From positions 1 through 42,550 of the forward strand of contig CALVJP010000021.1 of assembly GCA_944332215.1 (NCBI GenBank): a stretch of DNA of 42,550 bases, in the 5' to 3' direction. Shown in pieces: positions 1-42,550 of the stretch. Positions within the stretch are counted from its first letter, which is position 1; every line of letters starts with the position of its first letter. The position numbers and the translations under genes are program-made. Origin of the DNA: an uncultured Bacilli bacterium. Lineage in GTDB: Bacteria > Bacillota_I > Bacilli_A > RF39 > UBA660. A model generated the notes under the pieces. The model ran no database searches. It saw only the letters and a list, made by a program, of their open reading frames with translations, and was not told the DNA's origin.

Positions 1-1
1 T

Positions 2-109
2 ATTTTAGAAAGAATAAAAAGTTATGTTTTAGAGAGTACCGAACAAACAGAACATTTAAATCCTCAATATGTAAAAACTCTAGAGCGTGCTAAAAATAGA
101 AGAAGGTAA
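2..109 (+). CDS. 3' end of an unidentified CDS entering the window (ILERIKSYVLE...RAKNRRR*)
   Basis: Frame open from position 2 to TAA 107-109, ending 2 nt before the next ATG, consistent with an operon. Confidence 0.5.
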   Translation: MLERIKSYVLESTEQTEHLNPQYVKTLERAKNRRR

Positions 110-111
110 AT

Positions 112-684
112 ATGAAAGAAAAAATAAGTCATGTATATCACGGAAGTATACATCAAGGTCTAAGCATAATTAAAAGAAATAAAAGTACTCATGGTAAGTC
201 TTGGGTATATGCAACATTATCTAAAGCAATTTCTACAATTTTTATCAGCCATAAAGGTAGTGATTTATATTATTATTTAAGTGGTGATGGAACAGAAAAT
301 AATCCAGTAATTTTAGTGGAAAGAAAAGAAAATATGTTTAAAAATATTTTTAATGTTTCTGGTTCACTTTATACATTAAGTGGTAAAAATTTTATTTCAG
401 GAAAAACTGGTTGGTCAGCAGAAGTGGTTAGTGAATCTGATGAGAATGTTCTTCATGAAGAACATATAGATAACGTTTTTGAAAAACTTAAAGAATTAAA
501 TGCCAATGGAGAATTAAAACTTTATTTATACCCAAATAGACCCTCTTTTCTTCCTAAAGATAATAGCGATTTAATTCCTAAAGTTATAAGTTGGAAAAAC
601 AGAGGAATAAACATAGACCAATTTTTTAAATTATACCCAGAATTAAAAAATCAATATTTAAATATAATAAAAGAAAATGAATAA
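112..684 (+). CDS. Hypothetical protein, possible ADP-ribosyltransferase-like fold
   Basis: 190-aa ORF with RBS-like AGAAGG; motifs VYHGS, STHGKSWVYAT, GSLYTL and WSAEVVS in the order seen in H-Y-E/Arr-like ARTs. CDS is solid, function speculative. Confidence 0.55.
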   Translation: MKEKISHVYHGSIHQGLSIIKRNKSTHGKSWVYATLSKAISTIFISHKGSDLYYYLSGDGTENNPVILVERKENMFKNIFNVSGSLYTLSGKNFISGKTGWSAEVVSESDENVLHEEHIDNVFEKLKELNANGELKLYLYPNRPSFLPKDNSDLIPKVISWKNRGINIDQFFKLYPELKNQYLNIIKENE

Positions 685-781
685 TAAACTCATTTTCTCA
701 GACTGTGAGAGTATAGAAAAAGTTGTGTAAATAGGAGAAAACCTTCCAATATGATAAAATAAGAAAAGGAAGGTTTTTAGT

Positions 782-1999
782 ATGAAGAAAAATGAATTAC
801 CAAAAGAAGTAAATGACTATATGGATGAGTATATCAAAACTCACACAATAAAGAATATGGCTGATATGCAAGAGATGATGAGAAATCTCTTTGGACCGGC
901 TTTGCAGAAAATGTTAGATGCAGAAATGGAATCAAAATTAGGATATTCTAAAAATAAAAAGAATGATACAAATAATAGTAGAAATGGATATTATAAAGAA
1001 CGAAACATTAATACTACTTACGGAGAAATACCAGTAAGTATACCAAGAGATAGACTTGGAGAATGTAAAAGTGATTTACTACCACCCTATGCCAAAAGTA
1101 TAAATGGGTTTGAAGATAAGATTATATCTATGTATGCTTTAGGAATGACGACGAATGAAATTAAAGATCAAATTTATGAATTATTCGGTTGTAACTTAAG
1201 TGATGATATGATCAGTGACATAACAGATAAAATCATGCCAGAAATACAAGAATGGCAAAAAAGAAGATTAGATAGAGTTTATCCGATAGTTTTCATTGAT
1301 GCTACTCATTTTAGTGTCAGAAGTAATGGAAGTGTAGTAAAGAAAGCAGCTTATATTACATTAGGAATTAGTAAAGAAGGAAATAAGGAAGTATTATCCA
1401 TTACGATTGGAGAAAATGAATCAGCAAAGGTATGGGCAAATATCTTAAACGATTTAAAAAATCGAGGGGTAGAAGATGTGCTTATTATGTGTGCAGATGG
1501 TCTCACAGGAATAAAAGAAGCCATAAGTGCAGTATATCCAAAATGCGAGTATCAACGCTGTATTGTCCATCAAATAAGAACAAGTTTAAAGTTCGTGTCT
1601 TATAAAGATTATAAGGAAATGGCAAATGACTTAAAGGGAGTTTATCAAGCTTCTACAGAAGAAATAGGATATGAGGAATTATTAAAGTTAGAGGAAAAAT
1701 GGAAAGGTAAATATCCACATGCCATCAATAGTTGGTTAAATAACTGGGATTCCTTATCCACTTTTTACAAGTTTTCACCCGAAATCAGAAAAGTTATGTA
1801 TACTACAAATGCCATTGAAAGTTTAAATAACAGATATAAGGCAGTAAATAAGAAAAGACCCGTATTTCCAACAGATCAAGCACTCCTTAAAACACTTTAT
1901 TTAACAACAATTAATGTAGCAAAAAAATGGACTGGAAGAATACGAGGATGGGATATGATTTATAACCAATTATCAATTATTTATGAAGGCCGAATTTAA
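782..1999 (+). CDS. IS256-family (Mutator-like) DDE transposase
   Basis: Motifs RNGY, IPRDR, FIDA, ADGLTG, QRCIVHQIR, YTTNAIESLN. Confidence 0.95.
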   Translation: MKKNELPKEVNDYMDEYIKTHTIKNMADMQEMMRNLFGPALQKMLDAEMESKLGYSKNKKNDTNNSRNGYYKERNINTTYGEIPVSIPRDRLGECKSDLLPPYAKSINGFEDKIISMYALGMTTNEIKDQIYELFGCNLSDDMISDITDKIMPEIQEWQKRRLDRVYPIVFIDATHFSVRSNGSVVKKAAYITLGISKEGNKEVLSITIGENESAKVWANILNDLKNRGVEDVLIMCADGLTGIKEAISAVYPKCEYQRCIVHQIRTSLKFVSYKDYKEMANDLKGVYQASTEEIGYEELLKLEEKWKGKYPHAINSWLNNWDSLSTFYKFSPEIRKVMYTTNAIESLNNRYKAVNKKRPVFPTDQALLKTLYLTTINVAKKWTGRIRGWDMIYNQLSIIYEGRI

Positions 2000-2050
2000 A
2001 CACTCAAATTGCTTTTTGAAGATTTATATACACAACAAACGGAAAATCTA

Positions 2051-2078
2051 TTGACAGGATTTTACTTGCTGCTATAAT
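2051..2078 (+). promoter_or_regulatory. Outward-facing sigmaA-type promoter inside the IS right end
   Basis: TTGACA (2051-2056), 16-bp spacer, TGnTATAAT (TATAAT 2073-2078). Confidence 0.6.
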
Positions 2079-2203
2079 GAAGAAAAAGGACCATCTTTTT
2101 GATGGTTCTGTACGGAAGGTAAAAATTACCATTTACACAACTTTTTCGAAAGGCTCAGGTAATATTTTACTTAAATAATTACTTGCTTGTTTTTTTATTT
2201 ACT

Positions 2204-2902
2204 TTATAAAGGCCTTTTTTTGATTTCTGAAAATTTCCGCGGATAACGGGTAGCTGTCTCTTTCACCTTAATTACTTTAATTAAATTTCGTTTAGCATTT
2301 TCCCTAGGCAACATAAATTCATCTTCCAAAACTATCTTTCCCGATAATAAAGCCAAAGCATTTAAACTATTTTTAGTATTTTCATTTCCTTTCATCGCAA
2401 TAAAATGTTTATTAACTTTAACTAAAGGTAAAGAATACTCCAGCAAAATATTTAAAGAAGCCACTGCTCTTGCGGTTACTACATCAAACTTTTCTCTGTT
2501 TTTTCTTGCATATTCCTCAGCCCTATCATGAATTAAAGTTACTTTTTCTAATCCCAATTCTCTAACAACTACCTCTAAAAACTTAATTCTTTTATTTAAA
2601 GCATCTACTAAAGTAAGAACTAAATGTGGATAAAATATTTTCAAAACAATTCCGGGAAAACCAGCACCGGTCCCAATGTCACACAAACTTTGCTCATGGT
2701 TTAAATCAATTACTCGAATGAGTGTCAAACTATCATAAAAATGTTTTAAATAAACTTCGTCATGATCCGTAATAGCCGTTAAATTCATTTTTTTATTCCA
2801 TTCTACTAATAATTCATAATATTTTTCTAAAAGCCTTATATGTTCTGAGGTAACTTTTAAACCAAGTTTAGATACAGCTTCTATAAATTCCGTCTTATTC
2901 AT
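2204..2902 (-). CDS. rsmG: 16S rRNA m7G527 methyltransferase RsmG (GidB)
   Basis: MNLTAI, HFYDSL, DIGTGAGFPG, VTARAVA; follows mnmG. Confidence 0.97.
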   Translation of the reverse strand: MNKTEFIEAVSKLGLKVTSEHIRLLEKYYELLVEWNKKMNLTAITDHDEVYLKHFYDSLTLIRVIDLNHEQSLCDIGTGAGFPGIVLKIFYPHLVLTLVDALNKRIKFLEVVVRELGLEKVTLIHDRAEEYARKNREKFDVVTARAVASLNILLEYSLPLVKVNKHFIAMKGNENTKNSLNALALLSGKIVLEDEFMLPRENAKRNLIKVIKVKETATRYPRKFSEIKKRPL

Positions 2903-4757
2903 AATGATAATCCCTCTTTAAATAAATCATGAGAATGGAAATATCGGCCGGATTAACGCCACTTATTCTTAAAGCTTGACCCAATGAAGTAGGTTTAACC
3001 TCTTTAAGTTTTTGTTTGGCCTCACTAGCTAAATTATGCATAGCATCATAATCAATATCTTCAGGTATTTTCTTATTTTCTAACGCTTTCATTTTTGAAG
3101 CTTCCTTTAAAGCTTTGTTAATATAACCCTCATATTTAATCATAATTCCCGCTTGTTCTAAAATTTCCTCAGCATAATCATTATCTAAATAGTCTAATAA
3201 ATCATTAATAGCTACTTCCGGTCTTTTAAGTAAATTATATAGACTAAGACCATCCTTAATTTCATTCGTTTTAATTTTCAATAAAAAATCATTATCTGCA
3301 GGCGTGACCTTTTTATTTTTAATTTCCTCAATCAATTCATTTAACTTAGCCTTTTTATTTAAAAACTTTTGATAACGCTGTTCATCAATTAACCCCACCT
3401 CATAGCCATACTGGCGCAGGCGCAAATCAGCATTATCATGGCGCAATAATAAGCGATATTCAGCTCTCGAAGTTAATAAACGATAAGGATCACGGATTCC
3501 CTTAGTGACTAAATCATCAATCAAAACCCCAATATAAGCCTCATCGCGGCCTAAAATTAAGGGATCTTTTCCTTCCAATTTCAAAGCCGCATTTATTCCA
3601 GCGATTAAACCTTGCCCAGCAGCTTCCTCATAACCACTAGTCCCGTTTATTTGCCCTGCTGTATATAAATTTTCAATTAGTTTAGTTTCTAATGATTGCT
3701 TGAGCTGGGTTGGATAAATTGAATCATATTCAATTGCATAGGCATATTTTAAAATTTTAGCATTTTCTAAGCCTGGTAAACTATGGACCATTTGTTCTTG
3801 GACTTCGTAAGGCATACTAGTTGAAAATCCTTGAATATAAACATCATCATAATATAAACTCTCGGGCTCTAAAAAAAGTTGATGTCTTTCCTTATCACTA
3901 AACCTAACCACCTTATCTTCAATTGACGGACAATAACGAGGTCCAATTCCCTTAATATCATCAATTCCTCCATACATACTTGATTTATGCAAATTTTGCT
4001 GAATAATCTCATGAGTTTCCTTAGTTGTATAAGTTAAATAACAAGGCTCTTGTTTATTAACATCATATAATGGTTTTAAATCAAAACTAAAAGTATGATA
4101 ATCTTTATCGCCATCTTCACGTTTCGTTTTTGAAAAATCAATACTATTTTTGGCCACTCTTTGTGGCGTTCCCGTTTTTAATCTTTTAATTTCAAAACCC
4201 TTTTTAGCTAAATTATCACTTAAATAATTAGATGGTCTTTCCCCATGAGGTCCTTCGCGTCTACGTGTATCCCCAATTAAAATATCCGCATTCATATAAG
4301 TTCCCGTCGTTAAAATAACGGCTGAAGCTTTAATAAAAGTATCATCTTCTAAAATAACACCCGTAACTTTATTTTTCTGGTGCGATACATCTTTAACTAA
4401 AGCTTCTAAAATATCTAAGTTTGCTTGAGTTTCCAAAGTTTTTAACATTTCTTTAGGGTAAGTAATTTTATCCGCCTGAGCTCTAAGGGCTCTAACGGCA
4501 GGACCTTTCGCACTATTAAGCATTTTAATTTGCAATAAACTCTTATCGGCATTTCGGCCCATTTCCCCACCTAAAGCATCAATTTCTCGAACAACAATTC
4601 CCTTAGCACTCCCGCCAATTGAAGGATTACAAGGCATATCAGCAATATTTTTAATATTTCCCGTCACTAATAAGGTTTTATGACCCTTTCGAGCTGAGGC
4701 TAAAGCCGCTTCACAGCCAGCATGACCACCACCAACTACAATAATTTCATATTCCAT
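2895..4757 (-). CDS. mnmG: tRNA uridine-34 modification enzyme MnmG (GidA)
   Basis: VVGGGHAGCEAA, CNPSIGG, GPRYCPSIEDK, AGQINGTSGYEEAA. Confidence 0.98.
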   Translation of the reverse strand: MEYEIIVVGGGHAGCEAALASARKGHKTLLVTGNIKNIADMPCNPSIGGSAKGIVVREIDALGGEMGRNADKSLLQIKMLNSAKGPAVRALRAQADKITYPKEMLKTLETQANLDILEALVKDVSHQKNKVTGVILEDDTFIKASAVILTTGTYMNADILIGDTRRREGPHGERPSNYLSDNLAKKGFEIKRLKTGTPQRVAKNSIDFSKTKREDGDKDYHTFSFDLKPLYDVNKQEPCYLTYTTKETHEIIQQNLHKSSMYGGIDDIKGIGPRYCPSIEDKVVRFSDKERHQLFLEPESLYYDDVYIQGFSTSMPYEVQEQMVHSLPGLENAKILKYAYAIEYDSIYPTQLKQSLETKLIENLYTAGQINGTSGYEEAAGQGLIAGINAALKLEGKDPLILGRDEAYIGVLIDDLVTKGIRDPYRLLTSRAEYRLLLRHDNADLRLRQYGYEVGLIDEQRYQKFLNKKAKLNELIEEIKNKKVTPADNDFLLKIKTNEIKDGLSLYNLLKRPEVAINDLLDYLDNDYAEEILEQAGIMIKYEGYINKALKEASKMKALENKKIPEDIDYDAMHNLASEAKQKLKEVKPTSLGQALRISGVNPADISILMIYLKRDYHYE

Positions 4758-4765
4758 TTATTCAC

Positions 4766-6115
4766 CTACTTTCCAACACAAAAACGACTAAATAATTCAT
4801 CAATCAATTCATCAGAATAATTTTCACCAATAATTTCTCCTAGTAAATTCCAAATATTTTTTAAATCTATTTCGATCATATCTAAACTATATCCTAGTTC
4901 TAAAGCCTTTAAGACTTCACCAGCACTCTTAGAAATTTCTTTTAAAATAGCTAAAGAACGGGCACTACTTAAATAAGTCAAATCTTCAGTTTCGATTTTT
5001 TCTAAATTAAATAATTTCTTAATTTTATTTTTTAGCTGATCAATATTAATATTTTCTTTAGCACTAATATAAACTGTATTTTGCAATTTTTTATCATCAA
5101 TAACTTTTGGTAAATCATATTTGTTAATAATTGTAATATAATTTTTTCCTTGCAATTTTTCTAAAATTAAATGATCTTCTTCAGTCAACTTCTCATTATA
5201 ATTTAAAACTAAAAGTACTAAATCAGCTTCATCAATTAATTTTAAACTACGTTCAACGCCCAAACTTTCTACAAGATCATCAGTCTGACGAATACCAGCT
5301 GTATCAATTAGATTTAAAATGATATTATCAACAACAATTGAAGCTTCGACAGTATCACGGGTAGTCCCTTGAATTTCCGTAACGATAGCTTTTTCTTCCC
5401 CTACTAAATTATTAAGTAAACTACTTTTACCAACATTAGGGCGGCCAATAATAGCTGTTTTAATACCATTCTTTAATAATTGACCATTTTTACTTTCTTG
5501 GATAATTTTATTTATTTTTAAAACTAAATCATGCATCTTCAGTTGGATTTTTTCCGTGGTCATTTCTTCAATATCCTCATATTCTGGATAATTAAGATTA
5601 ACTTCAATATTGGCCAAAATAGCCGCTAATTCACTTCGAAGCTCTTTAATAAGTGAAGAAGCTTTTCCCCTTACTTGAGCAATCGCCATTTGTCGCGATT
5701 TTTCTGTTTTAGCATTAATTAAATCAATGATCCCTTCAGCTTCGGTTAAATCAATCCGGCCGTTTAAAAAAGCTCTTTTAGTAAATTCGCCAGGCTCAGC
5801 TAAACGGCAACCATTAACCAGTAACAATTCTAAAATTTTATTCGTTGTATTAATACCTCCGTGGGCATTTATTTCTACAATATCTTCCCGAGTAAAAGTT
5901 TTAGGAGCGCGCATTAAAGAAACTAAAACCTCATCAATTTTCTCATTATTATCAATAATATAGCCATAATGAATAGTATGGCTAGGAGCTACTTTCAAAT
6001 TATGATTTGAAAAAATTTTACTAACAATTTCAATAGCTTTGGGGCCACTGACCCTAATAATTGAAATAGCTCCTATTCCTTGAGCTGTGGAAATCGCGGC
6101 GATTGTATCTTCCAT
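4766..6115 (-). CDS. mnmE: tRNA modification GTPase MnmE (TrmE)
   Basis: DTIAAIST, GRPNVGKSS, GTTRD, DTAG, C-terminal FCVGK. Confidence 0.98.
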   Translation of the reverse strand: MEDTIAAISTAQGIGAISIIRVSGPKAIEIVSKIFSNHNLKVAPSHTIHYGYIIDNNEKIDEVLVSLMRAPKTFTREDIVEINAHGGINTTNKILELLLVNGCRLAEPGEFTKRAFLNGRIDLTEAEGIIDLINAKTEKSRQMAIAQVRGKASSLIKELRSELAAILANIEVNLNYPEYEDIEEMTTEKIQLKMHDLVLKINKIIQESKNGQLLKNGIKTAIIGRPNVGKSSLLNNLVGEEKAIVTEIQGTTRDTVEASIVVDNIILNLIDTAGIRQTDDLVESLGVERSLKLIDEADLVLLVLNYNEKLTEEDHLILEKLQGKNYITIINKYDLPKVIDDKKLQNTVYISAKENINIDQLKNKIKKLFNLEKIETEDLTYLSSARSLAILKEISKSAGEVLKALELGYSLDMIEIDLKNIWNLLGEIIGENYSDELIDELFSRFCVGK

Positions 6116-6194
6116 CTTTTCACCTCCAAAGATTTAACTATGGTAATTTTACTCTATATAGTCTGATTAGTCAAATAAAAATAATAGTTTCCTA

Positions 6195-6713
6195 TTATTT
6201 ATTCTTTTTAGTTAAGCCCAGATACTTGAACATATTCTTCGATGGTTTTAACACATCAAGACTCACCTTTTTATCAACAAAAGTCACAATCCAAGACTCC
6301 GCATATTTCGGTGGATGAATATTTAAAGGAAACATATGTCTTAAAATTATATCCGAGATTCTTTCATTAATATATTCAGGGAAATATTTCATAGCATTGT
6401 CTAAAGCATTCGCTGCATGAACAAAACCATGTTGCTTAAAAAAAGGGTCTTTACGGTAAAGATGGTCTTGCCAAGGCTCCTCGTAAAAATCATGTAATAA
6501 ACCACCAATAGCCGCATCGGCATAATTTAATTTTAATTTTTTACAAATTTTATAAGCTAAATAAGAAACACTAATACAATGTTCATAAACTGAACAATTT
6601 TCATGATGAATATATCTTTTGCGTTTTAAAAACTCTGAGCTTGTTAAAATTGGAGCAATTATTTGATAATAATCTTTATCTTTTAAATATTCAGAAACTT
6701 TTTTGACTTTCAT
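6195..6713 (-). CDS. HD-domain phosphohydrolase
   Basis: EHC...LLHDF...HGFVH...RHMFP...VDK metal-binding pattern. Confidence 0.85.
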   Translation of the reverse strand: MKVKKVSEYLKDKDYYQIIAPILTSSEFLKRKRYIHHENCSVYEHCISVSYLAYKICKKLKLNYADAAIGGLLHDFYEEPWQDHLYRKDPFFKQHGFVHAANALDNAMKYFPEYINERISDIILRHMFPLNIHPPKYAESWIVTFVDKKVSLDVLKPSKNMFKYLGLTKKNK

Positions 6714-6729
6714 AATTTATAATCACCTT

Positions 6730-7103
6730 TTATCTTAAATGACTTTTTATCTTTGGTTTAGAAATAGCACCTTTTGATAGCTTTTTTATTTTTAAATTAT
6801 TGCTTCGAAGTTGAAATTTTGCTAATAGCTTCTGATTTTTAGCCTGTAATTTTAATAACTTGGTTTGCAACATTAGATCACTTTTTTCCAATTTGCTTTC
6901 TAATAATTCAGGATCATGGCGATACTTCCAAGAATAAAAATCAAGCATAAAATGATGGCCTGAAAAATAACAAAAACTTCCAGCAGTCATGCGAATTGCC
7001 GGCCATATTATTGGTGTGACTGCTTTTATTGCCCACCAATTATTTTAATCTGCTTTCCCAGCGTTGCTGTTTTTTGGATATTTTCCATTTTTAAATATAT
7101 CAT
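6730..7103 (-). pseudogene. Possible disrupted or hypothetical gene: 25-codon ORF from ATG 7103 plus an 86-aa ORF (6730-6990) in another frame
   Basis: Strong RBS AAGGGAG and TTGACA-16-TAGAAT promoter precede ATG 7103, but that frame stops after 25 codons; the downstream frame is open from about 7047 with no clear RBS. Confidence 0.3.
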
Positions 7104-7181
7104 TCCAAAACTCCCTTTCTCAAATTTACTATATTCTATCATTTTAAACAATTTTGTCAATTTTAAAGAAAAAAGAAAGAA

Positions 7182-7796
7182 TTAATCTTCCTTATATTTA
7201 ATTACAACATAACGATTAGGGGCTATACCTTCACTTTCGGTTATTAAATTATCAAAAGCACTAACGACGGTATGGACAATTCTTCTTTCATAAGAATTCA
7301 TCGGATCAAGTTTAGCCGAAACTTTAGTGTCACGAACTTCACGGCAAATTTTCTTAACCTCGAAAGTAATATTACGCTCGCGCTTAGCTTTATAATTAGC
7401 AATATCAATATTTACTTTAATATCAAATTTTCCGTATTTGCGAAGTGACTGACGCAAAATAGTTTGAATACTATTTAAGGTTCGACCCTCACGGCCAATT
7501 AAAGCCCGGCTTTCATCCGTCACCACCACGACAGCAAAGCCATGATCAGTTTCTTTTATTTCAATATTAAATTTAGTATTCATGTTATAAGCTAAATCAT
7601 TTAAAAACTTTTTAATATATTCTTTAACCGCATATTTTGTAGTTATAACGGCAGTATATTTCTTGCCTTTAAATAATCCGCCCTCATTTTCTTCAAAGTA
7701 ATAGAAAGTTTCATCCGCGCGCACATTTAATTGTTCTAATCCTTTATTTAAAGCTTCTTCTTTAACTTTCGCTTCGCTTCTTATTAATTCTAACAT
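7182..7796 (-). CDS. jag: Jag/EloR (KhpB) RNA-binding protein
   Basis: KH motif LIGREGRTLNSIQ, R3H motif MNSYERRIVH; follows yidC. Confidence 0.93.
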   Translation of the reverse strand: MLELIRSEAKVKEEALNKGLEQLNVRADETFYYFEENEGGLFKGKKYTAVITTKYAVKEYIKKFLNDLAYNMNTKFNIEIKETDHGFAVVVVTDESRALIGREGRTLNSIQTILRQSLRKYGKFDIKVNIDIANYKAKRERNITFEVKKICREVRDTKVSAKLDPMNSYERRIVHTVVSAFDNLITESEGIAPNRYVVIKYKED

Positions 7797-8757
7797 TTTT
7801 CTTCCTCCTTATAAACAAGGTTTGACATATTGTAAATAAACTTCCTGTAATCCAATAAATGATAATACTTGTCGACATCGTAAATGAAGCTACAGTGATA
7901 AATACCATCATAATATTCATAATTAAGCGCATTTGTTTTTCTTGATCTGGATTGGTCCCACTAACACCAGAATTCATTTTAAATGAGAAGAAGGTAGTTA
8001 AACCAACAATAATTGGTAATAAAATATAAATCCAATTACCATTGCCAAAGGCGTTCATTAAATGATCCCAAGAAAAACTTGTTCCAAATAAAGCACTGAA
8101 AGGACTTGTTCCTAAACTGAAAGCTAAAAATTTGCCTTCGAAAACGGCTGGTATTCGGTACAAACTTTCCAAGAAAGCAAAGAATAAAGGCATCTGAATA
8201 AACGCGAATAAGCATCCTGACATGGGATTAATATTATACTTTTTATAAATTTGCATCATTTCTTGAGCCTGCATCATTTGATCTTGCTGTGAAGTGCGAT
8301 TACGATACTTATTTTGTAATTTTTCTAAATCCTTACTCGCTTTCTTCATGTTTTCTGATTGCATCGCAGATTTTTTACTAATTGGGAAAATAAGTAATCT
8401 AATTAAAATGGTAACAAGAATGATTGCTAAACCATAATTTTTTACCAAAGTGCCAATTTGAATAATCAGCCAGCTTAATGGCTTAATAAAAACTGTACTC
8501 CAAATTCCCTCATATCCCCCATCAGCGGGCGTAAATTCTTGACAGGTTGGTAATTTTTCAATATCCACATCATATTTTTCATAAGTTTTAATTACATCTT
8601 TATTTTCGGGCTGACATAAAATATTTGAAGCTAAATTTTGCCCATTGGTTGTTTCTCTAACTACTTTGCCATCTTCATCTTTTAAATACTGAGTACATCC
8701 AGTCAGTGATAAAGTCATGACTAATAGGAAAACTACGAATATTTTCTTTTTGTGCAT
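7762..8757 (-). CDS. yidC: Membrane insertase YidC/SpoIIIJ
   Basis: Lipobox LSLTGC, YGLAIILVTILIRL, NPMSGCL..IQMP, IYW; between rnpA and jag. Confidence 0.95.
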   Translation of the reverse strand: MHKKKIFVVFLLVMTLSLTGCTQYLKDEDGKVVRETTNGQNLASNILCQPENKDVIKTYEKYDVDIEKLPTCQEFTPADGGYEGIWSTVFIKPLSWLIIQIGTLVKNYGLAIILVTILIRLLIFPISKKSAMQSENMKKASKDLEKLQNKYRNRTSQQDQMMQAQEMMQIYKKYNINPMSGCLFAFIQMPLFFAFLESLYRIPAVFEGKFLAFSLGTSPFSALFGTSFSWDHLMNAFGNGNWIYILLPIIVGLTTFFSFKMNSGVSGTNPDQEKQMRLIMNIMMVFITVASFTMSTSIIIYWITGSLFTICQTLFIRRKKNVRINKKRSES

Positions 8758-8758
8758 T

Positions 8759-9094
8759 TTATTTCTCCTTTGTTATTTTTATCATTTCCAAAGCTTTAAA
8801 CAAATTTTCTTCCATTTCCTTATAACTTCGGTCCAATATCCCCTTGCCTACTATTATAATACAATTAAAGCTTTTTTGGTAGGCTTTTTTATCAATTATA
8901 CTTTTAAGCCTTCGTTTATATTTATTGCGCGTGACCGCATTACCAATTTTTTTACCAACCGAAAAGCCAAATTTATAAGACCCCTCTTTTATCCATTCAA
9001 CATATAAAACATAGTCTTTATATTTAAACGGTTTATAATTCTTAATAATTCGGTTAAAATCATCATTACTTTTCAAAATATTAATTTTTTTCAT
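8759..9094 (-). CDS. rnpA: RNase P protein component
   Basis: GFSVGKKIGNAVTRNKYKRRLK. Confidence 0.96.
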   Translation of the reverse strand: MKKINILKSNDDFNRIIKNYKPFKYKDYVLYVEWIKEGSYKFGFSVGKKIGNAVTRNKYKRRLKSIIDKKAYQKSFNCIIIVGKGILDRSYKEMEENLFKALEMIKITKEK

Positions 9095-9113
9095 CTAAAC
9101 CACCTTAATAATT

Positions 9114-9136
9114 AAAAACCACTTATTTTAAGTGGC
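9114..9136 (-). terminator. Probable intrinsic terminator or attenuator between rpmH and rnpA
   Basis: CCACTT-N5-AAGTGG hairpin followed by a T5 run on the minus strand. Confidence 0.5.
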
Positions 9137-9138
9137 TA

Positions 9139-9264
9139 TTAATGAGACAAGACTTTACGTCCTTTGGCTCTTCTTCTTTTAATAATATTTGTTTGCATTC
9201 TAGCAAAAAAACCCATTTTTTTACTTCTTCTTCGCGTATTAGGTTGAAAAGTTCTTTTACTCAC
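9139..9264 (-). CDS. rpmH: 50S ribosomal protein L34 (41 aa, not in the ORF track)
   Basis: Manual translation from GTG after GGAGG: [41 protein letters not shown]; divergent from dnaA. Confidence 0.95.
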
Positions 9265-9305
9265 TGACCATCACTCCTCCCGTTAATTTTTCTGTTGCTT
9301 AGTTA

Positions 9306-9334
9306 ATTATATAGATAAAACCTTATTTTGTCAA
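9306..9334 (-). promoter_or_regulatory. sigmaA promoter of rpmH
   Basis: Perfect TTGACA-17-TATAAT on the minus strand. Confidence 0.8.
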
Positions 9335-9603
9335 TGTTTTTTTCTTTAAAAGCGATGCTTCCCCTTTTCCTTATATTATAAGAATATTTTTTTAATAGAT
9401 GAAAATTACCGAAAAAAATAAATTATCTAAATAATTTTTTAATTAGATCTTGACAATTTTTTATTTTGATATTTTTTTACCTTTTATTTTAAAATTACAT
9501 AGTTTTTCTTAATTAGTGTTTTTTATACAATAATTAAAAAAATTGATTTATTTTTCCAGATAATAATTTTCAAACTTTCATATATTTTAATTTTATCACC
9601 ATT

Positions 9604-9789
9604 TTATCCACCAACTTAAATATTAAGAAAATAGGGGAATAACTTCTTTTATTAACATATGTGTATTATTTAAAATTTATGCACATTGTGTATAAATTAT
9701 TTTTCCACAAATTATGTGGAAAAAACTAAAAATCCCTTATTTTTTTATAAAAAAAGAAATGTGGATAGTTTTTTTTAATTTTTTCCACA
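9604..9789. promoter_or_regulatory. oriC part 1: DnaA-box cluster upstream of dnaA
   Basis: TTATCCACC 9604, TTATGCACA 9677, TGTGTATAA 9687, TTTTCCACA 9701, TGTGGAAAA 9715, TGTGGATAG 9760, TTTTCCACA 9781. Confidence 0.88.
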
Positions 9790-9852
9790 GTTTTTCTGGC
9801 CTTTTTCGTCAAAATAATGTAAAATGGTGTTAAGACTTACAGATAGCGGGGG

Positions 9853-11193
9853 ATGTTTATGGACTTAGATAATATCTGGAGTGTCTTTTTAGAGAAAATA
9901 TCCTTAAAAGTAAAACCAGTTTTATTCGCCACTTGGTTTAAAGACACGAAATTAATCAAACTTACGGATGATTATGCTTTAGTTGAAGTACCATTAGATG
10001 TACACAAAAAACATTTAAAAGAAAATTATAGTGAAATTATCAAAGAAACCTTTATGGAAGTTACTGGCTCCATTTTCAACTTTGAATATGTCACAGAAGG
10101 CGAGCAGCAGCCAGAAGAGATAGTCATTAAAGAAAATAACGAAGCAATATTTGAAAGTGGACTCGATTCCAAATATAATTTTGAAAATTTCATTGCAGGG
10201 GAAAGTAATAAATTTGCTAAAGCTATTGGGGTGGCCGTGGCCGAAAAGCCGGGCAGTATGTATAATCCACTGTTTATCTATGGGAGTAGTGGTCTAGGAA
10301 AAACACATTTAATGCATGCCATTGGTAATTATATTATGGCAAACTCTAACAAAAAGGTCCTTTATGTTACTAGTGAGAAATTTGTCGATGATTTTTTAAG
10401 TCTCTACCGCAAAAATGATAATAATTTTAAAGCTGTGGATAACTTTAAGCGCAAATACCGCAATATCGATGTGCTCATGATCGATGATATTCAATATTTA
10501 GAAATTGCCTCAAAAACGCAGCAAGAATTTTTCAATACTTTTAATGAATTACACACTAAAAATAAACAAATTATTATTTCCTCAGATCGCTCACCAGACG
10601 ATTTAAAAAAACTTGAAGAAAGATTAAGAACCCGATTTAACTGGGGCCTAACAATTGATATTTTGCCCCCAGATTTCAACTTAAGAATGGCGATTTTAGA
10701 TAAAAAAATCGAAGCTCAAGGCATTAGTAGTTATGTTCCAGAAGAAGTTAAAGAATATATTGCCAGTAATTGTACAACTGATATTAGAAAACTAGAAGGA
10801 GCTTTAACCCGAGTATTTGCTTATGCTACGATTATGAATGGCTCAGAAATTACTATTGATTTAACAATTGAAGCTTTAAAAGATTATATTGGAAAAAACA
10901 TAATTTCAAAAAATAAAATCGATAAAGTTATTCAATTAGTTGCCAATAATTATAACATTACACCAGAAGATATTAAAAGTAAAAAAAGATTATCCAAAAT
11001 TGCCGTTCCAAGACAAATCGGCATGTATATCTGCCGTATTTATCTCAAGGAAAGTCTGCCTAAAATCGGTAGTGAATTTGGCGGGAAAGATCATACAACT
11101 GTAATGCATTCAGTGGATAAAATTAAAAGGGAAATAATTAATGACAAAACCTTGGAAGAAGAAATAAATAAAATTGTAGCTGAAATAAAGTAG
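9853..11193 (+). CDS. dnaA: Chromosomal replication initiator DnaA
   Basis: YNPLFIYGSSGLGKTHL, IDDIQ, RKLEGAL, GGKDHTTVMHS. Confidence 0.99.
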   Translation: MFMDLDNIWSVFLEKISLKVKPVLFATWFKDTKLIKLTDDYALVEVPLDVHKKHLKENYSEIIKETFMEVTGSIFNFEYVTEGEQQPEEIVIKENNEAIFESGLDSKYNFENFIAGESNKFAKAIGVAVAEKPGSMYNPLFIYGSSGLGKTHLMHAIGNYIMANSNKKVLYVTSEKFVDDFLSLYRKNDNNFKAVDNFKRKYRNIDVLMIDDIQYLEIASKTQQEFFNTFNELHTKNKQIIISSDRSPDDLKKLEERLRTRFNWGLTIDILPPDFNLRMAILDKKIEAQGISSYVPEEVKEYIASNCTTDIRKLEGALTRVFAYATIMNGSEITIDLTIEALKDYIGKNIISKNKIDKVIQLVANNYNITPEDIKSKKRLSKIAVPRQIGMYICRIYLKESLPKIGSEFGGKDHTTVMHSVDKIKREIINDKTLEEEINKIVAEIK

Positions 11194-11322
11194 GGGATAA
11201 CTTAAAGTATTCCACAATAAATAAACAGCTAAAAATATCAAAATACTGTTTATTTTAAAGCGAAAAACTTAGTTTTCCACTTTATCCACATTAATAATAA
11301 AAATATATTTAATAAATAAAAA
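11192..11322. promoter_or_regulatory. oriC part 2: DnaA boxes and probable DNA-unwinding element
   Basis: AGGGGATAA 11192, TATTCCACA 11208, tandem TTTTCCACT/TTATCCACA 11273-11290, then a pure A/T tract with TAA repeats; gene strand switches across this locus. Confidence 0.85.
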
Positions 11323-11336
11323 AAGGAGAAGATTAT

Positions 11337-12458
11337 ATGAAATTAGAAATTAAACAATCAGTCCTTTTAGAACATTTAAATTATGTTATAAAAGGGATTT
11401 CAACAAAAAATTTAAGACCTATTTTAAACTGCATTAAATTTGAATTAACTATGGATGGTTTATATTTAATGAGTACTGATAATGAAATTGCTATTAAAAC
11501 TTTTATTGATAAAAAAGATATTGAAAAAATTGAAAATTGTGGGGAAATTGTTGTCTCTGGACGCTATATATATGAGATAGTGCGCAAATTACCAGATGAA
11601 ATAATAAATATTGAAGAGGTTATTGATTCTAAAATTTATATTACCACCCTTAATTCATCTTTTAATTTAAACTGTAATAATGTCCATGAATTTCCTGATT
11701 TAGAATTAGAATATCGTAAAGATCCTATTATTCTTAATCAAAAAGTATTTAAAACTATTGTTAATCAAACTTCATTTGCCACTTCAACAGGGGAATCTCG
11801 TCCTGTTTTAACGGGGATTAACTTTAAAATAAGCAATAATATAATGGAATGTACCGCCACCGATTCTTATCGTTTAGCTATTAAAAAAATTGAATTACCA
11901 GCAGAAATTTCCGAAAACATCAATATCATTATTCCAACCAAAAACCTTTTAGAATTAGTAAAATTAATGAATGATGAGGAAGATCAGGTGGAAATGCATA
12001 TTTTCAATAATAAAGTTATCTTTAAATTTGCCACTTTAACGATGATGACACGACTAATCAGTGGGACTTATCCTGATACTTCTAAATTAATTCCTAATGA
12101 TTTTAATTTAACTATGAAAGTAAAACTAATTGATTTCTTTAGTGCTATTGACCGGGCTTCTTTATTAACAAACGACAGCGATAAAAATACGATCAAATTT
12201 GCGAGTAAAGGGGAAACTGTCATTATTTCTTCAAATATTCCTGAAATTGGTAATGTTGAAGAAAAAATTATGGTGGAAAAAAATAATGATGAAGATATAA
12301 AAATTGCTTTTAACTCAAAATTTATGATGGAATCGATTAAAGTGTTAGAATCTGATGAAATCGAATTATTATTTAATGGTGAATTTAAGCCGATCATTAT
12401 TAAAAACCCTGAAAGTGATGATTTATTACAATTAATATTACCAATAAGAACTTATTAA
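11337..12458 (+). CDS. dnaN: DNA polymerase III beta clamp
   Basis: SRPVLTG, ATDSYRLA, RLISGTYP, C-terminal LILPIRTY. Confidence 0.98.
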   Translation: MKLEIKQSVLLEHLNYVIKGISTKNLRPILNCIKFELTMDGLYLMSTDNEIAIKTFIDKKDIEKIENCGEIVVSGRYIYEIVRKLPDEIINIEEVIDSKIYITTLNSSFNLNCNNVHEFPDLELEYRKDPIILNQKVFKTIVNQTSFATSTGESRPVLTGINFKISNNIMECTATDSYRLAIKKIELPAEISENINIIIPTKNLLELVKLMNDEEDQVEMHIFNNKVIFKFATLTMMTRLISGTYPDTSKLIPNDFNLTMKVKLIDFFSAIDRASLLTNDSDKNTIKFASKGETVIISSNIPEIGNVEEKIMVEKNNDEDIKIAFNSKFMMESIKVLESDEIELLFNGEFKPIIIKNPESDDLLQLILPIRTY

Positions 12459-12487
12459 TTTAAGTTTTTTTCTTAAAAAAAATTCAT

Positions 12488-12543
12488 TTTGACAAAATTT
12501 GATAAATTTCGACAGCTTAAAGGAGTATAAGAAAGGTGTCGAT
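12488..12543. promoter_or_regulatory. Tandem Spo0A-box-like sites upstream of comK
   Basis: TTTGACA 12488, TTTGATA 12498, TTCGACA 12508 at 10-bp period (TTCGACA is the exact reverse complement of TGTCGAA), plus TGTCGAT 12537. Confidence 0.55.
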
Positions 12544-12568
12544 TTTTTATATCGATAGAGAGGGGGAA

Positions 12569-13024
12569 TTGGTTACGAAAACCGATTTATACGAAATTAC
12601 CAGTAGTACCTGTGCTTTAGTGGCGCTTGCTGAACGTCAAACTAAAGTCATCGAAAAACAGAGGAGCTTTATTATTAATAGGTCAGTATATGAAATATTA
12701 AGTTATAGTTGTGAATATTATGGAAGCTCCTTGGAAGGACGAATGAAAGGAGCTAAAAAACAACTTGGAATGGGGTATAAATTACCAATTACAATTGAAG
12801 GAAGCCAAGAAATAATAATTTTTCCTACCACGTCACCTACTAGAGATGATTGTTCCTGGATTGCCATTAAAAATATTGATACTTACCGGGCAATTGATAA
12901 TTGTGTTGAAGTGCATTTTTTCGGAGGAGCTAAAGAAATTTTTGAGTTATCGATAGACTCTTTAGAAAATCAAATGTTCCGAGCTACCAAACTAATGATG
13001 ATTATTCGAAATCGAAAATCATAA
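12569..13024 (+). CDS. comK: ComK-family competence transcription factor (probable TTG start 12569)
   Basis: YEI, SCEYYGSSLEGR, YKLPITI, IFPTTSP..DDCSWI match the ComK family; RBS GAGGGGG precedes TTG 12569. Confidence 0.85.
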   Translation: MVTKTDLYEITSSTCALVALAERQTKVIEKQRSFIINRSVYEILSYSCEYYGSSLEGRMKGAKKQLGMGYKLPITIEGSQEIIIFPTTSPTRDDCSWIAIKNIDTYRAIDNCVEVHFFGGAKEIFELSIDSLENQMFRATKLMMIIRNRKS

Positions 13025-13050
13025 AAATAAGCGTTAATTCGCTTATTTTT
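13023..13050 (+). terminator. Intrinsic terminator after comK
   Basis: AAAAATAAGCG-ttaatt-CGCTTATTTTT. Confidence 0.75.
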
Positions 13051-13154
13051 GCTTTTTTAGGCGATTTTTGTGGTATAATGTAATAGAGGTATAGGAGTAC
13101 TACAAAGACCACTTTTTCATAGAATGACGTTTTAAAATTGAAAAGAGGAAAAAC

Positions 13155-14267
13155 ATGATTCTAAAAAATATCGAAATTAGAAATTTTAGAAACTACGAGC
13201 AACTGAGTTTACAATTGCATCCTCAGCTCAATATTATTTATGGAAATAATGGGGAAGGGAAAACTAATCTTTTAGAAAGTATTTATGTTTTAGCTTTCAC
13301 TAAATCTCACCGTTCCTTTATTGATCATAATTTAATTAAAAGTGGAGCCGAAACGGCGGTATTAAAAGGAACTATACTAAACAATATAACTTATAATCTT
13401 GAGATAATCTTAAATAAGACGAAAAAAACCTTGAAAATTGATAATAATATCGAAACAAAAACTGGGTCCTACATTGAAAAAATGAATATTATTATTTTTT
13501 ATTCTGAAGATTTGGAATTAATTAAAGGTTTTCCTGGAGCAAGACGCAAATACTTGAATCTTGAATTAAGTCAAATCTCACAAAATTATTATAATACCTT
13601 AAATGATTATAATAAATTGCTAAAAATTCGCAATGATTATTTAAAACAATTAAACCAGGGACAACATATTGATGAAGGCTATTTTGATATTCTCACCGAT
13701 TATCTTGTGGAAAAAAGTGTTTTTCTTTATCAAATGCGGGAACGTTTTTTAACGCGATTAAATAAAATATGTCCTAAAATATTTAAAGATATTGCCAAAA
13801 AAGATGGTTTTAAATTGCGATATGTTCCATCTGTCGAATTTACCAATATGGAAAAAGATACTATTAGAACAGAATTAAAACAGATTTTGAACACTAATTT
13901 AGACAAGGATATTAAATTTAAAACGACTTTATATGGTCCGCATCGTGATGATTTTGAGTTTTATCTTGGTCATAAAAATTTAAAATATTATGGATCTCAA
14001 GGTCAACAACGGGTAGCTGTCCTTGCCTTAAAACTATCAGAAATCGAATTATTTAAAGATTATAAGCAAACAAGTCCAATAATTTTGCTTGATGATGTTT
14101 TTAGTGAACTGGATAATGATAAAAAAAATAACCTTTTATCTTATATTGATAATGATATGCAAGTGATAATTACGACTACAGATTTAGAAAATATTGATAA
14201 AAAGATTATTGACAAAGCAAAACTGATCAACATCCAAAATGGCAAAATAATTAAAGAGGTGAAATAA
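13155..14267 (+). CDS. recF: DNA replication/repair protein RecF
   Basis: [35 protein letters not shown]. Confidence 0.97.
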
Positions 14268-16189
14268 TGCAAGAAAAAGAACATTACAATGAATCTGACA
14301 TTCAGGTTTTAGAAGGCTTAGAAGCTGTGCGCAAAAGACCGGGAATGTATATTGGAACAACAGATGTTAAAGGTTTACATCATTTAGTTTGGGAAATTGT
14401 GGATAACTCCATCGATGAAGCTTTAGCTGGCTATTGTAACAATATTGAAATTATCATTAATAAAGATAATTCAATTACGGTGAAAGATAATGGCCGTGGT
14501 ATTCCAACCGGTGTCCATCCTAAAACCGGTTTATCAACCGTTGAAACGGTTTATACTGTTTTACACGCTGGTGGTAAGTTTGGTGGCGGTGGCTACAAAG
14601 TTTCTGGTGGCTTGCACGGGGTTGGAGCTTCTGTTGTCAATGCTCTTTCTAAAAGTGTTACTGTTACTGTTTATAAAGAGGGCCAAATCCATGAAGCTAA
14701 ATTTGCCGACGGTGGTAAAACCATTCAAAAATTAACGGTTGTTGGAACTTGCAGTCCAGATCGCACCGGAACGACGGTTACTTTTAAACCAGATCCTGAT
14801 ATTTTTGATACTGACATATATAACTATGAAACGCTTAAAGTGCGTACGCGAGAATTAGCCTTTCTTAATAAAGGTTTGAGCTTAACTTTAAGAGATGACC
14901 GCGATGATGAAGATACGACGGGGGAAACTTTCCACTACGAAGGTGGTATTAGTGAATATGTCCGCTACTTAAATAAAAATAAGACAACTATCCAAAATGA
15001 AATCATCCATTTAGAAGGTGAAGAAAATGGTGTTATTTTTGAAGTGGCTTTACAATACAATACCGGTTATACTGATAGTATTTATTCTTTCGTTAATAAC
15101 ATTAATACGCACGATGGGGGTACCCATGAAGAAGGCGTTCGCCGAGCTTTAACCCGCATTTTAAACAGTTATGCTCGTAAGACTAATCTGTTAAAAGAAA
15201 AAGACGACTCCTTAAGTGGCGATGATGTTAAAGAGGGTTTAACCATGATTATCTCTTGTAAACATCCAAATCCACAATTTGAAGGTCAAACTAAAGGCCG
15301 TTTAGGTAATTCTGAAGTGCGCAAAATAGCGGATAATGTTTTTGCGGCTGGATTTGAACGATATTTATTAGAACATCCTGACGAAGCTAAAGTAATTGTT
15401 GAAAAAAATATGACAGCTGCTCGCGCACGAATTGCTGCTAAAAAAGCTCGTGAATTAACTAGACGTAAAAGTGACTTAGATGTGGTTAATTTTGGCGGCA
15501 AATTAGTCGACTGTAAAGATAAAGATCCTGTCAAATGTGAAATTTTCTTAGTCGAAGGAGATTCTGCTGGAGGCTCGGCTCTTAAAGGTCGTGATTCTAT
15601 GACCCAGGCGATTTTGCCTTTAAGAGGTAAAATTTTAAATGTGGAAAAAGCTCGTTTAGATAGAGCCTTAAGTAATGAGGAAATTCGAACAATTATTACT
15701 GCTTTTGGTACTGGAATTGGCCAAGAATTTGATTTAAGTAAATTAAGGTATCATAAAATTATTATCATGACCGATGCCGATGTTGATGGCTCCCATATTC
15801 GGGTTTTATTACTTACTTTATTCTATCGTTTCTTTAAGCCAATAGTTGAAGCAGGCCATGTTTATGCGGCTCAGCCTCCGCTATTTTGTATCAAGCATGG
15901 TAAAACTATTAAATATGTTTTAAATGAAGAAGAAAGGGATGCTTATTTAGCTTCATTAAACCCTAATACTAAATATGATATTGCACGAATGAAAGGGTTA
16001 GGAGAAATGGACCCTGAAGAATTAAATGAGACTACCATGGATATTAATACTCGTATTTTAAGAAAAATAACTGTTAATGATGCTATTGCTGCTGATGAAG
16101 CTTTTTCAAAATTAATGGGTGAGGAAGTGGAGCCTCGCCGCCAATTTATTGAAACTAATGCGCTATATGCAGAAAATTTAGATATATAG
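14267..16189 (+). CDS. gyrB: DNA gyrase subunit B
   Basis: [35 protein letters not shown]. Confidence 0.98.
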
Positions 16190-16199
16190 GAGGTGAAGT

Positions 16200-18674
16200 A
16201 TGGATCATAGTAGAGATAGATTAGAAGAAAACAACATAGTTAATGAAATAGAAACATCATTTTTAGAATATTCTATGAGTGTTATTGTGGCGCGTGCTTT
16301 ACCTGATTTGCGCGATGGTTTAAAGCCTGTTCACCGCCGTATTTTATATTCAATGTATGAATCTGGTTATACACCAGATAAACCGCATAAAAAAAGTGCG
16401 AGAATTGTTGGAGATGTTATGGGTAAATATCATCCTCATGGTGATTCTAGTATTTATGAAGCCATGGTGAGAATGGCTCAGGATTTTAGTTATCGCTATA
16501 TGCTGGTTGATGGCCATGGTAACTTTGGAAATATTGATGGTTATGGTGCAGCAGCTATGCGTTATACAGAATCTCGATTATCCAAAATATCTTTAGAATT
16601 ATTAAGAGATATTAATAAGGATACTGTTGATTTTGATAATAATTTTGATGAAACAGAAAAAGAGCCAACGGTTTTACCTTCGAGATTTCCTAATATTTTA
16701 GTTAATGGAACTATGGGAATTGCGGTTGGAATGGCTACCAATATTCCACCGCATAACTTAGGCGAGGTTATCGATGGTTGTATTGCTTATATTGATGATC
16801 CAACTATTGATACCTTAGGTTTAATGCAACATATTAAGGGGCCAGATTTTCCAACAGGAGCCATTATCTTAGGTAATAGTGGTATTAAAAAAGCTTATGA
16901 AACCGGAAAAGGGACAATTACTGTTCGTAGTAGGGCAACTATCGAAGAAAAAAATGGCAAACAATATATCATTATTGATGAGGTTCCATATGGTGTGAAT
17001 ACTTTTGATCTTAAAAATAAAGTAGCTGAATTAGTCCATAGTAAAGTGATTGAGGGAATATCTGATTATCATACTGATTTAAAAGAGGGAATTAAAATTA
17101 CGATTACCTTGAAAAAAGATGCTAATGCTCAAGTTGTTTTAAATAATTTATATAAACATACTCAATTCCAAATTAGTTATGGCATCACTTTATTAATGCT
17201 AGATAATGGCGTTCCTAGGACTTTAGGTTTAAGAGATATTATTTCAAAATATATTGATTATCAAAAGGAAATTATTATTAGACGAACTCGCTTTGATTTA
17301 AATAAAGCGGAAAAACGCGTTCATATTTTAGAGGGATTAAAAATAGCCTTAGATAATATTGATGAAATCATTAAATTAATTAAAGCTTCTAAAAGTGATG
17401 AACAAGCTCAAACAGAGTTGATGGAACGCTTTGCTCTTACGGAAATTCAAGCCACGGCGATTCTTGAAATGAAATTAAGACGTTTGACTGGCTTAGAACG
17501 AGCAAAAATTGAAGAAGAATTGAAAGAATTATTAGAAAGAATCGCTTATTATCAAGAAATTCTAAATTCTGAACAAAAAGTTTTAAATATAATTAGAGAA
17601 GAATTGTTAGAAATTAAAAACAAATATAGCGATGAACGACGAACTGATATTGATATGACGGCGATTGACTATATCGAGGATGAATCATTAATTCCGGTGG
17701 AAAATATCGTTATAACTTTAACTAATCGTGGCTATATTAAACGCATGAATAGTGAGACTTATAAAACCCAAAATAGAGGTGGCGTAGGTATTAAGGGAAT
17801 GAGTACGAACGAAAATGATTTTGTGGAAAATCTTATTTCCATGACCACGCATGACTATTTAATGTTCTTTACTAATCATGGAAAAGTTTATCGTGTTAAA
17901 GGTTATGAGATTCCTCAATTTAGTAGACAGTCTAAAGGTTTACCAATAGTTAACTTATTACCATTAGAAAAAGATGAAATAGTCAAAGCTATGCTAAAAG
18001 TTAGCCCTAGTGAAGAAAAAAACAATATTGTATTTTGTACACAAAATGGTTTGATTAAAAGAACTGCTTTGAAAGAATTTGAAAATATTCGAACTAATGG
18101 GAAAATAGCGATCACTTTAAAAGAAGGCGATCAATTAATTTCGGTTAAAAAGACCAGTGGCGAAAATGAAATCATTATTGCTTCTTCAAATGGACGAATG
18201 ATCCGTTTTGATGAAAGAGAAATTAGAATTATGGGTCGTACTGCTGCGGGCGTAAAAGGTATTGATTTAGATAATGGTATTTGTGTAGGATGTGAAATAG
18301 CCGAAAAAGGTGAGCAAATTTTAGTAGTTACTGAAAATGGTTATGGAAAACGGACTGATACTGAAGAATACCGTATGACTCATCGTGGAAGTAAAGGCGT
18401 GAAAGGTTTAAATATTACAGATAAAAATGGAAATATTGTTGCTTTTAAATTAGTACATGGTGATGAAGATCTTATGATTATTACTAATAGTGGTATGATA
18501 ATTAGGTTAGCTGTAGAACAGATTTCTAGCACAGGCCGTGTTGCTCAAGGCGTTAGATTAATAAATCTAAAAGATGGTCAAAAGGTTAGTAATGTTGCTT
18601 TAATTGCTAAAGAAGAAAATGATGAGGAAAATTTAGACGAATCAAACATGATCGAAAATAGAAATGAAGAATAA
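16200..18674 (+). CDS. gyrA: DNA gyrase subunit A
   Basis: [24 protein letters not shown], GyrA-box QNRGGVG. Confidence 0.98.
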
Positions 18675-18676
18675 AC

Positions 18677-19278
18677 AATGTTTCACGTGAAACATTGTTT
18701 TCTTTTTCACTATCTAGTTTACTAATGTTTCACGTGAAACATTGAAATATAGTAAATAATAAAGTAAATTGTTTTTTAATAATTAGAAATAGCGATATAT
18801 AATTACAATTAATAATATTTAATAGTTAATAATGTTTCACGTGAAACATTGGGATATAGTAAATAATGAAGTAAATTTTTTTTATAATTAAAAATAGTGA
18901 TATATAATTTCAATTATTAATATTTTAATGGTTACTAATGTTTCACGTGAAACATTGGAATATAGAAAATAATAAAGTAAATTGTTTTTTAATAATTAGA
19001 AATAGTGATATATAATTTCAATTAATAATATTTAATAGTTAATAATGTTTCACGTGAAACATTGGAATATGGAAAATAATAAAGTAAATTATTTTTTTTA
19101 ATAATTAAAAATAGCGATATATAATTTTAATTAATAATATTTAATAGTTAATAATGTTTCACGTGAAACATTGGGATATAGTAAATAATAAAGTAAATTG
19201 TTTTTTTTAATAATTAAAAATAGTGATATATTTTAATTAATAATATTTAATAGTCAATAATGTTTCACGTGAAACATT
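18677..19278. promoter_or_regulatory. Seven perfect parS sites (TGTTTCACGTGAAACA)
   Basis: 16-mer starts at 18679, 18726, 18833, 18939, 19046, 19155, 19261; each extended to the 20-bp palindrome AATGTTTCACGTGAAACATT; matches the Spo0J/ParB consensus TGTTNCACGTGAAACA. Confidence 0.93.
18724..19278. repeat. Tandem repeat: five ~107-bp units plus a terminal parS
   Basis: Unit lengths 107, 106, 107, 109, 106 bp; near-identical, very AT-rich linkers between invariant parS palindromes. Confidence 0.95.
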
Positions 19279-19321
19279 GTTTAGATTGCATTTTTTATTA
19301 AAATCATATAATATATTAATT

Positions 19322-19394
19322 GGCACAATGTTTATATCTGAAACAGGTCAGGGTCGGAAGACAGCAGCCTTAAGGATCACTAAACATGTGTGCC
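19322..19394 (+). ncRNA. ffs: Small (4.5S-type) SRP RNA, about 73 nt
   Basis: Helix-8 motif GTCAGG-GTC-GGAA-GAC-AGCAGC; terminal pairing GGCACA..TGTTTA / TAAACA..TGTGCC; T-run downstream; TTGCAT-17-TAATAT promoter at 19286-19314; next to tadA/dnaX. Confidence 0.92.
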
Positions 19395-19412
19395 TTTTAA
19401 TTAGGTGATAAT

Positions 19413-19817
19413 GTGAACAAATATATGAAATTAGCTTTTAAAGAAGCTGAAAAATCAATTAACACAGGAGACGTTCCTGTCGGAGCAGTAATTGTGGAAA
19501 ACGGAAAAGTTATTTCCAAAGCTCATAATACCAAAGAAAAAAATAAAATAGTAACTCGTCATGCAGAAATAAATGCTGTGGAAAAAGCTTGTAAAAAAAA
19601 ACAGGGGTGGTATTTAAACCAGTGTGAAATGTATGTAACCCTTGAACCATGTAAAATGTGCATGGGGGCTATCGAACATGCGCGAATAAAAAAAATAATT
19701 TATGCTGCTCCTCGTGATAAAAAAGACACTCTAAAAATTCCAGAAAAAATTCAAGGAGAAGGACTTCAAAAATCCCAAGAAATACTAAAAAACTTTTTCG
19801 AAAACAAAAGGAAATAA
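19413..19817 (+). CDS. tadA: tRNA adenosine deaminase TadA-like
   Basis: VPVGAVIV, HAE, TLEPCKMC; precedes dnaX. Confidence 0.88.
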   Translation: MNKYMKLAFKEAEKSINTGDVPVGAVIVENGKVISKAHNTKEKNKIVTRHAEINAVEKACKKKQGWYLNQCEMYVTLEPCKMCMGAIEHARIKKIIYAAPRDKKDTLKIPEKIQGEGLQKSQEILKNFFENKRK

Positions 19818-19874
19818 AGTAAAGTTATTCCCTTTTTTGTGCTATAATTAAAATATAATTTAGAAGGTGATTGC

Positions 19875-21581
19875 ATGTATCAAGCATTATATAGAAAATA
19901 TCGACCACAAACCTTAAACGATGTTAGTGGGCAAGACACCATCGTCAAAATAATTAGCAATTCTATAAAAAACAATAAAATTAGTCACGCTTATTTATTT
20001 GCTGGTCCTCGAGGTACCGGTAAAACAAGCATTGCTAAAATATTTGCTCACATGGTAAACTGCGAAAACTTGCAAAATAATTGCCCTTGTGGTAAATGTG
20101 TTAGCTGTACACAAATAAATAATAGCGATATTATTGAAATTGATGCTGCCTCAAATAATGGCGTTGATGAAATAAGAGAACTGCGAAATAAAGTTAATCT
20201 CGTCCCATCCTATGGTAAATATAAAGTATATATTATCGATGAAGTCCATATGTTGACAACTGGAGCCTTTAATGCCCTTTTAAAAACATTAGAAGAACCT
20301 CCAGCTCATATAATCTTCATTTTAGCAACAACCGATCCTCATAAAATACCAGAAACCATTCTTTCACGTTGCCAGCGCCTTGATTTTAAAAAAATAAGTG
20401 AAAATAATATTGTGGAAAAATTAACTGAAATCGCCCAAAAAGAACAAATTTCTATTGACCAGTCCGCTTTAAGAGAAATAGCGAGATTATCTGATGGAGG
20501 CCTTCGCGATTCCATCGGTATGTTAGACCAGGCTGTTGCCTATGCTAGTGATACCATCACCGCTCAAGATATTCATGATATTAATGGTACCTTAACCCCT
20601 GAAGATTTAAAAAACTTGCTAGAATTAATTACCGAAGCCAATCTCGAAGAAATATTTAAAAAGTTAGATTTTTATAATGACGGTGGTAAAAATTTTGTTA
20701 AATTAACCGAAGAAATCATTACATTCATGCGTAATATTCTACTTTATAAAGAAGCTCCCAAATATTTTAAGCAAATATATAGCAACCTAGAATTGTATAG
20801 TGACATTGCTCTAAAAATAAGCAATAACATTTTGTTAACATATATTAATATCTTAAACAATACCGTTTCCGAAATGAAAACAACAACTAACACCAAATTA
20901 TTATTAGAATTAGCATTGATAAAAATGGTTAACAATCAGGAAAAAGCCAAGCAACCAATAAAATCAGAAGCCAAAATTGAAAAAACTTTAGAGCAGCCAC
21001 AAAATAATATTCCAAAAACTGTGGAAAAACTTGAAGCACAGCCGGTTAAGGAAAACTTAGTTTCAAAAGAAAAAGACATTTCTAAAAACATAGACCAGCC
21101 AAATCCAAAAACCAAAGATAAACAACAACTTCAAAAAATCGCTGAAATTAAAAATATCCGTATCAATAATACCTTAGCCCGCTTTAAAAAAAGTCAAATC
21201 CCGATTTTATCTAAAAAAATATTAATTTTAAACGACTATTTACTTGACCCCGATGTTAGTAAATGGGCTGCCATTCTTTTAGATGGTCAACTAAAAGCAG
21301 CTAGTGAACAAAACTTAATATTTGTTTATCAAAATGAACGTCTGGCGAATTTATTTAATGAAAATTTAGTAGCCATAGAAGCAACTTTAACCAAAGTTAT
21401 GGATAAACCTTATAAAGCTATTGCTACCGATATAAACGATTGGGAAAATATCAAAAATATTTTCAATTCCAAAAAAAAGACATATACTTACGAAGAGGAA
21501 CAATTCAATTTAGCAGATATTTTTTCGCCTAAAGAAACTAACGAATTTTCCAACTTTGAAGATATAATAGAATATAATTAA
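19875..21581 (+). CDS. dnaX: DNA polymerase III gamma/tau
   Basis: ALYRKYRP, GPRGTGKT, EIDAASNNGVD, IIDEVHML, SRC. Confidence 0.97.
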   Translation: MYQALYRKYRPQTLNDVSGQDTIVKIISNSIKNNKISHAYLFAGPRGTGKTSIAKIFAHMVNCENLQNNCPCGKCVSCTQINNSDIIEIDAASNNGVDEIRELRNKVNLVPSYGKYKVYIIDEVHMLTTGAFNALLKTLEEPPAHIIFILATTDPHKIPETILSRCQRLDFKKISENNIVEKLTEIAQKEQISIDQSALREIARLSDGGLRDSIGMLDQAVAYASDTITAQDIHDINGTLTPEDLKNLLELITEANLEEIFKKLDFYNDGGKNFVKLTEEIITFMRNILLYKEAPKYFKQIYSNLELYSDIALKISNNILLTYINILNNTVSEMKTTTNTKLLLELALIKMVNNQEKAKQPIKSEAKIEKTLEQPQNNIPKTVEKLEAQPVKENLVSKEKDISKNIDQPNPKTKDKQQLQKIAEIKNIRINNTLARFKKSQIPILSKKILILNDYLLDPDVSKWAAILLDGQLKAASEQNLIFVYQNERLANLFNENLVAIEATLTKVMDKPYKAIATDINDWENIKNIFNSKKKTYTYEEEQFNLADIFSPKETNEFSNFEDIIEYN

Positions 21582-21595
21582 GAAAGGAAGATACC

Positions 21596-21892
21596 ATGAA
21601 CATTCAAGCCATGATGAAACAAGCTCAAAAAATGCAAAAAGATATGATGAACGCTAAAGAGGAAATAGATAACACTACTTTTGAAGGCAAATCCTCTTTA
21701 GTTAGCATCGAAATGAAAGGAACCAAAGAAATAACTAAAGTCAAAATTGATGCCGAGGCCATCCAAAGCGATGAAATAGAATTACTTGAAGATATGATTT
21801 TAGTTGCTGTCAATGATGCCAGTAAAAAAGTCGACCAAGCGACCGAAAACAAAATGGGTAAATACACCCAAGGGATGCCAGGATTATTTTAA
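21596..21892 (+). CDS. ybaB: YbaB/EbfC nucleoid-associated protein
   Basis: MMKQAQKMQ, LEDMILVAVNDA, GMPGLF; between dnaX and recR. Confidence 0.93.
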   Translation: MNIQAMMKQAQKMQKDMMNAKEEIDNTTFEGKSSLVSIEMKGTKEITKVKIDAEAIQSDEIELLEDMILVAVNDASKKVDQATENKMGKYTQGMPGLF

Positions 21893-22489
21893 ATGTATCC
21901 GCGAACAATCACCAATTTAATTGAGTGTTTTAAAAAATTTCCCGGCATTGGGGAAAAAACAGCCGAACGATTGGCCTTGTCATGCCTTAATATGGAAGAT
22001 GAAGCTTTAGAATTGTTTGCTAACTCCTTAAAAGACAGCAAAACTAAAATAAAAAAATGTACAAGATGTGGCAATTTATCCGAAGAAGAATTATGTCCAA
22101 TTTGTCAAGATAAGCATCGTGAAACTAGTGTTATTTGTGTCGTCGAAGAAAGCAAAAACATTGTTTTATTCGAAAAAATCGGCACCTTTAATGGCGTATA
22201 CCATGTTTTAGGTGGTTTAATATCCCCTTTAGAGGGAATTAACCCCGAAGATATTAATATTGATAAATTGATCAAAAGAATAAAAGAAGAAAATATTAAA
22301 GAAATCATTTTAGCGGTAAAACCAACCGTCGAAGGTGAAACAACCGCTCTTTATATTCGTAAGCTCTTAGAAAATACCGATGTAATCATTACGAAAATTG
22401 CTCACGGTATTCCGATGGGAGCTGATATTGATTATATCGATCCTTTAACTTTAGAAATCGCTTTAACAGATCGTACCAAAATCTCATAA
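21893..22489 (+). CDS. recR: Recombination protein RecR
   Basis: PGIGEKTAERL, C4 zinc finger, YHVLGG, EGETTA. Confidence 0.97.
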   Translation: MYPRTITNLIECFKKFPGIGEKTAERLALSCLNMEDEALELFANSLKDSKTKIKKCTRCGNLSEEELCPICQDKHRETSVICVVEESKNIVLFEKIGTFNGVYHVLGGLISPLEGINPEDINIDKLIKRIKEENIKEIILAVKPTVEGETTALYIRKLLENTDVIITKIAHGIPMGADIDYIDPLTLEIALTDRTKIS

Positions 22490-22529
22490 ATTATTTAAAA
22501 TAATATATAATTTATTGAGGTGAAAAAAC

Positions 22530-22739
22530 TTGAGTAAACTACAAACTTTAACTTTTTTAAGCCATTTAACCAATCTATTAAAAAGATTAATTGTTGCTTT
22601 TCTTATGCTTTATGGTTATAATTTACTCGTTCCGGCGGTAGCCATCATCCCAATAAATATTGTTACAGTAATTTTATTAACGATTTTTGGCCTGCCTGGC
22701 CTCATTGTTTTAATTATTATAAGATTATTAGTTTATTAG
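22530..22739 (+). CDS. bofA: BofA-family (pro-sigmaK processing inhibitor) membrane protein
   Basis: Hydrophobic 69 aa with IPINIVT....FGLPG signature; downstream of recR as in Bacillus. Confidence 0.75.
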   Translation: MSKLQTLTFLSHLTNLLKRLIVAFLMLYGYNLLVPAVAIIPINIVTVILLTIFGLPGLIVLIIIRLLVY

Positions 22740-22751
22740 GGGGAAATAAAG

Positions 22752-23696
22752 ATGTTAGATGAATACCAAAATATTCAGCCCATTGTTTATCAAATATTAA
22801 AAAACGCTGTTAGTCAGGATAAGTATTCCCACGCTTATCTCTTTGAAACTAACGGTTTTTATGATAGCTTTAATTTCATATTTGCCTTTGTTAAATCAGC
22901 CATGTGTCCAAAACATTATACACATCAAGCAGAATGTGCTTCATGTGATCAATGCCAAGTTATCGACAGTGGTAACTTTCCCGAAATCAAAATAATTACG
23001 CCCGATGGTTTATGGATCAAAAAAGAACAATTACAAGAGCTTCAAAGTGAATTTACCAAAAAAGCTTTAATTGGAACTAAGAAAATATATATCATAAACG
23101 GAGCTGAAAAATTAAATAAACAAGCAGCTAACTCTATTTTAAAATTTTTAGAAGAACCCGAAGAAGGCATTATGGCCATTTTAATTACAGATAACATTTA
23201 CCAAGTTTTAGAAACCATTAGATCAAGATGTCAAATAATTAAATTAAAAGAGGTCCATCAAACTTTTAGTGTAGAAAATACACTAAATAAATTAAACCTT
23301 CTTTTATTTGAAGAAAATAGAGAATCTAATGATAATTTAGAAAAAATCGAAAAAGCCATTAACCTTGTGAATTATTATGAAAAAAATCATTTAGATACTA
23401 TTATATATATGAATAAATTGTGGCATGACTATATCAAAAACAAAGATGATATTATTCGAGCTTTTGATGTGATGATCATGTATTACCGTGAAATTTTAAA
23501 TTCATTTTTACATCGAAAGATTGAATTGTTCCATGATTATCAAACGGATATTGCCTTTATCAAAAGTAAAAATACCTTAAATAGTTTATGTACCAAGTTA
23601 AATATTTTAACGGAATTTAAAGAAAAAGTGAAATATAATGCTAATGTAAATTTACTAATGGACAAGCTTATTATCGAATTGGAAGGAGGAATATAA
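22752..23696 (+). CDS. holB: DNA polymerase III delta' subunit
   Basis: SHAYLF, zinc Cys cluster, AANSILKFLEEP, TIRSRCQ. Confidence 0.93.
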   Translation: MLDEYQNIQPIVYQILKNAVSQDKYSHAYLFETNGFYDSFNFIFAFVKSAMCPKHYTHQAECASCDQCQVIDSGNFPEIKIITPDGLWIKKEQLQELQSEFTKKALIGTKKIYIINGAEKLNKQAANSILKFLEEPEEGIMAILITDNIYQVLETIRSRCQIIKLKEVHQTFSVENTLNKLNLLLFEENRESNDNLEKIEKAINLVNYYEKNHLDTIIYMNKLWHDYIKNKDDIIRAFDVMIMYYREILNSFLHRKIELFHDYQTDIAFIKSKNTLNSLCTKLNILTEFKEKVKYNANVNLLMDKLIIELEGGI

Positions 23697-24488
23697 ATGC
23701 AAAAAGTAGTTGGTATTGCTTTTAAAGATCATGGACGCATGTACTACTTTGATCCTAGCGGATATAAACTAAAAAAAAATGTCACCGTCATTGTTGAAAC
23801 AGATCAGGGCTTACAATTTGGGAAAGTTATTAATGAAAAAATTGAGATTGATCCTAAAATGCTTCATAGCCCCTTGAAGAAAATTATTAGAATTTCTAGT
23901 AAAGACGATTATCGCCGCCATTTAAAAAATCTGCGTGATTCCAAAGAAGCTTTACTTTGTTGCCGTAAGTTAGCTAAAAAACATTCATTAGGAATGCAAA
24001 TTATTGATGCCAGTTATACTTTTGATCGCGATAAACTTATTTTTAGATTTTTAGCTGATAACCGCGTTGATTTTCGCCAATTAGCTAAAGAGTTAGCCGC
24101 TATTTATAAGGTGCGTATTGAATTAAGACAAATAGGGGTTCGTGATAAAGCTAAAGAAGTAGGAGGATGCGGACCTTGTGGTCAAAAATTATGCTGTGCC
24201 AGATTTTTGAAAGATCTTGATACTGTTTCTATCAATATGGCTAAAAACCAAAATATATCCCTTAATCCCAGTAAAATAAATGGTGTTTGTGGAAGATTGC
24301 TTTGCTGTTTAAAGTACGAAGATGAAGATTATAAAAAATGCCGCCAATGCTTACCGAAAATGGGCGATAAAGTTTCCACGCCCCAAGGGGAGGGGACTGT
24401 AGTTGGGCTTGATATTTTAAAACAGCAGTATAAAGTGAACATTCCTAATTATGGAATTATTATGGTGGATAAAGTTGGAAGTAACTAA
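23697..24488 (+). CDS. ricT: PSP1-domain protein RicT/YaaT
   Basis: RVDFRQL, RIELRQIGVRD, GGCGPCGQKLCC, GVCGRLLCCLKYE. Confidence 0.93.
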   Translation: MQKVVGIAFKDHGRMYYFDPSGYKLKKNVTVIVETDQGLQFGKVINEKIEIDPKMLHSPLKKIIRISSKDDYRRHLKNLRDSKEALLCCRKLAKKHSLGMQIIDASYTFDRDKLIFRFLADNRVDFRQLAKELAAIYKVRIELRQIGVRDKAKEVGGCGPCGQKLCCARFLKDLDTVSINMAKNQNISLNPSKINGVCGRLLCCLKYEDEDYKKCRQCLPKMGDKVSTPQGEGTVVGLDILKQQYKVNIPNYGIIMVDKVGSN

Positions 24489-25194
24489 TTACCTTTTAGG
24501 GTATGAAAACCTTAAAATAATTCAAAATACCACAATGTTCAATTTCTCGCTGGATTCTGTTTTACTACCCAATTTTATTACTATTGGTAATTCTATTACC
24601 AAAATTTTGGATATTGGAACTGGCAATGCGCCTATTCCTTTAATTTTATCGACTAAGACTAAAGCTAAAATTATTGGGGTGGAAATTCAAAAAGACGTAG
24701 CTCGTTTAGCGGAAAAAAGTGTTAAAATAAATAAGCTGGAAAAGCAAATTGAAATTATCAATGCTGATATTAAAGAAATTAAAGATAATTTTTTAGCTAA
24801 TAGTTTTGATATAATTACTTGTAATCCGCCTTTTTTTGAAGTCCAAGCCGATTCTAAATTAAACTTTAGTACTTATAAAACCGTGGCGCGCCATGAAATC
24901 TGTTTAAATTTAGATGAAATATGTCATATTTCCCGAAAATTATTAAAAAATAATGGTATAATAGGTATCGTTCACCGCCCTAATCGCCTTACTGACCTTT
25001 TAGCTAAAATGCGTGAATATAATTTAGAACCTAAAAAAATCCAATTTGTTCATCCAAGGCCAGATAAAGAAGCCAATATTGTTTTAATTGAAGGACGGTT
25101 AAATGGCAAAAAAGGATTAAAAATTATGCCTCCACTTATTAGTCATGAAAAAGATGGCAGCTATACCAAAGCGGTGCAAAAATTTTTTAAGTAG
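24475..25194 (+). CDS. yabB: tRNA1(Val) A37 N6-methyltransferase-like protein (YabB); probable TTG start
   Basis: FSLDSVLL, LDIGTGNA, NPPFF, ARHE. Confidence 0.85.
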   Translation: MEVTNYLLGYENLKIIQNTTMFNFSLDSVLLPNFITIGNSITKILDIGTGNAPIPLILSTKTKAKIIGVEIQKDVARLAEKSVKINKLEKQIEIINADIKEIKDNFLANSFDIITCNPPFFEVQADSKLNFSTYKTVARHEICLNLDEICHISRKLLKNNGIIGIVHRPNRLTDLLAKMREYNLEPKKIQFVHPRPDKEANIVLIEGRLNGKKGLKIMPPLISHEKDGSYTKAVQKFFK

Positions 25195-25203
25195 GTGAAA
25201 CAT

Positions 25204-26040
25204 ATGCATCAAAAAAGTTATGATAATACGCCAACACTCTATTTGGTTCCCACACCCATTGGGAATATGGAGGATATAACTTATCGTGCTCTTCATATTT
25301 TAAAAACGGCTAATGTGATCTTTGCCGAAGATACTAGAGTAACACGTCAACTTTTAAATCATTTTAATATTCAAAATAAATTAATTTCTAGTCATTTATA
25401 TAATGAAAATGGCAATATTGACAAGGAAATTGCATATTTAAAACAAGGTAAGACGATTGCTCTTGTTAGTGATCGAGGGACCCCGGTTATCAGTGATCCT
25501 GGGTGTATTTTAGTCAAAGAAGCACTTAAATATAATTATAATGTTGTGTGTCTGCCAGGAGCGACCGCGCTTATTCCAGCTGTAGTGATGTCAGGACTTG
25601 GCGATCAGCCTTTTACTTTTTATGGTTTTTTTAATAGTAAAGAAAGTAAACGTAAAAAAGAACTTATGAATTTAAAAGAGCATCAATTTACTTTAATATT
25701 TTATGAGGCTCCGCACCGGATTACTAAAACTTTAAATAATATTTTAGAAGTATTTGGTAACCGTAAGGCTGCTATTTGCCGGGAAATAAGCAAAAAATAC
25801 GAAGAAATAATTCGGGGGAATATCACGGAATTAATTAAAGAATCCGAAAATTTAAAAGGGGAAATTGTCTTAGTTGTGGCGGGTAATGATGATAAGCCAG
25901 ATTTCCACAATTTATCATTAATTGAACATGTTCACCTTTATTTAAAAGAAGGCAAAGATCCTAAAGAAGCTATAAAGTTGGTGGCTAAAGACAGAAATAT
26001 GCCTAAAAGTGAAGTTTATCGTGAATATCATCGGAGGTGA
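25204..26040 (+). CDS. rsmI: 16S rRNA C1402 2'-O-methyltransferase RsmI
   Basis: LYLVPTPIGNMEDIT, AEDTR, VSDRGTPVISDPG, YEAPHR, KGEIV. Confidence 0.96.
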   Translation: MHQKSYDNTPTLYLVPTPIGNMEDITYRALHILKTANVIFAEDTRVTRQLLNHFNIQNKLISSHLYNENGNIDKEIAYLKQGKTIALVSDRGTPVISDPGCILVKEALKYNYNVVCLPGATALIPAVVMSGLGDQPFTFYGFFNSKESKRKKELMNLKEHQFTLIFYEAPHRITKTLNNILEVFGNRKAAICREISKKYEEIIRGNITELIKESENLKGEIVLVVAGNDDKPDFHNLSLIEHVHLYLKEGKDPKEAIKLVAKDRNMPKSEVYREYHRR

Positions 26041-26045
26041 TATCT

Positions 26046-26615
26046 ATGAAATTAATCGTGGGCTTAGGTAATCCTGGTAAAGAATATGAAAATACGCGTC
26101 ATAATGCCGGTTTTCGTTTTCTTGATGCTTATGCTAAAAGTCAAAACTTAACCTTTACTAAAGAAAAATTTAATGGATTATATACTGATTTTATTCATAA
26201 TGGTGAAAAAGTTATACTTTTAAAACCTTGCAAATATATGAATTTATCCGGGGAGGTTATTAAAGATTATCTTGAGTTTTATAAAATCTCTTTACCAGAC
26301 CTTTTAATTATTTGCGATGATTTAGATACCGATAGTGGCAAAATAAAATTGAAATATAAAGGTTCTTCAGGGGGGCATAATGGTCTAAAAAATATTGAGA
26401 GCCATTTAAAAACTAATGAATATAAGCGTTTAAAAATTGGTATTGGTAATAAAAAAGACCAAAATACCATTGATTACGTCATTGGAAAAGTGCCCTCTGA
26501 AGAACTTGAGCAAATTAATGCTGTTAATAATTTAGCTCCCAGTCTTATTAATGATTATTTAGATTTGCCTTTTGATAAGGTGATGAATAAGTATAATAAA
26601 GGAGTAAATTCATGA
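26046..26615 (+). CDS. pth: Peptidyl-tRNA hydrolase
   Basis: LIVGLGNPGKEYENTRHNAG, YMNLSG, GGHNGLK. Confidence 0.97.
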   Translation: MKLIVGLGNPGKEYENTRHNAGFRFLDAYAKSQNLTFTKEKFNGLYTDFIHNGEKVILLKPCKYMNLSGEVIKDYLEFYKISLPDLLIICDDLDTDSGKIKLKYKGSSGGHNGLKNIESHLKTNEYKRLKIGIGNKKDQNTIDYVIGKVPSEELEQINAVNNLAPSLINDYLDLPFDKVMNKYNKGVNS

Positions 26616-29600
26616 GTTTTCTTAATGATCTTTTTCAAATCCAAGATGAAGAAGAAATCATCGGTCTTAATAGCGAATTAAAAAGTCTTTATCTTTATAA
26701 TCGCTTTCAAAAAAAACACCAATCAATTTTATTTGTGACCACTAATTTACATGAAGCAGGAAAAATCTATAATGCACTTACCCACCATACTGATCAAGTG
26801 TGGTTTTTCCCGATGGATGATTTTTTGACCAGTGAAGCGATTGCTATCTCGCCAGAGTTTAAAACAAGCCGTCTGGAAACGATTAATAATCTTTTAACGG
26901 GTAAGCCAAGCATTGTTATCACTAATTTAATGGGGTATTTAAGATTTCTTCCCTCAAAACAAAATTTCAAAGATAGTTATCTTGAACTGGAAACTGGCCA
27001 TGATTATCAGCTAGATGATTTAGTGACCAAACTTTTTAAACTGGGATATAAACGGGAAACAACGGTGAATATGACGGGAGAACTGGCGGTTCGTGGTTTT
27101 GTTTTAGACGTTTTCCCGCTTAATAGTGAGAATCCTCTTCGTTTAGAATTTTGGGGGGACACTTTGGATTCTCTTAAAACATTTAATGTCGATACACAAA
27201 GAACGATGAAAGATCTTAAAAAAATTACGATTTATCCCAATACTGAATTTTTAATTGATGAAGATACCTTTGATATTCCTTATCGTGATCTTTATAAATA
27301 TACGGAAGTCACAAACATTGCAGGCTATATGAACGAGCCATTAGTGGTTTTTGATGATTATCATAATTTACTAACTAATTATGAAATTTTAACTGACGAA
27401 ATTATTAATTACAATCAAAGTGTTGAAAGAGCGAAAGATACCAAGTATATGCATGAATTAACTGCTTTAAACCCTAAGGAGACTTTGTTTTTTGAAACCT
27501 TTGTTAATTATAATAATGTAAAAAATACACAATTTTATCAATGCCAAGAAATTGAATATTTTCCGAAAACAGTTGAGGGCATCAATAATCGTCTTAAAAA
27601 ATATTTAAAAAGTGGTAAATATGTAGTTATTTGCTTAGATAGCCGCTATCAAATTAACAAATTAATTGACAATTTAGCTAATAATCAAATTATTTATACC
27701 AATGAATCTAAGTTATTTCTTGGCAAAATAAATGTTTTAGTTAAAAATCTTAATTCTGGTTTTGAAACTTCCAAGTATATAGTTATTACCAAGCGAGAAC
27801 TTTTTAACCAAAATGAAGAAAGCCATTATCATACGAAATTTCGCTATGGCAGTCGAATTAAAGACATTACCAAATTAGAAATTGGAGATTATGTTGTTCA
27901 TGGAACCCATGGTATTGGCCGCTATCTTGGCATTCGGACCATGAATAAAAATGGCGTACCCAAAGATTATTTGACTGTTGAGTACCGCGAGCAAGATAAA
28001 CTTTATATCCCGGTAGAAAAACTGGATTTAATTACTAAATATTCCGGCAAAGAGGGGGCCACTCCTAAATTAAATAAATTAGGTAGCCATGAATGGGCTA
28101 AAACCAAAGCTAAAGCACGAAAACATGCTGAAGATATGGCGGCTGAGCTTTTAGATCTTTATGCTAAGCGGGAAGCTAAAAAAGGATTTGCTTTTGATCA
28201 TGATACGGAAGAACAAATTGAATTTGAAAAGCAATTTGAATACACCGAAACATTAGACCAAATTAGAGTCACCGATGAAATAAAAAAAGATATGGAAAGC
28301 TCTAAACCCATGGATCGGCTTCTTTGTGGCGATGTTGGTTATGGAAAAACCGAGGTGGCTTTTCGAGCTATTTTTAAATGTATTTTATCTGGAAAACAAG
28401 CCGCCTTACTCTGTCCTACGACTATCTTATCATCCCAGCATTATCAAAATGCTTTAAAACGTTTTCAAGCTTTTCCGGTTAAGATTGAAATTTTAAACCG
28501 TTTTGTTAATCCACATAAAATTAAAGAAATCTTGAAAGATTTAAAAGAAGGGAAAATTGATTTATTAATAGGTACACATCGCATCTTAAGTGATGACGTT
28601 GATTTTAAAGATTTAGGATTATTAGTTATTGATGAAGAACAACGCTTTGGCGTTAAACATAAAGAGAAAATCAAAAAATATAAAAATAATGTTGATGTTT
28701 TAACTTTGTCGGCCACCCCAATCCCACGGACATTACAAATGTCGATGGCTGGTATTCGAAGCTTATCAATGATTGAAACACCACCTGTTGATCGTTATCC
28801 AATTCAAACTTATGTTTTGGCTGAAAATAATCAGATAATTAAAGAAGCTATCTATAAAGAATTAGCCCGTCACGGACAAACATTTATACTTTTTAATCAT
28901 ATTCAAAATATGGAGCAAAAACTCCATGAAATTCAAACTTTAGTGCCGGATGCGACAATTGCCTGTGCTCATGGGCAAATGAGCAAAGCTGAGTTAGAAA
29001 ACATTATGTTTAAATTTAATAATCATGAATTTGATATTTTACTATGTACGACCATTATCGAAACGGGTATAGATATTCCAACCGTGAATACTTTAATTGT
29101 CATTGATGCGGATCGTTTTGGGCTATCTCAGTTGTATCAAATTCGCGGCCGTATTGGGCGCAGTAATAAAATAGCCTATTGTTATTTAATGTATGATAAC
29201 AAAAAAATTCTTTCGGAAGTTGCGGTTAAACGCTTAAAAGTTATTAAAGATTTTACGCAATTAGGAAGTGGCTTTGCCATTGCGATGCGTGATTTATCGA
29301 TTAGAGGTGCCGGGGATATTTTGGGTAGTCAGCAAGCTGGCTTTATAGATAGTATTGGGATTGAATTATTTTTAGAAATGTTAAATGAAGAAGTGCAAAA
29401 ATTACAAGGTAAAGAAATTAAACACAACACTGAGGAAGAGACTAGTCCATTAATAGAAGTGAAAACCGCTATTGATGATAATTATGTTAGTGAAGAAGAA
29501 TTAAAAATAGAAATTCATCAAAAAATTAACACAATTGATTCATACGAAAAATTAATATCCGTTAAAAATGAATTAGAAGATCGTTTTGGTAAAGTTTCAG

Positions 29601-29896
29601 AAGATTTAATTATTTATATGCACGAAGAATGGTTTGAAAAATTGGCTGAGCAAATAGGCATTAACCAAATTAGACAAATGAAGAATTTTGTGGAAATAAC
29701 TTTAGATAAAGATTTAACTAAAAAAGTGGATGGAGAAACCTTATTTTATGAGGTTAGTCAGCTAAGTCGTATGTTTCGTTTTAGTCTAAAGTTTGAGCGC
29801 CTTATTATTACTTTAGATACCATTAAATTGGAAAAACACTTTATTTATTATCTTATTGATTTAATGCAAATATTAGCTAAAAGTCTTAAAAAATAA
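26612..29896 (+). CDS. mfd: Transcription-repair coupling factor Mfd
   Basis: GDYVVH..HGIG, GDVGYGKTEVA, DEEQRFG, SATPIPRT, QIRGRIGR, C-terminal TRCF domain. Confidence 0.97.
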   Translation: MSFLNDLFQIQDEEEIIGLNSELKSLYLYNRFQKKHQSILFVTTNLHEAGKIYNALTHHTDQVWFFPMDDFLTSEAIAISPEFKTSRLETINNLLTGKPSIVITNLMGYLRFLPSKQNFKDSYLELETGHDYQLDDLVTKLFKLGYKRETTVNMTGELAVRGFVLDVFPLNSENPLRLEFWGDTLDSLKTFNVDTQRTMKDLKKITIYPNTEFLIDEDTFDIPYRDLYKYTEVTNIAGYMNEPLVVFDDYHNLLTNYEILTDEIINYNQSVERAKDTKYMHELTALNPKETLFFETFVNYNNVKNTQFYQCQEIEYFPKTVEGINNRLKKYLKSGKYVVICLDSRYQINKLIDNLANNQIIYTNESKLFLGKINVLVKNLNSGFETSKYIVITKRELFNQNEESHYHTKFRYGSRIKDITKLEIGDYVVHGTHGIGRYLGIRTMNKNGVPKDYLTVEYREQDKLYIPVEKLDLITKYSGKEGATPKLNKLGSHEWAKTKAKARKHAEDMAAELLDLYAKREAKKGFAFDHDTEEQIEFEKQFEYTETLDQIRVTDEIKKDMESSKPMDRLLCGDVGYGKTEVAFRAIFKCILSGKQAALLCPTTILSSQHYQNALKRFQAFPVKIEILNRFVNPHKIKEILKDLKEGKIDLLIGTHRILSDDVDFKDLGLLVIDEEQRFGVKHKEKIKKYKNNVDVLTLSATPIPRTLQMSMAGIRSLSMIETPPVDRYPIQTYVLAENNQIIKEAIYKELARHGQTFILFNHIQNMEQKLHEIQTLVPDATIACAHGQMSKAELENIMFKFNNHEFDILLCTTIIETGIDIPTVNTLIVIDADRFGLSQLYQIRGRIGRSNKIAYCYLMYDNKKILSEVAVKRLKVIKDFTQLGSGFAIAMRDLSIRGAGDILGSQQAGFIDSIGIELFLEMLNEEVQKLQGKEIKHNTEEETSPLIEVKTAIDDNYVSEEELKIEIHQKINTIDSYEKLISVKNELEDRFGKVSEDLIIYMHEEWFEKLAEQIGINQIRQMKNFVEITLDKDLTKKVDGETLFYEVSQLSRMFRFSLKFERLIITLDTIKLEKHFIYYLIDLMQILAKSLKK

Positions 29897-29941
29897 AACC
29901 TTTTTAAAGTAAAAAAATTTATGTATGACTTACACCAACAA

Positions 29942-29967
29942 AAAAACTAGATTAAATTCTAGTTTTT
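29942..29967. terminator. Bidirectional terminator between mfd and ppaC
   Basis: AAAAACTAGA-ttaaat-TCTAGTTTTT between convergent genes. Confidence 0.65.
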
Positions 29968-31588
29968 ATTTATTATCTAAATAATTCATAATTTTAGGAA
30001 CCATCTGTTTTTTCCGCGAAACCAAACCATCAAAGAAATGGGCTTCTTCAATATTTTCCACATTAAAAGATCCACTAAAGACTTCCTTGCTATCTTCATT
30101 AAATAAAACATAAGAGCCATTTTTCAAAATATCCGTCACAAATAAAGCTACTGCTGTATAATCTTCATTACGAGCAATATCATTTAAAGTTTCGATAAAT
30201 TCATCTTGTTTACTCATGATTTCTTCTGTACTCATCGTTGAAATCTGACCAATTCCCAATTTTTGATTATCAATAATAAAGTTTTTAAAGTCAATGTGAA
30301 TAACCTCATTAATACTCATGCCCTCAATCGAAGAGCCAGCTTTAAACATTTCCATCCCATATTTTTCGTAATCCACTTCCGCGATTCGCGCTAAATCTTT
30401 TAAAGCTTTCTTATCAGTTTCTGTAGTCGTTGGTGAACTTAGTAATAGAGTATCCGAAATGATTCCTGAAAGCATTAAGCCGGCGATGTCTTTAGGAATA
30501 TCAACATTATTTTCTTTATACATTAAATATAAAATGGTTTCCGTACAACCAAGTGGCATATTGCGAAAATTAATTGGCATAGATGTTCCAATATTGCCAA
30601 TTTTATGGTGATCGACAATTTCGACAATCTCAGCTTCATCCAATCCAATGACACTTTGTTCTTTCTCATTATGATCTACTAAAATAACCTTTTTAGGATG
30701 CTTATTATCCGAGATATTCGCTTTAAAAATACCTAAGCATTTGCCATTATTATCTAACACAGGATAATTACTAAATTTCTTTTTATTAGCTAGTTCTAAA
30801 ACATCATATAAAGAATCATTTTCATTAACCGCGATAATTTCCTCTTTTTTCACTTTATCCTTAATATAATTACTTAAAACCACTAAATTAGCGGTAGTAA
30901 TACCATCATATTTAGTTCTAATCACATCGACTTTGTTTTTCCTAGCAATTTCCAAATGTTCCGGCTTCATTTCCACATTATTGGTTAAAATAATAATAGA
31001 TGCTTTATTATTAACCGCATATTCAATAATACTATGGCGATCTCCAACAATTAACACACTATTTTCATCAATTTTAATTAATTCTTTGAATGTCGTACTA
31101 CGATATGAAGGAACAATAATTTCCCCGGTAATTTCTTTATCAAATCTTAGGATTTCCTCTGCTTGTAAAGCTTCAAGTAAATTATCATAAGATGTATTAA
31201 TTTGTCCAAGGTTTCCAGAAATTAAATTACCAGCGACATCTTTCATCGATACGGCTCCTAAATAATCTTTATTTTCACTAATAACCGGAATTGTTCCAAT
31301 TTTAGTTTCATTCATATAATTATAACCTTTAAAAATTGAATCTGTCTCATGTAAAAAACAATCATTAATATAGTCGACATCTTTAATTTGTAAGCGAACA
31401 TCATTTAAATATTTTGGTATTTCAAAGCCAAAATGGTTTAAGACAAATTTAGTTTCCTTATTAATATCACCTAAAACTCGCGGCTCCGTATTTTCCCCTA
31501 GTTGATTTTTTAAATAAGATAAAACAATGGCTGCGGTGACGGCATCCGTATCTGGCTTCTGATGACCAAAGATTAAAGTTTTTTCCAC
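29966..31588 (-). CDS. ppaC: Family II Mn-dependent inorganic pyrophosphatase with CBS-DRTGG-CBS insert (probable GTG start)
   Basis: GHQKPDTD, LVDHNE, VDHH, SDTL, SRKKQ; ~230-aa insert with IVGDR. Confidence 0.92.
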   Translation of the reverse strand: MEKTLIFGHQKPDTDAVTAAIVLSYLKNQLGENTEPRVLGDINKETKFVLNHFGFEIPKYLNDVRLQIKDVDYINDCFLHETDSIFKGYNYMNETKIGTIPVISENKDYLGAVSMKDVAGNLISGNLGQINTSYDNLLEALQAEEILRFDKEITGEIIVPSYRSTTFKELIKIDENSVLIVGDRHSIIEYAVNNKASIIILTNNVEMKPEHLEIARKNKVDVIRTKYDGITTANLVVLSNYIKDKVKKEEIIAVNENDSLYDVLELANKKKFSNYPVLDNNGKCLGIFKANISDNKHPKKVILVDHNEKEQSVIGLDEAEIVEIVDHHKIGNIGTSMPINFRNMPLGCTETILYLMYKENNVDIPKDIAGLMLSGIISDTLLLSSPTTTETDKKALKDLARIAEVDYEKYGMEMFKAGSSIEGMSINEVIHIDFKNFIIDNQKLGIGQISTMSTEEIMSKQDEFIETLNDIARNEDYTAVALFVTDILKNGSYVLFNEDSKEVFSGSFNVENIEEAHFFDGLVSRKKQMVPKIMNYLDNK

Positions 31589-31696
31589 TAAAATCATCTC
31601 CTTTTTTAAGCATTTCAATTATAACATGCTTTTCCTTATTTTTAAAGTATAAATAAAAATTTTTATCACACAATATTTTTAGAAAGAAGGTAGAAA

Positions 31697-32230
31697 ATGA
31701 AAGCAACTGGAGTCGTAAGACGTATTGATGATCTAGGCCGAATTGTTATCCCAAAAGAAATTAGAAAAAATCTTCGGATTAAAAATGGTGAAAATTTCGA
31801 AATATTCCTTGATGAAGAAGAACATATTATTTTAAAAAAATATAGTCAAATTGATAAATTAAAAGATGTCGCCACCTCTTTAGCTGATGCTATTTATAGT
31901 TTAATAAAAAAAGATATTTTTATTACTAATACGGATACTTTTATTGCAATTGGTGGCCATTTAAAAAAAGAATATTTAAATAAACCTTTATCGGGGCAAA
32001 TTGAAAAAGCCATCCATAGTCGTCAAGAAGTAATTGAATCAGAAATTAATTCTCTGGATATTTCCGCAGAGAAAACAATCAAAGCAAGTTATGCCTTATG
32101 TCCAATAATTGCTGGTGGTGATGCTGTAGGCTCCCTTATTCTTATTTCTACTAAAGAAGCGCTTCAAGATCCTGATTTTCAAATTATAAAACTAGCAGCT
32201 AACTTTTTAGCTAGGCATATTGAACAATAA
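31697..32230 (+). CDS. spoVT: SpoVT (AbrB-type N-domain plus GAF-like C-domain)
   Basis: MKATGVVRRIDDLGRIVIPKEIR, LKKYS, PIIAGGDAVG, AANFLARH; 177 aa; near mfd. Confidence 0.9.
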   Translation: MKATGVVRRIDDLGRIVIPKEIRKNLRIKNGENFEIFLDEEEHIILKKYSQIDKLKDVATSLADAIYSLIKKDIFITNTDTFIAIGGHLKKEYLNKPLSGQIEKAIHSRQEVIESEINSLDISAEKTIKASYALCPIIAGGDAVGSLILISTKEALQDPDFQIIKLAANFLARHIEQ

Positions 32231-32248
32231 AAAAAAATATGCTATAAT
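32220..32248 (+). promoter_or_regulatory. sigmaA promoter of the T-box leader
   Basis: TTGAAC-17-TATAAT with extended TG. Confidence 0.7.
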
Positions 32249-32254
32249 TGGAAA

Positions 32255-32466
32255 GAAAAGCCACGAAAGAGAGAAAAGTAGGTAACTTTATAGAGAGTTT
32301 ATGGTTGGTGCAAATAAACAAGGTGACTACTCGAAATGGCTCTGGAGCTGTCTAACTGAATATTTAGGTTAGAACGAGGACATGCGTTAAATGTAGAAGG
32401 CAAGCACAGCTTGTAAATTAAGGTGGTACCACGTCAATCACGTCCTTATGTTAAGGGCGTTTTTTT
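32255..32466 (+). ncRNA. T-box riboswitch with Met (AUG) specifier
   Basis: AGTA, AGAGA and GGTGCAA stem I motifs; GAA-ATG-GC specifier loop (ATG 32336-32338); T-box AAGGTGGTACCACG 32420-32433; terminator ACGTCCTTA..TAAGGGCGT plus T-run 32440-32466. Confidence 0.92.
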
Positions 32467-32483
32467 GTTTAAAGGAGGAGAAT

Positions 32484-32969
32484 ATGGCCAGACAATTTAA
32501 TAAAATTAGTTTCAATCAGTTTAGCCAGGATACAGGTTTAAATATTAAAGAATATAATGAGTATCCAATACCTAAGCGTAGCACTTTTCATAGTGCTGGC
32601 TATGACTTTAGCTTGCTTGATGATATTACAATTTTACCTGGGGAAATCAAAAAAATTCCAACCGGAATTAAAGTTCAAATGGAAAATGATGAGGTTTTAT
32701 TAATTTTTATTAGAAGTAGCCTCGGCTTCAAATATAATCTTCGTATGTGTAATCAAGTTGGCATTATCGATAGTGATTATTATAATAACGAAGAAAACGA
32801 AGGTCATATTTTTATCAAATTGCAAAATGAAGGGGAAAAAACGGTTACCCTTAAAAAAGGTGAGCATATTGTTCAAGGGATTTTCATTAAATATCTTATG
32901 ACAGATAATGATGATCTTTTACAAGTTAAACGGACTGGTGGTTTTGGAAGTACCAATAAGGAGGGTTAA
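32484..32969 (+). CDS. dut: Trimeric dUTPase
   Basis: SAGYD, IPTGI, RSS, GIIDSDY, VQGI, RTGGFGST; RBS AAGGAGG before ATG 32484. Confidence 0.93.
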   Translation: MARQFNKISFNQFSQDTGLNIKEYNEYPIPKRSTFHSAGYDFSLLDDITILPGEIKKIPTGIKVQMENDEVLLIFIRSSLGFKYNLRMCNQVGIIDSDYYNNEENEGHIFIKLQNEGEKTVTLKKGEHIVQGIFIKYLMTDNDDLLQVKRTGGFGSTNKEG

Positions 32970-32970
32970 A

Positions 32971-33921
32971 ATGAGTGAAAAAAAACGATTATTAATTACC
33001 CATGTGGCTGATCCTGATGGCATCACGCCCATTATTTTAGCTCAATTAGTTTTTGATAATTTTGATAAATTATTATTAAATCCGCCTGAGGTTGATGCTA
33101 ATTTACGAGAAAATTTGGATAAATATGATGAAATTCATCTAGTTGATTTATCAATGTCGGAAACTTTAGCTGCTGAAATAGCTAGTAATGAGCAGTTAAA
33201 AGGCAAAATTAAATTATTTGATCACCATAAAAGTGCTTTACCTTTAAATAAATATTCTTTCGCTACAGTTATTGATGAACAAAATGGCCAAAAAGAAAGT
33301 GCGACTAGTATCTATTACAGCTATTTAAAAACTATTTCCGATAATAAAACACTCCATAAAGCCTCTACCCAAGGTCTGGTCGATCAAGTAAGAATCATTG
33401 ATACTTATGACTTTAAAACAGAAAATGATAAAACCGCGCATAATATTGACGATTTATTTTCAATTATGGGTCGCCAAAATTACATCGATTATTTTTTTAA
33501 ATATTTAAAAACCCATGATGAGTTTCAATATAGTGAGGCCGAATTATTTTTAATTAAATTAGAGCAAGATAAAAAAAATAATTATATCGAACAAAGAGAA
33601 GGGGAAATGTTAAGAGCTAATTTAGATGGCTATAATATTGGTCTTTCATATGCTGAGAAATACCGTAGTGATTTGGGAAACTATCTTGTTAATAAATATC
33701 CCGATTTAGATTTTGTCATTATTATTAATGTGGCTAAAAGTATTAGTTACCGCGGGCAAGATAAAGTTGATCTTTCAGGATTGGCTGAAAAATATGGTGG
33801 AGGTGGACATAAAAATGCCTCAGGCAGTCCCTTACCACCTAAGCTATTGGAAAATATTACTAAAATGATTTTCCCAACGATAGAATTAAAAGAAAATTTA
33901 AGCAAGGAGGAAATAAAATGA
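32971..33921 (+). CDS. DHH/DHHA1 phosphoesterase (nanoRNase NrnB-like)
   Basis: THVADPDG, VDLS, FDHH, GGGGHKNASG. Confidence 0.85.
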   Translation: MSEKKRLLITHVADPDGITPIILAQLVFDNFDKLLLNPPEVDANLRENLDKYDEIHLVDLSMSETLAAEIASNEQLKGKIKLFDHHKSALPLNKYSFATVIDEQNGQKESATSIYYSYLKTISDNKTLHKASTQGLVDQVRIIDTYDFKTENDKTAHNIDDLFSIMGRQNYIDYFFKYLKTHDEFQYSEAELFLIKLEQDKKNNYIEQREGEMLRANLDGYNIGLSYAEKYRSDLGNYLVNKYPDLDFVIIINVAKSISYRGQDKVDLSGLAEKYGGGGHKNASGSPLPPKLLENITKMIFPTIELKENLSKEEIK

Positions 33922-35483
33922 AACCAACTTTTTATATAACCACTTCCATCTTTTATGCTTCAGCTAAACCTCATATTGGTAATTCTTATGAGGGGGTTTT
34001 AACGGATGCCATTGCCAGATATAAAAGGTTAACTGGCTATGATGTTCAGTTTCACACTGGCACCGATGAACACGGGGAGAAAGTTCAGCAAAATGCTATG
34101 AAAAATGGCAAACAGCCACAAGAATATGTCGATGAAATTTCTTTGGAAGTGCGTCGGATTTTAGACTTATTAAATGTTAGCTATGATAAATTTGTTAGGA
34201 CTTCTAATCTTCATCATAAAGAAATTGTGCAAAAAATATTTCAAAAATTATACGATCAAGGAGATATTTATAAAGGAAAGTACGAAGGATTATATTGCAC
34301 ACCTTGTGAATCGTTCTTTACTGAGTCCCAATTAGTGGATGGTAAATGTCCTGATTGTGGCAGAGAAGTTAAATACGCCAGTGAAGAAGCTTATTTTTTA
34401 AAACTTAGTAAATATAATGAATGGCTTAAAGATTATATCAATGATCATCCAGATTTTATTGAACCGGAAAGCCGTAAGAATGAAATTATGAATAATTTTA
34501 TTATACCTGGGGTCCAAGATCTTTGTATTTCTCGTACTTCATTTGACTGGGGGATTAAAGTGCCTTTTGATGAAAAACATGTGATTTATGTCTGGCTAGA
34601 TGCTTTAGTTAACTATATTACTTTTATCGGGTATGATCCTGAGAAAAGTGAGATAGAGTTTAATAAATATTGGCCAGCGGATGTTCATGTTATTGGTAAG
34701 GATATTTTAAGATTCCATACTATTTATTGGCCTGTTATTTTACACGCTTTAGATTTACCAATGCCAAAAAAGATTTTCGGTCATCCATGGGTTTTGTTTG
34801 GTGATGGGGAAAAAATGAGTAAGTCTAAAGGTAATGTCATATATGCTGATGAGTTAGTTAAGCATTTTGGAGCCGATGCCGTTAGATATTACCTTCTTCA
34901 TGAAATTCCTTATGGTCATGATGGTAATATTAGTTATGAGCTTCTAATTGAAAGACTTAACTCTGATTTAGCCAATGTTATGGGTAACTTAGTTAATCGG
35001 ACTATTACCATGGCTCATAAGTATTTTGATGGCCTTGTTTATGAGCCCACAGCTATTACTGATCAAGATCAGCAATTAATTGAGATGGCGAAAGCTTTAA
35101 AAGGTCAAGTTGAAAACAAAATGAATGATCTTAAGGTGGCTGAAGCCATTGATGCCATTTTCGAGCTTTATCGCCGTAGTAATAAATATATTGATGAGAC
35201 CATGCCTTGGGTTTTAGCCAAAGATCCTGAACAAACTGATAGATTAAAAACCGTTATTTATAATCTTTTAGAAGCTATCAGAATCGCCACCGTCTTTTTG
35301 CAAGCATTCTTGCCAGAAACGGCAGATAAAATCTTTAAACAATTAAACACCGAAAATCGGGGAATTGATTCTGTTAATGATTTTACCGGTATGGATGGCG
35401 GAATTAAATTAAATACTCCTGAAGTATTATTCGCACGAGTTGATAAAGATGAAAAATTAAAAGAAATTTACGAAGTACAGTAA
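33918..35483 (+). CDS. metG: Methionyl-tRNA synthetase, short form without C-terminal tRNA-binding domain
   Basis: PHIGN, TGTDEHG, CTPC..CPDC, YVWLDAL, GKDILRFH, KMSKS. Confidence 0.97.
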   Translation: MKPTFYITTSIFYASAKPHIGNSYEGVLTDAIARYKRLTGYDVQFHTGTDEHGEKVQQNAMKNGKQPQEYVDEISLEVRRILDLLNVSYDKFVRTSNLHHKEIVQKIFQKLYDQGDIYKGKYEGLYCTPCESFFTESQLVDGKCPDCGREVKYASEEAYFLKLSKYNEWLKDYINDHPDFIEPESRKNEIMNNFIIPGVQDLCISRTSFDWGIKVPFDEKHVIYVWLDALVNYITFIGYDPEKSEIEFNKYWPADVHVIGKDILRFHTIYWPVILHALDLPMPKKIFGHPWVLFGDGEKMSKSKGNVIYADELVKHFGADAVRYYLLHEIPYGHDGNISYELLIERLNSDLANVMGNLVNRTITMAHKYFDGLVYEPTAITDQDQQLIEMAKALKGQVENKMNDLKVAEAIDAIFELYRRSNKYIDETMPWVLAKDPEQTDRLKTVIYNLLEAIRIATVFLQAFLPETADKIFKQLNTENRGIDSVNDFTGMDGGIKLNTPEVLFARVDKDEKLKEIYEVQ

Positions 35484-35508
35484 ACGAAAATCCCCTTTTC
35501 GTTTTTTT
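35482..35508 (+). terminator. Intrinsic terminator after metG
   Basis: AAACGAAAA-tcccc-TTTTCGTTT plus T-run. Confidence 0.7.
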
Positions 35509-35587
35509 GTTTATAAATATTGTAAAAGTTAATAAAAAATGCTATAATTCAAGGTGTAGTGTGCTGTATGATAGGGGGAATTAAATT

Positions 35588-37432
35588 ATGGAACAGACTA
35601 CTAAAATTGCTACATCAAAAAGCAATTTACCATCAAAAGTGCGTGCCCATGAACAGTTATATAATATAACAGATCCATTACCACGCATGACAATTTATGA
35701 CTATGTATATCAAAACAATCTCATGTATGAGGGAAATCCTGCTTTTGATTATATGGGAACTGTAATTACTTATAGCAAATTTTTCAAAATGTGTCAAAAA
35801 ACCGTTCAGGCTTTGGCTCATTATGGAGTTAAAAAAGGTGATATTGTTACAATAATGATGCCAACTCAACCGGAAACATTTTATCTTTTCTATGCTTTAA
35901 GTAGATTAGGGGCGGTGGCTAATATGGTTGACCCAAGATACCCAAAAGATTACTTAGAACATGCAATTAACCGAGTTGAATCAGAATTAGTCATTGCTTC
36001 AACCGCCACTGGTGATAGTTTAAAAAATGCGAAGCAAAAAACTTCGGCAAAAGAAATAATTATGGCTGCGCCAGGGTTATCAGTTGGCCTTAAAGCTATA
36101 TTGACCGATAAGGAGTTGCGCGAAAATGCTAAAAATATGACCACTACAGATTTTGCTAAAAGCTGTAATTCATGGCGTAGATTTCTTAAAGATGGTAAAC
36201 AGACGAAAGATATAGACTTTCCAGAATATGAGCCTGATTTAACTGTCGCAATGGTTGGCACAGGAGGAACAACAGGTACGCCTAAATTAGTGGAATTAAC
36301 TAATGATAATATTAATTCAGCCGTTTTTCAATGCATGAATGCTAACTTCAACTTCCAAAGAGAACATACGTGGTATGATATTATGCCACCATTTATTGCT
36401 TTTGGTATTGTTGATGGCCTTCATTTGCCTTTATCTAAAGGCATGAAAGTCATCTTAGAGCCTCAACCATCACCAGCTAGAATGATAAAAGTATTAACTA
36501 ATAATATAGTTAATCACCAAGCTTGTGGCCCTAATTTCTATACCGAGACTAAAGATGATCCAAGACTTAAAAATGCTGATTTAACTCAATTATATTCACC
36601 TATTTTGGGTGGTAAAAACATTAATCCAAAAAATGAAATCGAAGTTAATCAAGCTTTAAAAAAACAAGGATGTCCAAGCCGCTTAAGAGTAGGATATGGC
36701 TTAACTGAATGCGCGGGCGCAGCTTCAGCTCCCGGTACGGATGATACGGCTTTACCGCAATCTTGTGGAGCCACTTTACCTGAAGAAATTGTCAGTACTT
36801 TTCGCCCTATTCAAAATGAAGATGGCACGATCAGTTATCAAGAATTACCATATATTGATGTTAACTATGATGGCCCGATTACAGAAAACATGAGTGGCGA
36901 ACTTTGGATAAGTGGTCCAAATGTCATGAAAGGTTATTATAAGAATGAAGAAGAAACCAATCGAGTATTAATAAAACACGATGGTCGCGTGTGGCTTCGT
37001 ACAGGTGATTTAGGTTATGTCACTTCTAACGGCCTTGTTTATGTGATTGGACGCTCTAAAGAATTGATTATTAGATTTACCGGCTTTAAAGTCCCACCAA
37101 AAGAAATAGAAGATATTATTTTAGCTGATCCAGCAGTAGATGATTGCAAAGTGGTTGGCTTTGAAAATCCACATATCACTAATGACCAATTACCTAAAGT
37201 TTATTATACATTAACCAAAGATATAAAAAATCCCAATATCAAAGAGATAGAATCACGTTTAGCGCTCCTTTGCGAAGCAAAATTACCTGATTATAAATGG
37301 CCTGTAGCTTTTGAATGCCTAGAAAAAATGCCATTAACGCCGATTGCTAAAATTGATATTAAAAAATTACAAGCTGATGCCACCGAAAAGGCTCAAACAG
37401 TTTCTAAACAGCTATGTTTAAGAATAAAATAG
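35588..37432 (+). CDS. Class I adenylate-forming enzyme (acyl-CoA ligase-like)
   Basis: TGGTTGTPK, GYGLTE, GELWISGPNVMKGYY, RTGDLG, GRSKE; own promoter TTGTAA-17-TATAAT at 35520-35548. Confidence 0.92.
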   Translation: MEQTTKIATSKSNLPSKVRAHEQLYNITDPLPRMTIYDYVYQNNLMYEGNPAFDYMGTVITYSKFFKMCQKTVQALAHYGVKKGDIVTIMMPTQPETFYLFYALSRLGAVANMVDPRYPKDYLEHAINRVESELVIASTATGDSLKNAKQKTSAKEIIMAAPGLSVGLKAILTDKELRENAKNMTTTDFAKSCNSWRRFLKDGKQTKDIDFPEYEPDLTVAMVGTGGTTGTPKLVELTNDNINSAVFQCMNANFNFQREHTWYDIMPPFIAFGIVDGLHLPLSKGMKVILEPQPSPARMIKVLTNNIVNHQACGPNFYTETKDDPRLKNADLTQLYSPILGGKNINPKNEIEVNQALKKQGCPSRLRVGYGLTECAGAASAPGTDDTALPQSCGATLPEEIVSTFRPIQNEDGTISYQELPYIDVNYDGPITENMSGELWISGPNVMKGYYKNEEETNRVLIKHDGRVWLRTGDLGYVTSNGLVYVIGRSKELIIRFTGFKVPPKEIEDIILADPAVDDCKVVGFENPHITNDQLPKVYYTLTKDIKNPNIKEIESRLALLCEAKLPDYKWPVAFECLEKMPLTPIAKIDIKKLQADATEKAQTVSKQLCLRIK

Positions 37433-37454
37433 TGAGTTAAATCTCATTATTTTT
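37426..37454 (+). terminator. Probable intrinsic terminator
   Basis: AAAATAGTGAG-ttaaat-CTCATTATTTT. Confidence 0.55.
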
Positions 37455-37535
37455 AAAAAATTTCATAATTTTCTCAGTAAATATACCAACTGAAGGTATC
37501 CATGGTATAATGTAGTTAGTTTAAGGAGGGTTAAA

Positions 37536-39374
37536 ATGGTTATAGGAACATCTGTCATATGTTGTTGTTTAGTTTATAGTATTATGTTATTAATCCTATA
37601 TTTTTCTAAACGCCGAATTAATAATACGGAAAATAAAATATATAGTGTTTTAGTGGTTATCAATGTTTTTGGTTTGGTTTTGGAACTACTATGTTGTTAT
37701 TTTACATATTATAATGGAATAGATACGCTCCATACCATGTTATGTATTATATGTAATCGCTTATTTATCTTATATTTATTAACTTGGTTATCGGTTTTTA
37801 CTTTTTATATTTTTTATATTACTTTTACCAAAAACGATAAAATCCAAAAAAACATGGCAACGAATAAAAAAAGATTTTTTATCATCGCCGGCATTTTGTA
37901 TGCAATTATGCTAGTATTTGCTTTAATGCTTCCATTATATTACTTTAATGATGGTAATTATGTATATAGTTATGGCTCAGCCACTTCTTTACTTATGGTT
38001 TTTGGAGGTATAACCATTGTTTTTGATATTTTTTGTGTTTTTAAAAATCGCAAAAACATACGTAATCGGCAATATTATCCTTTGTTCGTGTTAATCATTT
38101 TGATGATTATTGTCTTAATTATTCGTAATGTCAATCCGGGAATTATTTTAATAAATTCTACCTTTGCTTTTATCACGGCGTTAATGTTCCATACCATTGA
38201 AAACCCAGATGTTCAATTAATTGGTGAATTATATAAAAATAAAAAATTGATTGAAAAATCTAATGAAGATACTTCAAAATTTTTGTTTAAAATGACGCAA
38301 GATATTAAAAATCCAGTTAAAGAATTAATTAGTATTAGCCGTGATATGACCAACGAAACCAATATTGATGTATTAAAGCAGGCCTCAAAACATATCAATA
38401 ATTATAGTACACAAATAGACTATTTAATTAATAAAGCCTTAAATATTTCCAGTATGGATACGCAGAAAATCAAGATATATGAAAATAAATATAATGTTAT
38501 TAATTTGTTTAAAGAAATTTCCTTTAGAACACAAGAAAAAATCAATCCAGAAGTACAATTTTCCTTTTCAATTAATCAAAATATTCCAGAGTACCTATAT
38601 GGGGATGCAATTAAATTAAAACAGGCTGTTTATTCATTAATTGATAATGCCATGAATAATACGAAAACGGGGTTTATTAATTTAGACGTTAGCTCCATTG
38701 TAAGATATAACGTCTGCCGTTTAATTATTAGTATTGAAGATTCTGGGCAAGGACTCGATATTGACGAAGTCAATAAAATTCTTAGTTTAAACAGTGAAGA
38801 TTTAGAGGAAATTAAGTTAACTAGCCTTGAGGATCGCAATAATCTTGATTTTAAATCGGTTAAAAAAATTATTAATATTTTAGGCGGAAGTATGATGCTG
38901 AAAAGTGAGCTGCAACATGGAACAACGGTTACCCTCGTATTAGATCAAAAAATTGTGGCCAATGATGATACCACAATTACTCAAAAACTGGAAAGTTATG
39001 AACAAACTTTATATGGTGATAAAAAAGTTTTAATTGTTGATGACGATGCCGAAGAATTGGCTAATATAACTTCTTTACTGGAAAAAGAAAATGTCATTGT
39101 CAGCTCATCGGTTTATGGCCGCGATTGTATTGAGAAAGTGCGCGTTAAAATGAAATATAATCTAATTATTCTTGATGATGATATGCCTAATTATAGTGCC
39201 TTAGCTATTTTGCAAGAACTTCAAAAAATTAAGAATTTTAAAACGCCTGTAGTTGTGATGATCAATGATAATAAAGAAAGCATCAAACTGCACTATTTAA
39301 AAGATGGCTTTGCTGATTGTATTATGAAATCTAAGCTAGAATCAGAACTTGCTAGAGTCATCAAAAGATTTTAA
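37536..39374 (+). CDS. Membrane hybrid histidine-kinase/receiver-like protein with degenerate kinase motifs
   Basis: About seven hydrophobic segments; H-box reads FLFKMTQDIKNP; YLYGD..KLKQ..SLIDNA, IEDSGQG; receiver VLIVDDD, ILDDDMP, IMKS. Confidence 0.85.
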   Translation: MVIGTSVICCCLVYSIMLLILYFSKRRINNTENKIYSVLVVINVFGLVLELLCCYFTYYNGIDTLHTMLCIICNRLFILYLLTWLSVFTFYIFYITFTKNDKIQKNMATNKKRFFIIAGILYAIMLVFALMLPLYYFNDGNYVYSYGSATSLLMVFGGITIVFDIFCVFKNRKNIRNRQYYPLFVLIILMIIVLIIRNVNPGIILINSTFAFITALMFHTIENPDVQLIGELYKNKKLIEKSNEDTSKFLFKMTQDIKNPVKELISISRDMTNETNIDVLKQASKHINNYSTQIDYLINKALNISSMDTQKIKIYENKYNVINLFKEISFRTQEKINPEVQFSFSINQNIPEYLYGDAIKLKQAVYSLIDNAMNNTKTGFINLDVSSIVRYNVCRLIISIEDSGQGLDIDEVNKILSLNSEDLEEIKLTSLEDRNNLDFKSVKKIINILGGSMMLKSELQHGTTVTLVLDQKIVANDDTTITQKLESYEQTLYGDKKVLIVDDDAEELANITSLLEKENVIVSSSVYGRDCIEKVRVKMKYNLIILDDDMPNYSALAILQELQKIKNFKTPVVVMINDNKESIKLHYLKDGFADCIMKSKLESELARVIKRF

Positions 39375-39401
39375 AATATTGGAGGTAATTCCAATATTTT
39401 T
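39373..39401 (+). terminator. Intrinsic terminator
   Basis: AAAATATTGGA-ggtaat-TCCAATATTTTT. Confidence 0.7.
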
Positions 39402-39542
39402 ATTTTCTATTAGCTAAAATAAAACCATCTTGAATAACTTGACAGTTAATCCGTAAAATGTAGCATATTGTCGATAGAAAATATTTGATATTCTTACCTT
39501 TTGATGTTATATTAGAAGAGGACATGATAGAGGGAGAAGCGC

Positions 39543-39722
39543 ATGATTACAAAACATAAAAAGGATATAATTATTGGCTCAGTCTTTGTAGCCATTATTA
39601 TATTCTTAATACTTGATGTAATTAAGAAGGCTAGTTTAATTGATGTGGTATATTTAATATTTATTGTCGGCTGCTTTATTAGATTTATTTATATTAAAAC
39701 ACATCCTAAAGGATTATACTAA
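39543..39722 (+). CDS. Small two-TM membrane protein, 59 aa (not in the ORF track)
   Basis: RBS AGGGAG; MITKHKKDIIIGSVFVAIIIFLILDVIKKASLIDVVYLIFIVGCFIRFIYIKTHPKGLY*. Confidence 0.7.
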   Translation: MITKHKKDIIIGSVFVAIIIFLILDVIKKASLIDVVYLIFIVGCFIRFIYIKTHPKGLY

Positions 39723-39755
39723 TTTATGGTATAATCTTTTTAGGTGATTAAATTG

Positions 39756-40511
39756 ATGATAGATACACATTGCCATTTAATGCGGCAAGATTATGATAAT
39801 GTTGATGATGTCATAAAAAATATGGGGAGTAATATTATGATAGTAAGTACAGCTAGTCCTCAAGATCTTGAAGAAATTATCCAACTTTGTGAAAAGTATC
39901 CCAATGTCTATGGTACTATTGGGATTCATCCCGAGTTTGCTGATACTTATACACAAGATGATTTAATTAAAATTGAAAAATTTTTAACTCATCCAAAAAT
40001 TGTAGGAGTTGGTGAGGTTGGTTTAGATTATCATTATACCAAAGATAATAAAGAACGCCAAATAGAACTTTTTAAAAGGCAAATTGAATTAGCTAATAAA
40101 TATCAAAAAACTTTAGTTGTACATAGCCGGGAGGCAATTTTGGATACTTATGAGCTCATTAAAACCTATAAAGAAACAGAACTTAATTGTGTACTTCATT
40201 GTTATAGTGGCAGTTTAGAAATGGCCCAACGATTTATTCCTTTAAATACTTATTTTGGTATTGGTGGGGTATTGACTTTTAAAAACGAAAAAAAATTAAA
40301 AGAAATTGTGATGCTTTTAGATCTTAGACATTTCGTTTTAGAAACAGATAGTCCTTATTTAGCGCCAGAGCCATTGAGGGGCCATCAAAATGAGCCTTGT
40401 AACGTCCAATATGTTGCTTTAAAAATAGCTGAATTAAAAAGGATAAAATTGGAAAAAGTCCTTGATATTACAAGCCAAACTGCTTGCCGTCTATTTGACA
40501 TCCACTACTAA
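39756..40511 (+). CDS. tatD: TatD-family nuclease
   Basis: IDTHCH, GIHP, GEVGLDY, VHSR, HCYSGS, ETDSPYLAP. Confidence 0.95.
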   Translation: MIDTHCHLMRQDYDNVDDVIKNMGSNIMIVSTASPQDLEEIIQLCEKYPNVYGTIGIHPEFADTYTQDDLIKIEKFLTHPKIVGVGEVGLDYHYTKDNKERQIELFKRQIELANKYQKTLVVHSREAILDTYELIKTYKETELNCVLHCYSGSLEMAQRFIPLNTYFGIGGVLTFKNEKKLKEIVMLLDLRHFVLETDSPYLAPEPLRGHQNEPCNVQYVALKIAELKRIKLEKVLDITSQTACRLFDIHY

Positions 40512-40523
40512 TTATGATATAAT
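40495..40523 (+). promoter_or_regulatory. sigmaA promoter for the G5/3D gene
   Basis: Perfect TTGACA-17-TATAAT with extended TG. Confidence 0.8.
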
Positions 40524-40558
40524 CGAAAAGATTTCAATTTTGAAATTAGGAGGTATTT

Positions 40559-41263
40559 ATGAATACTTATTTACTGGGGCTGATAGCAAAATGGGCATCA
40601 ATTGTATGGCTTTCAGTTACCGGGCTATTTTCTGATTTACTATTTTCAGAAGTGAAATTTGAAGTTGATAATATCAATCAAACGAAAAATTCGGCAGCTT
40701 CAATTACTGAGGTTGCTTTTGATACACTTAAAATCTATAATAGCAAATTACCTAAAAACATAACGATTACTAAACAAGAAGGTCAAACAGGTCTAGCTTA
40801 TACTGATAACATTAATCATAAAATGGAAATTATCGAAAAACCAGTCAATGCTATTATTGAAGTTGGTACCGGTGATTATGGCGAATATGTTGGTAAAATG
40901 ACTGGATATGGCGCGGATTGTCAAGGCTGTAATGGCTCTGGTTTTTTATCTTGTCGTACCAGCTCTGGACAAACTTGGAGTTTAACTAGAGATGGAGAAA
41001 CCTACGTTGATGAAGAATTTGGGAAAGTGCGGATTTTAGCTGCAGCTTTAGATAAATTTCCTTGCGGGACGATTATCAAAGTTTCTCATTCGAAGCTGGG
41101 GACTTTCTATGCTGTTGTTTTGGATACTGGTAGTGCGATGCGCACTGCTTGGCAGCAGGGAATCGTGCATATGGATTTAGCCTTTGTTACAGAAAAAAAC
41201 CGAGCCATTTATAAGGCAACGGGCTTTAATATTAAATATAGTGTTCAAAGATGGGGATGGTAA
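40559..41263 (+). CDS. Exported G5 plus 3D-domain cell-wall protein (YabE-like)
   Basis: N-terminal hydrophobic segment; G5-like KQEGQTG..KPVNAIIEVGT; 3D-like TGY..FPCGT..LDTG..MDL; follows tatD as yabE does in Bacillus. Confidence 0.75.
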   Translation: MNTYLLGLIAKWASIVWLSVTGLFSDLLFSEVKFEVDNINQTKNSAASITEVAFDTLKIYNSKLPKNITITKQEGQTGLAYTDNINHKMEIIEKPVNAIIEVGTGDYGEYVGKMTGYGADCQGCNGSGFLSCRTSSGQTWSLTRDGETYVDEEFGKVRILAAALDKFPCGTIIKVSHSKLGTFYAVVLDTGSAMRTAWQQGIVHMDLAFVTEKNRAIYKATGFNIKYSVQRWGW

Positions 41264-41272
41264 ATCCCTTTT

Positions 41273-41500
41273 TTAAAGCTCTTTTCTTGGAAAATCTCTT
41301 GATTGAAATTTTTCCCCGGTTACATTATTGACAAAATAAATACTAAAATTGCATTCAGTTGCAATTTTTTCAATTGTCGAGAAATCGGGCTGTCTACGTC
41401 CACTTTCGTATCCAGATAAAGTTGTTCTTTCTATTTCCAAACTTTTAGCTATAACTTCTTGCTTCAAATTTCTATATGTACGCATGTACTTCAAAACCAT
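41273..41500 (-). CDS. XRE-family HTH transcriptional regulator
   Basis: LKQEVIAKSLEIERTTLSGYESGRRQPDFSTIEKIA. Confidence 0.88.
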   Translation of the reverse strand: MVLKYMRTYRNLKQEVIAKSLEIERTTLSGYESGRRQPDFSTIEKIATECNFSIYFVNNVTGEKFQSRDFPRKEL

Positions 41501-41714
41501 ACCAATTATAATACCACCTCATACATTATTATTGTCGCAAAATGTCACATAAAATATAAAGTAGTAGAATTTATTAAAAATAAGGGACGGTTGTAGTAGT
41601 TATTTAAAACCACTCTTAAATATACTGTTTTTTATTAAAGATAAGGATGTATATCAAAATTAAAAACAATAGGAAACAAAAATACTGAAGTAAGCAATAC
41701 AAAGAGGTGTCTTT

Positions 41715-42506
41715 ATGCGAATTATTTTATGTGATAATGATCAAATAACCAAATTAGATTTGCCAGCTAACGTTGAGGGCAGTTTTTTCTTAAATGCTCC
41801 TAATCAAGAACGTAGTTTAGTGGCTATCAATTCGGAAAACGGCAAGTGGTATATGATTTCTAATGCTGATGTCGTTATTACCTATAATAATCAGCCAGCT
41901 AGTAAAATAGAAGTGGTAAGTCACTGTCTTTATGGCTTAAAAGCCCAAGGTAAAAACTATTTAGTTTATGTTGAGGATTCCTATGATTCCTCTATTTGTG
42001 CTTATAAAATGCTCGATTCTACTATTACCATTGCTTATCAAAATGCTGATATTACTTATAACTTTAAATATATAGGCCCACAATCATTTAAAATTACCCA
42101 TAATGAAAATGGTTATAATTTATCGATTATTAAAGATGCTCTTCTTTTCAAAAATGGTTTTCATTTAAAAGAAAGTACGACAGTTTTACATAATGGGGAT
42201 ACCATATTTTTCTATGGATTAAAAATTATGGTCTGTAACAATTTAATTATTATGAATAATCCTCTTGGTAAAGTCAGTGTTAGCAATAAACTGCAATTAA
42301 TAGATTTACCGTACCAAAAATATACGCCAGCTGCCACTGATAAAAATGATCACGTGAATCTGTACGACGAAAAAGATTATTTTTATAAAACACCGCGTAT
42401 TCGCCGGTATATTAAAACATACTATATGTCTGTTGCCTTACCTCCAGCCAAAGTTGAAGAAGAGATCGCTCAAAAAATTCAAGAAAATTTAGCAATTTTA
42501 TATTAA
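41715..42506 (+). pseudogene. essC: Truncated type VIIb secretion EssC/YukB N-terminal (FHA-like) region
   Basis: Beta-rich tandem FHA-like region (LHNGDTIFFYGL) and linker FYKTPRIRR...LPPAK that precedes EssC TM helices; stops at 263 aa without TM or ATPase domains. Confidence 0.6.
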
Positions 42507-42550
42507 TTATGTTCATTCATTAAAAAATGATTTTTGAAAACATTTGAATA

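Follow-up and report, generated by a model that had tools for sequence, protein, structure and literature searches.

A tandem-repeat parS array between gyrA and ffs that looks like a multi-site chromosomal centromere in an uncultured Bacilli bacterium

Given that seven perfect copies of the chromosomal parS site are packed into the short spacer behind gyrA in this genome, six of them at almost equal distances, we asked whether the array is the centromere of the chromosome, whether its regular period carries a function of its own, or whether most of the copies are by-products of recent repeat slippage. The window, i.e., the whole 42.5-kb stretch of DNA analyzed, is contig C21 of a draft genome (G000; 1.08 Mb, 74 contigs, 86% complete, 31% GC).

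Seven parS sites in the spacer between gyrA and ffs

The 20-mer AATGTTTCACGTGAAACATT has seven exact matches in the window, all within 18677-19278, a number that was reached in none of 100 dinucleotide shuffles (shuffle mean 0.01). Its inner 16 bp are consensus parS with the core TGTTTCACGTGAAACA, and all seven copies match the palindromic 16-bp parS consensus TGTTNCACGTGAAACA exactly. The match starts are those of copies 0 to 6 in the following list, which also gives the features that bound and orient the array.

9677..9789, no strand: DnaA-box cluster 5' of dnaA, used as the oriC reference (five TTWTNCACA boxes)
16200..18674, plus strand: gyrA, upstream boundary and syntenic anchor in relatives (824-aa ORF, 72-82% identical to the array-adjoining gene in same-genus loci)
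18673..18710, plus strand: terminator-like hairpin made of parS copy 0 and flanking AAAC/GTTT (12-bp stem, 4-nt loop, then the T-rich tail TCTTTTTCAC)
18677..18696, no strand: parS copy 0, exact 20-mer, starting 3 nt past the gyrA stop codon
18724..19278, no strand: tandem array of five parS-plus-linker units and a closing parS (Tandem Repeats Finder, unit alignment)
18724..18743, no strand: parS copy 1, exact 20-mer
18831..18850, no strand: parS copy 2, exact 20-mer
18937..18956, no strand: parS copy 3, exact 20-mer
19044..19063, no strand: parS copy 4, exact 20-mer
19153..19172, no strand: parS copy 5, exact 20-mer
19259..19278, no strand: parS copy 6, exact 20-mer, 35 nt 5' of the SRP RNA gene
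19314..19409, plus strand: ffs, small SRP RNA gene, downstream boundary (Rfam RF00169, 66.6 bits; gathering score 40)

The start-to-start intervals are 47, 107, 106, 107, 109, and 106 bp, in agreement with the first-pass annotation, where six parS sites at 107/106/107/109/106 bp and a seventh 47 bp upstream had been described. By Tandem Repeats Finder, the repeat extends over 18719-19279 (period 109, 5.2 copies, 91% matches, 2% indels), and the unit alignment divides it into five full units of 106-109 bp, each consisting of the 20-bp parS core and a linker of 86-89 bp, closed by a sixth parS. The five linkers are 84-95% identical in pairwise comparison, and the variable columns of the unit alignment number 0 of 20 in the core versus 26 of 90 in the linker (hypergeometric P = 0.0024), so the proposed combination of a core that is invariant in all seven copies with varying, AT-rich linkers holds. 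The GC content of the linkers is 10-14% (11.7%), whereas seven further intergenic regions in the window have 20-29%. Unit 5 had been singled out for indels that partly compensate one another; its T8 tract and 3-bp deletion are real, but the compensation is a description of this unit rather than evidence of a constrained period, since only five units of 106-109 bp are at hand. A CRISPR array was rejected as a candidate, the would-be spacers being 84-95% alike and the repeat being a perfect parS palindrome.

The gene order around the array is dnaA-dnaN-recF-gyrB-gyrA-array-ffs-tadA-dnaX, with the array occupying the spacer between gyrA and the SRP RNA gene ffs. Because the DnaA-box cluster, the minimum of the cumulative GC skew, and the switch in gene orientation (the latter two at about 8-10 kb of the window) lie close together, we place the array 7.4-9 kb from oriC, in keeping with the distance of about 7.5 kb first suggested and measured here from the DnaA-box cluster; a single further DnaA box is found at 11282. 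An origin-proximal position is expected of a chromosomal ParABS centromere, and the array has it. Elsewhere in the window, a T-box leader at 32254-32450 on the plus strand (Rfam RF00230, 121.8 bits) is unrelated to the array.

Genome-wide sites and the partition proteins

Whether the array holds most of the parS sites of the genome had been raised as a check by the first-pass annotation. At up to two mismatches, it holds all of them in the 86% complete draft, and at three mismatches two further weak matches appear. A genome devoid of parB, which would have undone the centromere reading, is not what we found. An operon of soj (265 aa) and spo0J (291 aa) lies on another contig than the array (C46), with the Soj protein, a deviant-Walker ATPase, encoded directly upstream of parB. 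The best solved relative of the 291-aa ParB is B. subtilis Spo0J (6sdk, E 2e-62), and the alignment with 6sdk retains the pattern KSR...N...GHAR, corresponding to R173 and G201 in Caulobacter numbering, the residues described in PMC7383237 as specifying parS in ParB proteins. SMC is encoded as well (SMC hinge at 97.4 bits). The translated 291-aa ParB also contains GERRLRAS, which we take to be the GERRxRA CTP-binding motif. The genome therefore combines a cognate ParB carrying parS-type recognition residues with a ParA/Soj partner and SMC.

Contig C66 encodes, on the minus strand (L006:223-1794), a further member of the ParB family, 523 aa long, whose closest match is Noc (7ng0, E 4e-59) and which has the Noc-type residues Q173, K179, and R201. 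In this paralogue, a long P/Q/T-rich low-complexity linker is followed by a short C-terminal domain. No NBS-like palindrome (TATTTCCCGGGAAATA type) is present in 18677-19278 at up to three mismatches, and an array of interleaved parS and Noc sites was accordingly rejected as a candidate. Noc-site-like sequences are few in the genome, the best being C21:25773 (one mismatch) and C66:4090 (two mismatches), the latter of which adjoins the gene of the Noc-type paralogue.

Conservation of place and sites among relatives

Almost all other species of the genus (23 of 24) have parS at up to one mismatch, with a median of six sites, and in all 16 same-genus loci gyrA, ffs, tadA, or dnaX lies beside the parS cluster; 11 of these are flanked on both sides (gyrA on one, ffs or tadA on the other), the others being truncated where the contig or locus ends. 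Outside the genus, we examined 30 loci, each from a different genus of the family, and every one carries at least one of the markers gyrA, ffs, tadA, and dnaX by its parS cluster, part of which is located between tadA and dnaX in some of them. A survey of one genome per genus across 120 genera of the family detected exact parS in 107 and none in 13, many of which are incomplete; at least three sites were present in 79 genera and at least five in 36, with a maximum of 18. Genomes from other families (n = 16) have 0-5 parS, often two, 230-1400 bp apart and in the same place. The likely history is that an ancestral parS just after gyrA was repeatedly amplified in this family. Four loci from public MAG records labeled Muribaculaceae or Methanobacteriaceae (L042, L073, L102, and L097) encode, beside a parS array, GyrA proteins 60-75% identical to that of the Bacilli family, at 27-31% GC, and are probably mis-binned contigs.

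Taken together, the parS consensus, the uniqueness of the sites in the genome, the presence of ParB, Soj, and SMC, and the conservation of the locus in genus and family make the "compact centromere" of the first-pass annotation a fair reading, and we consider it probable that the array is the centromere of this chromosome, a single origin-proximal locus of seven parS sites that loads the Spo0J-type ParB.

While the place is conserved, the architecture differs between species of the genus, with arrays of 36-38 bp x 7 or 48-49 bp x 12, two-site super-units of about 400 bp, and irregular clusters of 8-10 sites. Periods found in relatives include 36-37, 42, 48-49, 53, 61, 74, about 115, and about 200 bp, within an overall span of about 35 to 230 bp. 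The array belongs to a known kind of element, of which it is a compact form, and this element changes fast between related species. DnaA boxes add to this diversity: the array of our genome has none (TTWTCCACA), and a combined array of parS and DnaA boxes was rejected as a candidate for it; 12 of 15 same-genus arrays carry one to four, 30 in total versus 0.15 expected. Among the congener loci (L021-L036), such DnaA-box-like motifs are interleaved with parS, for instance at L027:2682-2740, at L034:2676-2730, and in the L025 linkers, often in the arrangement 'TTTTCCACAG-N4-parS' or 'parS-N15-TGTGGAAAAC' just before ffs.

Does the number of sites then matter, or is only one parS functional or needed, with the extra copies being neutral products of recent slippage that will collapse? 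Period and copy number vary widely among relatives, the units studied here are young by the similarity of their linkers, and one public contig lacks three of them: this 457-nt contig of run X2 joins 18806 to 19129 and so skips 322 bp, with 61 nt shared at the joint, reflecting either a real shorter allele or k-mer collapse, as collapse at k=31 would also give the skip. Moreover, a single parS is reported to be enough for segregation in several model species (PMC8299390 and PMC4368675), so seven sites may be more than needed. However, the arrays of the relatives are of two ages, young tandem repeats whose linkers are 83-100% alike and old clusters whose linkers have fallen to the similarity of shuffled sequence, and the old ones would not be expected under neutrality to look as they do: congeners L025, L029, and L034 retain 8-9 perfect 16-mers despite linkers at shuffle-level identity. 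That the sites stay perfect while the linkers diverge to noise supports a function. The orthologous arrays L027 (G006) and L029 (G003) offer a direct comparison. They agree in 85% of their columns; what sets them apart is the exact duplication of one 101-bp unit, together with a large indel in the last linker. The alignment shows duplication of units directly as the mode of array change. Across 8 x 16 shared core positions (128), they show no difference. By simple arithmetic, the probability of 128 unchanged positions at about 15% divergence is below 1e-8, from which we infer that each parS is kept by selection; judged by these substitution patterns, the sites are under clear purifying selection. 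The confinement of variable columns to the linkers of our own array and the retention of three or more sites in 79 of 120 genera also speak against neutral copies, and gene conversion alone would have homogenized the linkers too. We thus regard neutral slippage as unlikely to account for the extra sites.

A benefit of multiplicity would also fit published work on B. subtilis ParB, which in the in vitro experiments reported in PMC8299390 condensed DNA with 7, 13, or 26 parS, with a force that rose with the number of sites. DNA with 1, 2, or 4 parS was not condensed, and the authors tie more parS to a higher rate of clamp loading.

At first glance, the period itself also invites a functional explanation, namely, that about 107 bp places all sites on one face of the DNA while the AT-rich linkers are bent or serve as binding sites for a second protein, as the first-pass annotation had proposed. 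The unit lengths of 106-109 bp are narrowly distributed and close to 10 helical turns, the linkers are unusually AT-rich, and the spacings between neighboring sites fall most often at 100-119 bp (27 of the 114 locus-unique gaps in 47 genus and family loci). Smaller groups of spacings occur at 40-49, 60-69, and 160-199 bp, and kinship of the genomes may contribute to this distribution. Under closer inspection, with a turn taken as 10.5 bp, successive sites of our array lie 0.10-0.38 turn out of register, and the 136 gaps (114 of them locus-unique) of the 47 loci show no helical phasing in Rayleigh tests that assume 10.0, 10.5, or 11.0 bp per turn (R 0.06-0.11, p 0.2-0.7; at 10.5 bp per turn, R 0.08-0.09 and p 0.3-0.5, with R 0.09 and p 0.31 for all 136 gaps). 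Periods of 36-37, 48-49, 61, and 74 bp in relatives would put neighboring sites on different faces, and young tandem duplication gives a narrow range of lengths anyway. The one-face placement thus fails on the drift between units, on the lack of phasing over 47 loci, and on the variation in period. Bending fares no better, as the AA/TT power of the linker at 10-11 bp does not exceed that of 1000 shuffles, a comparison with little power for one 87-bp unit. For a second linker-binding protein, blastn-short searches with the 87-bp linker against 178 other loci and its own genome returned, beyond the five copies themselves, only AT-rich chance matches of 13-27 nt and no homologue, and the linkers contain neither a Noc site nor a DnaA box. 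Small ORFs in the array are inconsistent and span only 22-43 aa. We therefore hold a phased nucleoprotein array to be very unlikely. The first-pass annotation had also stated that arbitrary spacing in relatives would point to neutral slippage; the spacing is indeed arbitrary, which removes the phasing, but the functional reading stays, with the sites under purifying selection.

Transcription signals offer a further reading, in which the palindromes would mainly be terminators or attenuators of gyrA and the linkers repeated ffs promoters. Directly after gyrA, copy 0 and its flanks do form the 12-bp-stem hairpin with a T-rich tail listed above, and a consensus scan finds two terminator-like sites versus 0.1 expected in shuffles; from its position and shape, the copy-0 hairpin is probably the gyrA terminator. 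Yet the T-tail is present at copy 0 only, and a terminator does not need a 16/16 match to parS in seven copies kept across the family. As for the promoters, TTAATA-N16-TATAAT occurs on the plus strand in four of the five linkers, but unit 5 has lost the putative -10 element through a deletion, and promoter-like consensus matches are not enriched over shuffles (14 versus 10.2 +/- 3.0). The array also matches no Rfam family at gathering thresholds, and altogether we find it highly improbable that transcription signals explain the array. The arrangement of a parS followed by a T-run recurs in congener L025; in L027, L029, L031, and L034, a separate GC-rich hairpin lies directly after the first parS instead.

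The copy number of seven is provisional, coming from one short-read metagenome bin. Public data comprise 22 runs available as contigs, of which four (X1, X2, X4, and X9; short de Bruijn contigs) were compared; none of the compared contigs spans the whole array. Contigs of the four runs, from four studies, match pieces made of a whole linker and both neighboring sites with 0-7 differences (for example, X1 records 5 and 6 and X9 record 26; one run may be the source sample), and other contig joints with sides of 21-28 nt are merely parS of other organisms. Although the genome is a 74-contig draft and some relatives have their arrays at contig ends, where such repeats break assemblies, it is scarcely credible that the array is a mis-assembled single-parS region, given units that differ at 26 alignment columns with a longest exact internal repeat of 61 bp, the linker-plus-two-site pieces, and the presence of tandem parS in other phyla within records at chromosome level (L060 and L079 in a 3.5-Mb chromosome record, L100 in a complete genome).

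Known systems, proposed mechanism, and meaning

The first-pass annotation had singled out the array as a candidate for an undescribed system. This goes too far, as dense chromosomal parS clusters and tandem plasmid centromeres are already in print (PMC3899335 and PMC3177203, respectively). In Myxococcus xanthus, 22 parS sites are crowded into 3 kb at a distance of about 4 kb from parA, and the cluster is bound by ParB in EMSA (PMC3899335). Both loci consist of many consensus 16-bp parS at roughly 100-150-bp average spacing in non-coding DNA near the origin, and the ParB-bound state of the M. xanthus cluster has its presumable counterpart in binding of our array by the chromosomal ParB of the ParABS system. 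The M. xanthus cluster is irregular, and PMC3899335 never uses the term "tandem"; in our array, parS forms the core of each unit of a homogeneous repeat. In addition, the present locus lies between gyrA and ffs, away from parAB, in a genome of about 1.1 Mb rather than 9.1 Mb, and its arrangement is hypervariable at one syntenic site over more than 100 genera.

The repeat structure itself has its closest parallel in sopC of plasmid F, with 12 direct repeats of 43 bp that each contain a 16-bp inverted repeat bound by SopB (PMC3177203). Like sopC, the array is a tandem direct repeat with one 16-bp palindromic ParB-family site per unit, and it would likewise assemble a multi-site partition complex. 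The two differ in that sopC is a plasmid element of type Ia with another site sequence, a SopB-type ParB, and a 43-bp period, whereas the array is chromosomal, follows the universal chromosomal parS consensus, and has a period of 107 bp. sopC adjoins sopAB. The array is not on a plasmid beside its own parAB or sopAB but in the chromosomal dnaA-dnaX context, with parAB outside the 42.5-kb window (soj-spo0J on C46).

With the Spo0J-parS system of B. subtilis, the array shares the site consensus and the type of ParB (best PDB match 6sdk). The natural parS sites of B. subtilis are single and dispersed over the origin region and the published arrays synthetic, whereas in our genome a single parS locus was found, which is a natural array. 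Such engineered arrays contained 16 tandem parS in vivo (PMC7614844) and 7-39 parS in vitro (PMC8299390); they show that ParB foci are recruited to tandem sites and that condensation grows with the number of parS. Full-text searches of the literature turned up no account of natural chromosomal parS arrays in tandem-repeat form, nor of parS sites in this lineage.

Dense clusters as such are widespread. When one genome per species was scanned for three parS sites spaced 91-121 bp apart, at least 119 stretches came up, belonging to many phyla and some of them in chromosome-level records. Among the matches listed, 76 have five or more clustered sites and 21 are true tandem repeats; 81 fall outside the gyrA-linked clade, 12 of them tandem repeats. 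One 3.5-Mb Hyphomicrobiales chromosome record has highly regular tandem parS arrays in two places (L060 and L079, 49-50 bp x 8-9), and further arrays of this regularity were seen in a member of the Bacteroidetes (L038, 99 bp x 7), in Ruminococcus (L093, 57 bp x 9), and in another member of the Bacilli (L061, 36 bp x 15).

The array looks like a real multi-site parS centromere in tandem-repeat form, with ParB binding predicted from site and protein. Following the established ParABS model, ParB dimers would bind each 16-bp palindrome together with CTP, close as sliding clamps, and leave onto the flanking DNA. Packing seven sites into 600 bp would multiply the rate of loading and gather a single partition complex beside oriC; this complex would be moved by Soj/ParA and recruit SMC. 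The tandem form may have arisen when a parS-plus-linker segment was duplicated, by slippage or unequal recombination, at the ancestral parS just after gyrA, and copy 0 may in addition provide the stem of the gyrA terminator. On this view, the linkers would be spacers devoid of a specific function, with selection acting on the sites, and probably on their number, rather than on the period.

It is tempting to speculate further that the gyrA-ffs parS locus of the whole family, a large group of gut Bacilli with small genomes, behaves as a satellite centromere, in which units repeatedly duplicate, homogenize, and decay (periods of about 35 to 230 bp, copy numbers of 1 to 18). Selection would meanwhile maintain many perfect sites for ParB loading in one place, as all ParB and SMC loading of these genomes would be confined to it. 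The DnaA boxes in the units of most congeners would physically couple segregation sites to the replication initiator, a coupling lost in the genome studied here. We put this forward tentatively, as a possibility that we lean somewhat against rather than toward. If it is true, the family would be a natural experiment on why the number and clustering of parS vary. A review asks why the number of parS varies though one often suffices and what drives their clustering (PMC7333895).

Taken alone, the window adds a modest gain, a clean "pure parS" example that is of interest mainly as a member of a hypervariable, family-wide series. Bacterial chromosomes can, on this reading, have centromeres built from tandem repeats, as plasmid F does. 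Together with its relatives, the locus forms a natural series at one chromosomal position in more than 100 genera, with 0-18 sites and periods of about 35-230 bp, from young tandem repeats to old clusters with still-perfect sites, which permits comparative and biochemical tests of how the number and spacing of parS relate to ParB clamp loading and SMC recruitment.
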